In this document: positions 1 to 7,242 of the stretch, one piece after another
Layout: every line of letters starts with the position of its first letter
How positions within the stretch are numbered: the stretch's first letter is position 1
Notes under the pieces: generated by a model
The model's input: the letters and a program-made list of their open reading frames with translations, nothing else
Told to the model about the DNA's origin: nothing
The model's database searches: none
IMG/VR virus record: IMGVR_UViG_2690316028_000008
Reading direction: 5' to 3' (one strand)
Source: a virus
Taxonomy: Duplodnaviria > Heunggongvirae > Uroviricota > Caudoviricetes
DNA: 7,242 bases
Made by a program: the position numbers and the translations under genes

Positions 1-156
1 CCTCTGACTGAGAGTTTACTCACTTAGCCGCGTGTCCACTATTGCTGGGTAAGATCACACATAGTAGCCTTTTAATTTGTATAAGTAGCAGCAGAGCCGA
101 AGTGCAAGGAAAACGTTGTGAGACGATGACGATATACAGAGCAATCATATATAATA

Positions 157-182
157 TGAAGAAAGAGCCGTGCTTGCGGCTC
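157..182 (-). terminator. Probable intrinsic terminator of the minus-strand cluster
   Basis: Read on the minus strand directly after the ORF1 stop codon (192..190): 6-bp GC-rich stem GAGCCG (182..177), 6-nt loop, stem CGGCUC (170..165), then U-rich tract UUUCUUCAU (164..156). Seen directly in sequence; stem is short. Confidence 0.45.
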
Positions 183-189
183 CAAAATG

Positions 190-1788
190 TTATAATTTCG
201 CATATATAGCATTAAACCAAGTTAATGTCTCGCCTTTTGCATCACTTGCAGTGAGCATTTGATAACTCATTTTTCCTGTAGCAAATTTATTTATCTTCTT
301 CTTCGCTTTACTTTCATTATAACGTGTTAAAGCAGATACCTCTGTTGATACATCTGTCGTATCATCTATGGTTATGTTTACACCAAACACCGCCTGAATA
401 GCATCAGGATGTAAATAATTTTCCATTTCCCTTTTTTCAGTCATGAATGCTATGGAACCATCATTTCTAGCATTTACTGACTTACATTCTTTTTCATACT
501 GAGGAGGGATGGCAACATCTCTATCATAGATGTGAACCTCAGGTTTATTTAGAATTTTTAAGTCATTATTATTAACCCAATCTTTAAGAGTATGTCCCCC
601 CATTGGAATGAAAACTATACGCGGATCATTTATCATATCAGGAACATTTGGAACACCTTGGTCGAGATAAATTTTACCGATATTCCTTAAAAAGTTTATA
701 TCATTAGGGCCTTCAACGCATACAAGAACAGATGCCCTACTATCAGGGTATACGCCAAGATCATTCGCTATGTTCTTTAGCACATCATCATTACCATTTT
801 TAACCTCTAAACCATCATCGAGTGTTCGGGTTATATGGCGTAGAGATTCTGTAGGTATCTTTTCCACAAGTGCAGGGACGTGGGTGGTAATCAATACTTG
901 GCATTTATCAGCATTTGCTAATTCTTGAAATGCATCAATAAGAAGTCTTTGATTAGATGGGTGTTGAGATGTTTCAGGTTCTTCAATTGCATAAATAACT
1001 CCTTTATCTGGGAATTCTTTTTGCAATCTTTCTGCTTCCGCTTTAAAAAAACTAATCAGGACTAAACGTCTAACACCACTACCACGTTTATTGATAGCTA
1101 TTCCTCTATCATCTTCCAATGTTAGCTTGAAAATATTTTCCCACTTAGGTTCCACTTTAAACTTTGGGATTAACCCGGCAGCAAGATTAGGAGATATATC
1201 ATGTAAATGTTTAATTGTGTTTTCAGCCACTTCAACTGCATGTTCTTTTACGCTTTCTTTAATGGATTCAAGTTGAATGTCAATCTTCTGCAATGCTGTT
1301 TGAACCGCTGACTTCATAGGATCCTGTACTTCTGATTCTTCATCGGTACTCGGCCTGTCTGCGCGGAATAATGCAAAGTGAGGGAGTTTGTCATATATTT
1401 TTTCACAAATAACCTTGCCCTCCTCAGCATTTAATTTAACGAAGATTTCTTTAAGCTTTAAATCTCCAATTTTCCTGTAAATTTCTTGTCTTAAACTAAC
1501 ATTGGACCTTTTATCAGCTCCATCAACACCAATAGATTCGGCAATTACTTTAAGTTCATCATTTTTTTTAGCAAGTAAAGATTTCGCGCCTTTTGCTGAG
1601 GGAGCCATACATTTAGCTTGAACGCTGCTAGATCCCTTACCTTTTGCAAATACTCTATATATTTCTAGCTTTCCATTACTATTTAATAAATATTCTTCTT
1701 TAAGGTTAGTTATAGATGTGGCATCCAAAACTATAGGTATATCAGCTCCTGAAAAGATACATCCAATTGACACGTCTTCATTTTCCAC
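190..1788 (-). CDS. OLD-family ATP-dependent endonuclease (ABC-type ATPase + C-terminal Toprim); frame as given starts at GTG and lacks the Walker A region, which lies upstream of an in-frame TAG
   Basis: ABC ATPase motifs: Walker B-like VIYAIEEPE, H-loop LITTHVP. Toprim motifs: VLVCVEGPND (nt ~709-729) and HIYDRD (nt ~517-525). The same frame continues upstream to ATG at 1977..1975 (MKLEKLIL-TAG-NFRGYHGEHSIDINSLTALVGRNDVGKTT) with Walker A GRNDVGKT at 1893..1867 and a GGAGA Shine-Dalgarno 3 nt before that ATG. No SD precedes the GTG at 1788. Family assignment is from motif recognition, not a search. Confidence 0.75.
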   Translation of the reverse strand: MENEDVSIGCIFSGADIPIVLDATSITNLKEEYLLNSNGKLEIYRVFAKGKGSSSVQAKCMAPSAKGAKSLLAKKNDELKVIAESIGVDGADKRSNVSLRQEIYRKIGDLKLKEIFVKLNAEEGKVICEKIYDKLPHFALFRADRPSTDEESEVQDPMKSAVQTALQKIDIQLESIKESVKEHAVEVAENTIKHLHDISPNLAAGLIPKFKVEPKWENIFKLTLEDDRGIAINKRGSGVRRLVLISFFKAEAERLQKEFPDKGVIYAIEEPETSQHPSNQRLLIDAFQELANADKCQVLITTHVPALVEKIPTESLRHITRTLDDGLEVKNGNDDVLKNIANDLGVYPDSRASVLVCVEGPNDINFLRNIGKIYLDQGVPNVPDMINDPRIVFIPMGGHTLKDWVNNNDLKILNKPEVHIYDRDVAIPPQYEKECKSVNARNDGSIAFMTEKREMENYLHPDAIQAVFGVNITIDDTTDVSTEVSALTRYNESKAKKKINKFATGKMSYQMLTASDAKGETLTWFNAIYAKL

Positions 1789-2317
1789 GCTATCGACACA
1801 TTTATCGGTAGCATCATATTTACATAGTTTATGTTCAAAGAAGACACCAAATGCGTCTAAGATAGTTGTTTTACCAACATCATTACGACCAACTAATGCA
1901 GTTAGTGAGTTAATGTCAATGCTATGTTCTCCATGATAGCCACGAAAGTTCTATAAGATTAGTTTTTCAAGTTTCATAAAAATCTCCATTTTTAAAAATT
2001 AAAATTTTATTTTTTAAAACTTACGCATTCGAAAAAACATTTGATTTTGTTGTATTCGAAGTAACAAGAACAATTTATAAAATTAGTTCAATCGAAGTCT
2101 TGGGTAAGACGCTTTTTCTCTTTAACAAAACGGATAACTACGCATTGGACAATAGATACTTTAGGAAACACGCGGAAAAATTGTAACGTTTTGCTCATTC
2201 TAGACCTGATATTCCTTCAAATTAGCAAGTTCGAGAGATAAGGGGAAATTACGATAGTCTACCAGAATCATTTCACACCTGCTCTAAACAATATGCAGAA
2301 AATAATATATGTATTTA

Positions 2318-2980
2318 TTAGTAAAGTTCTCCAGTTCCCTGATCTACACGTTTATAGAAATCAGAAAAATTACATGGGTCAGATATAACTGAGTTTTTAT
2401 CACTACGAAAATCAAATTCTATTTTTTTTATAAGATCAATGGCTGGTATAGTCGAATTTAAAGGGATTTTTTTATAGTTTCTAATTCTGTGATATTCAAT
2501 TGAGTCTAAGTCTACTTCAATCGCTTTATTACCAAAATAATAAAAATGATCTGAAATCAACACGTTATTAGAGCTAGTATCTCGTTCAAGATTTGTCATG
2601 TTAAATGAACCATCAGCATTGCTATGATGAGAATCTTCTTGTATCCATTCATTGTTTTCATTTTGATGGTAGATATTATCGCCCAGAATTTGTACATGAC
2701 TACCATTTCTAGCAGGCTTTTTGAGAGAGAACCTGGTATCCTCCCAATAACCATTGAAACTAATTTTTTCTGAAACTTTCATTAATAGGATACATTTTTT
2801 TTTAGCTGATTTTAAATTGGCTCCACCAACTCCGAGTATCCAATCACCCACTTTAGCTGACTTTCTAATTCCAGGTTTGCATGTTGCCAAGGTACAACTT
2901 CCATGAAATGGATTAGGTGCAAAACCAAAGTCTCTCGTTATTGCATAAACATAAAGGTGTGAGTTGGGATCAATTAGCAT
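2318..2980 (-). CDS. Hypothetical protein (220 aa), unknown function
   Basis: Uninterrupted 220-codon ORF, same strand as neighbours. ATG start overlaps the stop of the upstream gene (ATGCTAA). SD-like AAGGTGG about 9 nt upstream of the ATG. N-terminal region contains YAITRDFGFAPNPFHGSCTLATCKPG (Cys-x4-Cys); I do not recognise a family. Confidence 0.6.
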   Translation of the reverse strand: MLIDPNSHLYVYAITRDFGFAPNPFHGSCTLATCKPGIRKSAKVGDWILGVGGANLKSAKKKCILLMKVSEKISFNGYWEDTRFSLKKPARNGSHVQILGDNIYHQNENNEWIQEDSHHSNADGSFNMTNLERDTSSNNVLISDHFYYFGNKAIEVDLDSIEYHRIRNYKKIPLNSTIPAIDLIKKIEFDFRSDKNSVISDPCNFSDFYKRVDQGTGELY

Positions 2981-3465
2981 ACGACATTTCCACCTTGAAC
3001 TTTATCACGATCCGTACCATCAGGTTTTTCAAAGGAAGTTTTACCTTCTAGTGCGTTGATAATGGCATCACTTCTCCAGGCCACTATAGAGGTTGCATAC
3101 TTTTCGAGATTCTCTGGTAGTTTTACATCGCCTTTTAACCCATTTTCATATACACCTATGATTGGTTTTCCAAGTTGATGAGCTACTTGAATTTCCCAGT
3201 TTACCCAAGGTCTAGTATGTGTCTCTTTCCCGATAACAACTATAACTTGACTAGCCCACCTCATTTTCATTCTAAGTAAACGTGCAATCGTTCGGTCACT
3301 AAGTTTTTTTTCCTCAACTCGTCGCTGGTTTTCAGGTTTCATTCTAATAGAACTATTGCGTAAATGATAACCTTTTGCTGCAGCTAAACGAGAAACTCCA
3401 TCAACACTCGCGTCGTCTTTATGATGATGGCTAACAAAAACATTTTTCTTAATTTCTTTAACCAT
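2974..3465 (-). CDS. TIR-like domain protein (ThsB-like / DUF1863-type)
   Basis: 163-aa ORF with ATG start and AAGGA SD 7 nt upstream. N-terminal VFVSHHHKDD and central VVIGKETHTRPWVNWEIQVAHQLGKPIIGVYEN match the characteristic pattern of bacterial TIR-like (Thoeris ThsB-type) domains, including the conserved Glu in WVxxEI. Recognised by eye. Confidence 0.7.
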   Translation of the reverse strand: MVKEIKKNVFVSHHHKDDASVDGVSRLAAAKGYHLRNSSIRMKPENQRRVEEKKLSDRTIARLLRMKMRWASQVIVVIGKETHTRPWVNWEIQVAHQLGKPIIGVYENGLKGDVKLPENLEKYATSIVAWRSDAIINALEGKTSFEKPDGTDRDKVQGGNVVC

Positions 3466-3486
3466 TTTTAAATCCTTTGTAATTTG

Positions 3487-4518
3487 CTAATTATAAAATA
3501 ATTCTATATTATTGCTTTGATAATGGTATTTTTGTTTAGGCCTTTTATTGTTAAATTTAGTTCGGCATCTTTTATCTATCTCGCATGCACCACTATTTTC
3601 CATGTCCATTAAGGTGTAAACTCTTTCTTCTTTAGGCAGGAAATGGAATATTTCATCCATGTTCCAATTTTCTCTATACTTTTCAGCGATGTTATTTTGG
3701 TTTATAGTGAACCAGAATAAACACTCTTCGCTATTCATTCCATCTCTATTAGAAAAAATCCAATTAATTCCTCTTTCACAACCAGGACCTGAAATAACAA
3801 AGTTCAATTCTGTAAACGGAAAGTTGGGTATGTATGTCAGATCTATGAAAATTTGATATGCTAGAAAATCCCCAATCCCTGAGAATGATTTTAAATGTTC
3901 AAAAACTTCGAACTGATTTCCTGATGATTTTACACCATTAACGATTTTATCTTGGTTATAATAAACAAATTTTATCATTCTAATTACCATATCATTTTCC
4001 GGTATTCCTTCTATATTTTTTAAGTATTTTCCGAAGTTAAACTTCGGACCTCCTAAAATATAGGCTGCACTAAAAAATACGTAGCCTGGTTTTTTTAATG
4101 ATATGTTTATTGTCTTTTCTCTGATCTTTTCATTGATGTCGCGAATAGTCATTTTTGTGAAATCAAAGGGCGCATCAAGTTCATTTAATGTATCGCTTTT
4201 ATTTATTACTCTAAACAAAAATGAATTGAGTATTTTATTTTCATAAGTTAATTTATTGTTGTTTGTTATATTTTTCAATAACCATTTGGTTTCTTTGTCC
4301 CATGTTCTTTTAGTATTTACAAATTTATAGTTTCTCAATATTTTGTCGTCTGTCCAATATGGCGGAAGGTTAAGTATCTCTTTCTTGTAATATATGGATG
4401 TCCTCTCTCGTTGATGATAAAACCATTCCTTGATAACAGCTTCATTCAAGGTAGGTTTAGCGGTTTTAATTTTCATTTCTCTGACATTACAAAAAAGTTG
4501 ATCGTTTTTACTGTTCAC
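3487..4518 (-). CDS. Hypothetical protein (343 aa), unknown function; contains a helix-hairpin-helix-like motif
   Basis: Long uninterrupted ORF co-directional with cluster. Start uncertain: GTG at 4518 overlaps the upstream gene by 11 nt; an alternative ATG at 4476 gives a 329-aa product. Motif FSGIGDFLAYQIFIDL resembles HhH nucleic-acid-binding hairpins. No P-loop. No family recognised with confidence. Confidence 0.6.
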   Translation of the reverse strand: MNSKNDQLFCNVREMKIKTAKPTLNEAVIKEWFYHQRERTSIYYKKEILNLPPYWTDDKILRNYKFVNTKRTWDKETKWLLKNITNNNKLTYENKILNSFLFRVINKSDTLNELDAPFDFTKMTIRDINEKIREKTINISLKKPGYVFFSAAYILGGPKFNFGKYLKNIEGIPENDMVIRMIKFVYYNQDKIVNGVKSSGNQFEVFEHLKSFSGIGDFLAYQIFIDLTYIPNFPFTELNFVISGPGCERGINWIFSNRDGMNSEECLFWFTINQNNIAEKYRENWNMDEIFHFLPKEERVYTLMDMENSGACEIDKRCRTKFNNKRPKQKYHYQSNNIELFYN

Positions 4519-5065
4519 TTAATAATACCTTTTCGAAGAAATGTTTAAAACTATCAATTCCGTTCACATTGTTGTCAAAATGATATTCTGATTTTGTTTT
4601 ATTCTCAGTGACATACTTGTCGATTTCGTATTTTTTATAATTATTATTTTCCCGTTCTATATGTACTATAGTGAACTGATTGTTCTTACACCATGCGAAT
4701 TCTTCATTTGATCTTATGTCAGTAATTATTATATTTTTATTCGTCCCTCCATTTTTTTCTAAAATTTTCAACTCTTCTGATAGCATTCTAATAAATATTT
4801 TTTCTTCAATTTTCCTTAGGCTGTCTAAGCTCAGCCATATATCTCTTGGTGAATGGCTGATAAAGTCGCCGGTAGGTAAGGTTATATTGAGTGGTAACAT
4901 TTTATTTTCAGGTGGGTAATCCTTTTCCATCCAAGGATAAATATAATTGGCCAATTTTTTGAGTTGATCGCTAAATGATAATCTAATAAATCCATAGTTG
5001 GATATCAGATAATTGGCAAGAAAGTCTTTTCCACTACCCGATATGCCCATGAATGCAATTTTCAT
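4508..5065 (-). CDS. P-loop nucleotide kinase, deoxynucleoside-monophosphate-kinase-like
   Basis: 185-aa ORF. N-terminus MKIAFMGISGSGKDFLANYL has a Walker A/P-loop at the extreme N-terminus, as in phage T4-type dNMP kinases (MKLIFLSGVKRSGKD...). ATG (5065..5063) overlaps the TGA stop of the upstream TS-like gene (ATGA), suggesting translational coupling. Confidence 0.7.
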   Translation of the reverse strand: MKIAFMGISGSGKDFLANYLISNYGFIRLSFSDQLKKLANYIYPWMEKDYPPENKMLPLNITLPTGDFISHSPRDIWLSLDSLRKIEEKIFIRMLSEELKILEKNGGTNKNIIITDIRSNEEFAWCKNNQFTIVHIERENNNYKKYEIDKYVTENKTKSEYHFDNNVNGIDSFKHFFEKVLLSEQ

Positions 5066-6147
5066 AGACGGTCCTTATTAGAATTATTAAAATAATTAGA
5101 AGTTACGCTTAGATTGAAATCATTGCTTAACTTAGTTTTTAACACTATTGGTTGATTGAATCTTTCCTGGAAAATATATGATAGAGCTGCTTCTGCATAT
5201 CCCCAAAGTAAATTCCTTTCAGTTTCTACAAAGTGTTTAATAAATATTTTTTTTAGATTTTCGGTTTCCATATCTATTGTGTCTATTTTATGTTCATTTT
5301 CTGTTATTATTCTTTCAAGGAATGAAACTATATCACAGAATAATGATTTTATATTTTGTAACGATGGAGGGAATGATATTTCATCATCGTTTATCAAATC
5401 TGTCATTTGTTCTTCTTTTCTTTCGTATATTTCATTGGCTTGTCCTACTCTATCATCATATATATGAAGATTTGTTACTGATTGATGTAAGTATCCCAGT
5501 TTAATCTCGCTATCAACTTCCCTCTGTAATATTGAAAGTACTATCTCTTGAAGTAAACTAAACTCGAAAAGATTTATATTGCTCACTCCAAATATTAGAT
5601 CGCCGCTTCTTTGAACTATTTTAATGTTTAAATTTTTGTCAGGAGTGATAAAGAAATGAATTAAGTTATTACAAGGAATATCGACACTATGTTCTATGTT
5701 GTATACTTTTATGAGGCTTTCATTCGTATCTCTGTCAGGCATGTATAAGCTAATGACTGCTCTTCTTGTAAATATTCCTTCTTTTTTGAATTGTTGCACG
5801 ACATTCTCAAGTTGCCCGTGAGCGTATAGTCTTTCCCCATAAGCTGCTCGCCAAATGACACCATCATCTGAGTATTTAGGCGCTCTTGGTAAAAAAAAAT
5901 TTAGATATGGTTTAATTCTGTTGTCGCCAGCAAAAACCCATATAGCTTCAGCAAATGTGGAAAATATATTATTTTTTCGACCCGCTAAACTTAAATGCCT
6001 TGATCTAGGGTTTCGTAAGATCATACTAACATCATAAATAGTTATAGCATCCCCATTCCTTGTCGAAATACGAACTCCTTCATTAAGCACTTTTTCTAGG
6101 AGTTTCATTATTACATCGTTAATAGTTTCTCCGTAAATGACGTGCAT
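5062..6147 (-). CDS. Thymidylate synthase superfamily enzyme (ThyA-like; possibly a dNMP C5-methylase or hydroxymethylase) with C-terminal extension
   Basis: Motif-by-motif correspondence with E. coli ThyA: KVLNEG (KVLDEG), EAIWVFAGDN (ELLWFLQGDT), TRRAVISLY (SRRIIVSAW), DIPCNN (APCH, catalytic Cys; codon at 5673..5671), QRSGDLIFGVSNINLFEFSLL ([20 protein letters not shown]), HIY (HLY). About 115 extra C-terminal residues with no TS counterpart. ATG at 6147 preferred over the upstream in-frame TTG at 6153 because SD GAGG lies 8 nt before the ATG. Confidence 0.8.
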   Translation of the reverse strand: MHVIYGETINDVIMKLLEKVLNEGVRISTRNGDAITIYDVSMILRNPRSRHLSLAGRKNNIFSTFAEAIWVFAGDNRIKPYLNFFLPRAPKYSDDGVIWRAAYGERLYAHGQLENVVQQFKKEGIFTRRAVISLYMPDRDTNESLIKVYNIEHSVDIPCNNLIHFFITPDKNLNIKIVQRSGDLIFGVSNINLFEFSLLQEIVLSILQREVDSEIKLGYLHQSVTNLHIYDDRVGQANEIYERKEEQMTDLINDDEISFPPSLQNIKSLFCDIVSFLERIITENEHKIDTIDMETENLKKIFIKHFVETERNLLWGYAEAALSYIFQERFNQPIVLKTKLSNDFNLSVTSNYFNNSNKDRL

Positions 6148-7057
6148 AAACAAAACCTCATGCTATAAAAACATCTTTTTAGTTGATATAGTTTATTGGG
6201 CCTAATCCAGAATTTGGTCCAGCTATGATCTGGACTAACCGGATAGCACGTTTCAATCTCTTGCCTCTAAGAACAGGCTCGAACGTGATAGCCAATTGGC
6301 TTCCCACTTAGCAAGTGAGACCTCGACCCACGCTACCGCCCTCAGTTGCATAGGCACTGCGTTTGTATGAACATTTACAAATGTTACTCATGTTATGGGT
6401 TTGGTCAATCTGGCAATAAGATAATTACGAAACTTTAGACTTATTACTTAAGTGGAGGTGGCGCGAGTCGCTAGCGAGTAAGACTGTCTCTTATATGTAC
6501 CAGAAGCACAACTGACGATGCTCCAAAATCATAGTCACCGCTGCGTAGCAAGCTGTGGCCTCTCGCTACTCCCGGGTGCCCCAGTTACAACGTTGTGGGT
6601 TGCATAAGAAATCTGTCCCGCCGGATTAGAGTGGTGGTGGATTACTGACTGTACTCTGCGTTCAATACAGAGACAGCCCGGAACAGGCAGTAATTGATGC
6701 CGGAACGAGACTATTTAAGAACAAACCGCCCCCGGTTAGCAGGATCGTCTCGGCCGGCAGGAAAGCATGCTAACACCTACATGAAGTCCCTGTCAGTGCA
6801 GGCCCCAGACTCAACACCACCAATCTACTTTTCACCACTGCGAAGTAAGGGGCGCTACGCCCGGTTATGCAGGGGCAGTTTTTCTCCTGTGCGCTTTTCG
6901 TTCCTCTATCGGCTTCCTGTTAATCGTTTCCCAACACAACCCGTCCCGCAAGGGTAAATGGCACGCATGCTGCGCCCTTGCAGGACAGAACGATGTCGGG
7001 AAAGCGAACCGTCAGGCGATACGAAGACGAAAATCACACACTGACGGAGAAAAAACG

Positions 7058-7237
7058 ATGACGATTTCCCTGCATACCACCCGGACAAGCGCCCCTAACA
7101 CCGCAGCGGCGACCAGCGTATCCCCGCTGGACCCGTCAGGCTCCTCAAAAACGAAATTTTCTAAAACCAGAACCGACATTTACCGTAAGCGTCGTCTGAG
7201 TACCGTCTGGTCCCGAATCCAGGATCCTGTAACTTAA
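7058..7237 (+). CDS. Hypothetical small protein (59 aa), Ser/Thr/Pro/Arg-rich
   Basis: ATG at 7058 preceded by GGAGA about 8 nt upstream; ORF runs to TAA at 7235-7237 (MTISLHTTRTSAPNTAAATSVSPLDPSGSSKTKFSKTRTDIYRKRRLSTVWSRIQDPVT). Just below the 60-aa ORF-track cutoff. No family recognised; could be a remnant. Confidence 0.3.
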   Translation: MTISLHTTRTSAPNTAAATSVSPLDPSGSSKTKFSKTRTDIYRKRRLSTVWSRIQDPVT

Positions 7238-7242
7238 GCACC

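Follow-up and report, generated by a model that had tools for sequence, protein, structure and literature searches.

The window, that is, the whole stretch of 7,242 nucleotides analysed here, holds an ATPase gene, a five-gene operon and the start of ardC between the ends of elements from two IS families (Table 1).

Table 1 Features of the window, with positions counted from its first letter
Positions	Strand	Feature	Remarks
1–56		IS3-family terminal end, IS body to the left beyond the window	Non-ICE sequence; junction 56/57, ambiguous by 1 base
57–189	-	ATPase 3' intergenic tail	Identical to L001 20001–20133; leads into TIR/SLOG operon in intact elements
190–1977	-	OLD/PARIS-like ABC-ATPase (AAA_15), TOPRIM-like C-terminus	Pfam AAA_15 8e-46; PADLOC AriA 1.6e-37, Old, GajA
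2304–6170	-	DS-4-type defence module	Five co-directional genes with overlapping ends; gene set of DS-4/'NTTI' (PMC13092281)
2318–2980	-	Nmad2 protein, 220 aa	Last operon gene; 7-base overlap with TIR gene
2974–3465	-	ThsB-type TIR-domain protein, 163 aa	Pfam ThsB_TIR 4e-20; PADLOC ThsB model 4e-73
3487–4518	-	HMUDK_hel protein, 343 aa	Predicted all-helical, helix-hairpin-helix DNA-glycosylase-type fold, no P-loop
4508–5065	-	Phage-type dNMP kinase, 185 aa	Pfam DNMK 3e-10; 11-base overlap with next gene
5062–6153	-	Thymidylate-synthase (TS)-superfamily enzyme	Pfam Thymidylat_synt 1e-16; RefSeq start ATG at 6147, 361 aa
6171–6605		Non-coding linker, DS-4 module to conserved ICE backbone	Change point 6197 at its left edge
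6606–7057	+	Conserved, strongly structured non-coding region upstream of ardC, ICE backbone	92% shared with CBASS-carrying sister ICE from 6606
7058–7184	+	ardC, first 42 codons, cut by IS66-family insertion	ArdC family protein annotated from L001 27002
7185–7242		IS66-family terminal end (starts GTAAGCG), IS body to the right beyond the window	Non-ICE sequence

The first 56 bases have 100% matches in 4,269 of 5,426 E. coli genomes, at a median of 3 copies, and in one of the loci (L006) the match adjoins an IS3-family transposase gene. The last 58 bases have 100% matches in 525 E. coli genomes and in L005 lie 78 bases ahead of IS66 tnpA/tnpB/tnpC genes. Everything between, 57–7184, recurs in 12 complete E. 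coli chromosomes with 4 differences (99.9% identity). From just these 56 and 58 terminal bases we infer that the segment is IS-flanked: the IS3 end would take the place of the neighbouring TIR/SLOG operon on the left, and the IS66-family element would truncate ardC on the right, where the ardC translation reads into the IS to a stop at 7235–7237. Because the two elements cut the segment off from the rest of its parent element, this copy is most likely a decaying remnant that has lost self-mobility. The original prediction had seen the window as free of integrase, transposase, tRNA and clear direct repeats; this holds for genes, tRNAs and flanking repeats, and no mobility gene is in view, but the IS3- and IS66-family termini at the edges had been missed.

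The ATPase gene carries a nonsense codon at 1951–1953 (K9*, AAA to TAA), and the next possible start, a GTG at 1788, falls behind the Walker A motif; judged from its sequence, the gene is inactivated by this stop at codon 9. In L010 an intact homologue of 595 aa has the sequence MKLEKLILKNFRG; its match to AriA spans the whole protein (1.7e-56), and Old and GajA are matched too. Motifs VEGPND and DRD were read off the sequence. As in OLD-family TOPRIM nucleases, a TOPRIM-like Glu and a DxD motif lie in the C-terminal third of the homologue, of which the last 200 residues gave no Pfam family match. In contrast to PARIS (AriA/AriB), Old and Gabija GajA, the homologue is a single fused polypeptide, and the window copy has its early stop. 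The 3' tail of the gene contains a terminator-like hairpin at 183–164 on the minus strand.

The TS-like protein reaches 36–50 bits with NCBIfam ThyA models that have cut-offs of 108–405, matches phrog_3676 (7e-78) and has MilA CMP 5-hydroxymethylase as its nearest solved structure (2e-14). It keeps equivalents of Cys146, Arg166, Ser167, Asp169, Asn177, His207 and Tyr209, has Asn in place of His147, and bears a C-terminal extension of ~110 aa. Its probable activity is that of a C5 hydroxymethylase or methylase of uracil nucleotides rather than of a housekeeping ThyA. The kinase matches phrog_139, 'deoxynucleoside monophosphate kinase' (3e-30), and weakly the T4 gp1 dNMP kinase 1dek, and homologues of HMUDK_hel are present in thymidine-hypermodifying ViI-like phages. 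The solved chains closest to the TIR protein are bacterial TIR/ThsB structures (8wcf, 8fz9, 6lhy and 9b7d), with the RPWVxxE motif aligned. Nmad2 has a predicted PUA-like (YTH/EVE/ASCH-type) fold and is a candidate modified-base reader. In other species the TIR gene lies immediately upstream of Nmad2 in 79 of 80 loci.

On the far side of the operon, the linker is likely its promoter region, with one minus-strand promoter-like match at 6408–6381 (a consensus match only). The adjoining backbone sequence, from 6577/6830 to 7182, is conserved at 80–92% in plasmids of Klebsiella, Citrobacter, Yersinia and Serratia, and the single-strand DNA fold of 6560–7060 has z scores of -4.5 and -4.3.

Base composition had been taken to change abruptly near 160–190 and again near 6200, marking the two ends of an acquired island. 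Maximum-likelihood segmentation of the whole window gives a single change point at 6197, with a log-likelihood gain of 61.9 against a top gain of 5.2 in 50 shuffles. On the right the abrupt change is real and significant, with a G+C of 0.331 over 1–6197 and 0.513 over 6198–7242, and codon usage agrees: GC3 is 0.22–0.32 in the six genes of the window, 0.50–0.66 in the adjoining backbone genes ardC, mobC, T4CP and virB, and 0.51 in the chromosomal neighbours shiA and yeeJ. On the left it does not stand, since the segmentation does not split off 1–189 (G+C 0.434), and 200-base windows within the block also reach 0.40–0.425 (701–900 and 2801–3100); the 56-base IS3-family end has a G+C of 0.50 and the 133-base tail behind the ATPase gene 0.406. 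The true left discontinuity is the homology break at 56/57, not the shift near 160–190. The step at ~6200 is a junction inside the ICE, between swappable defence cargo, with the DS-4 module ending at ~6170, and the conserved ardC/mobilisation backbone. Neither shift is an island end.

The block is nevertheless horizontally acquired and part of a larger element, as had been proposed. We consider it highly probable that it forms the variable, cargo-bearing end of a yersiniabactin integrative conjugative element (ICE) belonging to the ICEKp/HPI family, and that its cargo set is the one of ICEKp2 of Lam et al. 2018. Relatives carry an ICE that has an integrase, att repeats at tRNA-Asn and type IV secretion genes; in NZ_CP071073 the order is asnT tRNA-Asn, integrase, ybt genes with fyuA, AlpA/xis, virB1–11, T4CP, mobC, ardC, the window genes, the TIR/SLOG operon and yeeJ. 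The 17-bp repeat CCAGTCAGAGGAGCCAA lies in the tRNA and again at L001 15507–15523, which gives an element of 61,762 bp, and in intact copies attR, the true right end of the element, lies ~4.4 kb beyond window position 1, on its left. Comparison with genomes free of the insertion bears this out: the asnT–yeeJ site is uninterrupted in 2,991 of 5,426 complete E. coli genomes. The exact Nmad2 protein is listed in 4,928 blocks of the assembly collection, and the copies examined share the same ICE context with at least five different chromosomal flanks. The element would excise and transfer via its own virB type IV secretion system, a P4-like tyrosine integrase would insert it at the 3' end of a tRNA-Asn gene, and integration would leave the 17-bp repeat at each end; this would be the acquisition mechanism that was invisible to the original prediction. 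ICEKp has the same 17-bp repeat, layout and 62-kb size (PMC6202445). In a comparison that also takes in the related E. coli HPI-ICE, ICEKp2 shares the att repeat, tRNA-Asn target, P4-like integrase, ybt locus, virB/mobBC module, an antirestriction gene ahead of the cargo and the 62-kb size, and has the same listed cargo, a thymidylate synthase, an adenylate kinase, a TIR protein and hypotheticals. In contrast to ICEKp2, the window holds just 7.1 kb of cargo and 127 bases of ardC between IS3- and IS66-family termini, no att site, integrase or transfer gene is attached to the segment in view, and its ATPase gene has a nonsense codon.

The cargo is built of modules that assort separately: the ATPase (57–2283), DS-4 and the backbone from 6606. 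Homology in Citrobacter amalonaticus (L019) spans exactly 2304–6170, and homology to a second E. coli ICE backbone (L002) begins at 2284. In a sister ICE the same slot is filled by patatin/NTase, CBASS, mCpol and Hachiman. In intact copies the 57–189 tail is followed by another 4.4 kb of AT-rich cargo (G+C 0.39).

As judged by protein identity (TS 77, kinase 71, HMUDK_hel 77, TIR 93 and Nmad2 81%; range 71–93%), the five-gene operon is homologous to the anti-phage system DS-4 ('NTTI'; DeWeirdt, Mahoney & Laub, Science 2026, PMC13092281), which has a TS, a dNMP kinase, a 5hmdU-kinase helical domain, a ThsB-like TIR and Nmad2 in the same order. DS-4 was validated experimentally in E. coli MG1655, where the five genes alone scored as protective, with replication; against lambda the -log EOP was 0.93, with smaller plaques, and in the reported data drawn on here protection was weak, about 9-fold against a single phage. 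The predicted-defence-gene tables of that paper include the Nmad2 and TS accessions of the window itself, although the clone assayed came from another E. coli strain and the window has a diverged allele. The paper offers no mechanism. The TIR protein strongly matches ThsB models, and its nearest solved structures are ThsB/TIR, as in Thoeris; unlike in Thoeris, the operon has no ThsA-type effector (SIR2–SLOG, Macro or caspase-like) and the invariant partner is Nmad2.

We tentatively propose, as a possible though doubtful mechanism, that DS-4 places a C5-hydroxymethylated uracil nucleotide in DNA. The TS-like enzyme and the dNMP kinase would yield the modified deoxynucleotide, which would enter replicating DNA; the glycosylase-fold HMUDK_hel protein would act on the modified base there, and the conserved ThsB-TIR/Nmad2 pair would sense that base or execute the response, with Nmad2 as the PUA-like reader. 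Consistent with this, the TS fold retains its catalytic and uracil-specifying residues, the kinase is of phage dNMP-kinase type, the HMUDK_hel model is nearest a phage enzyme acting on 5-PmdU in DNA, and the Nmad2 model resembles modified-base readers. In other species a glycosylase-fold protein (HMUDK_hel or UDG-like) stands beside the TIR–Nmad2 pair in 44 of 49 well-flanked loci, and HMUDK_hel or MazG_C in 45 of 49; some clusters add a dCTP-deaminase-like gene, as in the phage 5-hmdU pathway. However, the TS-like enzyme could be a methylase or act on ribonucleotides, and MilA, its nearest solved relative, prefers CMP. To our knowledge lambda DNA contains no hydroxymethyl bases, so DS-4 cannot simply sense a phage-borne modification.

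A close parallel is phage thymidine hypermodification (ViI, M6 and PaMx11; Lee et al. 2018, 2021; PMC5889632, PMC8989533), in which a DNA-glycosylase-fold enzyme works on 5-hmdU-derived bases in DNA after the steps of a TS-family dUMP hydroxymethylase and a dNMP kinase. HMUDK_hel shares ~31% identity with proteins of ViI-like phages, its predicted fold is nearest PaMx11 gp46, and gp160/gp247 homologues in enteric bacteria were already noted by Lee 2018 (PMC5889632). In contrast to the phages, the window operon lacks both a P-loop 5-hmdU DNA kinase and tailoring enzymes of the PLP, radical-SAM or FAD type, encodes in addition a TIR and a PUA-like protein absent from phages, and resides in a bacterial ICE, where it would act against phage.

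The five genes could also form one larger TIR/SLOG signalling system with the divergent neighbouring operon, which encodes a 242-aa protein, two ThsB-TIR proteins, TIR_2 and SLOG cluster 2; the window copy, having lost that operon to the IS3 element, would then be crippled. This deserves the same tentative standing. The two operons co-travel on two diverged E. coli ICE backbones with the gene between them swapped, a TIR_2+SLOG2 protein occurs in 25 of 49 well-flanked TIR–Nmad2 loci, in L060 and L062 it shares a single co-directional cluster with TS, kinase, HMUDK_hel, TIR and Nmad2, and the reported protection from five genes alone is weak. Those five genes alone were nonetheless scored as protective, and the neighbouring operon is not obligatory, because, of the 19 loci that combine TS, kinase and HMUDK_hel, 12 have no SLOG gene within 8 kb. 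Less probable, and in our judgement unlikely, is that DS-4 depletes pyrimidine nucleotides rather than marking DNA, the TS-like enzyme hydroxymethylating them and the TIR-like protein cleaving the glycosidic bond, in parallel with MilA/MilB of mildiomycin biosynthesis. Cleavage of N-glycosidic bonds is a known activity of TIR domains, and bacteria are known to defend themselves by depleting nucleotides with a dCTP deaminase or a dGTPase. Yet depletion leaves the DNA-glycosylase-fold protein and the PUA-like Nmad2 without a role, the kinase would counteract it, and the specificity position holds Asn, the residue of dUMP enzymes, where MilA and dCMP hydroxymethylase have Asp.

Given the precise IS termini that face the segment at both edges, and the frequency of IS in this cargo region elsewhere (IS1 in H7 and L016, IS3 in H13, ISSen4 in H15 and an IS30 remnant in L002), the flanking elements might be thought to form a composite transposon, the route of acquisition and not secondary damage. 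This is very improbable: transposases of the two families do not act on each other's ends, the cut in ardC after codon 42 is damage, not a functional boundary, and the same 7,128 bases are collinear with ICE backbone and cargo, IS-free, in 12 complete genomes and all ten contexts examined. That the block is a prophage remnant, with a hypermodification cassette making modified thymidine for the virus and not for defence, is scarcely credible: PHROG families are matched by four of the five DS-4 proteins (those given above for TS and kinase, phrog_2396 at 3e-60 for HMUDK_hel and phrog_6988 at 3e-17 for TIR) and HMUDK_hel homologues occur in 399 phages, but identity to phage proteins is just ~31%, Nmad2 matches no PHROG family, the P-loop 5-hmdU DNA kinase that is the hallmark of the phage pathway is missing from the bacterial clusters, neither the window nor the 20 kb to each side of it contains phage structural, lysis or replication genes, the surrounding element is an ICE equipped for type IV secretion, and a homologous operon gives protection from phage.

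The AT-rich block is foreign but ordinary DNA, the already described anti-phage cargo end of an ICEKp2-type element. New here are TIR–Nmad2 as a core pair conserved across phyla, the HMUDK_hel protein, which models as a DNA-glycosylase fold nearest a phage 5-PmdU transferase, and Nmad2, which models as a PUA-like modified-base reader. Anti-phage systems are swapped in and out at the slot between ardC and attR.

The original prediction read 160-6200 as an AT-rich acquired island with an abrupt shift in G+C at both ends. In a 200-base sliding profile, G+C ranges from 0.25 to 0.42 from the window start to about 6200 and from 0.47 to 0.56 thereafter. Likelihood segmentation of the whole window, with significance judged against 50 shuffles, returned a single change point at 6197 (gain 61.9 versus 5.2 for the best shuffle), with a G+C of 0.331 to the left and 0.513 to the right. 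The first 189 bases (1-189) have a G+C of 0.434 and are not split off by the segmentation, and the profile contains windows inside the AT-rich block that are equally rich in G+C. Third-codon-position G+C agrees with the step: it is 0.22-0.32 in the six window genes versus 0.50-0.66 in the adjacent backbone genes and 0.51 in shiA and yeeJ. Because of these three results, the right boundary is real and strong and the left boundary is not. A five-gene module (2304-6170) has its right edge at this step. The block is indeed foreign DNA, and its boundaries had been misread: the step near 6200 is a junction between cargo and backbone within a mobile element, and no edge of that element.

Every long reading frame in the window lies on the minus strand. 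The window was scanned for tRNAs and Rfam families, with no match to either. Looking for att-like or target-site repeats on both sides of the block turned up short chance pairs only, and a promoter and terminator scan stayed at chance level, save for a plausible terminator after the ATPase gene.

Protein-coding features of the window and the domain assignments on which their names are based.
Feature	Position	Strand	Source
AAA_15 ATPase	190-1788 as listed, frame to 1977	-	Pfam
Nmad2	2318-2980	-	Pfam
ThsB-type TIR	2974-3465	-	Pfam
HMUDK_hel	3487-4518	-	Pfam
dNMP kinase	4508-5065	-	Pfam
Thymidylate-synthase-family protein	5062-6153	-	Pfam

The origin of the block became clear from complete genomes. 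Window 57-7184 is found at 99.9% identity in 12 of the 5426 complete E. coli genomes and differs at four single bases from NZ_CP071073, which carries an intact copy of an ICE. The order in NZ_CP071073 is tRNA-Asn (asnT), a tyrosine integrase, ybtS to fyuA (yersiniabactin), AlpA, a complete virB type IV secretion system, the coupling protein, mobC, ardC, the window genes, a divergent TIR/SLOG operon and yeeJ. A 17-bp direct repeat, CCAGTCAGAGGAGCCAA, lies in the 3' end of the tRNA-Asn (L004, one region of this genome, 13494-13510), with its second copy (L001, a second region, 15507-15523) separating the TIR/SLOG operon from yeeJ; the two copies delimit 61,762 bp, and the repeat is not found in the window itself. 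A P4-like integrase, the ybt locus, xis, virB and mobBC are annotated between the repeats and none of these is present in the window, where ardC lies directly to the right of the cargo, from 7058 onwards. ICEKp elements have the same repeat and module order, and the Table S6 cargo entry for ICEKp2 matches the cargo genes of the window (Lam et al. 2018, PMC6202445). Genomes without the insertion, the comparison proposed with the original prediction, do exist: a constructed query that joins tRNA-Asn to the yeeJ flank, representing the empty site, has an uninterrupted match in 2991 of the 5426 genomes, many of these at 100% identity. The assembly collection lists 4928 blocks with an Nmad2 protein identical to that of the window, and in the exact copies inspected the intact ICE context is constant and the chromosomal flanks vary (yeeJ, ldtA-cobT, ABC1/GGDEF, Na/H exchanger, GAPDH), as is expected of an element that can insert into more than one tRNA-Asn gene and in several hosts. 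The reading as a native low-G+C housekeeping operon was rejected, given that 99.7% of complete E. coli genomes lack the genes and that the empty site is widespread; the reading as a prophage remnant was rejected too. Hence, the block is shown to be ICE cargo, and the integration chemistry and transfer genes of the element explain its acquisition. It has been described twice before, as ICEKp2 cargo in 2018 and as a defence system in 2026.

In the window, this context is cut off on both sides. ICE sequence stops at 56/57 and 7184/7185, where IS3- and IS66-family termini begin, and the first 56 and last 58 bases have zero match to the ICE. Bases 1-56 are a repeat found in 4269 genomes (median 3 copies) that adjoins an IS3-family transposase gene, and 7185-7242, starting with GTAAGCG, is a repeat in 525 genomes located 78 bases ahead of IS66-family tnpA/tnpB/tnpC. 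The segment is therefore bounded by two unrelated IS, through either two simple insertions or a larger rearrangement, so that the TIR/SLOG operon with attR and ardC with the transfer genes are no longer adjacent to it; with IS termini at both edges, it is not joined to a complete mobile element within the window. A composite transposon was considered and rejected. The original prediction, that the mechanism was not evident and the island might belong to a larger element, rightly noted that tRNA and att-like repeats are absent from the window and missed the ICE and IS context. The true edges came from homology: intact copies show them as att repeats, the window copy as IS termini. Exact scans of JGI metagenome contigs gave 0 matches for each of the left and right IS junctions.

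At the right junction, ardC has a good Shine-Dalgarno sequence and is cut after 42 codons, and its frame enters the IS and then stops; exact look-up gave no record of the resulting chimeric 59-aa ArdC'-IS66 reading frame. Matches to PLSDB plasmids cover the ardC-upstream part only, and approximately 450 non-coding bases upstream of ardC are kept at 80-92% in Klebsiella, Citrobacter, Enterobacter, Yersinia and Serratia plasmids. Folded as single-stranded DNA, either strand of 6560-7060 is far more structured than its shuffles (z -4.5 and -4.3), and the region could be a single-strand (Frpo-like) promoter for a leading-region anti-restriction gene. A 34-base imperfect inverted repeat (6832-6865 / 7079-7112, 74% complementary) flanks the ardC start codon and may be part of this structured region.

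The same ICE backbone carries other cargo elsewhere. In the sister ICE of E. coli AR_0128 (L003 3609-19992), the stretch from yeeJ to ardC holds patatin-like phospholipase/nucleotidyltransferase genes, a DncV CBASS with Cap2/Cap3 and an mCpol gene, Hachiman lies between ardC and mobC, and homology to the window begins at 6606. Because this element holds other defence systems around ardC on the same backbone, the ardC neighbourhood of this ICE family is a defence hotspot and cargo swap site. In a second E. coli backbone (22AR0118), termed 92%-diverged, the TIR/SLOG and five-gene operons are kept and a restriction endonuclease and an IS30 remnant replace the ATPase, and on a Citrobacter amalonaticus chromosome homology spans 2304-6170 alone. 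The AT-rich block therefore consists of at least two modules that assort independently, the ATPase (57-2283) and the five-gene operon (2304-6170). The 22AR0118 copy also has a tyrosine integrase pseudogene with an internal stop beside the TIR/SLOG operon, at the cargo end (L002 1582-2844), which suggests a different arrangement or a tandem element.

In intact ICEs, the TIR/SLOG operon lies 4.4 kb to the left of the window (L001 15986-19889); its products are a 242-aa protein, two ThsB-TIR proteins, a TIR_2 protein and a SLOG cluster 2 protein, an architecture resembling the proposed 'type III Thoeris'. The 242-aa protein, WP_023143484, is a predicted defence gene with a DUF6650 match (DeWeirdt et al., PMC13092281).

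The ATPase frame of the window has a TAA at codon 9 (1951-1953, MKLEKLIL*NFRGY, K9*), and the next possible start codon falls after the Walker A motif, so the product, like that of the NZ_CP071073 copy, which is identical at codon 9 and shares the nonsense codon, is probably inactive. An otherwise 99% identical copy (L010, GCA_044954285.1) has AAA at this position and is the only one seen with an intact gene; its 595-residue product is matched over the full length by PADLOC's AriA model (1.7e-56), with further matches to Old and GajA. For nine of ten listed copies, gene callers yield a truncated ATPase (406-576 aa) or none, these lengths being gene-caller products only, and the nonsense codon may have spread with the element. 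The last 203 residues have no Pfam match; GajA model PDLC04168 aligns as far as residue 527, and visual inspection alone points to TOPRIM-like Glu and DxD motifs in the C-terminal third. The gene encodes an ABC ATPase of the AriA/OLD type, as in PARIS and OLD-family nucleases, in a broken frame, and bona fide PARIS was rejected because the ATPase is fused and carries the nonsense codon.

The second module, TS / dNMP kinase / HMUDK_hel / TIR / Nmad2, has the same gene order as the validated clone of DS-4 ('NTTI'), one of 42 predicted E. coli systems validated by DeWeirdt, Mahoney and Laub (Science 2026, PMC13092281), who termed its thymidylate synthase and 5-hydroxymethyluracil kinase domains new to defence. 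Identities between window and DS-4 proteins are 77, 71, 77, 93 and 81%, and the window's own Nmad2 and TS accessions sit in the predicted-defence tables of that study (PMC13092281). A phenotype reported for DS-4 there is a -log EOP of 0.93 for lambda with smaller plaques, and no DS-4 mechanism is given (PMC13092281). The homologous operon has thus been shown to protect against phage, and the window allele may do so. Among validated defence systems, DS-4 is the first to combine a thymidylate-synthase-like enzyme with a protein of the 5-hmdU pathway, and PADLOC has no models for four of its five proteins.

The TS-like protein falls far below the NCBIfam equivalog cut-offs for ThyA (EC 2.1.1.45; 36-50 bits versus 108-405) and is nearest to phage TS families and, among solved structures, to the CMP hydroxymethylase MilA, with which its catalytic Cys also aligns. 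Its C161, R182, S183, D185, N194, H230 and Y232 correspond to E. coli C146, R166, S167, D169, N177, H207 and Y209, a correspondence that holds at the motif level only. The phosphate-binding Arg/Ser are kept, the residue that separates dUMP enzymes (Asn) from cytosine-specific ones (Asp) is Asn here, and there is a long C-terminal extension. These motifs place it in the thymidylate synthase superfamily, which includes pyrimidine hydroxymethylases. The kinase is of the phage dNMP-kinase type and matches dNMP-kinase families, not the 5-HMUDK P-loop family. In 5-hmdU DNA kinase (5-HMUDK), a P-loop domain is joined to a helical domain, a combination absent from the window proteins; the 343-aa HMUDK_hel protein matches the helical domain only, with no Walker A motif seen in its sequence. 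Since PDB sequence searches with Nmad2 and HMUDK_hel gave nothing usable, their folds were taken from structure prediction, and the modelled HMUDK_hel is similar to solved members of the helix-hairpin-helix DNA-glycosylase / aGPT-Pplase fold. Nmad2 is, by its modelled fold, a candidate for the PUA-like modified-base readers (YTH/EVE/ASCH). A 593-aa protein (P0169) has an HMUDK_hel homologue fused to an N6_N4 DNA methyltransferase domain (PF01555), which is independent support for the helical domain working on DNA. A literature search for 'Nmad2' returned unrelated papers only. The TIR protein is ThsB-like, with the conserved Glu motif aligned, as in Thoeris; a ThsA-type effector is missing, as Pfam assigns none of the window proteins a SIR2, Macro, SLOG or protease domain and the only SLOG2 gene is in the neighbouring operon. 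Bona fide Thoeris was therefore rejected.

At least 583 candidate stretches of species-representative genomes have a confirmed relative of Nmad2, and a ThsB-type TIR gene is immediately upstream, usually overlapping, in 79 of the 80 loci kept, which come from 80 species (L017-L096). The pair ranges from Enterobacterales to Bacteroidota, Nitrospirota, Acidobacteriota and Verrucomicrobia, with one Promethearchaeota (Asgard) MAG. Partners were counted in the 49 loci flanked by 5 kb or more on each side: HMUDK_hel is present in 28, a UDG-superfamily gene in 16 and either in 44, along with MazG/MazG_C (27), a TIR_2 and SLOG cluster 2 protein (25), a TS-like gene (14), a kinase (12) and a dCTP-deaminase-like gene (8). 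Three architectures recur with TIR-Nmad2 (TS, kinase and HMUDK_hel; MazG_C and HMUDK_hel; MazG_C and UDG), often accompanied by TIR_2-SLOG2. This association is partly known, given that DeWeirdt et al. (PMC13092281) list an unvalidated MazG / MazG-C / NMAD / UDG system. Two distant bacteria (L060 and L062) encode TS, kinase, HMUDK_hel, TIR, Nmad2 and TIR_2-SLOG2 in one co-directional cluster, and the ICEKp2 neighbour operon, missing from the window, encodes TIR_2 and SLOG2 proteins as in these clusters.

For DS-4 itself, we tentatively propose a modified-base mechanism. The TS-like enzyme and kinase would make a uracil deoxynucleotide modified at C5, probably by hydroxymethylation, in the manner of the pre-replicative steps of the phage 5-hmdU pathway; the base, once in DNA, would be acted on by the glycosylase-fold protein; and the TIR/Nmad2 pair would read the modified base and then signal or execute. 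Dependence on the neighbouring TIR/SLOG operon is possible to a similar degree and is compatible with either this mechanism or nucleotide depletion. Depletion on the MilA/MilB pattern seems improbable to us. A broader extension of the modified-base reading is more doubtful than the DS-4 chain itself: ThsB-TIR/Nmad2 might be the universal core of a widespread and modular defence class, present in at least 583 species, combined with a nucleotide-pool module (a TS-like hydroxymethylase and kinase, sometimes with a dCTP deaminase, or MazG/MazG_C), a glycosylase-fold protein (HMUDK_hel or UDG-like) and often TIR_2-SLOG2. 5-Hydroxymethyl-uracil would be loaded into replicating DNA and then processed, with Nmad2 as a PUA-like reader, HMUDK_hel as a base-flipping enzyme and TIR as signal or effector, and the ICEKp2 cargo, DS-4 plus the TIR/SLOG operon, would be one such system. 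If true, bacteria would here be turning the hypermodification chemistry of phages against them.

As a compositional island, the block is a textbook case with value mainly as a calibration point, in which an abrupt G+C step marks an internal cargo/backbone junction of a mobile element and not the element's edge. The fold assignments and the gene-neighbourhood pattern give directly testable hypotheses on how DS-4 works. At its right end, the yersiniabactin ICE of Klebsiella and E. coli, a clinically important element, has anti-phage systems that can be exchanged, which is relevant to phage therapy against strains with this ICE.

Follow-up and report, generated by a model that had tools for sequence, protein, structure and literature searches.

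The five-gene operon at positions 2318–6147 of the window, the whole 7,242-nucleotide stretch analysed here, is very probably an orthologue of DS-4, an anti-phage system from E. coli, and the OLD-family gene that follows it is very probably not part of the system. DS-4 (working ID NTTI) was reported by DeWeirdt, Mahoney & Laub under the name "DefensePredictor" (bioRxiv 10.1101/2025.01.08.631726, January 2025; Science 2026, PMC13092281). An earlier note, made from the sequence alone, proposed an undescribed system of six genes, an interpretation which is partly supported: a defence locus in which a nucleotide-synthesis module is combined with a ThsB-like TIR is what DS-4 is, yet "undescribed" is outdated, because the five-gene core has been published as DS-4, cloned, and affects lambda.

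Identity with DS-4 and the conjugative-element setting

The same five genes occur in identical order in both operons, with 78, 72, 77, 93 and 81% amino acid identity for genes A to E (overall range 72–93%) and closely matching lengths (361, 185, 340, 163 and 220 aa in DS-4; 361–363, 185, 343, 163 and 220 aa in the window). Both come from E. coli and both TIRs are flagged as ThsB-like; they differ in that the window holds another allele of the operon, sited on an integrative conjugative element (ICE) and followed by an OLD pseudogene. Tables of the DS-4 paper list, among the predicted defence genes, exactly the Nmad2 allele that the E. coli ICE copy has. According to the main-text sections and supplement passages of that paper (PMC13092281), DS-4 cloned into E. 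coli MG1655 makes lambda plaques smaller and lowers plating (−log EOP 0.93, a ~9-fold drop), a weak phenotype against one phage only. The transcription unit as cloned stops after Nmad2, with no OLD, no Mrr-type nuclease, no SLOG effector and no adjacent TIR/SLOG2 operon, yet the phenotype is present. The same sections and passages give domain labels and this one phenotype, with no mechanism and no DS-4 mutants, and mention neither the adjacent TIR/SLOG2 operon nor the wider TIR-Nmad2 family.

All six window genes are co-directional and of low G+C, as the earlier note described (0.28–0.39 across 200–6200, against 0.48–0.55 across 6200–7242), and the first five are close-packed, three of the junctions overlapping (by 4, 11 and 7 nt) and the other leaving a 21-nt gap (Table 1).

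Table 1 Features of the window, with positions counted from its first nucleotide
Feature	Position	Strand	Remarks
TS-like ORF	6147 (ATG)/6153 (TTG)–5062	minus	ATG 6147 is the RefSeq start; ORF list extends to TTG 6153
P-loop kinase ORF	5065–4508	minus	
343-aa protein ORF (HMUDK_hel)	4518–3487	minus	
TIR ORF	3465–2974	minus	
220-aa protein ORF (Nmad2)	2980–2318	minus	
AT-rich spacer, 340 nt	1978–2317		Between DS-4-type operon and OLD; sequence inspection
OLD-like ORF	1977–190	minus	
Terminator-like hairpin	164–183	minus	Just 3′ of OLD stop codon; consensus scan only
IS3-family element end	1–56		Window diverges from reference ICE here
Conserved ICE backbone and ardC 5′ end	6606–7184	plus	ardC start codon 7058

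The operon is carried by a conjugative element: the genes lie in the cargo region of an ICEKp/HPI-type element in E. coli, whose surroundings encode a VirB T4SS, MobC and ArdC. Identity to E. coli 3347558 begins at window position 57 (nucleotide match search), and the match that covers the window from position 1 carries an IS3 transposase element annotation. Towards the other end, 6606–7182 is ~93% identical in other E. coli, annotated as ArdC family among the many matches listed, and ardC is interrupted at 7184 by foreign repeated sequence (7185–7242), these last 58 nt being found in 525 genomes, in both chromosomes and plasmids. In the E. coli ICE a hyp-TIR-TIR-TIR_2-SLOG2 operon adjoins the left edge of the window, placing a split TIR_2 and SLOG2 pair beside the operon.

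The earlier note's option of a prophage-derived nucleotide-metabolism block next to an unrelated OLD gene would make these genes a phage remnant that shares no function with the defence genes around it. The closest homologues of the TS-like enzyme, the kinase and HMUDK_hel are indeed in phages, but the gene map around the operon holds conjugation genes and no phage structural genes, and the translational packing of all five genes, the recurrence of this combination of modules across phyla and in fused genes, and the activity of the homologous DS-4 clone (PMC13092281) tell against it as well; we give this explanation hardly any credence.

Predicted thymidine-modification enzymes beside a TIR-Nmad2 pair

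Pfam and PADLOC profile searches bore out the domain calls made from sequence (TS-like, dNMP-kinase-like, ThsB-like TIR and OLD-family). The TS-like protein matches PF00303 (Thymidylat_synt, 1.3e-16), among solved structures the CMP hydroxymethylase MilA comes closest (2e-14, true TS matching at 1e-6 or weaker), and the catalytic Cys and Glu are retained in the alignment. MilA prefers CMP, with Lys133′, Ala176 and Asp186 at its specificity positions; the window enzyme carries Arg, Ser and Asn respectively, its residues at the deoxyribose/uracil-preference positions being Cys, Glu, Arg-Arg, Ser and Asn. These residues indicate a deoxyribose and uracil substrate, hence a predicted preference for dUMP. 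The protein is also 29% identical (6e-26) to gp58, the TS homologue of M6, a phage with hmU-derived bases in its DNA, and is nearer to hydroxymethylases and to TS homologues of hmU-DNA phages than to ThyA. We therefore predict a dUMP 5-hydroxymethylase, a class which sequence cannot separate from a methyltransferase. Among nucleoside antibiotics, the hydroxymethyl-pyrimidine pathway MilA/MilB (and BcmA/B) likewise pairs a TS-like hydroxymethylase with an N-glycosidase whose substrate is the nucleotide; it differs in using CMP rather than the predicted dUMP, and in antibiotic-biosynthesis genes, absent from the window.

The DS-4B orthologue matches Pfam DNMK (2.8e-10) and AAA_17/18, matches T4 dNMP kinase (1dek) weakly in a structure-sequence search, and is 49% identical to the kinase preceding HMUDK_hel in a phage contig (L005). 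No match to HMUD1 or HMUD2 was found for it in the Pfam profile search, nor any similarity on comparison with the validated 5-HMUDK M6 gp54. It is predicted to be a small P-loop kinase resembling T4 gp1 dNMP kinase, with a putative hm-dUMP kinase role; in other loci a Tmk-like protein fills this slot.

Two proteins had been left unassigned in the earlier note, and the profile search assigns both to families: PF18723 HMUDK_hel (4e-53) for the 343-aa protein and PF18753 Nmad2 (3e-64) for the 220-aa one. Structure modelling, which the note had suggested as a check, yields predicted HhH-type and PUA-type folds respectively. The HMUDK_hel model has a helix-hairpin-helix glycosylase/5-PmdU-transferase-like fold, with a mononucleotide hydrolase (DUF2419) as second-best structural match; M6 gp55 and Det7 gp36 are proteins of this type, and M6 gp55 is dispensable for in vitro hypermodification. 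The Nmad2 model adopts a PUA/YTH/EVE/ASCH-type modified-base-reader fold, its loops being of low confidence exactly at the positions of invariant residues. A PUA-like fold also fits an enzyme acting on free nucleosides, e.g. ASCH/YqfB. The TIR protein matches PF08937 (ThsB_TIR, 3.8e-20) and PADLOC ThsB1 over its full length (4.4e-73), the solved structures closest to it are those of ThsB (6lhy/9b7d) and TIR (8wcf/8fz9), and E91, the Glu of the W-x-x-x-E segment, is kept in both alignments to 8wcf and 8fz9. The TIR and Nmad2 genes share 7 nt, and the two are translationally coupled.

Phage thymidine hypermodification uses a dUMP hydroxymethylase, 5-HMUDK, aGPT-Pplase2/AADT and tailoring enzymes (Lee et al. 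2018 PNAS; 2021 NAR PMC8989533). The resemblance proposed earlier is real: the TS-superfamily enzyme has dUMP-type residues and homologues in hmU-DNA phages, the small kinase is followed directly by HMUDK_hel as in M6 gp54-gp55 and the phage contig, and the modelled HhH fold is held in common with the 5-PmdU glycinyltransferase. The window differs in that its kinase falls outside the 5-HMUDK families, that AADT (PF18724) and any PLP, rSAM or FAD tailoring enzyme are absent from it, and that it lies in a bacterial ICE, with a role in defence, not counter-defence. None of the three phage gene maps examined (L005, Det7 and M6) showed TIR or Nmad2.

A modular family and an unrelated OLD neighbour

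A large modular family is built around the TIR-Nmad2 pair. Across 75 related Nmad2 loci/species, a TIR lies directly upstream of Nmad2 in 61, and fused forms (Nmad2+TIR, TIR_2+Nmad2 and Nmad2+MazG+MazG_C) were also found. The remaining arms are mutually exclusive, either TS or MazG/MazG_C and either HMUDK_hel or UDG, in the combinations TS+HMUDK_hel (22 loci), MazG_C+UDG (22) and MazG_C+HMUDK_hel (14), with TS+UDG found in none of the 75. MazG-bearing loci retain the MazG active-site motif, dCTP-deaminase-like genes stand alongside TS in 12 loci, and about half of the loci have SLOG partners, others ThsA, patatin or TM proteins.

As the earlier note held, the locus falls outside Thoeris, Gabija and PARIS as defined, ThsA, GajB and AriB being absent; the combination that it did not recognise as a named system has DS-4 as its core. 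Thoeris pairs a ThsB TIR with a SIR2- or TM-SLOG ThsA, and the window TIR is a strong ThsB match, related loci have SLOG proteins, and in a few a SIR2-STALD ThsA stands right after Nmad2 (as in Photobacterium, L012). However, ThsA is missing from both operon and window, and the window-type TIR is invariably tied to Nmad2, nucleotide and glycosylase-like genes, which Thoeris lacks.

The arms bear on the suggestion that sabotage of nucleotide pools is the whole defence, the TS-like enzyme and kinase draining dUMP/methylene-THF or flooding the cell with hm-dUTP so that phage DNA synthesis slows, with TIR, Nmad2 and HMUDK_hel as regulators or accessories. Defences based on dCTP deaminase and dGTPase slow phage DNA synthesis, sister loci carry dCTP-deaminase-like and MazG pyrophosphatase genes, and small plaques with a ~9-fold lower lambda EOP (PMC13092281) are typical of pool perturbation. 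Against this, TIR and Nmad2 rather than the metabolic genes are the most conserved in the family, the metabolic arm is interchangeable, and a glycosylase-like protein always accompanies it; we consider the suggestion quite improbable.

The OLD ORF matches AAA_15 (8e-46) and, through its ATPase, the PADLOC AriA/Old/GajA profiles, with a GajA match (1.7e-5) and Toprim-like E...DxD motifs in its C-terminal part; its nearest solved structure is class 1 OLD 6p74 (2.8e-11). Its ATPase and C-terminal part thus resemble class 1 OLD (P2 Old; Thermus scotoductus OLD 6p74), GajA and AriA. It differs in being a lone gene that lacks GajB and AriB, in its interruption at codon 9 and in not being conserved alongside the DS-4-type operon. 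The in-frame TAG that had been noted is real (codon 9, window 1953–1951) and is shared by E. coli 3347558 and by E. coli copies of 99.9% identity; RefSeq annotation rescues the ORF via an ATT start at 1914. Erwinia rhapontici has an intact OLD, with Arg at codon 9, and the Atlantibacter gene carries a frameshift at the P-loop. In a sister ICE a Mrr-type nuclease takes its place after Nmad2, beyond an IS30 remnant; the two nucleases are mutually unrelated and each is set apart from the operon, by the 340-nt gap and the IS30 remnant respectively. The neighbourhood check proposed in the earlier note thus divides, the core modules recurring across the 75 loci and OLD occurring in two. On this rarity, the TAG and frameshift, the Mrr swap and the DS-4 clone without OLD (PMC13092281), OLD was rejected as a sixth component; it is an independent, degenerating neighbour.

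These observations weigh on self-DNA hypermodification with a restriction partner, another option of the earlier note, where host or ICE DNA would be marked with an hmU-derived base and wrongly modified DNA would be attacked, much as Dpd, Dnd or R-M systems do, by the TIRs or by a nearby nuclease (OLD in the window, an Mrr-type enzyme in the sister ICE). Homologues of all three enzymes occur in phages with hmU-derived bases, a nuclease gene follows Nmad2 in both E. coli ICE variants, and modification-dependent nucleases read bases by the Nmad2 fold. The arrangement is nevertheless improbable, as OLD is rare and broken, the nucleases are unrelated and separated from the operon, DS-4 works with neither (PMC13092281), aGPT-Pplase2/AADT and an HMUD1/2 DNA kinase are absent (profile search and M6 comparison), and a dNTP-pool route would mark replicating phage DNA too.

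A candidate mechanism

DS-4 identity, exclusion of OLD and a mechanism built on modified thymidine together form the explanation we lean towards, as moderately likely; the particular chain of steps is more tentative and, taken alone, less likely than not. The TS-like enzyme would convert dUMP to 5-hydroxymethyl-dUMP, and the dNMP-kinase-like protein and then host Ndk would yield hm-dUTP, so that 5-hmU enters replicating DNA, these being the opening steps of phage thymidine hypermodification. The HhH-fold HMUDK_hel would flip out or process 5-hmU, and the PUA-like Nmad2, coupled to the ThsB-type TIR, would recognise the modified base in DNA or as a nucleotide. Recognition would activate the TIR, leading to NAD+ consumption and/or an ADPR-derived signal for SLOG partners, in E. 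coli the hyp-TIR-TIR-TIR_2-SLOG2 operon. From its co-occurrence this operon may have such a role, and its omission from the DS-4 clone may explain the weak phenotype. If made constitutively, hm-dUTP would be incorporated into host DNA as well, and self-tolerance is left unexplained by this chain; further counterpoints are the Nmad2-MazG fusion, which points to small-molecule substrates, not DNA, the DUF2419-like match of HMUDK_hel, the dispensability of M6 gp55, the low-confidence Nmad2 loops and the weak one-phage phenotype.

Less probable than this explanation, and unlikely overall, is the biosynthesis of a modified-nucleotide messenger or toxin, DNA never being modified. The TS-like enzyme, the kinase and HMUDK_hel, as a Cys-dependent transferase or nucleotide N-glycosidase, would make a derivatised hm-dU nucleotide or free 5-hmU, which TIR-Nmad2 would turn into a small molecule, e.g. 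by ADPR transfer or NAD+ base exchange, that activates SLOG effectors (Thoeris-like, though the ligand would be unusual) or acts as a poison of phage polymerases. This accords with MilA, whose product is cleaved to the free base by the N-glycosidase MilB, with the fusion of Nmad2 to MazG, a pyrophosphatase of free NTPs with its active-site motif intact, with the recurrent SLOG sensors, ThsA, patatin and TM proteins, and with a TIR of the ThsB signalling type. However, both glycosylase-like partners (HhH, UDG) and a PUA-like fold classically face DNA, phages carry their homologues of the kinase and HMUDK_hel within DNA-hypermodification clusters, and the five-gene clone acts without a SLOG effector (PMC13092281).

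Relative to the main-text sections and supplement passages of the DS-4 paper, the dUMP-type specificity residues of the TS-like enzyme, the TIR-Nmad2 pair as core of a large modular family, and the TIR/SLOG2 operon just outside the window in E. coli are new. The DS-4 type couples phage-style thymidine-modification enzymes to a TIR and a modified-base-reader-like protein.

Identity of the operon and its relation to DS-4

The ORF map and the G+C profile bear out the earlier description of six co-directional low-G+C genes, with G+C of 0.28–0.39 over the gene block and ~0.5 rightward. The first five form a tightly spaced core, in which neighbouring genes overlap by 4, 11 and 7 nt at three junctions and are 21 nt apart at the fourth, and a 340-nt AT-rich spacer lies between the Nmad2 and OLD genes. 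The two proteins which the earlier note left unassigned both belong to Pfam families, HMUDK_hel and Nmad2, and structure models give both a predicted fold, HhH for HMUDK_hel (pLDDT 93) and PUA-like for Nmad2.

Features of the window and of the related loci discussed in the text
Feature	Position	Strand	Evidence
TS-like gene	6147/6153-5062	-	ORF calling
P-loop kinase gene	5065-4508	-	ORF calling; Pfam DNMK
HMUDK_hel gene (343 aa)	4518-3487	-	PF18723, 4e-53
ThsB-type TIR gene	3465-2974	-	PF08937, 3.8e-20
Nmad2 gene (220 aa)	2980-2318	-	PF18753, 3e-64
OLD-like ATPase gene	1977-190	-	AAA_15, 8e-46
In-frame TAG, OLD codon 9	1953-1951	-	
ATT start annotated for the RefSeq OLD homologue	1914		WP_077258677.1
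IS3-family terminus	1-56		
Repeat (58 nt)	7185-7242		found in 525 E. coli genomes
Region of about 900 nt between TS-like gene and ardC	6154-7057		
Convergent five-gene operon, E. coli 3347558 (reference ICE)	10986-14889 of that locus		
Mrr_cat gene and IS30 remnant, E. coli 22AR0118 (93% variant ICE)	10544-11428 of that locus		
Overlapping kinase-HMUDK_hel pair, phage contig (Logan SRR12632042_23152)	7463-9020 of that contig		
gp35-gp36, Salmonella phage Det7	3044-5182 of that locus		

The five core genes reproduce, in the same order, the Pfam-defined gene set (TS, dNMP kinase, 5hmdU-kinase-helical or HMUDK_hel, TIR and NMAD) of DS-4, an E. coli anti-phage system from the DefensePredictor study (bioRxiv 10.1101/2025.01.08.631726; Science 2026, PMC13092281), which was reached by a full-text literature search on "5-hmdU DNA kinase". 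In pairwise BLASTP the window proteins share 78, 72, 77, 93 and 81% identity with the published DS-4 proteins over their full length. The Figure 3C legend of DeWeirdt, Mahoney & Laub gives the TS, dNMPk, 5hmdUk and NMAD domains as one validated system, and the supplementary tables equate the working ID NTTI with DS-4 (PMC13092281). WP_023143489.1, the Nmad2 allele of a 99.9%-identical E. coli ICE copy, is itself one of the predicted defence genes of that study. The window system is an allelic orthologue of DS-4, a known system without a mechanistic explanation; of the proposed "undescribed defence/modification system", what stands is that it serves defence and that its nucleotide module is phage-like, and its novelty falls to the prior publication.

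The sole DS-4 phenotype recorded in the available text, obtained with a homologue of the window operon, is against phage lambda, with smaller plaques and a −log EOP of 0.93; DS-4 is there not one of the systems dissected and no mechanism is offered (PMC13092281). Literature searches for a DS-4 mechanism paper, a DS-4 follow-up or a TIR with a TS found none. The Nmad, HMUDK and SLOG families reportedly go back to work by Burroughs in 2015 and Iyer in 2013. According to the DefensePredictor text, that earlier work predicted several related domains to be defensive (PMC13092281).

PADLOC 2.0 matched only the TIR (ThsB) and OLD (AriA/Old/GajA ATPase) proteins, with no match for TS, kinase, HMUDK_hel or Nmad2, and an NCBIfam search of the window proteins gave nothing further. 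The TIR is of the Thoeris ThsB type (PADLOC ThsB1, 4.4e-73; nearest solved structures ThsB 6lhy and 9b7d) and retains the conserved Glu. As the earlier note held, this is not Thoeris as defined, since no ThsA effector gene (SIR2 or TM domain with SLOG/Macro) lies within the window, nor is it Gabija or PARIS, as neither the window nor the ICE genes next to it include a GajB helicase or an AriB/DUF4435 partner gene.

Predicted chemistry of the nucleotide enzymes and candidate readers

The nearest solved structure to the TS-like enzyme is the CMP hydroxymethylase MilA (2e-14); true thymidylate synthases score no better than 1e-6, and T4 dCMP hydroxymethylase 1e-4. When we mapped the alignment to the residues that the MilA paper examined, the enzyme retained the nucleophile Cys, the Glu and the His/Tyr pair. 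At the three specificity positions it has Arg for MilA Lys133', Ser for Ala176 and Asn for Asp186, the pattern of enzymes using deoxyribose and uracil. The segment GVSNINLF lacks an Asp, and its E. coli ThyA-like G-x3-N-I pattern is common to the 29 TS-like proteins of related loci. As the specificity residues fit deoxyribose and uracil, and GVSNINLF has no Asp, the enzyme is predicted to act on dUMP. It also shares 29% identity (6e-26) with gp58 of M6, a phage with hmU-derived bases, and resembles the TS homologues that Ackermannviridae and Vibrio phages carry alongside HMUDK_hel homologues. These relationships, with the closer match to hydroxymethylases, favour hm-dUMP as the probable product, a choice of hydroxymethyl over methyl transfer which sequence cannot discriminate.

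The kinase is T4-gp1-like (DNMK, 2.8e-10), has no HMUD1 or HMUD2 match (PF18747/PF18748, Pfam, E ≤ 0.1) and no similarity to M6 gp54, a validated 5-hmdU DNA kinase (phmmer E ≤ 10, BLASTP E ≤ 1), and in sister loci its slot is taken by a thymidylate-kinase-like protein; on these grounds we read it as probably working at the nucleotide level. The kinase-then-HMUDK_hel adjacency recalls M6 gp54-gp55. A split 5-HMUDK made of the two proteins was rejected for the kinase on the same missing matches. The amino-acid:DNA transferase of phage thymidine hypermodification (aGPT-Pplase clade 2/ADDT, PF18724) is absent from the window. That the two enzymes merely sabotage the nucleotide pool seems improbable to us.

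HMUDK_hel is homologous to Det7 gp36 and to M6 gp55 (1.5e-10), which lies 3' of the kinase gp54 and is dispensable for hypermodification in vitro. Its family-invariant residues include D226 and C312-E313-x-x-K316, of which D226 and C312 recall the Asp175/Cys247 pair of PUGT, a 5-PmdU glycinyltransferase; the equivalence is a guess, since a profile search of PDB sequences from HMUDK_hel did not retrieve PUGT. In Nmad2, four cysteines (C29, C34, C63 and C203) and the segment QEDSHHS are invariant in our alignment, and the loops modelled with the lowest confidence (residues 88-102) overlap invariant residues. This combination points to a metal site, or else to a mobile loop at the active site, and so suggests that Nmad2 may be an enzyme, not a passive reader.

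Taken together, dUMP would be converted to hm-dUMP and then hm-dUTP, hmU would enter replicating DNA, the modified base would be engaged by the HhH protein HMUDK_hel and the PUA-like Nmad2, and the Nmad2-coupled TIR would be turned on, leading to NAD+ depletion or a signal to SLOG effectors. As an entire chain we consider this possible but doubtful.

Setting of the operon, the OLD gene and the convergent operon

The whole segment occurs at 99.9% identity in 12 of 5426 complete E. coli genomes, and four further genomes carry the five-gene core alone (~93% identity). According to the gene maps it lies in an integrative conjugative element, at the end that carries the cargo: shiA is found on its left, and on its right are genes for ArdC, MobC, a coupling protein and a VirB-type T4SS. 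At both ends, over 56 bases on the left and 58 on the right, the window is unlike the reference ICE and consists of repeated mobile DNA, the right-hand repeat occurring on chromosomes and plasmids alike and truncating ardC after about 42 codons; because both ends diverge from the reference, mobile-element insertions flank both sides in the source genome. That the cluster is a prophage remnant we regard as barely credible.

The stretch between the TS-like gene and ardC holds no convincing gene and no Rfam match; G+C climbs across it from 0.40 to 0.54, conserved ICE backbone is found solely from 6606 on, and a promoter region or, questionably, an oriT are candidate roles. Window-wide scans found no tRNA and no Rfam match, promoter counts at chance level, and a single plausible terminator, 3' of OLD.

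The OLD gene had been counted as the sixth component, a place it loses: the DS-4 clone is without it (PMC13092281), only two of the 75 species loci carrying Nmad2 have it, and the window copy is broken by an in-frame TAG. E. coli 3347558 shares this TAG, whereas codon 9 is Arg in the intact gene of Erwinia rhapontici, and the Atlantibacter copy is frameshifted at the P-loop. The ATPase domain, with its P-loop GRNDVGKTT, lies downstream of the TAG, with no ATG, GTG or TTG start between the TAG and Walker A, and the window thus lacks the intact ORF with N-terminal ABC-type ATPase and intact Walker A of a class-1 OLD; a 574-aa RefSeq homologue is annotated as intact through the ATT start, also downstream of the TAG. 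The nearest solved relative is the class-1 OLD 6p74. Pfam gives no Toprim match, a match at 1.7e-5 links the last 236 aa to the C-terminal part of a GajA model, and the E...DxD-type motifs VEGPND and YDRD were spotted by eye only.

In the 93% variant of E. coli 22AR0118 a type IV-like restriction endonuclease, Mrr_cat, fills the OLD slot after Nmad2 together with an IS30 remnant, and the stretch separating the two convergent operons has the look of a hotspot at which defence genes insert. We read OLD as an independent defence gene in decay that was inserted there. That the system modifies its own DNA in a restriction-modification-like way, its nuclease being OLD or Mrr, is improbable; we reject OLD as the restriction arm on its distribution and decay.

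The second of these operons, in E. coli 3347558, converges on OLD from the opposite side and ends 56 nt left of the start of the window alignment. It encodes a hypothetical protein, two ThsB_TIR proteins, a 397-aa TIR_2 protein and a 272-aa SLOG cluster2 protein, the last two being the split form of a 668-aa partner from other phyla, and with these a Thoeris-like logic may be possible. Judging by co-occurrence, this operon may supply the effector half of the system. Its absence from the DS-4 clone (PMC13092281) may on the same grounds be why DS-4 protection is weak.

A modular TIR-Nmad2 family

Nmad2 belongs to a large family under strong conservation: a word-indexed search returned 7082 matches, with 62–67% identity across phyla, and an exhaustive search 2350 clusters at 50% identity, far more than the 57 relatives that HMUDK_hel of the window retrieved as query. 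Scanning one genome per species, we found Nmad2 in 308 species and retrieved 80 loci, clustered all neighbouring ORFs, named the clusters with Pfam, and based neighbourhood counts on the 75 loci with an Nmad2 ORF. A same-strand ThsB-type TIR lies immediately upstream of Nmad2 in 61 of the 75, 27 of these with the same 7-nt overlap as the window. Within 8 kb, TS occurs with HMUDK_hel in 22 loci, MazG_C with UDG in 22 and MazG_C with HMUDK_hel in 14, whilst TS with UDG is found in none. Exclusivity is strict: TS and MazG/MazG_C never co-occur, nor do HMUDK_hel and UDG, so that two arms of one kind are together in 0 of 75 loci. TIR-Nmad2 is the conserved unit, and its arms can be exchanged, TS for MazG/MazG_C and HMUDK_hel for UDG; neighbourhood conservation, which the earlier note had named as a check on the six genes, holds for this unit with its nucleotide and glycosylase-like arms but not for OLD.

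The MazG_C proteins retain the MazG EExGD pyrophosphatase motif, and TS is partnered by a DNMK-like kinase, a Tmk-like kinase or a dCTP-deaminase-like protein. The 668-aa TIR_2 and SLOG-cluster2 protein recurs as a neighbour in 38 loci; stand-alone SLOG2, a TIR_2 and SLOG3 pair, a patatin-TM protein and a small TM protein also recur. A true SIR2-STALD ThsA is present in six loci, directly after Nmad2 in Photobacterium, and in Agarivorans the two halves are divergent, on another ICE.

Natural fusions join Nmad2 to ThsB_TIR and TIR_2, to TIR_2, to an HMUDK_hel fragment with ThsB_TIR, to MazG and MazG_C, and to NOV_C (P0190, P0239, P0236, P0252 and P0267), and support physical cooperation of the components. 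The Nmad2-MazG fusion also bears on the main rival, in which a modified nucleotide or free base is built and TIR-Nmad2 makes a messenger or toxin, leaving DNA untouched; a DUF2419 match and the analogy with MilA/MilB, the hydroxymethylase and N-glycosidase of a nucleoside-antibiotic pathway, also speak for this rival, which we rate as rather unlikely.

The kinase-HMUDK_hel pair of the phage contig is 49% identical to that of the window, on a contig with a T4-type spanin and Clp protease, and is surrounded by HMUD2 kinase, ADDT, GATase, acetyltransferase, dUTPase_2 and NT5C genes; such a phage lineage is the probable source of the defence module. In Det7, an HMUDK_hel homologue lies directly 3' of a gene annotated with a MazG-like domain, beside clamp-loader genes, and this order in ViI-like phages is like that of MazG_C-HMUDK_hel pairs in the bacterial loci.

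A wider reading, which we hold to be unlikely though worth stating, makes the five genes of DS-4 one half of a Thoeris-like 'mark-and-read' system of about ten genes that senses a self-made pyrimidine and signals via TIR. The cell itself would produce a non-canonical pyrimidine, namely 5-hmU or, in MazG/UDG variants, uracil; this would be sensed, in fast-replicating DNA or as a nucleotide, by the PUA-like Nmad2 together with a glycosylase-like protein, and the coupled ThsB-type TIR would then signal to SLOG-domain TIR, patatin or TM effectors.

The finding is real, if already published as a system, with OLD to be excluded from it. DS-4 gains new handles in a predicted substrate (dUMP), predicted folds for two orphan proteins and named residues, and a large modular TIR-Nmad2 family is exposed with a candidate missing effector operon, which could make the weak phenotype strong. 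DS-4 is among the few defence systems made of enzymes that phages use against defence, here a predicted TS-like hydroxymethylase, dNMP kinase and aGPT-Pplase-like HhH protein, and, if our reading is right, it would tie DNA base modification to TIR signalling. Should the cell indeed mark and read its own pyrimidine, TIR-Nmad2 systems, present in at least 308 species genomes, would be a new class of immunity in which phage DNA-hypermodification chemistry is reused as an infection sensor.

Follow-up and report, generated by a model that had tools for sequence, protein, structure and literature searches.

An inherited amber codon interrupts a predicted Class 1 OLD-type nuclease gene among the cargo of an integrative conjugative element

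What becomes of a predicted defence gene that keeps its ribosome-binding site, its start codon and an otherwise open reading frame and is interrupted by an in-frame amber codon (TAG) at its ninth position? Such a gene lies on the minus strand, at positions 190–1977, of the virus record IMGVR_UViG_2690316028_000008 (the whole stretch of 7,242 nucleotides that was analysed is referred to here as the window). A first-pass annotation, made from the sequence alone, had read it as an OLD-family (ATPase plus Toprim) gene broken by a single amber at codon 9 and had offered three possible causes, a very recent inactivation, a sequencing error, and expression dependent on amber suppression. Our analysis supports this reading of the gene and speaks against each of the three causes; the locus is very probably a genuine pseudogene of the ordinary nonsense type, inherited both vertically and horizontally and widespread together with the integrative conjugative element (ICE) that carries it.

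Sequence reading confirmed the beginning of the frame. The Shine-Dalgarno sequence GGAG (1984–1987), which is identical in the intact alleles, is followed after 6 bases by ATG (1975–1977), the start common to the 595-aa orthologues P0001–P0005, then by codons 2–8 (KLEKLIL) and by the TAG (1951–1953). Past the TAG, 586 codons are open to the TAA at 190–192, in line with the earlier estimate of roughly 590 codons free of stops and frameshifts; the window allele comprises 596 codons in all (595 plus the TAA), with the TAG as the sole internal stop and with no frameshift. The upstream extension is no chance frame, because the eight residues that precede the stop are identical in the intact orthologues and the match to the Pfam family AAA_15 begins at residue 1, so that the N-terminal region, on which the first-pass annotation had left room for doubt, does belong to the protein family. 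A single base change, T to A, reopens the frame by restoring AAG (Lys). The Walker A motif, or P-loop (G30-RNDV-G35-K36-T37, 1867–1890), lies between the TAG and the first downstream start, as the first-pass annotation had it, except that its beginning had been put one codon too early, at 1893, which is trivial; this motif would no longer be translated. No in-frame ATG, GTG or TTG occurs between the TAG and codon 64, a GTG (1786–1788) that is the first canonical in-frame start past the TAG; it lies 3' of the P-loop and is preceded by no Shine-Dalgarno-like sequence, so that a product starting there, the 532-aa ORF given by the ORF listing, would indeed lack the P-loop. The ATG and GTG directly past the TAG belong to the +1 frame, in which they would yield a peptide of only about 10 codons. 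Directly 3' of the stop codon, a terminator-like GC-rich hairpin is followed by a T-run (164–183, minus strand), and the same site is present in the intact-allele locus L003.

With codon 9 repaired to Lys, the protein matches AAA_15 over residues 1–371 (E=6e-66), and among the thousands of relatives recovered by homology search, the top ones are proteins of 595 aa from Klebsiella, E. coli, Erwinia, Serratia, Vibrio and others. Within an alignment of 40 homologues (A1), the invariant residues include G30, N32, D33, G35, and K36 of Walker A; E332, E333, P334, and E335 of the Walker B-type motif (I331-E-E-P-E335, 973–987); and T365 and H366 of the H-loop (H366, 880–882). Invariance extends through the C-terminal part, to E422, G423, and D426 of the Toprim motif VCVEGPND (E422, 712–714), to G460 and G461, to D485 and D487 of the DxD motif (D485-R-D487, 517–525), and to E517 and E519. 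All the Walker B, H-loop, and Toprim E/DxD motifs reported downstream of the amber by the first-pass annotation were thus located. A Pfam search with the C-terminal 185 residues (413–595) matched no model; PADLOC profiles for GajA align across this part of the protein (residues 487–590 and, for one profile, 283–590) and reach the region of E422. When the intact allele was modelled with AlphaFold (AF2; mean pLDDT 84.6), the best Foldseek match was the T. scotoductus OLD protein (6p74, E=5.5e-17, 636 columns), followed by GajA and then by the retron-Eco8 OLD; whole-chain TM-scores were low (0.35–0.40).

[quoted passage not shown] At 595 aa, it falls within the 500–600 aa range of Class 1, and no UvrD/PcrA-like helicase, retron reverse transcriptase or GajB gene is adjacent in the contexts examined. 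Judging from motifs and the structural model, the window gene is an ATPase-Toprim OLD-type nuclease gene of Class 1, with nuclease activity as the predicted function. The neighbours are unrelated in each context examined, that is, the ICE island, Vibrio cassette arrays, a Methylophaga chromosome, and locus L017, where the gene lies beside a restriction-modification system and a relaxase. A conserved partner gene was sought among the upstream neighbours in Vibrio, Methylophaga and the window (Nmad2), and these share no similarity.

The intergenic region upstream of the gene (1978–2317, 340 bp) contains no ORF and is mostly conserved, in alignments, when the gene sits in another genomic context. 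About 250 nt upstream of the OLD start (window 1978–2260 compared with about 2650–3000 of L017) are recognisably conserved in a wholly different neighbourhood, which suggests that the OLD cassette moves together with a long leader or regulatory region of its own. A site that reads TTTATA-16-TAGAAT upstream of the intact alleles reads TCGAAT in the window; we considered and rejected a promoter knockout on the amber lineage, given that the outgroup L017 also has C at this position and L016 differs altogether. Promoter matches are no more frequent than in shuffled sequence, and the Rfam scan gave no match in the upstream region.

Twelve complete E. coli chromosomes match the window at 99.9%. In these chromosomes, the OLD gene lies between two TIR-containing operons, beside the ArdC, MobC, VirD4, and VirB genes and next to cobUST-ldtA, and the locus is the right-end cargo region of an ICE. 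According to Lam et al. 2018 (PMC6202445), the ICEKp types differ from one another in the cargo cluster at their right end, and from this report and the layout of the locus, we infer that the element belongs to the ICEKp/HPI family. A search of PLSDB found the segment on no plasmid, and literature searches found no description of this island or of the pseudogene.

On one side of the OLD gene, a five-gene operon (window 2318–6153, minus strand) encodes a thymidylate-synthase-like protein (PF00303), a dNMP-kinase-like protein, a protein with the 5-hmdU DNA kinase helical domain HMUDK_hel (PF18723), a ThsB-type TIR protein, and an Nmad2 protein (PF18753). Enzymes typical of phage thymidine hypermodification are here joined with a TIR protein on a bacterial ICE; the TIR protein alone matches any PADLOC model, and the operon may represent an undescribed nucleotide-centred conflict system. 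The second operon lies on the other side, just past the left end of the window in the intact islands (L001 7986–11889; L002 10033–13936), and encodes a hypothetical protein, two ThsB-type TIR proteins, a 397-aa TIR_2 protein, and an LD_cluster2 protein; the genome from which the window comes has an IS junction in place of this side. Both extremities of the window (1–56 and 7185–7242) are ends of multi-copy mobile elements: the left one, an IS3-type end, recurs in 4271 E. coli genomes, and the right one, a 58-bp element end that interrupts the ArdC gene, recurs in 525 genomes and also on plasmids. The insertions that bracket the 7.1-kb segment were not seen in the 12 complete E. coli carriers. 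A stretch of about 900 bp (window 6180–7058) that separates the thymidylate-synthase-like gene from ArdC is GC-rich (47–54%) and contains only short ORFs (42–87 aa), none of them annotated; it holds a disproportionate share of the intergenic differences between the window and L003 (13 of 20, among 50 differences in all).

A sister ICE that is 92.6% identical (L006 5544–6428, E. coli 22AR0118) carries a 294-aa restriction endonuclease and an IS30 fragment in the OLD slot. The presence of this endonuclease in the same slot suggests that cassettes are exchanged at the OLD position, between the two TIR operons, and, along with the unrelated neighbours across contexts, points to a stand-alone OLD cassette of the Class 1 type.

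The amber codon recurs far beyond the window. The gene is carried by 12 of 5426 complete E. coli genomes, from sources that include human, dog, frog, seawater, and wastewater, and all 12 share one sequence, at 100% identity, over the 201 bp that surround the TAG; the same TAG is found in the Enterobacteriaceae genome contigs L014, L018, and L020 and in two metagenome contigs. The dead allele occurs in both Klebsiella pneumoniae and E. coli, and the RefSeq PGAP annotation of NZ_LR536430 already lists it as a pseudogene ('missing N-terminus'). Intact 595-aa alleles (98–99% identity) occupy the same island, and the two versions of this island are 99.3% identical over 7.1 kb. The comparison of orthologues at codon 9 that the first-pass annotation had called for gives a clear answer: a sense codon, AAG (Lys), occupies the position in the intact alleles L002–L005 and L017, and AGG in L016, so that the TAG derives from AAG by an A-to-T transversion. 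Across the 40 homologues, position 9 is mostly K, E, R or Q, with Q in 4 of the 40.

Polarisation with the outgroups L016 and L017 assigns seven changes to the amber branch: K9*, L43F (CTT to TTT, 1849–1851), G117S (GGC to AGC, 1627–1629), K431R (AAG to AGG, 685–687), Y472D in the Toprim domain (TAC to GAC, 562–564), K534N (AAA to AAC, 376–378), and A568G (GCA to GGA, 274–276). Four of the six missense changes fall at positions that are at least 80% conserved (L43, 95%; G117, 82%; K431, 80%; Y472, invariant in the 40 homologues), and the other two, at the variable positions 534 and 568. The N-terminally truncated protein calls with the window-type C-terminus all show F43/S117/R431/D472/N534/G568 at the marker positions that they cover, and the close 595-aa alleles (at least 95% identical) all show L/G/K/Y/K/A; more distant alleles vary at 534 and 568 only. 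The amber is in complete linkage with the six missense changes.

All seven changes on the amber branch are nonsynonymous and none is synonymous, compared with a long-term ratio of 23:60 between the intact allele and its 95% relative L016 (Fisher p=2.7e-4). Likewise, within the gene the window differs from the intact allele L003 by 10 changes, all of them nonsynonymous, compared with 13 synonymous and 7 nonsynonymous differences in the five neighbouring genes (Fisher p=0.001). We do not use the synonymous deficit relative to the neighbours (0 versus 13) as an argument, given that TIR2 and ThsB_b of the island also have only 0–1 synonymous differences. Nor is the nonsynonymous excess wholly specific to the amber branch, because the intact alleles L002, L003, and L005 also differ from one another by nonsynonymous changes only (0 synonymous, 3–4 nonsynonymous), at the variable surface-type positions 144, 481, 592, and 593. 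This pattern among the intact alleles hints at diversifying selection or very recent divergence, and part of the excess may come from the short time-scale or from the diversifying selection typical of defence genes.

Further changes have accumulated after the amber. Within the amber lineage, T586P, A154V, and H246N are accompanied by one synonymous change (3 nonsynonymous to 1 synonymous). In L018 (1661–3447), a 1-bp deletion at nucleotide 1213 of the gene (codon 405) splits it into ORFs of 407 and 148 aa, the latter fragment (P0122) being indexed in 318 blocks of the collection, and in L020 (594–3447), also of the amber lineage, an IS (DDE_Tnp_1) is inserted near nucleotide 1301. The copy in Atlantibacter sp. 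RC6 (L021 4932–5414) has AAG at codon 9 but carries an independent 23-bp deletion between TTGGT direct repeats, which removes K36–T38 of Walker A and shifts the frame. The locus thus combines what is expected of a pseudogene, a lesion that is inherited and is set off against intact orthologues, and relaxed constraint. The linked missense changes, the divergence of about 0.7% from the intact-allele island, and the second lesions in sub-lineages do not fit the very recent inactivation that had been proposed; judging from these sequence comparisons, the gene appears to have been dead for some time and to be still decaying.

The history that best accounts for these observations would begin with a 595-aa stand-alone Class 1 OLD-type nuclease gene, a single-gene cassette between the two TIR-rich operons of the ICE cargo. 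In one ICE lineage, a single A-to-T transversion would have turned codon 9 from AAG into TAG, and ribosomes starting from the intact Shine-Dalgarno sequence and ATG would stop after eight residues. Because of this stop and because no canonical restart precedes the P-loop, no ATPase-competent protein should be made, and the defence function would be lost with it. The gene, freed from selection, would then have drifted, while the dead allele travelled with its element through both Klebsiella pneumoniae and E. coli. To account for the data, no more is needed than neutral decay of a dispensable accessory gene.

The best surviving alternative concerns only the reason for the rise and spread of the pseudogene and leaves its status untouched. 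Under this scenario, which we consider unlikely, the active nuclease would harm the host or the ICE through its cost or toxicity, its knockout would have been positively selected, and the dead allele would have outcompeted the intact one. A speculative route would be attack by the nuclease on the conjugative or rolling-circle DNA intermediates of the element itself; some backing comes from V. cholerae, where a Class 1 OLD acts against rolling-circle replication of a phage, blocking its switch to this mode (PMC12392090). The N-terminal ATPase was knocked out independently in two ways, by K9* and by the Atlantibacter deletion in Walker A, but two independent lesions would also be expected under neutral decay of an unneeded accessory gene. 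Fragments of the amber allele are found in far more blocks (P0121, 621; P0122, 318; P0008, 169) than the intact allele (P0135, 69; P0003, 17), counts that are, however, confounded by clonality among the clinical K. pneumoniae sampled and by the success of the ICE with which the allele hitch-hikes. The ratio of nonsynonymous to synonymous changes also fits neutrality, with P=0.15 for the observation of no synonymous change among seven at a nonsynonymous fraction of 0.76. That N-terminal ATPase knockouts are repeatedly selected and that the disarmed element spreads better seems, on balance, improbable, and still less likely is a role of the amber as an attenuator that holds a toxic nuclease at the read-through level.

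An inherited pseudogene of this kind would give no functional product. The opposing view, that the gene still functions through low-level expression, either by read-through of UAG-A (for example, with Gln inserted) or by re-initiation at the ATT codons 20 or 22, appears to us highly improbable. UAG followed by A is a relatively leaky context, and trace read-through is possible; some homologues have Q at position 9, the Shine-Dalgarno sequence, the ATG, and the downstream frame are intact in the window allele, and GenBank protein calls do start at ATT. Nevertheless, an open frame of 586 codons with all the catalytic motifs is no evidence of function, because only 4.5% of random substitutions create a stop, and the probability that the frame stays open after seven substitutions is 0.72. 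Apparently nothing selects for the frame, given that sub-lineages tolerate the codon-405 frameshift and the IS insertion, and the substitutions on the amber branch hit an invariant Toprim residue and near-invariant ATPase residues. In the AF2 model, residues 2–21 form the first two beta-strands, packed against the P-loop, and a product started at ATT-20 or ATT-22 is predicted to lack these strands of the ATPase core. Class 1 OLD proteins that have been characterised need Walker A for defence, and the V. cholerae protein (Vc OLD) cannot protect against phage without its Walker A lysine (PMC12392090).

A read-through or recoded stop would be expected to leave the frame under purifying selection; what we find instead is the 7:0 ratio against 23:60, the second lesions, and the sense codon in orthologues. 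The tRNA and Rfam scans of the window detected nothing, hence no tRNA gene and no local suppressor tRNA. An exact glnV(CUA) of the supE44 type is present in 155 of 5424 E. coli records taken as a whole, and the 25 glnV(CUA) records listed are mostly recognisable laboratory strains (for example, C600, DH5alpha, DH1, and J53). Given the continued decay, the expression dependent on amber suppression that the first-pass annotation had envisaged is very unlikely. As for a sequencing or assembly error in one record, the single-base difference from the intact alleles is its classic signature, yet the identical TAG in 12 independently sequenced complete genomes, in several draft genomes, and in two metagenome contigs, always with the same six linked missense changes, excludes it for practical purposes.

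The amber has left its mark on public records, in which the dead allele appears as a 576-aa or 574-aa 'ATP-binding protein' or 'AAA family ATPase' that begins at the ATT codons 20 or 22 (window 1911–1920); such calls occur on 169 contigs for P0008 and on 28 for P0013, and gene callers also give ORFs of 527 and 512 aa. The ATT-start calls are most likely annotation artefacts of the amber codon, and censuses of defence systems that count them would overestimate the number of functional OLD nucleases in K. pneumoniae and E. coli. The finding is otherwise ordinary, the pseudogene status having already been flagged by PGAP; its practical value lies in the correction of mis-annotated protein calls and in pointing out the intact allele (e.g., P0003 and P0135), a member of an uncharacterised Class 1 OLD subfamily, which is testable for phage defence. 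More generally, the locus exemplifies a defence gene of ICE cargo that was lost by point mutation and then carried across genera.

Among the known systems with related domains, Gabija GajA (a Class 4 OLD) shares the ATPase-Toprim architecture, and many PADLOC GajA profiles and the second-best fold matches point to it; Gabija was rejected because no gene for GajB, a UvrD-like helicase, flanks the OLD gene in any locus read. The best PADLOC match is with the AriA model of PARIS (residues 1–371, E=2.9e-56), but this 373-position model covers the same residues as AAA_15, so that the match goes no further than the generic ATPase domain. AriA lacks a fused Toprim domain and acts with a separate AriB (DUF4435) gene, whereas the window protein has no AriB; with no DUF4435 match in the protein and no such neighbour, PARIS was rejected as well.

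[quoted passage not shown] Ts OLD is the best PDB match by fold and by sequence, yet it is only about 16% identical to the window protein. The key residues of Vc OLD are numbered K48, D313, and D468/D470, compared with K36, E332/E333, and D485/D487 here, and this difference in motif numbering suggests that the window protein may belong to a different subfamily. Unlike these proteins, the window copy, with the K9 amber and six missense changes, is dead. In this respect, it resembles the nonsense pseudogenes of accessory and defence islands in Enterobacteriaceae, with which it shares an early single stop, a retained Shine-Dalgarno sequence and start codon, and later missense changes, frameshift, and IS insertion; the window allele is unusual among them only in its wide spread, with its ICE, across two genera.

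Follow-up and report, generated by a model that had tools for sequence, protein, structure and literature searches.

A TIR gene coupled to Nmad2 in a nucleotide-enzyme operon orthologous to the antiphage system DS-4

The closest described relative of the locus studied here is DS-4 (working name NTTI), which was validated as an antiphage system in E. coli (DeWeirdt, Mahoney & Laub, Science 2026, PMC13092281). Against lambda, it gave a -log EOP of 0.93 with small plaques, a result listed as replicated. The five genes alone were tested, the mechanism was not studied, and the TIR protein was flagged as a ThsB homolog in a table of that paper (PMC13092281). DS-4 is among the few validated antiphage systems composed of enzymes otherwise known only from phage DNA hypermodification. 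A second point of comparison is type III Thoeris (van den Berg et al. 2024, as presented in the preprint of Yirmiya et al. 2025), in which several TIRs are combined with a SLOG effector and whose signaling is given there as uncharacterized.

We analyzed 7,242 nt of DNA (IMG/VR virus record IMGVR_UViG_2690316028_000008; this whole stretch is called the window) and found on its minus strand five tightly packed genes with the order and domains of DS-4: a thymidylate synthase (TS)-like enzyme, a deoxynucleoside monophosphate (dNMP) kinase, an HMUDK_hel protein, a TIR protein in fourth place, and Nmad2. Four proteins were compared with their DS-4 counterparts, and their amino acid identities were 77% (TS-like), 71% (kinase), 77% (HMUDK_hel), and 93% (TIR; WP_072044445.1 in DS-4). 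Judged by this identity and by the five-gene architecture, the window operon is the ortholog of DS-4, of which it represents a diverged allele set, and mobile DNA of E. coli is the source of both. The nearest relative of DS-4 is a Buttiauxella locus (L017; 95 to 98%). This locus is flanked by SLOG3, TIR_2, a TIR-like protein, and SLOG-patatin, whereas the window operon is flanked by an OLD/AriA-like ATPase and, in reference E. coli genomes, also by an operon encoding a TM protein, two ThsB proteins, TIR_2, and SLOG2. The phage protection demonstrated is that of DS-4 itself (PMC13092281). Since the antiphage activity of DS-4 is already known, the system is not unexplored; what is new here is the coupling of the TIR to Nmad2, the adjacent TIR_2-SLOG genes, the swapping of enzyme sets, and an E. 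coli SLOG gene ending 56 nt past the break in the match to the window.

The TIR gene (TIRq; positions 2974 to 3465, minus strand) starts with ATG, has the ribosome-binding site AAGGA 8 nt ahead of it, and encodes a minimal ThsB-type TIR of 163 amino acids. The original prediction had placed a ThsB-like TIR protein here, inside a nucleotide-metabolism operon, and both points were borne out. Indeed, the ORF translation contains VFVSHHHKDD (residues 9 to 18), WVNWEI (87 to 92), and GKPIIGV (99 to 105), the motifs on which that prediction was based. The Pfam family ThsB_TIR (PF08937, DUF1863) matched over profile positions 1 to 98 of 100 with an E value of 3.8e-20 and 72.6 bits, the score cutoff being 21.2 bits, and the PADLOC ThsB1 model PDLC00418 matched over the full length (E = 4.4e-73). 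The sequence match to the TIR family is thus far above chance. A profile built from 20 homologs of the TIR matched the PDB structures 6LHY and 9B7D of Bacillus cereus ThsB at 4e-9, and WVNWEI aligned with WVRYEI, the catalytic glutamate motif of B. cereus ThsB, which puts E91 at the position of the catalytic glutamate. Among 39 sequences from at least 8 phyla or classes, 36 residues were invariant, E91 among them. Homologs (n = 656) are uniform in length, and the TIR is the most highly conserved component of the system. On these grounds, the gene encodes a Thoeris-type (ThsB-type) TIR enzyme with conserved catalytic residues, and NAD+ is most likely its substrate. In NCBIfam, none of the named families matched the TIR, nor did any match Nmad2 or HMUDK_hel.

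Downstream of the TIR gene lies the Nmad2 gene (2318 to 2980, minus strand), which encodes a 220-amino-acid protein with many invariant polar residues and a predicted PUA-like fold (YTH/EVE/ASCH). The two genes overlap by 7 nt (2974 to 2980, minus strand; ATGCTAA), the stop codon of the TIR gene being joined to the start codon of Nmad2, and this overlap indicates translational coupling. Nmad2 directly follows the TIR gene in 34 of 36 species loci; the same overlap of 7 nt was found in 20 of these 34, while the remaining junctions are mostly overlaps of 1, 4, or 10 nt or gaps of up to 16 nt. The invariant C-terminal cysteine of the TIR is not a mere by-product of ATGCTAA, as it is kept in loci lacking the overlap. 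Nmad2 is thus a constant, translationally coupled partner of the TIR, a finding that fits the earlier suggestion of signaling to a neighboring ORF. The pair recurs in at least 8 bacterial phyla or classes beside interchangeable sets of nucleotide enzymes, either TS/kinase/HMUDK_hel or MazG/UDG, the latter with or without a dCTP-deaminase-like protein. It shows about 72% identity between these operon groups and is equally conserved in the MazG/UDG-type operons, which lack the TS-like enzyme. Among 50,697 phage records, Nmad2 had no match and the TIR only remote ones, mainly in temperate Staphylococcus phages; the pair was therefore rejected as a candidate phage modification module. The literature searched on Nmad2 and nucleotide modification associated proteins yielded nothing mechanistic.

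We then considered the surroundings of the operon, which is present in 16/5426 complete E. coli genomes, where it is carried by an integrative conjugative element with adjoining T4SS, MobC, and ArdC genes. Twelve complete genomes harbor the window's version of the block, and their match to the window is interrupted at the IS3 end of the window. In all 12, the SLOG gene of an adjacent five-gene operon ends 56 nt past this break point. This operon encodes a TM/DUF6650-like protein, two ThsB-TIRs, a TIR_2 protein, and an SLOG cluster 2 protein (PF18163, 1e-76). In the other 4 carriers, the variable gene is a different one, and the same TIR/SLOG operon is found on its corresponding side. The operon thus adjoins the block in 16/16 E. 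coli carriers; in E. coli, it forms a separate, convergent transcription unit with a variable gene in between. Beyond E. coli, a TIR_2 and SLOG pair or fusion lies beside the TIR-Nmad2 pair in 25/36 species loci. In MazG/UDG-type loci, the TIR_2-SLOG2 gene is found inside the same codirectional operon, between Nmad2 and MazG/UDG. An SLOG-patatin protein occurs in some loci, and small DUF6650-like membrane proteins also recur. Some loci (L018, L045, and L048) have no recognizable receiver.

These findings bear on a further claim of the original prediction, namely, that the TIR lacks a SIR2, Macro, or SLOG partner. The window indeed contains no classical ThsA. SIR2 and Macro proteins were not found in the window, in the scanned E. 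coli neighbors, or in the related-locus proteins run through Pfam; annotation of the other loci relied solely on a reference set without any SIR2 or Macro protein. The absence of an SLOG partner, however, holds inside the window only, because the SLOG gene ends just past the break in the match. A genomic coupling of TIR and SLOG, in a broad Thoeris-like sense, is therefore present in the neighborhood. The locus shares with type I and II Thoeris a ThsB-family TIR with a catalytic glutamate, a defense context on mobile elements, and the recurrence of SLOG-domain and small membrane proteins beside the TIR. Unlike in these types, no SIR2-SLOG or Macro-TM ThsA was found for this TIR, the SLOG domains are of Pfam clusters 2 and 3 and come linked to a second TIR (TIR_2) or patatin, and the bare TIR domain is joined to Nmad2 amid pyrimidine-modifying enzymes. 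The adjacent E. coli operon, with its two ThsB-TIRs, TIR_2, and SLOG2, matches type III Thoeris in architecture as far as the published description goes; Nmad2 and nucleotide-modifying enzymes are absent from the description cited.

We tentatively favor, with a probability of roughly 0.4, a composite Thoeris-like system in which a NAD-cleaving, signal-producing TIR is controlled by Nmad2. The TIR would cleave NAD+ to an ADP-ribose-derived product. TIR and Nmad2 would form an obligate pair, and since the TIR is a bare 163-residue domain without a sensor module, we propose Nmad2 as the sensor providing its activating input; its predicted PUA-like fold is of a kind that may recognize an unusual or modified base. 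We further propose that the product is read by the adjacent SLOG proteins, be they TIR_2-SLOG fusions, split pairs, or, in some loci, SLOG-patatin, or alternatively by the small DUF6650-like membrane proteins, and that these receivers then deplete NAD+ or damage membranes. The nucleotide enzymes of either set would be components of this system. They would work on DNA or on the pool of 5-substituted deoxyuridines and might either create the ligand of Nmad2 or directly poison phage DNA synthesis. A TIR firmly paired with a protein of base-reader fold and accompanied by TIR_2-SLOG genes of the type III Thoeris kind would constitute a definable and testable family. If the TIR did respond to a modified base via Nmad2, TIR immune signaling would gain a novel type of input, and manipulation of the nucleotide pool would be linked to NAD-derived signaling. 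The native system may be larger than the published five-gene DS-4 clone, and this could account for the weak phenotype of that clone.

Alternatively, the TIR could be the effector itself: upon activation through Nmad2 or a modified nucleotide, it would deplete NAD+ and abort infection with no diffusible signal, and the TIR/SLOG genes would be a separate, type III-like Thoeris traveling along. The intact catalytic glutamate, the function of DS-4 as five genes without SLOG proteins (PMC13092281), the loci devoid of a recognizable receiver, and the separate, convergent orientation of the E. coli TIR/SLOG operon behind a variable gene all speak for it. We nevertheless consider it unlikely, as TIR_2-SLOG2 lies within the very same codirectional operon in MazG/UDG-type loci and the association of TIR_2 and SLOG in 25 of the 36 loci takes several arrangements across phyla. 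Moreover, according to a literature summary, the ThsB-type TIRs characterized make signals and are not bulk NADases.

The enzymes encoded upstream of the TIR gene resemble those of phages. The TS-like enzyme (5062 to 6147, minus strand) has 361 amino acids when counted from the ATG corresponding to the start codon in DS-4; the ORF listing gives a longer version with a TTG start at 6153. It matched Pfam PF00303 (1.3e-16) and PHROG_3676 (6.8e-78) and retains the catalytic cysteine (DIPCNN). Its best solved relative is the CMP 5-hydroxymethylase MilA (5b6d, 2e-14), with true thymidylate synthases at 1e-6 or weaker. At the position of N177 of E. coli TS, it presumably has asparagine (uracil type) and not the aspartate of MilA, as read from the alignment in our register against E. 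coli ThyA. The enzyme is thus probably a dUMP 5-hydroxymethylase. Matches were found in 513 phage records, mostly of Salmonella, Pseudomonas, Vibrio, Klebsiella, and Dickeya phages, and homologs with 38 to 39% identity occur in large (~144- to 157-kb) Vibrio and Aeromonas phages. The kinase gene (4508 to 5065, minus strand) overlaps the TS-like gene by 4 nt and encodes 185 amino acids with the P-loop GISGSGKD; residues 1 to 177 matched the dNMP kinases of PHROG_139 (2.9e-30), and Pfam DNMK (PF21448) matched at 2.8e-10. Next, 21 nt upstream of the TIR gene, lies the gene (3487 to 4518, minus strand) for an all-helical, HMUDK_hel-only protein of 343 amino acids without a kinase domain, which RefSeq lists as "putative DNA base hypermodification protein." The predicted structure is similar in fold to aGPT-Pplase and HhH DNA glycosylases, and the model superposes best on the PaMx11 5-PmdU glycinyltransferase. 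Its sequence profile had no matches in the PDB, so that a counterpart of the essential cysteine and adjacent glutamate of aGPT-Pplase is putative in this protein. We dropped the idea that HMUDK_hel and MazG_C are one domain, as direct BLASTP detected no similarity.

This set of enzymes recalls phage thymidine hypermodification (Lee et al. 2018, 2021), with which the operon shares full-length homologs of the TS-like and HMUDK_hel proteins (31 to 39% identity). These homologs belong to large phages of Salmonella, Vibrio, Klebsiella, and Dickeya. We take these phages to be the ViI-like group with hypermodified thymidine. Additionally, the dNMP kinase is of the phage type, and the HMUDK_hel model is nearest to the PaMx11 enzyme. 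However, the operon has no P-loop 5-hmdU DNA kinase: HMUDK_hel is present as the helical domain only, and the separate kinase matches dNMP kinases (PHROG_139, 3e-30) and not the 5-HMUDK P-loop families. Furthermore, it contains no PLP, radical-SAM, or FAD tailoring enzyme; it is cellular, borne by an integrative conjugative element, and defensive rather than viral; and its TIR and Nmad2 are without counterparts in the phage records.

The kinship of the TS-like enzyme to MilA raises a second alternative. MilB, the natural partner of MilA, is a nucleotide N-glycosidase with a related Rossmann-like fold. As in MilA/MilB and BcmA/BcmB, the window operon combines a TS-like relative of MilA with a Rossmann-like partner bearing a catalytic glutamate, and an N-glycosidase-type activity had been among the roles originally suggested. 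The TIR-like protein might thus act as a nucleotide N-glycosidase or base transferase on the product of the TS-like enzyme, e.g., 5-hydroxymethyl-(d)UMP, and, like MilB, BcmB, or DNPH1, release the base or sanitize the pool in a DNA-modification or toxic-pyrimidine pathway. By analogy, this would suit the position of MilA as closest solved relative, the handling of pyrimidine nucleotides or DNA bases by all other operon members, the catalytic logic common to TIR, NDT, and LOG/SLOG proteins (a glutamate nucleophile or acid), and the report of a CMP-hydrolase-domain effector in type VIII Thoeris, by which nucleotide N-glycosidases do occur in TIR systems. The analogy with MilA/MilB survives, but by its sequence this partner belongs to the TIRs and not to the NDT family: the family profile, searched against the PDB at E values up to 10, retrieved only ThsB/TIR proteins and noise, with no match to NDT, MilB, DNPH1, or LOG; Pfam placed only ThsB_TIR and TIR_2 on the protein; and NDT-type and N-glycosidase families of Pfam and NCBIfam gave no match. 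The operon also differs from the Mil and Bcm pairs in the asparagine, instead of aspartate, read from the alignment at the base-specifying position and in its dNMP kinase, which would compete for the same monophosphate and argues for flux to the triphosphate, not to the free base. Finally, the TIR-Nmad2 pair is just as conserved where the TS-like enzyme is missing, so that the TS product is unlikely as the TIR substrate. Altogether, a glycosidase role appears improbable.

A more elaborate form of the favored mechanism, a "write, read, signal" immunity, is speculative, and we regard it as doubtful. The TS-like enzyme and dNMP kinase (or MazG, UDG, and the dCTP-deaminase-like protein) would skew the deoxyuridine pool. 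As a result, DNA synthesized in the course of infection would take up 5-hydroxymethyluracil or uracil, to be processed further by the HhH- or UDG-fold protein. Nmad2 would detect the mark or the freed base and switch on the TIR, whose NAD-derived signal would fire SLOG-linked NADase, patatin, or membrane effectors. In effect, invader DNA would be sensed by the host because it had been marked, while replicating, with a modification of the phage style.

The TIR might also be an extra ThsB sensor of the neighboring multi-TIR/SLOG (type III-like) Thoeris that came to lie beside an unrelated operon for nucleotide modification, with no functional tie to the TS-like enzyme, kinase, HMUDK_hel, or Nmad2. 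Several ThsB genes are common in Thoeris loci, both PADLOC and DefenseFinder call the TIR ThsB, and the TIR/SLOG operon adjoins the block in every E. coli carrier. However, the gene overlaps Nmad2 by 7 nt and lies only 21 nt from HMUDK_hel, which puts it inside the operon, and Nmad2 follows it in 34 of 36 loci while other ThsB-like genes are variable. Indeed, the accessory ThsB-like genes of the same loci are divergent (E values of ~1e-20 between loci), unlike this unusually conserved TIR, which is a further difference from type I and II Thoeris. We therefore judge this explanation very unlikely. As for a housekeeping nucleoside 2-deoxyribosyltransferase or ordinary nucleotide-salvage enzyme, named at the outset as what would overturn the TIR assignment, the surrounding nucleotide enzymes would suit it, but it is effectively refuted by its presence in only 16 of 5426 complete E. 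coli genomes, where an integrative conjugative element carries it, by the lack of similarity to NDT families, and by the orthologous TIR in the validated DS-4.

No copy of the operon was found in the plasmid collection searched, and a promoter and terminator consensus scan did no better than on shuffled sequence. Rfam and tRNA scans of the window came back empty, and an RNA gene or tRNA attachment site at its GC-rich right end was rejected on this basis; this end corresponds to the ardC promoter and N terminus.

The original prediction of a ThsB-like TIR protein was confirmed. The gene (2974-3465, minus strand), preceded by a 21-nt gap and a good ribosome-binding site, encodes 163 amino acids and contains all three motifs that had been quoted for it, VFVSHHHKDD (residues 9-18), WVNWEI (87-92) and GKPIIGV (99-105). 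HMM searches gave a match to Pfam ThsB_TIR (PF08937; E value, 3.8e-20) covering nearly the whole model, a weak match to TIR_2 and an end-to-end match to one PADLOC ThsB1 model (4.4e-73). Furthermore, a sequence search recovered the solved Bacillus cereus ThsB structures 6LHY and 9B7D, the latter entitled "putative cyclic ADP-D-ribose synthase ThsB1", and WVNWEI aligned on WVRYEI, the B. cereus ThsB helix with the catalytic glutamate. The protein belongs to the ThsB TIR family and is, as judged from its sequence, a catalytically intact ThsB-type TIR of predicted activity. Its 656 homologs are nearly all 162 to 163 aa long and share ~70 to 75% identity between distant taxa; the TIR is the slowest-evolving component of the operon (mean pairwise identity of 76 to 81% versus 61 to 72% for the others). 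An alignment of 39 sequences revealed 36 invariant residues, including E91 and the C-terminal cysteine.

The proposal that this gene sits among nucleotide enzymes also held. Genes for a TS-like enzyme (5062-6147; PF00303), a P-loop kinase (4508-5065, overlapping the former by 4 nt; PHROG_139 dNMP kinase, 2.9e-30) and an HMUDK_hel-only protein (3487-4518; PF18723, 4e-53) lie on the same strand, as does every gene of the window. The best solved relative of the TS-like enzyme is MilA, a CMP 5-hydroxymethylase (2e-14), whereas true thymidylate synthases scored 1e-6 or worse. The catalytic cysteine is retained, and the Asp of MilA is replaced by an Asn that we take to occupy the uracil-type N177 position (in our register against the E. 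coli ThyA sequence). Phage matches comprised 513 records, mostly Salmonella, Pseudomonas, Vibrio, Klebsiella and Dickeya phages, the closest being large (~144 to 157 kb) Vibrio and Aeromonas phages (38 to 39% identity; E value, ~1e-70). The phages with such homologs include the ViI-like group. In ViI-like phages, 5-hmdUMP is the starting point of thymidine hypermodification (Lee 2021). From its sequence, we infer that the TS-like enzyme is a dUMP hydroxymethylase. The operon would share the first enzymes of the phage pathway, but it has neither a 5-hmdU DNA kinase nor tailoring enzymes.

The HMUDK_hel protein was confidently modeled as all-helical (pLDDT 93), and homologs were found in 393 phage records, one of them annotated as aGPT-Pplase clade 1. 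The adjacent Cys312-Glu313, invariant across the family, recalls by analogy the essential Cys/Glu of aGPT-Pplase2 (Lee 2021). One 41% identical homolog (P0289, 593 aa) additionally carries an N6/N4 DNA methylase domain (PF01555) as a fusion, which supports DNA as the substrate of the helical domain. The last gene, Nmad2 (2318-2980, minus strand; PF18753, 3e-64), overlaps the TIR gene by 7 nt (ATGCTAA). Its model (pLDDT 77.8, pTM 0.80) has a PUA-like predicted fold, and Foldseek returned the same kind of fold with weak agreement. Many Asp, Glu, His, Cys and Arg residues are invariant, so that Nmad2 may have enzymatic activity and not simply act as a reader. Its homologs are about tenfold more numerous than those of the TIR (7,082 versus 656), and Nmad2 must therefore also work in contexts without the TIR. 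In one Planctomycetota locus (L045), two Nmad2 paralogs (5033-5776 and 8417-9142) flank the TIR.

These five genes correspond to DS-4 (working name NTTI), one of the systems of DeWeirdt, Mahoney and Laub (Science 2026, PMC13092281). DS-4 encodes, in addition to a thymidylate synthase and an adenylate (dNMP) kinase, an HMUDK_hel putative DNA base hypermodification protein, a TIR and a hypothetical protein (Nmad2). Its source is an E. coli strain with the assembly GCF_003333785.1, and it was cloned in MG1655; its screen row for lambda gives a -log EOP of 0.93 with small plaques, and the system is marked as replicated. DS-4 is absent from the mechanistic section of that paper. The first four proteins are 77, 71, 77 and 93% identical to those of the window; to judge by these values, the window operon is a DS-4 member, orthologous to the validated antiphage operon. 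The defense role of this real and unusual gene set was already published, without a mechanism. What is new here is the TIR-Nmad2 core, the structural assignment of the two "unknown" ORFs and a recurrent link to TIR_2/SLOG genes.

This link emerged from exact-protein look-ups and from one scan of GTDB species genomes, the latter yielding 37 loci from Gamma-, Alpha-, Beta- and Deltaproteobacteria, Campylobacterota, Nitrospirae, Verrucomicrobia, Flavobacteria and Planctomycetes. They were annotated against a reference protein set, and counts cover the 36 species loci with a TIR ORF. Nmad2 directly follows the TIR in 34 of the 36; of the two exceptions, one lies at the end of a contig and the other has a truncated TIR. 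The TIR is thus obligately coupled to a protein of predicted PUA-like fold. The -7 overlap is retained in 20 loci. Throughout the family, the TIR ends in an invariant cysteine (C163, 2974-2976 in the window), sometimes as Cys-Gln. Loci in which the TIR and Nmad2 genes are free of overlap at this point retain the cysteine too, so the overlap is not the reason for its conservation. It may, along with the invariant His13-15, bind a metal, or else serve as a modification site. Neither TIR nor Nmad2 was found in lytic phage genomes in the phage-record search.

The TIR is also recurrently coupled to SLOG proteins and to pyrimidine/DNA-base enzymes. TIR_2 and SLOG occur in 25/36 loci, either fused (TIR_2-SLOG-cluster-2, ~675 aa) or as separate TIR_2 and SLOG2/SLOG3 proteins, which suggests that the native system is larger than the five genes that were cloned. 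In MazG/UDG-type operons, the order TIR, Nmad2, (ThsB-like), TIR_2-SLOG2, MazG_C, UDG and gaps of -7, 42, 54 and 1 nt place the SLOG gene inside the operon. Other repeated neighbors are small membrane proteins of DUF6650-like type and additional ThsB-like TIRs, which are also seen in four loci without TIR_2/SLOG. At least one nucleotide enzyme is present in 32/36 loci, as alternative sets: TS, dNMP kinase and HMUDK_hel; HMUDK_hel and TS with or without a dCTP-deaminase-like protein; MazG-MazG_C with UDG; or MazG-MazG_C with HMUDK_hel. Nearly every complete locus therefore holds one DNA-glycosylase-fold protein (HhH/UDG type) and one pool enzyme. The dCTP-deaminase-like protein (250 to 280 aa; PF22769, 1e-13; loci L027, L029, L030, L036 and L041), with a hydrophobic or coiled C-terminal tail, goes with HMUDK_hel+TS versions without dNMP kinase, consistent with its feeding dUMP to the TS-like enzyme. 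Three loci additionally encode a 538-aa protein (L016, 7489-9105; L017, 14121-15737; L033, 14108-15724) combining a SLOG-cluster-2-like region with a patatin domain (PF01734, 2e-28), plausibly a signal-activated lipase effector. It sits in the TIR/SLOG cluster adjoining the operon most similar to published DS-4: the closest locus, from Buttiauxella (L017), carries SLOG3, TIR_2, a TIR-like gene and the SLOG-patatin gene just downstream.

In E. coli, the immediate left-hand neighbor of the window is a convergent five-gene operon (10986-14889 of locus L001) encoding a TM/DUF6650-like protein with two N-terminal TM helices, two ThsB proteins, TIR_2 (397 aa) and SLOG2 (272 aa). The last two align to the two halves of a protein that is fused in Nitrospira and Nitrosomonas (6e-32 and 1e-29), and represent its split form. 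In the 12 genomes that carry the block as it is in the window, the stop codon of this operon lies 56 nt past the start of the window's IS3 end. Both operons occur in the same 16 E. coli genomes, which represent one element and not independent evidence. Types I and II Thoeris use SIR2-SLOG or Macro-TM; neither is present here, and the window operon is therefore not one of them. In architecture, the neighboring operon, with several TIRs plus a SLOG effector, resembles the "type III Thoeris" of van den Berg 2024 as described in papers citing it.

We favor, with a probability of about 0.4, a joint model. The TIR would produce a signal by cleaving NAD+, or would at any rate consume NAD+. Nmad2 would provide its input, since the TIR lacks a sensor domain and its evolution is too slow for the tracking of variable phage proteins. 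SLOG-linked proteins would receive the output, and the nucleotide enzymes would either produce the ligand of Nmad2 or interfere directly with DNA synthesis by the phage, corrupting it. That DS-4 functions without SLOG genes would fit a self-contained, NAD-depleting TIR effector, which we consider unlikely. Somewhat less probable still is a MilB/DNPH1-like N-glycosidase acting on modified nucleotides: the analogy with MilA speaks for it, but the sequence relationships of the TIR are exclusively with ThsB/TIR proteins, and the TIR-Nmad2 pair is found in operons without any TS. The gene overlap and the conserved gene order make it quite improbable that the TIR is an unrelated ThsB belonging to the neighboring Thoeris. 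A housekeeping enzyme, the alternative raised initially, is excluded by the distribution of the gene.

Twelve complete E. coli chromosomes match positions 57-7184 with 99.9% identity, and a ~93% identical five-gene variant occurs in four further E. coli (16 of 5426 genomes in total). There, an integrative conjugative element (ICE) inserted near yeeJ/shiA carries the block as cargo, beside ardC, mobC and a virB-type T4SS. The window ends are not ICE sequence. The IS3 terminal inverted repeat, which occurs at 15,161 places among 4,269 E. coli genomes, makes up positions 1-56 in reverse-complement orientation, and positions 7185-7242 are the end of another multicopy element (727 places, 525 genomes). 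In the source genome, where ardC is cut after ~127 nt, an IS end thus lies on either side of the 7.1-kb block, an arrangement that looks like a composite transposon; adjacency to the SLOG operon accordingly rests on the reference E. coli genomes. Nmad2 is followed by a 576-aa OLD/AriA-like AAA_15 ATPase (190-1920, minus strand) with an OLD/Toprim-like C-terminal region, matching PADLOC AriA (1.6e-37) as well as Old and GajA. The slot it occupies between the two operons is variable: in the variant ICE (L002), the ATPase is swapped for a restriction endonuclease and an IS30 remnant while the five genes remain, so that these behave as a unit. The ATPase is probably an independent single-gene defense.

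Follow-up and report, generated by a model that had tools for sequence, protein, structure and literature searches.

DS-4 is the closest described relative of the locus analysed here. It was cloned from an E. coli strain in the DefensePredictor study as a five-gene unit named 'NTTI', later DS-4 (Science 2026, PMC13092281). DS-4 is counted there as validated; its sole row in Table S7 is for lambda, with a -log EOP of 0.93 (an approximately 9-fold reduction) and smaller plaques. The main text does not mention DS-4 by name and does not discuss its mechanism, and by its coordinates the tested clone leaves outside a convergent gene cluster found at the native locus.

Phage thymidine hypermodification clusters provide a second comparison. 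They encode a dUMP hydroxymethylase, a 5-HMUDK and an aGPT-Pplase (PMC5889632, PMC8989533), and the 5-HMUDKs phosphorylate 5-hmdU in DNA (PMC8989533). A third is Thoeris, in which a ThsB-type TIR protein works with a ThsA effector (a SIR2 or TM domain with SLOG or Macro). In mildiomycin biosynthesis, the CMP 5-hydroxymethylase MilA acts together with the N-glycosidase MilB, the nucleoside 2-deoxyribosyltransferase fold of which is considered TIR-related. The Nmad families, to which the gene under study belongs, were reportedly defined by Iyer et al. in 2013 (NAR). Finally, there are the PUA-like base readers (YTH, EVE, ASCH; the McrB N-terminal domain, VcaM4I and PD-T4-3), and the PUA-like fold elsewhere holds a flipped-out modified base.

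Results

The window, meaning the whole 7,242-nt stretch of DNA that was analysed, carries five genes on the minus strand in the order TS-like (putative hydroxymethylase), P-loop kinase, HMUDK_hel, ThsB-type TIR and Nmad2. Packing is tight: three of the four junctions overlap, by 4, 11 and 7 nt, and the other is a gap of 21 nt. DS-4 has the same five families in the same order, and both loci come from E. coli mobile DNA. Of 5,426 complete E. coli genomes, 12 have a chromosomal match to window positions 57-7184 at 99.9% identity, and in these the operon is cargo of a conjugative element with ArdC, MobC, coupling protein and VirB genes. From TS to Nmad2, the window proteins are 78, 72, 77, 93 and 81% identical to those of DS-4, and the window operon is a DS-4 orthologue. 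It is nonetheless a different allele on a different element, and the defence phenotype belongs to the DS-4 homologue rather than to the window copy.

The Nmad2 gene is the last of the five (2318..2980, minus strand; 220 aa, 663 nt, ATG start at 2980-2978). A dN/dS of 0.11-0.22 against five orthologues indicates purifying selection and marks it as a genuine gene. At the low GC content of the region (about 30%), an open frame of 663 nt is improbable by chance, and the identical protein sequence occurs on at least 1000 public contigs. The sequence-only reading had placed the start of this gene across the stop of the TIR gene, and the junction, read directly, bears this out: the 7-nt overlap ATGCTAA (2974..2980, minus strand) contains both the Nmad2 ATG and the TIR TAA (2976-2974), an arrangement that points to translational coupling. 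The Shine-Dalgarno-like AAGGTGGA (2989..2996, minus strand) lies in the last part of the TIR gene and precedes the Nmad2 ATG by 9 nt. The closest orthologues have a G-rich block at the same position, and we infer that AAGGTGGA acts as the Shine-Dalgarno sequence of the Nmad2 gene.

The family of the protein can be named. It matches Pfam Nmad2 (PF18753) at 216.6 bits against a gathering cut-off of 26.1 (E = 3.1e-64), with residues 8-179 aligned to model positions 3-176 of 200. The identical protein, WP_023143489.1, appears in RefSeq as "Nmad2 family putative nucleotide modification protein", UniRef names agree, and DefensePredictor Table S5 lists it as a predicted defence gene. The family is large, with 7,082 clusters when grouped at 90% identity and 2,021 representatives at the 50% level. 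The window protein is an ordinary member: it matches full-length, has all family-wide invariant motifs, has nucleotide-metabolism genes as neighbours, and differs from the family in nothing that we found. No model in PHROGs, NCBIfam or PADLOC matched the ORF, a PDB sequence search with the protein matched no solved structure, and a full-text literature search on 'Nmad2' returned unrelated papers only. The domain is in Pfam, the protein is named in RefSeq and the operon type was published as DS-4 in 2026; a claim of discovery therefore fails, and both the domain and the operon type are already catalogued.

The gene upstream (2974..3465, minus strand; 163 aa) encodes a ThsB-type TIR protein with a putative catalytic Glu, E91, and a C-terminal Cys163. 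It matches Pfam ThsB_TIR (E = 3.8e-20) and, over its full length, PADLOC ThsB1 PDLC00418 (E = 4.4e-73), and it aligns to the ThsB structures 6LHY and 9B7D across the WxxxE motif. To survey the partnership, we fetched 80 loci with Nmad2 relatives at 44-99% identity, which with the E. coli locus make 81. They come from Gammaproteobacteria, Nitrospirota, Bacteroidota, Cyanobacteria, Acidobacteriota, Verrucomicrobiota, Actinomycetota and other groups, and include one MAG labelled Promethearchaeota. A TIR homologue lies directly upstream of Nmad2 on the same strand in all 81. The exact 7-nt overlap is found in 48, and the junction takes the form NTG-YTR-R, a terminal Cys codon and stop, in 78. Among adjacent TIR partners, E91 is retained in 76 of 76 and C163 in 75 of 76. 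The Cys codon is kept even where C precedes TG and no start codon is formed; the C-terminal Cys is therefore selected at the protein level and is not a mere by-product of the ATG overlap. Between the E. coli copies and those of Nitrospirota or Bacteroidota, TIR and Nmad2 each keep about 60-65% identity.

The two domains also occur in single proteins, as Nmad2-ThsB_TIR-TIR_2 and TIR-Nmad2; further fusions are Nmad2-NOV_C and Nmad2-MazG-MazG_C. One apparent fusion, P0179, which joins parts of HMUDK_hel and TIR to Nmad2, has the look of a chimera produced by gene calling and was not relied on. At greater distance, the association loosens. Nine Nmad2 relatives on viral contigs (39-61% identity) divide into four with TIR, three with MazG_C and/or UDG instead and two with neither, so that five of the nine loci have Nmad2 without TIR. 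The co-expression and functional partnership proposed from the sequence, for which co-occurrence in related genomes was the suggested check, is upheld by the tight packing, the TIR-then-Nmad2 order at 81 of 81 loci and the two-domain fusions. Because of the upstream TIR at every locus, the shared junction, the invariant Glu and the fusions, we regard the partnership as well supported, and we hold the Pfam-family identity and the TIR partnership, taken together, with high confidence.

The TIR protein, with its ThsB1 match and catalytic Glu, resembles that of Thoeris, and the loci of relatives have nearby SLOG-domain proteins, including SLOG-patatin, as a ThsA-like receiver would. A classical Thoeris system was rejected because the window has no ThsA: Pfam and PADLOC found no such effector among the six window proteins, and SLOG proteins occur at the relatives' loci only. 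Unlike the TIR of Thoeris, this TIR is always paired with Nmad2 and usually with pyrimidine-nucleotide enzymes.

Those enzymes vary. HMUDK_hel is present in 39 of the 81 loci, a TS-like gene in 25 (24 of which also have HMUDK_hel) and the 185-aa kinase in 11 only. MazG-MazG_C is present in 38, a UDG-like gene in 22-23 (always with MazG_C) and a dCTP-deaminase-like gene in 14. At least one pyrimidine-nucleotide gene is found at 70 of the 81, and HMUDK_hel or MazG_C at 68. Given the TS-like and HMUDK_hel counts, 5-hmU therefore cannot be the universal ligand. The constant unit is the TIR-Nmad2 pair rather than the five genes, and the pair travels with interchangeable uracil-nucleotide modules. 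This gives a sharper start for work on the DS-4 mechanism.

Extra TIR proteins, a TM protein, or SLOG cluster-3 or SLOG2-patatin proteins accompany the pair at 75 of the 81 loci. At the native DS-4 locus (L092-L094, 9951-14993), a convergent cluster of SLOG3, TIR_2, TIR_2, SLOG2-patatin and ThsB_TIR begins 288 nt past Nmad2. The E. coli lineage of the window instead has an AAA_15/OLD-like ATPase gene and then a cluster (L001, 10986-14889) in which two hypothetical proteins flank three TIR proteins; the first hypothetical protein is a probable TM protein (a weak HHpred hit in DefensePredictor Table S5). Homologues of the convergent-cluster genes recur beside TIR-Nmad2 in other phyla, and these clusters may be the effector half of the system.

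The ATPase gene, AAA_15/AriA/OLD-like, is next after Nmad2 in the window (190-1979, minus strand). It was excluded from the system because it accompanies the operon in 3 of 81 loci only. The frame from ATG 1977 (MKLEKLIL*NFRGYHGEH...) has a TAG at codon 9, where the Phytobacter orthologue (L003) has AAG (Lys), and RefSeq therefore starts the E. coli gene at ATT 1920. The E. coli gene may be N-terminally truncated or a pseudogene.

Of the three enzymes upstream of TIR, the first is a protein of the thymidylate-synthase fold (5062..6147, minus strand; Pfam Thymidylat_synt E = 1.3e-16, phrog_3676 E = 6.8e-78). We took its start as ATG 6147 by comparison with the DS-4 protein, giving 361 aa; RefSeq uses a start 13 codons further in, at 6108. 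Among solved structures the protein is closest to MilA (E = 2.3e-14), with thymidylate synthases at 1e-6 or above, and it is probably a pyrimidine-nucleotide 5-hydroxymethylase. Thymidylate synthase has Asn177 and T4 dCMP hydroxymethylase has Asp179. The window protein has Asn where MilA has Asp, and this one alignment column suggests a uracil rather than a cytosine nucleotide as substrate. The resemblance to the MilA/MilB pair does not extend to the partner, as the window TIR is a bona fide ThsB-type TIR and not a MilB homologue.

The second enzyme is a P-loop nucleotide kinase (4508..5065, minus strand; 185 aa; Pfam DNMK E = 2.8e-10, phrog_139 dNMP kinase E = 2.9e-30), the gene of which overlaps that of HMUDK_hel by 11 nt. 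The HMUDK_hel protein (3487..4518, minus strand; 343 aa; Pfam PF18723 E = 4.2e-53, phrog_2396) corresponds to the helical domain of 5-hmdU DNA kinases without a P-loop domain of its own. We considered whether these two proteins are a split 5-HMUDK. This was rejected, as the kinase domains fused to HMUDK_hel in 532-567-aa homologues are dTMP-kinase-like and have no detectable relation to the 185-aa kinase; the position alone is analogous. Such fusions, with the dTMP-kinase-like P-loop domain at the N-terminus, are found at L041, L056, L057 and L065, whereas in Enterobacterales HMUDK_hel stands alone and its gene is overlapped by that of the unrelated 185-aa kinase. From sequence comparison, it looks as if the kinase partner of HMUDK_hel was swapped by non-orthologous replacement.

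The upstream genes have many phage relatives. The TS-like protein matched 563 phage records and HMUDK_hel 393, mostly phages of about 145-160 kb that infect Salmonella, Klebsiella, Dickeya, Escherichia and Vibrio. This group includes the ViI-type phages known to hypermodify thymidine. Nmad2 had no relative among 50,697 phage genomes by tblastn, and the window as a whole matched phage sequence nowhere except in its terminal 57-bp repeat. This is thus a cellular system that combines phage-type 5-hmU enzymes with a TIR-Nmad2 pair absent from phages. The window shares with the phage hypermodification clusters a TS-fold hydroxymethylase-like gene and HMUDK_hel, but the operon is cellular or ICE-borne, its kinase is encoded separately as an unrelated P-loop protein, TIR and Nmad2 come in addition, and it has no aGPT-Pplase, PLP or other tailoring enzyme (no aGPT-Pplase-type transferase was matched by Pfam among the window proteins).

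The Nmad2 core is predicted to be a PUA-like beta-barrel of the YTH/EVE/ASCH type. The predicted structure is similar to the PUA-like core barrel; its best-conserved loop (residues 90-135) is predicted at low confidence, and Foldseek returned nothing for the model at E <= 0.001. The protein matched none of the YTH, EVE and ASCH Pfam profiles at E <= 0.1. It differs from the PUA-like readers in showing no relation to them in searches of Pfam and of solved structures by sequence, in its own invariant polar set (Cys34, His119, several Asp and Asn) and in a C-terminal segment of about 60 residues that is specific to the TIR-linked subfamily.

Conservation was scored over 102 representatives at no more than 50% identity. 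The N-terminal block that had looked conserved in the sequence alone is indeed so: the blocks at 11-50 are the best-conserved part of Nmad2, with a mean column identity of 0.6-0.8. Invariant residues are D17, G19-P24, T30-A32, C34, K35, R39, K87, P89, G100-N102, Y104, Q114, H119, D134, Y148 and G150, with family-wide motifs GFAPNP (19-24) and GDNxY (100-104). The window protein has all of DxGFAPNP, CKxxxR, GDNxY, Q..H and D134, each at least 90% conserved. About a dozen of the invariant residues are polar (D17, N23, C34, K35, R39, K87, D101, N102, Y104, Q114, H119 and D134). F20, Y78, Y104 and Y148 are aromatics invariant across the family, and W47 and W112 are invariant within the TIR-linked subfamily. 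The Cys-x4-Cys pair noticed earlier is present as C29-x4-C34, with C34 conserved at 98% and C29 at 88%. The TIR-linked subfamily alone conserves C63, H118, C203 and the final 60 residues. A four-Cys zinc or Fe-S site (C29, C34, C63, C203) was rejected as a feature of the family because C63 and C203 are confined to that subfamily.

Discussion

Nmad2 combines a predicted modified-base-reader fold with enzyme-like invariant residues, and the remaining interest lies in the biochemistry of the TIR-Nmad2 pair. Our favoured reading, to which we give somewhat under an even chance, is that Nmad2 reads a uracil-derived nucleotide or base and couples to TIR; here we infer which ligand Nmad2 binds, which way control runs and what the TIR puts out. 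Nmad2 would be translated together with the TIR enzyme as its obligate partner and would form the nucleobase-pocket subunit of a TIR-Nmad2 complex. The three upstream enzymes would make 5-hydroxymethyl- or 5-phosphomethyl-uracil, Nmad2 would recognise a uracil-derived modified nucleotide or DNA base, and recognition would be coupled to an NAD+-cleaving TIR. The TIR might then block phage growth directly, or signal to nearby TIR, SLOG or patatin proteins. Several results weigh against this reading. About a dozen invariant polar residues are more suggestive of an enzyme active site than of a passive reader with its aromatic cage, the fold prediction has the weaknesses in loop 90-135 and in the Foldseek search given above, and the experimental case for defence consists of one weak phenotype, seen in a screen of a homologue at 72-93% identity. 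Also, TS-like and HMUDK_hel genes are missing from many of the 81 loci, and TIR from most of the nine on viral contigs.

Because those dozen invariant polar residues look like an active site, the main rival is that Nmad2 is itself an enzyme, with Cys34, His119 and an Asp in the PUA-like pocket acting on a pyrimidine; we regard this as possible but rather doubtful. It might displace the phosphate from 5-phosphomethyl-uracil, the step carried out by aGPT-Pplase in phages, or build a base-ADP-ribose conjugate with TIR. The polar set includes one Cys and one His and persists among representatives at no more than 50% identity, and enzymes of the ASCH fold occur in the match lists: an ASCH protein of which S128A and Y47F point mutants have been crystallised, and YqfB, an ac4C amidohydrolase. 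The window has TS-like and HMUDK_hel genes but nothing matching aGPT-Pplase, which leaves the transferase step vacant. The Nmad2-MazG-MazG_C fusion fits an enzyme as well, and the family name echoes such an association. However, Nmad2 was not found in the genomes of thymidine-hypermodifying phages, the TIR-Nmad2 pair also occurs without TS-like or HMUDK_hel genes, and the Nmad2-NOV_C and Nmad2-TIR fusions resemble sensor-effector architectures.

It is unlikely that the operon hypermodifies thymidine in self-DNA, marking host or ICE DNA in an epigenetic or R-M-like manner, with TIR and Nmad2 as tailoring enzymes rather than as an immune module set off by infection. The distribution of TS-like and HMUDK_hel relatives, mostly in the 145-160 kb phages, is in keeping with it, as are the activity of 5-HMUDKs on DNA and the RefSeq name of the DS-4 HMUDK_hel protein, 'putative DNA base hypermodification protein'. 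Yet the operon has no dedicated polymerase, dUTPase, dTTP-exclusion gene or restriction partner, and the NAD+-cleaving Glu is kept in TIR. Additional neighbours with TIR, SLOG and patatin domains are characteristic of immune signalling, and DS-4 alone lowered lambda plating in a naive host.

A further reading, in which TIR-Nmad2 is the conserved core of a widespread immune pathway distinct from Thoeris, strikes us as improbable. Pyrimidine enzymes would make a base, Nmad2 would hold it and TIR would join it to an NAD+-derived nucleotide. The pathway would extend over the roughly 7,000 clusters, many bacterial phyla and the one MAG assigned to Asgard archaea. The uracil-derived base would come from TS-like and HMUDK_hel enzymes, or from MazG-MazG_C with UDG or dCTP deaminase, and would sit in the PUA-like pocket of Nmad2 via the invariant Cys and His. 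TIR would join or exchange it into an NAD+-derived nucleotide, and the product would be a new signal or poison, with its readers encoded by the convergent SLOG, TIR, patatin or TM genes. DS-4 would then be weak because it was cloned without its convergent cluster.

An antitoxin is very unlikely. Following the earlier 'regulator' reading, Nmad2 would be an immunity protein that silences a toxic TIR NADase until infection, in agreement with the overlapping, translationally coupled genes and the strict TIR-then-Nmad2 order. Against this, both proteins are unusually conserved across phyla and so is the polar pocket of Nmad2, natural TIR/Nmad2 fusions exist, and Nmad2 also occurs without TIR, beside MazG_C and UDG. 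That the ORF is a novel domain, as proposed when the sequence-only reading could assign no family, is almost certainly wrong: the lack of a PHROGs, NCBIfam or PADLOC model and of a solved structure matched by sequence would agree with it, but it is overturned by the PF18753 match over residues 8-179, the RefSeq and UniRef names and the Table S5 listing.

Scans of the window with Rfam and for tRNAs were empty, and promoter and terminator scans did no better than on shuffled sequence. Between the operon and the ArdC frame (start 7058) lie about 900 nt of non-coding DNA (6154-7057), over which GC climbs from about 30% to about 54%. Here AT-rich cargo gives way to the backbone of the conjugative element, and the operon promoter should lie within this stretch. 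The ends of the window (1-57 and 7184-7242) differ from the 12 matching E. coli chromosomes. Positions 1-57 are a repeat that 4,271 of 5,426 E. coli genomes carry, with a median copy number of 3, and they resemble the end of an insertion sequence. Past 7184, the ArdC frame enters sequence that elsewhere adjoins transposase remnants. Mobile-element sequence appears to flank the segment on both sides in its source.

What the first reader, a model, noticed from the sequence alone, without database searches (positions are those of the whole stretch)
4508..5065. dNMP-kinase-like P-loop kinase translationally coupled (ATGA overlap) to the TS-like gene
The kinase ATG overlaps the TS-like stop codon, the classic arrangement for stoichiometric co-expression. 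In phages with modified DNA the hydroxymethylase product is phosphorylated by a dedicated dNMP kinase, so the pairing suggests a two-step pathway to a non-canonical dNDP/dNTP. Alternatively a P-loop kinase in this context could phosphorylate a modified base within DNA.
Basis: partly seen in the sequence, partly recalled or inferred. Interest (0 to 1): 0.55.

Follow-up and report, generated by a model that had tools for sequence, protein, structure and literature searches.

The report
Phage-type dNMP kinase in TIR operon
The gene is a real T4-gp1-type nucleotide kinase coupled to a dUMP-hydroxymethylase-like gene, but it sits in a conserved bacterial TIR/Nmad2 immune-type operon on an E. coli conjugative element rather than in a phage, which suggests the bacterium itself makes a phage-style modified nucleotide.

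Summary
Window 4508-5065 (minus strand) encodes a 185-aa P-loop kinase whose ATG overlaps the TGA of the upstream thymidylate-synthase-like gene (ATGA, 5062-5065).

Evidence that it belongs to the T4 gp1 dNMP-kinase family:
- Pfam DNMK scores above its cut-off.
- Its closest phage relatives are the 'dnk' genes of ViI-like phages, which sit in the same TS-kinase overlap.
- It matches none of the validated 5-hmdU DNA kinase families.

The TS-like protein carries the residues expected of a dUMP hydroxymethylase.

The context is not a phage. It is the cargo region of an E. coli integrative conjugative element. The five genes TS-kinase-HhH-glycosylase-like (HMUDK_hel)-ThsB-type TIR-Nmad2 keep this order across Enterobacterales, Vibrionaceae and Aeromonas (rearranged in two marine genomes), are under purifying selection, and lie beside TIR/SLOG or ThsA genes. 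TIR-Nmad2 is the core of a much wider, uncharacterised system with swappable nucleotide cassettes.

Most likely the kinase converts 5-hm-dUMP to the diphosphate (confidence about 0.5). The main rival is a base-hydroxymethyl kinase that serves the adjacent HMUDK_hel protein (about 0.25). What the whole system produces is unknown.

The parts
5062..6147 (-). Thymidylate-synthase-like gene, predicted dUMP 5-hydroxymethylase (361 aa from the ATG at 6147; the mechanical ORF starts at a TTG at 6153)
   Evidence: Pfam Thymidylat_synt 1.3e-16 and phrog_3676 6.8e-78. Alignment A3 gives Cys159 = EcTS C146, Asp156 = L143 position, Asp183 = D169 and Asn192 = N177. These residues are read with the diagnostic rules in PMC13326640. 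RefSeq CDS is 1086 nt.
5062..5065 (-). ATGA overlap: kinase start codon over the TS-like stop codon
   Evidence: Read directly from the sequence. Conserved at 13 of the 14 other bacterial junctions printed and in phages ViI and SJ3.
5072..5076 (-). AAGGA Shine-Dalgarno-like motif for the kinase, inside the 3' end of the TS-like gene
   Evidence: Junction alignment. The role in translation is inferred.
4508..5065 (-). 185-aa P-loop kinase of the T4 gp1 / DNMK family (the finding)
5024..5047 (-). Walker A / P-loop codons, GISGSGKD (residues 7-14)
   Evidence: G7, G10, G12, K13 and D14 are invariant in 35 homologues. Aligns with T4 gp1 GVKRSGKD.
3487..4518 (-). HMUDK_hel / aGPT-Pplase-like helical protein (343 aa, HhH-glycosylase-like fold); its GTG start overlaps the kinase stop by 11 nt
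2974..3465 (-). ThsB-type TIR protein (163 aa)
   Evidence: Pfam ThsB_TIR 3.8e-20 and PADLOC ThsB1 PDLC00418 4.4e-73. Similar to solved ThsB structures, with Glu retained in NWEIQVA. dN/dS 0.04-0.08.
2318..2980 (-). Nmad2 protein (220 aa); its start overlaps the TIR stop by 7 nt
   Evidence: Pfam PF18753 3.1e-64. 7082 homologues, about 65% identical across proteobacteria. A TIR of this type lies immediately upstream in 76 of 80 metagenome loci.
190..1914 (-). Neighbouring AAA_15 ATPase (AriA/GajA/OLD-like); not a conserved part of the operon
   Evidence: Pfam AAA_15 8.4e-46 and PADLOC AriA 1.6e-37. Absent from the 92.6%-identical variant locus L002 and from most other loci.

Best explanation
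The gene encodes a T4-gp1-type deoxynucleoside-monophosphate kinase. It is translated in step with the upstream TS-like enzyme. That enzyme is predicted to turn dUMP into 5-hydroxymethyl-dUMP, and the kinase then makes 5-hm-dUDP, which host nucleoside-diphosphate kinase can carry on to the triphosphate. Together with the overlapping downstream HhH-glycosylase-like HMUDK_hel gene, the pair forms a three-gene cassette of phage origin (TS-kinase-HEL). This cassette has been recruited as the nucleotide-processing arm of a bacterial ThsB-type-TIR/Nmad2 operon carried on an integrative conjugative element. Shown here: the gene, the overlap, family and fold membership, the TS diagnostic residues, conservation of the operon and its neighbours. 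Inferred: the substrate (5-hm-dUMP), the product, and what the cell does with it (incorporation into DNA to be acted on by HEL, or use as a precursor in TIR/SLOG signalling).
For: Family and fold:
- Pfam DNMK above its cut-off and PHROG 139 over the full length.
- Foldseek hits in BFVD are mostly annotated as dNMP kinases.

Orthology and synteny:
- The best phage relatives are ViI-like 'dnk' genes (blastp 1.6e-21). They lie between the dUMP-hydroxymethylase-like thyA and a dUTPase-like gene, with the same 4-nt overlap.
- Those phages, and viral contigs L035 and L037, also carry separate 5-hmdU DNA kinases (PF18748 or PF18747). The two kinds of kinase therefore coexist.

No similarity to the validated DNA kinases M6 gp54, ViI gp67 or ViI gp243 (E > 0.09).

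Charge: the kinase family is acidic (median pI 5.9, like gp1), whereas the DNA kinases have pI 8.3-8.9.

TS-like residues: L143 position is Asp, N177 is kept, D169 is kept. This points to hydroxymethylation of dUMP.

Sister operons: the slot next to TS and HEL is filled by thymidylate-kinase-family enzymes (6 of 8 'HEL+TS' loci), and two operons add a dCTP-deaminase-like gene. That amounts to a pre-replicative pyrimidine pathway.

Precedent: a TS homologue plus a gp1-like dNMP kinase puts a non-canonical pyrimidine into E. coli DNA, and the RB69 kinase phosphorylates the modified dNMP in vitro (PMC13326640).

Selection: dN/dS 0.10-0.23.
Against: - No enzyme assay exists for this protein or for ViI 'dnk'.
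- The Pfam DNMK match covers only residues 86-155. The direct sequence match to 1DEK is weak (E 0.025).
- The kinase gene overlaps HMUDK_hel. In phages that domain is fused or adjacent to true DNA 5-hmdU kinases (SP10 gp186, M6 gp54-gp55, L037). The bacterial operon has no other kinase to supply a 5-phosphomethyl substrate.
- The thymidylate-kinase-like proteins fused to HEL in sister loci lack the LID segment. That could mean a bulky substrate.
- A cell has no obvious use for 5-hm-dUTP, and the link to TIR/Nmad2 is unexplained.
Confidence: 0.5

Rival explanations
1. The kinase is a functional stand-in for a 5-hmdU DNA kinase. It would phosphorylate the 5-hydroxymethyl group of 5-hmdU, in DNA or on the free nucleotide. 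This creates the phosphate leaving group that the adjacent HMUDK_hel protein, a relative of the 5-PmdU amino-acid transferases, then displaces or otherwise processes.
For: - The kinase stop and HEL start overlap by 11 nt. Kinase-HEL adjacency is conserved in bacteria and in viral contigs L011, L033 and L037.
- Wherever a TS-like gene is present, HEL mostly has a P-loop kinase beside it or fused to it. Four different kinase families fill this role: PF18748 in SP10 and M6, PF18747 in L037, thymidylate-kinase-like in six sister loci, and DNMK-like here.
- The experimentally tested partners are DNA 5-hmdU kinases (PMC8989533).
- HEL's closest solved structure is the 5-PmdU glycinyltransferase 8Z2M.
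- The operon has no PF18748 or PF18747 kinase.
Against: - No detectable similarity to any validated 5-HMUDK. Pfam gives no PF18748 or PF18747 hit at E <= 0.1.
- ViI-like phages and contigs L035 and L037 carry this kinase type and a true HMUDK, which argues for different jobs.
- Acidic pI, unlike the basic DNA kinases.
- HEL also occurs with MazG_C, with no TS and no adjacent kinase detected (10 loci; two inspected ORF by ORF). HEL therefore does not always need a hydroxymethyl kinase.
- M6 gp55 (HEL family) was dispensable for the transferase step in vitro.
Confidence: 0.25
2. The kinase acts on some other small molecule in the TIR/SLOG pathway. Candidates are a ribonucleotide, or an NAD/ADP-ribose-derived product of the TIR protein. 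On this reading the link to the TS-like gene concerns nucleotide-pool control rather than modified DNA.
For: - The operon always contains a ThsB-type TIR and lies beside SLOG/ThsA genes.
- In Pseudoalteromonas L028 the kinase follows TIR-Nmad2 in an operon that has MazG instead of TS.
Against: - In nearly all loci, and in phages without any TIR, the kinase directly follows the TS-like gene with an overlapping start.
- The closest family and structure are dNMP kinases.
- Most TIR-Nmad2 systems have no such kinase.
Confidence: 0.1
3. The genes are a decaying remnant of phage DNA with no current function.
For: AT-rich block (about 30% GC) beside 48-54% GC backbone. Closest non-bacterial relatives are in phages. 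A few loci have broken genes: L026 (TIR and Nmad2) and L029 (kinase).
Against: All five ORFs are intact and in the same order across many genera. dN/dS is 0.04-0.23 at dS up to about 1. There are no phage structural or replication genes nearby; the flanks are T4SS/ICE and defence genes.
Confidence: 0.03

Closest known systems
Bacteriophage T4 gp1 deoxynucleoside monophosphate kinase (PDB 1DEK; Pfam DNMK PF21448)
   Different: Only 16% identity. 185 aa against 241 aa. T4 gene 1 is not adjacent to gene 42. T4 modifies cytosine, whereas the TS-like partner here has the uracil-specifying Asn. The host is a bacterial mobile element, not a phage.
'dnk' of ViI-like phages (Vi01_059c; SJ3 ORF38), in the cluster 5-HMUDK - thyA-like - dnk - dUTPase-like
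   Same: Closest phage homologue (about 30-32% identity, E 1.6e-21). Same position directly after the TS-like gene, with a 4-nt overlap.
   Different: The phage copy is followed by a dUTPase-like gene and sits among replication genes. The phage has separate DNA 5-hmdU kinases and an aGPT-Pplase2. I found no assay of 'dnk' itself.
5-hmdU DNA kinases (M6 gp54, ViI gp67, SP10 gp186N = PF18748; ViI gp243 = PF18747)
   Same: P-loop kinases found beside or fused to the HMUDK_hel domain and near a dUMP hydroxymethylase.
   Different: No sequence similarity beyond the P-loop. Different Pfam families. They are basic proteins. Their activity on DNA has been shown experimentally, which is not so for this kinase.
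RB69 gp48/gp159 and DLP3 gp80/gp169 (TS homologue plus cognate gp1-like dNMP kinase)
   Same: A two-enzyme route from a dNMP to a non-canonical dNDP. Co-expression in E. coli loads the base into cellular DNA.
   Different: Those enzymes make 5-hydroxy-dCMP (N177D and D169N variants). The genes are not adjacent and are phage-borne.
Type I Thoeris (ThsB TIR plus ThsA SIR2-SLOG)
   Same: The operon's TIR matches a PADLOC ThsB model at 4.4e-73 and resembles solved ThsB proteins. In Vibrio and Photobacterium a SIR2+STALD ThsA-like gene follows Nmad2 directly.
   Different: The window has no ThsA. Four extra genes (TS, kinase, HEL, Nmad2) are conserved with the TIR, and none is in PADLOC v2. Most TIR-Nmad2 loci carry TIR_2-SLOG2 rather than ThsA.

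Membership tests
DNMK / T4 gp1-type dNMP kinase (PF21448) | Profile match above the curated cut-off | tested here: met
   40.6 bits against a cut-off of 27.1, but only residues 86-155 matched. PHROG 139 2.9e-30 over residues 1-177. Most homologues carry precomputed PF21448.
DNMK / T4 gp1-type dNMP kinase (PF21448) | gp1-like fold | tested here: met
DNMK / T4 gp1-type dNMP kinase (PF21448) | Walker A G-x4-G-K-D and a conserved D-x-R segment | tested here: met
   GISGSGKD and TDIRS. G7, G12, K13, D14, D116 and R118 are invariant.
DNMK / T4 gp1-type dNMP kinase (PF21448) | ATP-dependent phosphorylation of dNMPs (here 5-hm-dUMP) | not testable with these tools
   Needs an enzyme assay.
5-hmdU DNA kinase (PF18748 HMUDK_HMUD1, PF18747 HMUD2) | Sequence membership | tested here: not met
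   No Pfam hit at E <= 0.1. blastp E > 0.09 and profile E > 0.5 against M6 gp54, ViI gp67 and ViI gp243.
5-hmdU DNA kinase (PF18748 HMUDK_HMUD1, PF18747 HMUD2) | Adjacent or fused to an HMUDK_hel / aGPT-Pplase-type protein | tested here: met
   11-nt overlap with the HMUDK_hel gene.
5-hmdU DNA kinase (PF18748 HMUDK_HMUD1, PF18747 HMUD2) | Phosphorylates 5-hmdU within DNA | not testable with these tools
   Needs an assay on 5-hmdU DNA.
Phage thymidine-hypermodification cluster (Lee et al. 2018, 2021) | dUMP hydroxymethylase | tested here: met
   TS-like protein with C146, N177 and D169 equivalents kept and Asp at the L143 position. This is a prediction from residues.
Phage thymidine-hypermodification cluster (Lee et al. 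2018, 2021) | 5-HMUDK plus aGPT-Pplase2 (amino-acid:DNA transferase) | tested here: not met
   Neither is present in the window or in the bacterial loci. Only the paralogous HMUDK_hel family is found.
Phage thymidine-hypermodification cluster (Lee et al. 2018, 2021) | Phage genome with its own DNA polymerase | tested here: not met
   E. coli chromosome; the flanks are ArdC, MobC and VirB genes of an integrative element.
Type I Thoeris | ThsB-type TIR protein | tested here: met
   PADLOC ThsB1 4.4e-73 and Pfam ThsB_TIR. Conserved Glu.
Type I Thoeris | ThsA (SIR2 or other effector with a SLOG domain) in the same locus | tested here: not met
   Absent from the window. Present directly downstream in Vibrio and Photobacterium loci and 3 kb away in Citrobacter. 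E. coli has a separate SLOG2/TIR cluster upstream.

The most novel reading that the evidence does not exclude
TS-kinase-HEL may be one of several interchangeable nucleotide cassettes plugged into a widespread, experimentally uncharacterised TIR-Nmad2(-SLOG) immune-type system. The cassettes observed pair one nucleotide-processing part (TS-like with a dNMP-type kinase, or MazG_C) with one glycosylase-like part: HhH-like HEL with either, UDG-like only with MazG_C. On this reading the bacterium deliberately synthesises a phage-style modified pyrimidine nucleotide (5-hm-dU). It could serve as a poison substrate whose incorporation is then processed by the glycosylase-like partner (abortive infection). 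Alternatively it could be a precursor for a TIR-made signal read by SLOG effectors.
Probability: 0.3. Interest if true: 0.85.

Novelty: new variant of a known kind. Interest (0 to 1): 0.62.

Why it matters
Taken alone, the kinase is an ordinary member of the gp1 family. The setting is what is unusual. Pre-replicative synthesis of hydroxymethyl-pyrimidine nucleotides is known as a phage counter-defence. Here the same enzymes are fixed in a conserved bacterial operon with a Thoeris-type TIR and the very conserved Nmad2 protein, on a conjugative element, next to SLOG/ThsA effectors.

If the pathway is active, E. coli strains carrying it may contain 5-hmdU or a derivative in their DNA or nucleotide pool. 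TIR/SLOG immunity would then have a branch that uses modified deoxynucleotides. The cassette-swap pattern gives directly testable predictions for a system with thousands of homologues. None of its non-TIR parts appears in PADLOC v2.

The Aravind-group papers that named these domains (Iyer 2013, Burroughs 2015) could not be read here. They may already describe these neighbourhoods computationally.

Tried and rejected
- tRNA and Rfam scans of the window found nothing.
- Promoter-like sites are not enriched: 28 found against 27.5 expected.
- A megablast against phages found only a 57-nt end match, so the window is not phage DNA.
- Iyer et al. 2013 and Burroughs et al. 2015 are not held in the library. 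Full-text searches for Nmad2, Thoeris plus thymidylate synthase, and TIR plus hydroxymethyl plus kinase gave nothing relevant.
- I considered a CMP/dCMP hydroxymethylase, because MilA is the best solved sequence match. I rejected this because the N177-equivalent is Asn, not Asp, in every aligned member.
- I considered that the kinase is a 5-HMUDK, because the next gene is named '5-hmdU DNA kinase, helical domain'. Sequence, profile and pI comparisons do not support membership.
- The HEL against aGPT-Pplase2 profile comparison was weak (probability 18%, E 1.4e-3). The fold search was clearer.
- I considered the AAA_15 gene as part of the system. It is absent from the variant locus and from other genera.
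- Residue-level comparison with the gp1 dNMP site was not attempted, because I could not verify the functional residues from a source.

Full report
**1. The observation**

All long ORFs in the central part of the window are on the minus strand. The ORF at 4508-5065 encodes 185 aa and begins MKIAFMGISGSGKD. Its ATG (5065-5063) shares bases with the TGA (5064-5062) of the TS-like ORF, giving ATGA. An AAGGA motif lies 6 nt upstream.

The same AAGGA/AAGG-spacer-ATGA junction is present at 13 of the 14 other bacterial junctions printed, at 62-98% protein identity (Colwellia L029 instead has an adjacent GTG start). An ATGA overlap is also present in phages ViI and SJ3. At its other end, the kinase stop overlaps by 11 nt the GTG start of the next gene. 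The N-terminus specified by that start is conserved in homologues. The three genes are therefore tightly coupled.

**2. What the kinase is**

- Pfam places it in DNMK (PF21448) above the gathering score, although only the C-terminal half matches. PHROG 139 ('deoxynucleoside monophosphate kinase') matches the full length at 2.9e-30.
- In the viral structure library the hits are mostly annotated as dNMP kinases.

**3. It is not one of the known DNA 5-hmdU kinases**

The next gene is named '5-hmdU DNA kinase, helical domain' (HMUDK_hel, PF18723, 4.2e-53), so I tested whether the kinase is the missing catalytic half.

- The validated enzymes are M6 gp54, ViI gp67, ViI gp243, phiW-14 gp37 and SP10 gp186 (PMC8989533). 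Those I scanned (phiW-14 gp37 was not) fall in PF18748 or PF18747.
- The window kinase hits neither family. It shows no significant similarity to the three I compared directly.
- Its closest phage relatives (about 30-32% identity) are the 'dnk' genes of ViI-like phages. These lie in the order 5-HMUDK (gp67) - thyA-like - dnk - dUTPase-like, with the same 4-nt TS/kinase overlap.
- Those phages, and viral contigs L035 and L037, carry this kinase type together with a true HMUDK. That argues for distinct roles.
- The kinase family is acidic (median pI 5.9, like gp1), whereas the DNA kinases have pI 8.3-8.9. This is weak evidence, but it points the same way.

**4. The partner enzymes**

- The catalytic Cys and the R-S-x-D motif are invariant.
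- The N177 position is Asn in all members, which specifies uracil.
- D169 is kept, so it is not a 5-hydroxy-dCMP synthase.
- The L143 position is Asp, the hydroxymethylase-type change.

These rules are taken from PMC13326640. The prediction is a dUMP 5-hydroxymethylase. MilA, a CMP hydroxymethylase, is the best solved sequence match, but the Asn argues against cytosine.

**5. The context is bacterial, not phage**

- The window is 99.9% identical to 12 complete E. coli chromosomes. There it lies between a TIR gene cluster and the ArdC/MobC/VirB genes of a T4SS integrative element.
- A 92.6%-identical variant keeps TS-kinase-HEL-TIR-Nmad2 but not the AAA_15 gene.
- The five-gene order recurs in Atlantibacter, Phytobacter, Erwinia, Citrobacter, Brenneria, Serratia, Xenorhabdus, Buttiauxella, Photobacterium, Vibrio and Aeromonas. 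Rearranged forms occur in Colwellia and Pseudoalteromonas.
- All five genes are under purifying selection, with dN/dS 0.04-0.23.
- Neighbours are consistently TIR/SLOG genes. A SIR2+STALD ThsA-like gene lies directly downstream in Vibrio and Photobacterium. A convergent cluster of SLOG3, two TIR proteins, Patatin-SLOG2 and a ThsB-type TIR occurs in six genera. A SLOG2, TIR_2, TIR and ThsB-type TIR cluster occurs in E. coli, Atlantibacter and Phytobacter.
- PADLOC v2 recognises only the TIRs.

**6. A wider system**

- Nmad2 has 7082 homologues and is about 65% identical across proteobacteria.
- In 80 metagenome loci a 162-aa ThsB-type TIR lies immediately upstream of Nmad2 in 76.
- The accompanying genes fall into cassettes: MazG_C with UDG-like (18 loci), HEL with MazG_C (10), HEL with TS (8), TS-kinase-HEL (4, plus 1 partial), HEL alone (7), and none detected (23, many on short contigs).
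- HEL and UDG-like never co-occur, and neither do TS and MazG_C.
- In six of the eight 'HEL+TS' loci a thymidylate-kinase-family protein lies directly upstream of HEL or is fused to it. Two operons add a dCTP-deaminase-like gene.
- Caveats: the 80 loci are the best-scoring ones, not a random sample. Some are near-duplicates, and many contigs are short.

**7. Weighing the two readings of the kinase**

The mononucleotide reading is favoured by:
- family and fold membership;
- orthology and synteny with ViI 'dnk';
- coexistence with true HMUDKs in phages;
- the acidic pI;
- the coupling to an enzyme whose product is a dNMP;
- the fact that the equivalent slot in sister operons is filled by another dNMP-kinase family next to a dCTP-deaminase-like gene;
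- the experimental precedent that a TS homologue plus a gp1-like kinase loads a modified base into E. coli DNA.

The base-kinase reading is kept alive by:
- the conserved kinase-HEL overlap;
- the rule that HEL mostly has a kinase beside or fused to it when TS is present;
- the fact that the tested partners are DNA kinases;
- the lack of any other kinase in the operon;
- the missing LID segment in the HEL-fused thymidylate-kinase-like proteins.

I put the dNMP-kinase reading at about 0.5 and the base-kinase reading at about 0.25.

**8. What remains unknown**

What the cell does with the product, and how TIR, Nmad2 and the SLOG proteins connect to it, cannot be settled from sequence. Two ideas fit the cassette pattern. 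In one, the cell corrupts its own nucleotide pool and a glycosylase-like partner then processes the resulting DNA. In the other, the cassette makes a precursor for a TIR-derived signal. Both are inference only.

The computational papers that defined Nmad2, MazG_C and HMUDK_hel could not be read here. Prior description of these neighbourhoods therefore cannot be excluded.

Noticed in passing
window 190-1914 (-): An AAA_15 ATPase (PADLOC AriA 1.6e-37, also GajA/Old models). Its C-terminal part contains VCVEGPND and YDRD motifs that look TOPRIM-like. It is probably a separate PARIS/OLD-type defence gene. It is absent from the variant locus L002.
   Followed up: partly
window 6250-7242; ArdC start at 7058 (+): GC rises from about 30% in the operon to 48-54% here. 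The stretch 6606-7182 matches the ArdC region found in thousands of E. coli and plasmid records. The operon is therefore AT-rich cargo set against the element's backbone.
   Followed up: partly
window 1-57: The left end matches an unannotated Salmonella phage record (93%). In some E. coli genomes this edge of the locus abuts IS1 or IS3 elements (H8, H14). It may be an insertion-sequence end or a recombination scar.
   Followed up: no
L049-L052, L059-L132 (metagenome and genome loci): A ThsB-type TIR (162 aa) overlapping Nmad2 is the core of a widespread system. Typical order is TIR-Nmad2-(TIR)-TIR_2+SLOG2-MazG_C-UDG-like, often beside type I R-M or ArdA genes. HEL and UDG-like never co-occur in the sample, and neither do TS and MazG_C.
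   Followed up: yes
L075:873-2543, L094:3646-5358; also L074, L083, L098, L130: Thymidylate-kinase-family proteins are fused to, or lie directly upstream of, HMUDK_hel. They keep the P-loop, DR[FY] and S-T..Y motifs but lack the LID segment of E. coli Tmk. This probably explains the RefSeq name 'nucleotide kinase domain-containing protein' for HEL.
   Followed up: partly
L086:6650-7495, L098:1367-2173: dCTP-deaminase-like (DCD) genes sit inside sister TS/HEL/TIR/Nmad2 operons. This suggests a built-in dCTP to dUMP supply step.
   Followed up: no
P0124 (593 aa): An HMUDK_hel domain is fused to an N6_N4 DNA methyltransferase domain. This hints that the HEL family acts on DNA.
   Followed up: no
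L008-L010 (marine metagenome contigs): A kinase homologue (52% identity) sits alone at the end of a Tn7-like transposon (TnsA, TnsB, TniB, TniQ). An HMUDK_hel gene and a MazG_C gene lie 5 kb away, and no TS-like gene was detected.
   Followed up: no
window 2318-2980 (-), alignment A7: Nmad2 shows enzyme-like conservation. There are 63 invariant positions in 16 diverse sequences, including RDFGFAPNPF, CTLATCKP and DSHHS. It has no sequence match to any solved structure.
   Followed up: partly
L011 (metagenome phage contig): In a phage contig, kinase-HEL-dUTPase_2 lies downstream of a TS-like gene (50% identical to the window's), a TAGT-family gene, an NTP-transferase and a T4 endonuclease IV-like gene. 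This may be an unstudied pyrimidine hypermodification cluster.
   Followed up: no

Follow-up and report, generated by a model that had tools for sequence, protein, structure and literature searches.

The locus described here raises the question of what a protein of 343 residues, encoded between a P-loop kinase and a TIR protein, contributes to the five-gene operon in which it lies. The window, i.e., the whole stretch of 7,242 nucleotides that was analyzed, carries this operon, with a G+C content of ~30%, on its minus strand. As a sequence feature the gene, ORF4, is ordinary, and it is already known as a member of a Pfam family and as the orthologue of DS-4C, a component of the published defense system DS-4. 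The interest lies in the chemistry of the clade-1 aGPT-Pplases, the family to which the protein belongs, and in DS-4.

ORF4 and its operon

The following genes and start signals are considered in the window:

3487..4518, minus strand: ORF4, a clade-1 aGPT-Pplase / HMUDK_hel protein of 343 residues (WP_002911704.1), orthologue of DS-4C
4516..4534, minus strand: translation start of ORF4, with GTG at 4518-4516 and the Shine-Dalgarno-like GAAAAGG at 4534-4528 (9-nt spacer), located within the 3'-terminal part of the kinase gene
4508..5065, minus strand: P-loop kinase of 185 residues, T4-type dNMP-kinase family (PF21448 DNMK, 40.6 bits; cut-off 27.1)
5062..6153, minus strand: thymidylate synthase (TS)-like enzyme (PF00303, 1e-16)
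2974..3465, minus strand: ThsB-like TIR protein of 163 residues (PF08937, 4e-20; PADLOC ThsB1, 4e-73), 21 nt downstream of ORF4
2318..2980, minus strand: Nmad2 protein of 220 residues with PUA-like fold; 7-nt overlap with the TIR gene
190..1920, minus strand: AAA_15 / OLD-GajA-AriA-like ATPase, a neighbor outside the conserved operon

ORF4 is a real gene. The ORF list contains it as an intact frame of 343 codons starting with GTG, and the chance of finding 343 stop-free codons at the local base composition is ~2e-14. Its position between the kinase and the TIR gene and the overlap of its GTG with the kinase gene by 11 nt are as described in an earlier note on this DNA, which left the choice between this GTG and the ATG at 4476 unresolved. 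The choice is now settled for GTG 4518, because this is the earliest start codon possible in the frame, because the 14 residues which it adds include D6 and V12, both of which are conserved to 90% or more in homologues with identities as low as 36%, because GAAAAGG lies upstream and because RefSeq/PGAP annotates the gene of 1032 nt from the same codon. As a side observation, ORF4 is already a correctly annotated gene in RefSeq. The name given there, 'nucleotide kinase domain-containing protein', is misleading since a motif scan revealed no Walker A motif, as had been noted before for the P-loop, and neither Pfam nor NCBIfam gave a match to a kinase family; despite its name, ORF4 itself is not a kinase. 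The protein is basic with a computed pI of 9.05.

The junctions between the genes of the operon are, in order, -4, -11, +21, and -7 nt. The TS-like enzyme is probably a (d)UMP 5-hydroxymethylase: its best solved relative is the CMP 5-hydroxymethylase MilA (2e-14), true thymidylate synthases score 1e-6 or worse, and it shares 29% identity with the hydroxymethylase gp58 of phage M6. Its actual start codon may be the ATG at 6147, and the N-terminus of DS-4A matches the window protein from the third codon onwards. In most species loci it is the TIR gene that shows the highest conservation within the operon (89-100% in loci L009-L018), with lower values in Colwellia and Aeromonas, the two most distant ones. 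For Nmad2, the PUA-like modified-base-reader fold is reported here for the first time. The OLD/AAA_15 ATPase gene is separated from the operon by a gap of 397 nt and was rejected as a sixth component because, among the species loci, just the two nearest ones (L009 and L010) have it beside the operon. A scan for promoters and terminators remained at chance level, and a search of Rfam gave no matches.

For E. coli, DS-4 was described as an anti-phage system of five genes encoding a TS-like protein, a dNMP kinase, HMUDK_hel, a TIR protein and Nmad2 (DefensePredictor; DeWeirdt et al., Science 2026, PMC13092281). It carries the working name NTTI, and the 5-hmdU kinase and thymidylate synthase domains are listed as newly validated in defense (PMC13092281). 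The validation against phage lambda was weak and no mechanism was given; the phenotype consists of a single row in Table S7, i.e., for lambda only, smaller plaques and a -log EOP of 0.93, corresponding to an 8.6-fold lower EOP (PMC13092281). A literature search for later papers on the mechanism of DS-4 found none. ORF4 is 77% identical to DS-4C (WP_087900470.1) over its full length (341 aligned residues), the kinase and TS of DS-4, as printed in Table S8, can be seen to be collinear with the window proteins, and Table S5 names Nmad2 of the present locus (WP_023143489.1) among the predicted defense genes (PMC13092281). Judged by these sequence comparisons, the operon in the window is an orthologue of DS-4 with ORF4 as its third gene. 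Both share the order of the five genes, the host species and the context of a mobile element. They differ in that the window allele is ~23% divergent on the amino-acid level (DS-4C compared to ORF4) and that the window version resides in an integrative conjugative element beside an OLD-like ATPase and a multi-TIR cluster. Moreover, the phage phenotype is known for DS-4 and was measured with that allele, not with the one of the window.

The window corresponds, at 99.9% identity, to a chromosomal island found in 12 of 5,426 complete E. coli genomes; the DNA of ORF4 occurs in 16 genomes of this set and is never plasmid-borne. The island is cargo of the integrative conjugative element and adjoins ArdC, MobC and a VirB-type secretion system. 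A scan for conservation of the operon with one genome per species revealed 12 gammaproteobacterial loci, i.e., Phytobacter, Atlantibacter, Erwinia (two species), Serratia, Brenneria, Buttiauxella, Citrobacter, Photobacterium, Xenorhabdus, Colwellia and Aeromonas. The order TS-kinase-ORF4-TIR-Nmad2 is kept in all of them (12/12), as is the overlap of the kinase stop with the ORF4 start (12/12). ORF4 is translationally coupled to a P-loop kinase of the dNMP type. Homologous clusters that are otherwise conserved and lack ORF4, which the earlier note had named as possible counter-evidence to its proposal, were not encountered since all 12 loci keep the gene.

Family, fold and conserved residues of ORF4

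ORF4 matches the Pfam family PF18723 (HMUDK_hel) with E=4e-53 and 181 bits compared to a cut-off of 25, residues 28-324 spanning profile positions 3-278 of 281. The former label 'unknown protein' is thus to be corrected, since ORF4 belongs to a curated Pfam family. PF18723 was formerly termed aGPT-Pplase clade 1 (Iyer/Aravind 2013, to the extent that this work is cited in PMC8989533 and PMC5889632), and according to the same citations the Aravind group described a DNA-glycosylase-like clade-1 protein beside P-loop kinases in thymidine-hypermodifying phages (PMC8989533; PMC5889632). Neither PF18724, the family of the clade-2 amino-acid:DNA transferases (AADT), nor PF00730 (HhH-GPD) is matched by ORF4 at E<=0.01, with gp51 of M6 scoring 1e-46 for PF18724. 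No model matching ORF4 was found in PADLOC and NCBIfam, a sequence search of the PDB gave nothing but one chance match at E=1, and a Foldseek search was uninformative.

The AlphaFold (AF2) model of ORF4 has a pLDDT of 93.4 and a pTM of 0.91 and shows an all-alpha helix-hairpin-helix (HhH) fold, as predicted structures go the one found in DNA base-flipping enzymes. Among solved structures it is nearest to PUGT, a clade-2 amino-acid:DNA transferase of phage origin that transfers glycine to 5-phosphomethyl-dU, and to HhH DNA glycosylases. The structural alignment with PUGT contains 7% identical residues, and the identity to the glycosylases amounts to just 5-16% in the structure comparison. The peptide FSGIGDFLAYQIFIDL (residues 212-227; window positions 3838-3885) together with L209 fits the HhH signature h-x-x-h-x-G-h-G-x-x-x-A-x-x-h, and the model places a helix at residues 202-210, followed by the hairpin and a second helix at residues 216-228. 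Two elements within ORF4 are of importance for its possible activity:

3835..3915, minus strand: HhH element, residues 202-228, with the hairpin S-G214-I-G216, then the invariant Q222, D226 and Y229
3571..3609, minus strand: putative active-site motif M-D-M-E307-N308-S-G-A-C312-E313-I-D-K316, from conservation and hhalign

Conservation was counted in an alignment of 203 PF18723 members which span the family. Each of nine polar residues (R39, R71, D74, Q222, D226, N308, C312, E313, K316) is retained in 194-202 of the 203 sequences, and the same holds for F66, F218 and Y229; all 12 family-invariant residues are present in ORF4. Near the HhH element the counts are 202 for Q222, 200 for D226, 201 for Y229 and 155 for G216, and in the motif 194 for N308 and 197 each for C312, E313 and K316. 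These near-invariant polar residues point to an active site and speak for an enzyme, not for a passive 'helical domain'. The statement that ORF4 has no obvious catalytic signature was therefore too strong in view of the near-invariant Cys-Glu-x-x-Lys motif.

To which residues of clade 2 this motif may correspond is suggested by hhalign, which was run once against M6 gp51 by itself and once against a profile of 17 clade-2 sequences. Both runs gave the same register, placing the HhH element of ORF4 on that of gp51 and E307-N308...C312 on E243-T244...C247. The profile-profile comparison of clade 1 and clade 2 has E=0.006 and a probability of just 6%, with the register being consistent. The roles of the clade-2 residues were taken from PMC8989533, PMC11472151 and PMC13458397: C247 is the catalytic cysteine of PUGT, acting as nucleophile that attacks C6 (PMC11472151), and the Glu-Thr pair provides ligands for the essential metal in Pplase2 of phage 15599 (PMC13458397). 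The nine near-invariant polar residues among 203 members, including a Cys-Glu-x-x-Lys motif that would align with the catalytic cysteine of PUGT, are described here for the first time. Members of clade 2 (AADT, PF18724: M6 gp51, ViI gp247, PaMx11 gp46/PUGT with PDB 8Z2M/8Z2N, and YuA Pplase2) resemble ORF4 in their HhH-containing all-alpha fold and may share with it a motif E-[TN]-x-x-(x)-C, by which the metal ligands and the catalytic Cys247 align with ORF4 at the low hhalign probability. In contrast, R39, R71, D74, Q222, E313 and K316 are invariant in clade 1 and not in the clade-2 alignment.

Compared to the HhH-GPD glycosylases (EndoIII/Nth, AlkA, Mag1, OGG, MutY) and to QNG1/DUF2419, ORF4 shows no family match on the level of the sequence. 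It has the Cys-Glu-Lys motif in place of the Lys/Asp signature of glycosylases, and its context is base modification, not repair. An acidic residue, E237, is located 21 residues past the hairpin glycine and is acidic in 191 of the 203 sequences. EndoIII-type HhH-GPD enzymes carry their catalytic aspartate at that spacing (~20 residues).

On the level of homology and fold, three suggestions made before from the letters of the sequence were borne out by the match to PF18723 and by the phage homologues: an HhH DNA-binding hairpin, a DNA- or nucleotide-handling role, and possible membership among the enzymes that modify bases in clusters akin to those for thymidine hypermodification. The comparison of structure and HMMs that the earlier note had proposed was done and revealed a fold related to nucleic-acid binders, not an unrelated one. 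Its overall picture of an HhH protein and base modifier is essentially right in view of family, fold and operon.

Phage relatives, partner enzymes and sister systems

An exhaustive profile search resulted in 5,177 clusters of PF18723 from phages, bacteria and archaea. Phage records with homologues of ORF4 at ~31% identity number 399, most of them from ViI-like Ackermannviridae, and the identity of ORF4 to phage proteins ranges from 23 to 31%. Protein gp160 of ViI is presumably the expected member of PF18723 in this phage. In M6, the validated 5-hmdU DNA kinase gp54 is encoded directly upstream of gp55, which belongs to PF18723 (8e-56), and Nmad5 and the TS-like gp58 follow just downstream of gp55. 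It was shown that gp55 is dispensable in vitro for phosphorylation and glycine transfer and that gp54 phosphorylates hmU-DNA without gp55 (PMC8989533). A phage-like contig (L004) encodes the same overlapping pair as the window, with 49% identity for the kinase and 48% for ORF4, and here the pair sits among genes for AADT, HMUD2, an amidotransferase and an acetyltransferase. In a further contig (L005) an HMUD2 kinase overlaps the ORF4 homologue. The ORF4 family is borrowed from phage thymine-hypermodification pathways.

The phage members of PF18723 (M6 gp55 and ViI-like proteins) resemble ORF4 in the full-length domain, in the invariant residues and in having a P-loop kinase and a TS-like hydroxymethylase as partners. 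They differ from it since ORF4 is bacterial and part of a defense operon with TIR and Nmad2, whereas the phage proteins are encoded in a hypermodification cluster with AADT, PLP and radical-SAM enzymes, which are absent from the ORF4 operon. Furthermore, the partner kinase of ORF4 is of the DNMK type and those of the phage proteins are of the HMUD1 or HMUD2 type. The idea of a split 5-HMUDK identical to the phage enzyme was dropped because the window kinase shows no similarity to M6 gp54 or ViI gp67. Being of the dNMP type, unlike gp54 and gp67, this kinase may therefore act on free nucleotides only.

Adjacency to a kinase is not universal in the family, as in most phage contigs the homologue is found without one. 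In 58 viral loci the commonest neighbors are dCMP deaminase (43), D5-type primase (31) and a TET-associated glycosyltransferase (13). Natural fusions comprise Thymidylate_kin+HMUDK_hel, HMUDK_hel+HMUD1 and glycosyltransferase+HMUDK_hel, and one further fusion is to an N6/N4 methyltransferase. That HMUDK_hel appears in natural fusions to three kinds of partner enzyme is a new observation drawn from predicted domains. These varied fusions and neighbors suggest that HMUDK_hel works with several types of base-modifying enzymes.

Nmad2 is far commoner than ORF4, with 7,082 matches and 62-66% identity in Cellvibrio, Thiocapsa and Rhizobium. [quoted passage not shown] The TIR-Nmad2 pair thereby emerges from these comparisons as a widespread core, which is also new here. 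This suggests a modular design, in which a core of TIR and reader is joined to a variable module of 'kinase + glycosylase-fold' proteins.

Possible activities of ORF4

Our main reading is that ORF4 is a base-flipping, cysteine-dependent enzyme which, in concert with the kinase coupled to it, acts on hydroxymethyl-uracil that is supplied by the TS-like enzyme and probably resides in DNA; we assign to it a probability of roughly 0.55, and a lower one to the details of the chemistry. The TS-like enzyme would produce 5-hydroxymethyl-dUMP, and the kinase would move this nucleotide towards the triphosphate and/or phosphorylate the 5-hydroxymethyl group. The hydroxymethyl-pyrimidine, most likely once it is in DNA, would be flipped into a pocket of ORF4 lined by R39, R71, D74, Q222, D226, N308, C312, E313 and K316. 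In a reaction similar to that of clade 2, Cys312 might attack C6 while a metal site at E307/N308 activates the 5-CH2-O(P) substituent, thereby converting hmU or 5-PmdU to a further thymine derivative. This mark or product would finally be read by the PUA-like Nmad2 and acted on by the TIR protein. Several points count against this reading. The clade-1 chemistry is one that we infer by analogy, and M6 gp55 is dispensable in vitro (PMC8989533). Moreover, the dNMP-type kinase of the window may be restricted to free nucleotides, most phage contigs have no kinase beside the homologue, and the phenotype of DS-4 is weak.

We consider it rather unlikely that ORF4 is a non-catalytic subunit of the kinase that binds DNA, flips 5-hmdU and presents the base to the P-loop kinase. 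The overlapping kinase-ORF4 pair conserved in bacteria and phages would fit such a role, as would the base-flipping HhH fold with its basic pI and the fusions of HMUDK_hel to Thymidylate_kin-type and HMUD1 kinases; however, HMUDK_hel is also fused with a glycosyltransferase or an N6/N4 methyltransferase, and gut-phage contigs usually have no neighboring kinase. A scaffold would not need a Cys-Glu-x-x-Lys motif and six more invariant polar residues (~200 of 203 sequences), and M6 gp54 acts on hmU-DNA in the absence of gp55 (PMC8989533).

It is less probable that ORF4 acts on free nucleotides, like the HhH-like queuosine-5'-phosphate hydrolase QNG1, and builds a modified pyrimidine nucleotide together with the TS-like enzyme and the kinase. 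An equally low likelihood applies to the roles such a product might have, i.e., poisoning phage polymerases as an analogue, or serving TIR-Nmad2 as a signal or substrate. Against this reading, the DNA-backbone-contacting HhH hairpin is intact and conserved, and the nearest characterized relatives, those of clade 2, act on double-stranded DNA (PMC11472151). The assignment of the kinase to the DNMK / Thymidylate_kin families, and not to HMUD1 or HMUD2, favors free nucleotides, as does the pairing of TIR-Nmad2 with MazG_C and TIR-SLOG in the sister systems, which is typical of nucleotide signaling; the phage homologues, however, are encoded in clusters for post-replicative hypermodification of DNA.

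Quite improbable is a role of ORF4 as a DNA glycosylase for the removal of hmU or one of its derivatives, in which the operon would load replicating phage DNA with hmU and nick it via base excision, the UDG-like gene of the sister systems being the analogue of ORF4. In favor of it are the spacing of E237, a putative equivalent of the catalytic aspartate, and the replacement of the module by a UDG-like gene in Cellvibrio and Thiocapsa. However, there is neither a match to HhH-GPD at E<=0.01 nor more than 5-16% identity to glycosylases, the best structural match is a transferase, and an invariant cysteine beside a glutamate is characteristic of pyrimidine chemistry with attack on C6 and not of glycosylases.

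Returning to the cysteine-dependent base-flipping enzyme, a 'write-then-read' mode might be imagined for DS-4 as a whole, which we regard as doubtful and to which we give little weight. TS, kinase and active ORF4 would install an hmU-derived mark on fast-replicating DNA, or make a nucleotide, and Nmad2 would read it so that TIR is switched on; ORF4 may then be a Cys312-dependent C5-methylene transferase or lyase. If this were true, it would be the first activity for the clade-1 aGPT-Pplase family with its >5,000 sequence clusters, and in the sister systems with MazG_C and the UDG-like protein, self-made marks of other kinds would be read by the same core of TIR and Nmad2. Should the operon really employ thymine-hypermodification enzymes of the phage type in defense, bacteria would have turned a counter-defense pathway of phages against phages. 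In Agarivorans, all five genes are present in two divergent units, TS-kinase-ORF4 and TIR-Nmad2.

The TS-like protein and its start

True thymidylate synthases are all more distant from the TS-like protein (window 5062-6153, minus strand) than is MilA, a CMP 5-hydroxymethylase (E 2e-14). At the position specifying the base, which is Asn in thymidylate synthases and Asp in MilA, the alignment places an Asn, and this residue suggests that the TS-like protein would use uracil as a substrate. The TTG start listed for the gene (6153) is probably wrong, as the start of DS-4A, the TS-like protein of the anti-phage system DS-4, corresponds to the ATG at 6147 and the product is called by PGAP with 348 aa.

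The TIR-Nmad2 core and possibly disrupted operon copies

The genes encoding the ThsB-like TIR protein (~163 aa) and Nmad2 (~221 aa) overlap within window 2318-3465, and counterparts of this pair were located in two further loci:

L101 6516-7666: TIR and Nmad2 pair
L102 6519-7666: TIR and Nmad2 pair

The pair is a very widespread and strongly conserved core: Nmad2 gave 7,082 matches, and its identity holds at 62-66% even between distant phyla. In Cellvibrio and Thiocapsa, the genes for the TS, the kinase and the HMUDK_hel protein are replaced, and TIR-Nmad2 is partnered with TIR-SLOG (LD_cluster2), MazG_C and a UDG-like gene. In two copies of the operon, tblastn divides genes between frames. 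The TIR and Nmad2 genes each lie in two frames in Aeromonas simiae (L020 8046-9181), and the kinase gene does so in a Colwellia MAG (L019 6443-6996). These split genes may be frameshifted pseudogenes or assembly errors in operons that are otherwise intact.

PF18723 homologues in other contexts

Three homologues from Gracilibacteria-like genomes (P0038, P0039 and P0042) carry a tryptophan at positions of a glycine conserved in all other homologues, and a Gracilibacteria-like locus (L007 8001-9002) fails to translate to the query protein. These observations are consistent with UGA encoding glycine (code 25) and being mistranslated by the source. The L007 homologue has neither a TS nor a kinase gene as neighbor. 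Among gut-phage contigs from IMG/VR, one large clade (L029-L100) has a dCMP deaminase gene adjoining the PF18723 gene in 43 of 58 loci. A TET-associated glycosyltransferase gene (13/58 loci) and a gene for an HD-like protein are further neighbors, and no kinase gene was found near the PF18723 gene. This set of neighbors lacking a kinase hints at a hydroxymethyl-pyrimidine glycosylation pathway employing the PF18723 domain.

Island surroundings and ICE backbone

Two further features belong to the island:

Window 190-1920: stand-alone ATPase of the AAA_15 family, similar to AriA, GajA and OLD
L001 (annotated E. coli island region) 10986-14889: five-gene cluster encoding a hypothetical protein, TIR, TIR, a TIR-domain protein (397 aa) and a hypothetical protein

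The ATPase, 532 aa from a GTG in the ORF listing but 576 aa by PGAP, lies 397 nt away from the operon, is kept alongside it only in Phytobacter and Atlantibacter, and is probably a separate defence gene. The five-gene cluster lies just past the low-coordinate end of the window, bringing the ICE cargo region to four TIR genes within ~12 kb.

Window 6250-7242, where the G+C content rises from 0.30 to 0.54, is ICE backbone; the ORF from 7058 is the N-terminus of an ArdC-family gene annotated in L001, and a search with Rfam found no RNA genes. Among the E. coli matches H7, H13 and H15, the island is broken or flanked by IS1A, IS3 or ISSen4 in some genomes, and a second island allele group, 92-93% identical, is found without the ATPase side of the window.

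Follow-up and report, generated by a model that had tools for sequence, protein, structure and literature searches.

A predicted phage-lineage dUMP 5-hydroxymethylase heads an operon orthologous to the anti-phage system DS-4 on an Escherichia coli conjugative element

A minus-strand open reading frame (ORF) at positions 5062–6147 encodes a protein of the thymidylate synthase (TS) superfamily that we interpret, with a probability of about 0.7, as a folate-dependent dUMP 5-hydroxymethylase of phage lineage and as the first gene of a DS-4-orthologous operon on a conjugative element (ICE). The homology, residue signatures, fold, operon conservation, and DS-4 orthology were computed here, and we infer the substrate, the product, and the downstream steps. 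The gain for the catalogue is small: phage dUMP hydroxymethylases and MilA have already been published as an enzyme family and DS-4 as a five-gene system, and most parts are named in public annotation. The interest is mechanistic and concerns the reason for an immune operon to produce a non-canonical nucleotide of the phage style, and the role of the highly conserved TIR-Nmad2 pair.

The gene, its lineage, and its active site

The first-pass annotation had described a TS-like ORF with an intact active site at these positions, and every motif that it quoted is present in the translation (STRNGD with R30; TRRAV with R128 and R129; DIPCNN with C159 and N160; QRSGD with R180, S181, G182, and D183; GVSNINLFEF with N192). 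The gene and its parts are located as follows.

5062–6147, minus strand: TS-superfamily gene, 361 aa plus stop, predicted dUMP 5-hydroxymethylase and DS-4A orthologue (ORF and translation)
6156–6159, minus strand: Shine-Dalgarno-like GAGG, 8 nt 5' of the ATG at 6147 (read directly)
5398–6147, minus strand: catalytic TS-fold core, residues 1–250 (Pfam match to residues 15–252; AlphaFold2 [AF2] model; Foldseek alignment to ThyA over about 261 columns)
5065–5397, minus strand: C-terminal helical domain, residues 251–361 (AF2 helices 263–282, 291–304, 313–330, and 342–349)
5671–5673, minus strand: codon of Cys159, catalytic nucleophile in DIPCNN (aligns with E. coli C146, T4 dCH C148, and MilA C155; family-invariant)
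5680–5682, minus strand: codon of Asp156, the proposed water-activating residue of hydroxymethylases, three residues before Cys159 (aligns with T4 dCH D145 and E. coli ThyA Leu143; family-invariant)
5572–5574, minus strand: codon of Asn192, base-specificity residue (equivalent to E. coli N177 by alignments)

Translation runs from the ATG at 6147–6145 to the stop codon at 5064–5062. Conservation of the N-terminus MHV(I/V)YGETIN in the aligned homologues shows the start giving 361 aa to be correct; some RefSeq records begin too late, with a product of 348 aa. The Pfam scan matched PF00303 (Thymidylat_synt) over residues 15–252 far beyond chance (61 bits versus a cut-off of 24.3, E = 1.3e-16), the protein matched PHROG 3676 (E = 7e-78), and RefSeq names it 'thymidylate synthase'. 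In the 7,242-nt window (the whole stretch of DNA analysed), tRNA and Rfam scans found no RNA genes, and the promoter and terminator scan gave counts at shuffle level.

BLASTP scores of the protein were 244 bits to Aeromonas phage TSW001, 172 to PhiW-14 gp231, 142 to ViI, 88.6 to SPO1 gp29 (annotated as a dUMP hydroxymethylase), and 79 to a MilA fragment, compared with 48 to E. coli ThyA and 41.6 to T4 gp42. A phmmer search of the PDB gave E = 2e-14 for MilA versus 1e-6 or weaker for ThyA, and tblastn recovered 527 phage records, mostly from hosts or lineages of known 5hmdU-using phages. In a neighbour-joining tree the protein groups with phage enzymes and MilA, apart from T4 dCH and outside ThyA, bearing out the first-pass suspicion that it is not canonical ThyA. 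These results argue for membership in the phage dUMP-hydroxymethylase lineage (SPO1 gp29, PhiW-14, ViI) rather than for a thymidylate synthase.

If the RefSeq name were taken literally, the protein would be a divergent but genuine thymidylate synthase making dTMP, i.e., an island-borne second ThyA that boosts or protects the dTTP supply, and its TS fold, complete set of nucleotide-binding residues, and uracil-specific Asn agree with this. We give the idea next to no weight, given that none of six NCBIfam ThyA equivalog models reached its cut-off (36–50 bits versus 108–405) and that the nearest relatives are dUMP and CMP hydroxymethylases. The sealed folate site of ThyA is also absent, with Leu143 replaced by Asp156, the W80/W83 segment by PRAPKYSDD, and the folate-closing C-terminal tail by a 110-aa helical domain; Asn stands in place of His147. 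In addition, thyA is already present in 5,426 of 5,426 complete E. coli genomes, whereas the operon with the hydroxymethylase gene is found in 16 of them (all 16 also carry thyA), in line with the non-housekeeping role proposed earlier.

The PCN motif, QRSGD, the one-residue loop insertion, and the long C-terminus had been read as departures from ThyA. All four are real (translation and HMMER alignment) and do differ from ThyA, but they are not novelties, being common to homologues of the phage dUMP-hydroxymethylase lineage; the C-terminal domain is also shared by MilA and the clade. A total of 131 residues follow Y230, versus 55 in E. coli ThyA. The extra region of about 110 aa is kept in homologues down to about 30% identity and forms four helices packed on the core in the AF2 model (mean pLDDT 94.5, pTM 0.93; block pLDDT 89–98 over residues 251–350, then 72 and 42 in the last 11 residues), and this conservation together with the confident helices rules out a mis-joined ORF. 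Foldseek matched the model to both MilA and ThyA structures with a probability of 1.00, at TM 0.75 over 358 columns for MilA (5jnh) versus about 0.53 over 261 columns for ThyA. MilA has an extra C-terminal domain of its own, formed by helices alpha9–alpha13 (PMC5175136), and we take the four-helix domain here to have a structural role likewise, at a distance from the active site. The additional fusions of about 200 aa in long TS-like proteins gave no matches in a Pfam scan.

Across the aligned family, C159, R30, R128, R129, R180, E67, Y103, H228, and Y230 are invariant or nearly so. An Asp three residues before the Cys also occurs in SPO1, PhiW-14, ViI, T4 dCH, and MilA, whereas ThyA has Leu. 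In T4 dCH a water-activating role is proposed for this residue (D145), and Asp-x-x-Cys belongs to a proposed signature of hydroxymethylation (PMC6400193). We predict that D156 directs water addition instead of hydride transfer, such that the product would be 5-hydroxymethyl-dUMP and not dTMP. The counterpart of T4 Ser94-x-Tyr96 is A101-A102-Y103 (family consensus G/A-A-Y), in which the Ser of the signature is missing; this Ser-x-Tyr part was defined on dCMP enzymes only (PMC6400193).

The one-residue insertion in the specificity loop (HMMER alignment to solved ThyA) places N192 opposite E. coli N177, the position singled out in the first-pass annotation. Cytosine-using enzymes carry Asp at this site (T4 D179, PMC6400193; MilA D186, PMC5175136), and Arg plus Ser denotes deoxyribose, whereas Lys plus Ala denotes ribose (PMC5175136). 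The protein has the deoxyribose pair R128/S181 and lacks the MilA signature of K133/A176 with D186. With N192 indicating uracil and R128 and S181 indicating deoxyribose, dUMP is the predicted substrate and dCMP is not favoured. The earlier suggestion of a modified pyrimidine nucleotide made by a dUMP or dCMP hydroxymethylase is therefore supported by lineage and by Asp-x-x-Cys as to the chemistry, while the specificity residue points to dUMP and away from dCMP.

Across 57 bacterial loci the pair covaries with gene context: it is K/A where an NDT-like gene lies immediately upstream (six TS-like genes) and R/S where the TS-like gene is linked to a kinase, HMUDK_hel, TIR, or MazG_C. The ribo/deoxy signature tells DS-4-type enzymes apart from NDT-linked uracil enzymes of the MilA/MilB-like kind. 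These loci bear on the possibility of another substrate or chemistry, namely hydroxymethylation of dCMP, CMP, or UMP, flavin-dependent 5-hydroxylation, or methylation of another pyrimidine nucleotide. The superfamily holds precedents for it (MilA acting on CMP; RB69 gp48, a flavin-bound 5-hydroxy-dCMP synthase), the closest match among solved structures acts on CMP, and the sibling genes beside NDT-like genes carry the ribo pair. We nevertheless regard it as improbable: the aligned DS-4-type clade invariably has Asn192 rather than Asp and R128/S181 rather than K/A, the flavin-dependent enzymes are T4-gp42-like whereas this protein reaches only 41.6 bits against T4 gp42, and the adjacent dNMP kinase and 5hmU-associated HMUDK_hel fit a 5hmdU nucleotide.

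Operon organization and the DS-4 system

The hydroxymethylase gene is the first of five genes on one strand, which form a translationally coupled operon in the order hydroxymethylase, dNMP kinase, clade-1 aGPT-Pplase (HMUDK_hel), ThsB-type TIR, and Nmad2. The kinase start overlaps the hydroxymethylase stop by 4 nt (ATGA, read directly).

4508–5065, minus strand: dNMP kinase, 185 aa, DS-4B orthologue (PF21448 DNMK, E = 2.8e-10; PHROG 139, E = 3e-30)
3487–4518, minus strand: HMUDK_hel / clade-1 aGPT-Pplase homologue, 343 aa, DS-4C orthologue (PF18723, E = 4e-53)
2974–3465, minus strand: ThsB-type TIR, 163 aa, DS-4D orthologue (PF08937, E = 4e-20; PADLOC ThsB, E = 4e-73)
2318–2980, minus strand: Nmad2, 220 aa, DS-4E orthologue with a PUA-like fold (overlaps the TIR gene by 7 nt)

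The five proteins are 78, 72, 77, 93, and 81% identical to DS-4A–E, respectively, essentially over the full length of each, and by this measure the operon is an orthologue of DS-4. DS-4 (working name NTTI) was discovered in E. coli with DefensePredictor and consists of genes for a TS, a dNMP kinase, a 5hmdU-kinase helical domain, a TIR, and an NMAD (DeWeirdt, Mahoney and Laub, Science 2026, PMC13092281; preprint January 2025). The Nmad2 of the exact allele present here (WP_023143489.1) is listed in Table S5 of that paper (PMC13092281). Cloned alone in MG1655, DS-4 lowered lambda plaquing, and the result was replicated; the recorded effect is weak, being confined to lambda, with small plaques and a -log EOP of 0.93, and neither mutants nor a mechanism were reported for DS-4 (PMC13092281). 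Our literature search found no follow-up mechanistic papers on the system. The first-pass annotation missed the five-gene operon orthologous to this published, experimentally validated system.

Its placement of the gene next to a kinase, within an island gained by horizontal transfer, held up: GC content is 32% in the operon versus 52% in the flank, the operon is located on an ICE, where it adjoins the anti-restriction gene ardC, and the kinase gene is adjacent. Other defence genes lie nearby (a TIR cluster and an OLD/AriA-like ATPase). The five-gene set is kept in 10 of 10 sufficiently long gammaproteobacterial loci, and megablast of the operon against plasmids gave no match.

The kinase matches ViI dnk by BLASTP (E = 9e-22) and has no significant BLASTP match to the ViI 5-hmdU DNA kinase (5-HMUDK). 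Given these matches to ViI dnk and to the PHROG dNMP kinase, we rejected as the primary reading that it is the P-loop half of a split 5-hmdU DNA kinase; a joint function of the kinase and HMUDK_hel is possible, and kinase-HMUDK_hel fusions occur in other phyla. The HMUDK_hel protein has homologues of about 30% identity in ViI-like, Vibrio, and M6-like phages, its Bacillus phage homologue is annotated 'aGPT-pyrophosphorylase clade 1', and the DS-4C orthologue carries the RefSeq name 'putative DNA base hypermodification protein'. A conserved E307...C312 in MENSGACE aligns with the METCYC region of clade-2 ADDT. The Cys-Glu pair in GPGCERG was considered as catalytic and rejected, because only GPG is conserved there and the conserved pair is E307/C312.

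In the TIR protein, Glu91 in RPWVNWEI is the conserved catalytic-type Glu (aligned to solved ThsB 6lhy and 9b7d). The TIR is always paired with Nmad2 in the loci compared, and the pair is widespread, adjoining restriction-modification systems and occurring with TIR-SLOG, MazG_C, and UDG-like partners. Sequence searches of the PDB matched no solved structures for Nmad2 or HMUDK_hel, none of the PADLOC models covers the TS, kinase, HMUDK_hel, or Nmad2 protein, and a literature search for 'Nmad2' returned unrelated papers only. The aGPT-Pplase and Nmad domains were reportedly defined by Iyer et al. in 2013 (NAR).

This gene content could also describe a cassette that is not primarily immune and that hypermodifies thymidines of the ICE or the host, in the manner of phages, evading restriction after conjugative transfer. 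Phage-type genes for thymidine modification make up three of the five, one of them carrying the RefSeq hypermodification name, and both the position next to ardC and the weak DS-4 defence phenotype would suit such a function. We consider it very improbable, because DS-4 alone lowers lambda plaquing in MG1655 reproducibly, the partners found with TIR-Nmad2 (restriction-modification, TIR-SLOG, MazG_C, UDG-like) are typical of conflict systems, and other defence genes are neighbours. Moreover, known hypermodifications require a 5-hmdU DNA kinase and a clade-2 transferase, and the operon has neither: in the Pfam scan, no operon protein matched PF18748 (P-loop 5-hmdU DNA kinase) or PF18724 (clade-2 aGPT-Pplase/AADT).

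Proposed chemistry and role in defence

By homology with ThyA, T4 dCH, and MilA, Cys159 would attack C6 of dUMP, with the phosphate held by R30, R128', R129', R180, and S181 and the uracil read by N192. The methylene of 5,10-CH2-THF would then be transferred to C5, assisted by E67 and Y103, and elimination of THF would leave an exocyclic methylene. In place of hydride from THF, water activated by Asp156 would add to this methylene, yielding 5-hydroxymethyl-dUMP and THF. The T4-gp1/ViI-dnk-like kinase may convert the product to 5hmdUDP, and the host Ndk may convert this to 5hmdUTP.

The subsequent steps are the most speculative, possible if on the unlikely side: 5hmdU would enter replicating DNA, be bound or processed by the HhH-glycosylase-like clade-1 aGPT-Pplase, and be read by the PUA-like Nmad2, with the ThsB-type TIR acting as effector or signal generator and phage replication being impaired. 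Taken as a whole, this would amount to a 'write-then-read' system, in which a phage 5hmdU-nucleotide module has been captured as a weapon: 5hmdUTP marks phage DNA, the clade-1 aGPT-Pplase engages, Nmad2 reads, and the TIR executes. We offer this scheme tentatively and think it unlikely in its entirety. If true, TIR-Nmad2 would be a general core that takes interchangeable uracil-centred modules (TS, kinase, and HMUDK_hel, or MazG_C and a UDG-like protein). A constitutive 5hmdUTP supply would modify host DNA too, and self-protection is not explained by the present data. The lack of PF18748 and PF18724 also weighs against the scheme, in that it makes the part assigned to the HMUDK_hel protein less certain.

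Alternatively, the enzyme may drain the pyrimidine pool by diverting dUMP and CH2-THF from ThyA, with the TIR serving as an N-glycosidase on the modified nucleotide (cf. MilB, DNPH1) or turning the nucleotide or base into a signal, such that the phage is starved of dTTP or an effector is triggered. Elsewhere in the clade, TS-like genes directly adjoin genes of the NDT family (the MilB family) at the place where DS-4-type loci have the TIR, the TIR retains its catalytic-type Glu, and related TIR-Nmad2 loci encode a TIR-SLOG protein resembling a signal receptor. However, the NDT-linked enzymes look like a different pathway, because their signature is of the ribo type and no kinase accompanies them. 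A pool drain would also leave the dNMP kinase, HMUDK_hel, and Nmad2 unexplained, and the Pfam scan found no SLOG or other receptor encoded in the operon; we judge it decidedly unlikely.

The favoured reading, a dUMP 5-hydroxymethylase at the head of a DS-4-type operon, offers several testable handles, including the predicted conversion of dUMP to 5hmdUMP, the catalytic residues C159, D156, and N192, and the PUA-like reader fold of Nmad2. Further handles are the conserved Cys/Glu motif of the clade-1 aGPT-Pplase and the context-correlated ribo versus deoxy signature.

Comparison with known systems

T4 gp42, the dCMP hydroxymethylase, has Asp145 and Cys148, both with equivalents here, and shares the open active-site logic for water addition; it differs in Asp179 (cytosine), its length of 246 aa, and its lack of a C-terminal domain. 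T4-gp42-like homologues proved to be flavin-dependent 5-hydroxy-dCMP synthases, a caution that TS-superfamily chemistry is not always predictable by homology. E. coli ThyA has the same fold, Cys nucleophile, and phosphate-binding arginines, and its E58, Y94, N177, H207, and Y209 have counterparts here. However, identity is 22%, and L143, H147, and C168 of ThyA are D, N, and G here. MilA (CMP 5-hydroxymethylase of mildiomycin biosynthesis; PDB 5jnh, 5b6d) is the best solved structural match, including the C-terminal helical domain, and also has an Asp three residues before the Cys. It differs by Asp186 (cytosine) and K133/A176 (ribose), and its partner is the NDT-family glycosidase MilB, in antibiotic synthesis.

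Compared to Thoeris, gene 4 of the operon is a ThsB-family TIR with the conserved Glu, but a scan of six proteins from the window turned up no SIR2, SLOG, or Macro effector, and the operon has no ThsA-type protein (SIR2-SLOG or Macro-TM). The pathway by which phages hypermodify thymidine (Lee et al. 2018, 2021) includes PF18748 and PF18724; the operon has neither and carries just the clade-1 paralogue, PF18723.

The phage dUMP hydroxymethylases (SPO1 gp29, PhiW-14 gp231, ViI/Vi01_060c, M6) are 30–39% identical to the protein and share with it D-x-x-C-N, the specificity Asn, the R/S pair, a specificity loop longer by one residue, and a long C-terminal extension. ViI and PhiW-14 also have a dNMP kinase gene directly 3' of the hydroxymethylase gene, the same adjacency as here. 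In contrast to these phage loci, the gene lies on a bacterial ICE, where no dUTPase, dTMPase, or phage DNA polymerase accompanies it and it is linked to TIR and Nmad2 instead. The allele described here is not the one that was cloned as DS-4, which is a different allele, about 78% identical; both come from E. coli and agree in the content and order of their five genes.

The five-gene operon and its first gene

All five genes of the operon lie on the minus strand and overlap or are tightly spaced, with the putative hydroxymethylase gene first:

5062–6147, minus: TS-like gene, predicted hydroxymethylase (motifs, Pfam, phage relatives)
4508–5065, minus: dNMP kinase (ATGA overlap; PF21448; PHROG 139, 3e-30; 30% identical to ViI dnk, 9e-22)
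3487–4518, minus: HMUDK_hel/clade-1 aGPT-Pplase (PF18723, 4e-53; about 30% identical homologues in ViI-like, Vibrio, and M6-like phages)
2974–3465, minus: ThsB-type TIR (PADLOC 4e-73; Glu91 aligned to ThsB structures)
2318–2980, minus: Nmad2 (PF18753, 3e-64; 7-nt overlap with the TIR gene)

The first gene reads from an ATG at 6147 to a stop at 5064–5062 (361 aa), with GAGG 8 nt upstream of the ATG, and the ORF proposed in the first-pass annotation is real. RefSeq start calls disagree between two comparison loci (L001, strain PCP06238: 17006–18052, 348 aa; L002: 10759–11844, 361 aa). We prefer the 361-aa start over the 348-aa start of some RefSeq records because homologues share the first ten residues; the shorter call cuts off the conserved first beta-strand. 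Every motif quoted at first pass is present: TRNGD (within STRNGD; R30), TRRAV (R128, R129), DIPCNN (C159, N160), QRSGD (R180, S181, D183), and GVSNINLFEF (N192). Pfam Thymidylat_synt matches residues 15–252 (61 bits, cut-off 24.3), and HMMER alignment to solved ThyA recovers the one-residue insertion that had been noted; because it falls in the specificity loop, N192 pairs with E. coli N177. The long C-terminal extension is genuine, being kept in homologues down to ~30% identity, and residues 263–349 form four helices packed on the core in an AlphaFold2 model (32 homologues as input; mean pLDDT 94.5, pTM 0.93). This conservation and the confident four-helix fold rule out a mis-joined ORF.

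In phages ViI and PhiW-14, a hydroxymethylase gene comes immediately before a dNMP kinase gene, and a dUTPase gene is next in line. Because this hydroxymethylase–kinase order recurs in them, operon genes 1 and 2 look phage-derived, as does gene 3. The operon dNMP kinase had no significant match to the ViI 5-hmdU DNA kinase. One phage homologue of the HMUDK_hel protein is annotated ‘aGPT-pyrophosphorylase clade 1’. Residues 304–315 of the window protein keep E307 and C312 (MENSGACE) and align to the METCYC region of clade-2 aGPT-Pplases, amino-acid:DNA transferases that need a conserved Cys and a Glu near it to attack C6 of 5-phosphomethyl-dU in DNA; the clade-1 paralogue was dispensable in phage in vitro reconstitutions. 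The motif hints that the window HMUDK_hel may itself catalyse a reaction on 5-substituted uracil, and not just serve a kinase as a passive helical partner. Elsewhere, a thymidylate-kinase-like P-loop domain and HMUDK_hel are fused (~585 aa) beside the TS-like gene in Anaerolineaceae (L003/L004, 10811–12568), and this fusion also adjoins TS-like genes in many Actinobacteria loci (L041–L067). As a Rosetta-stone signal, the fusion points to joint action of the kinase and HMUDK_hel proteins, which are separate in the window.

Hydroxymethylase relatives and predicted substrate

Six NCBIfam ThyA equivalog models scored the TS-like protein at 36–50 bits, all under their cut-offs of 108–405; judged by sequence, it is not a ThyA. 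Using phmmer against PDB sequences, MilA (the CMP 5-hydroxymethylase of mildiomycin biosynthesis) ranked first (2e-14), with ThyA entries at 1e-6 or weaker and T4 dCMP hydroxymethylase (T4 dCH, gp42) at 1e-4. Foldseek of the AlphaFold2 model gave TM 0.75 for MilA over 358 columns, C-terminal domain included, and ~0.53 for E. coli ThyA over ~261 columns. Searching 50,697 phage records with tblastn returned 527 matches, mostly from hosts and lineages for which 5hmdU-using phages are known. Vibrio and Aeromonas phages matched best (39% identity), and others included PhiW-14 (34.5%, 1e-45), ViI (29.8%, 4e-35), M6 (2e-19), and SPO1 gp29 (5e-17), whose record notes ‘dUMP hydroxymethylase’. In pairwise comparisons, the phage enzymes gave bit scores of 244 (Aeromonas phage TSW001), 172 (PhiW-14), 142 (ViI), and 88.6 (SPO1 gp29), compared with 79 for a MilA fragment, 48 for E. 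coli ThyA, and 41.6 for T4 gp42; PHROG 3676 matched at 7e-78, and a neighbour-joining tree agreed with hydroxymethylase kinship. The scores and tree place the protein with hydroxymethylases and not ThyA, and its relatives in these comparisons are hydroxymethylases.

The features flagged earlier as differing from ThyA (PCN, QRSGD, loop, and tail) are present, but they are hallmarks rather than peculiarities, ordinary for the dUMP-hydroxymethylase lineage. In an L-INS-i alignment including SPO1 gp29, PhiW-14, ViI, and Aeromonas phage TSW001, P-C-N is shared with SPO1, PhiW-14, and TSW001, QRSGD with PhiW-14 and TSW001, and the longer loop with phage homologues. The core is extended by a long tail in SPO1 gp29 (383 aa), PhiW-14 (357 aa), ViI (346 aa), and TSW001 (377 aa); in a set of 57 bacterial loci, His-x-Tyr is followed by 93 residues or more in almost all intact family members (E. 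coli ThyA: 55; T4 dCH: 28). MilA has the same extra domain (helices alpha9–alpha13), away from the active site, and is insoluble when it is removed (PMC5175136).

Some TS-like proteins reach 513–585 aa (L032, L035, L037, L038, L046, L051, L062, L064, L069, L070, L073, L074), through a further C-terminal region of ~200 aa with conserved YG-x2-WK-x-RG...I-x-RK-x-x-RL...D-x-x-x-DL-x-x-Y and no Pfam match. This region may fold as an all-helical, nucleotide-binding domain resembling MazG or Nmad1.

Concerning the base, Asn marks uracil enzymes and Asp cytosine enzymes (T4 D179, MilA D186; PMC5175136, PMC6400193); N192, the counterpart of the N177 position singled out at first pass, is of the uracil type and invariant in family alignments. 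Concerning the sugar, Arg and Ser mark deoxy enzymes and Lys133 and Ala176 the ribo enzymes MilA and BcmA, and a MilA A176S/K133R double mutant reversed its preference (PMC5175136); the deoxy pair R128 and S181 is invariant in our alignments. Genomic context in the 57 bacterial loci supports the sugar rule independently: Lys and Ala occur in all six TS-like genes with an NDT-family (MilB family) gene directly upstream, and Arg and Ser in those linked to kinase, HMUDK_hel, TIR/Nmad2, or MazG_C/UDG-like genes. Concerning hydration, Asp145 in the T4 dCH ternary complex, three residues before the Cys, is identified as the residue that activates the substrate water and corresponds to Leu143 in ThyA (PMC6400193); D156-I-P-C159 is invariant in family alignments. 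The alignment shows neither the ThyA Trp80/Trp83 segment nor its closing C-terminal tail in the TS-like protein, and the Ser of the T4 ‘Ser-x-Tyr’ is Ala, a departure from that part of the signature.

Applied to the alignment, these published rules predict the reaction dUMP + CH2-THF + H2O -> 5-hydroxymethyl-dUMP + THF. The earlier proposal of a modified-pyrimidine enzyme is supported by N192, R128/S181, D156-I-P-C159, and the phage dUMP-hydroxymethylase relatives. Recent work showed that some enzymes homologous to T4 gp42 are flavin-bound 5-hydroxy-dCMP synthases, so chemistry in the TS superfamily should not be taken for granted; we assign a probability of about 70–75% to the hydroxymethylase making 5hmdUMP from dUMP and the kinase carrying it towards 5hmdUTP.

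The six NDT-adjacent TS-like genes (L036, L039, L044, L048, L058, L061; Actinomycetes, Glycomyces, Lachnospiraceae, Clostridia, Bacillota, Rhizobium rhizogenes) carry the Lys/Ala ribose signature of MilA, but their base-specificity residue is Asn. They are accordingly predicted to be UMP 5-hydroxymethylases that work with an N-glycosidase, as a uracil counterpart of MilA/MilB from which free 5-hydroxymethyluracil would result.

Genomic setting

The operon resides on a chromosomal ICE with a VirB type IV secretion system, MobC, and ArdC, was never found on plasmids, and neighbours a TIR-rich cluster and an OLD/AriA-like ATPase. The ICE, the GC content (32% vs 52% in the right flank), and the dNMP kinase with its ATGA overlap bear out the suggestion of a horizontally acquired island beside a kinase, and a non-housekeeping role is supported by the presence of the operon in 16 of 5,426 complete E. 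coli genomes, all 5,426 of which have thyA. One of the 16 carriers, E. coli MS20675 (NZ_CP082056.1, 2344459–2346321), has its TS-like match in two pieces with an IS1A transposase annotated under it, and its TS-like gene is probably inactivated.

Downstream of the operon lies an OLD/AriA/GajA-like AAA ATPase (190–1920, minus; PF13175, 8e-46; PADLOC AriA, 1.6e-37). Its N-terminus may be truncated or mis-called, because the 576-aa RefSeq protein starts at 1920 on a codon that is not ATG, GTG, or TTG, and Walker A (GRNDVGKTT) lies only ~10 residues in; the first canonical start is a GTG at 1788. The same ICE cargo region contains a separate five-gene cluster (L001 7986–11889, upstream of the window; L002 2489–6392) encoding a DUF6650 protein, three TIR-domain proteins, and one hypothetical protein; DUF6650 was newly implicated in defence in the DefensePredictor paper (PMC13092281). 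Between the operon and ardC (start 7058, plus strand), ~900 bp (6148–7057) have no annotated gene and no match in Rfam and tRNA scans, and GC climbs from 36% to ~54%. An imperfect 34-nt inverted repeat (6832–6865/7079–7112, 74% complementary) and a 27-nt direct repeat (7006–7032/7130–7156) occur here.

Modularity, mechanism, and the DS-4 system

In a scan of 100,044 species-representative genomes, all five genes were present in 10/10 sufficiently long gammaproteobacterial loci (Atlantibacter, Erwinia, Brenneria, Buttiauxella, Photobacterium, Colwellia, Aeromonas, Agarivorans), with Agarivorans having two divergent units, TS-kinase-HMUDK_hel and TIR-Nmad2(-TIR-SLOG). Nmad2 has 7,082 homologues (E <= 1e-5) and is ~65% identical across phyla. 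The TIR-Nmad2 pair keeps its 7-nt overlap elsewhere (e.g., L017–L020 from Thiocapsa, Cellvibrio, and metagenomes; genes at 5519–6666 and downstream), is followed in other genomes by a second ThsB TIR, a TIR-SLOG (LD_cluster2) protein, MazG_C, and a UDG-like protein, and often adjoins type I restriction-modification systems and ArdA. Distant TS-like genes (29–40% identity; Actinobacteria, Rhizobiales, and others) have a kinase-HMUDK_hel fusion as partner; some of these loci also contain TIR, TIR-Nmad2-TIR-SLOG, or MazG_C plus a UDG-like protein, and others do not. The system is modular: a nucleotide kinase and a DNA-glycosylase-fold protein are recurrently attached to TIR and Nmad2.

DS-4 (DS-4A–E) is a five-gene anti-phage system from the study of DeWeirdt, Mahoney and Laub (Science 2026, PMC13092281; preprint January 2025), in which 94 predicted E. 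coli transcription units were cloned into MG1655 and 42 validated. Its published domains are TS, dNMPk, 5hmdUk, TIR, and NMAD; thymidylate synthase and 5-hydroxymethyluracil kinase are among those newly validated in defence. Table S7 has a single phenotype row for the system, for lambda: plaques were smaller and -log EOP was 0.93. DS-4 was not dissected further in that paper, and our literature search found no later mechanistic paper on it.

Tentatively, 5hmdU would enter replicating DNA, where HMUDK_hel, Nmad2, and TIR would engage it. A less probable explanation is pool diversion, or else processing or signalling that depends on the TIR protein, and hypermodification of self-DNA for the ICE is quite improbable; host self-protection and the lambda-only effect in the published panel are left unexplained by these rivals and by 5hmdU incorporation alike. 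What still makes the system interesting is how DS-4 and the widespread TIR-Nmad2 core work.

The window proteins are 78, 72, 77, 93, and 81% identical to DS-4A–E in gene order, and the Nmad2 accession of the window’s exact allele is present in Table S5 of the DS-4 paper (PMC13092281). The window operon is almost certainly a DS-4-type operon, a system already published and validated, with most of its parts already named in public databases.
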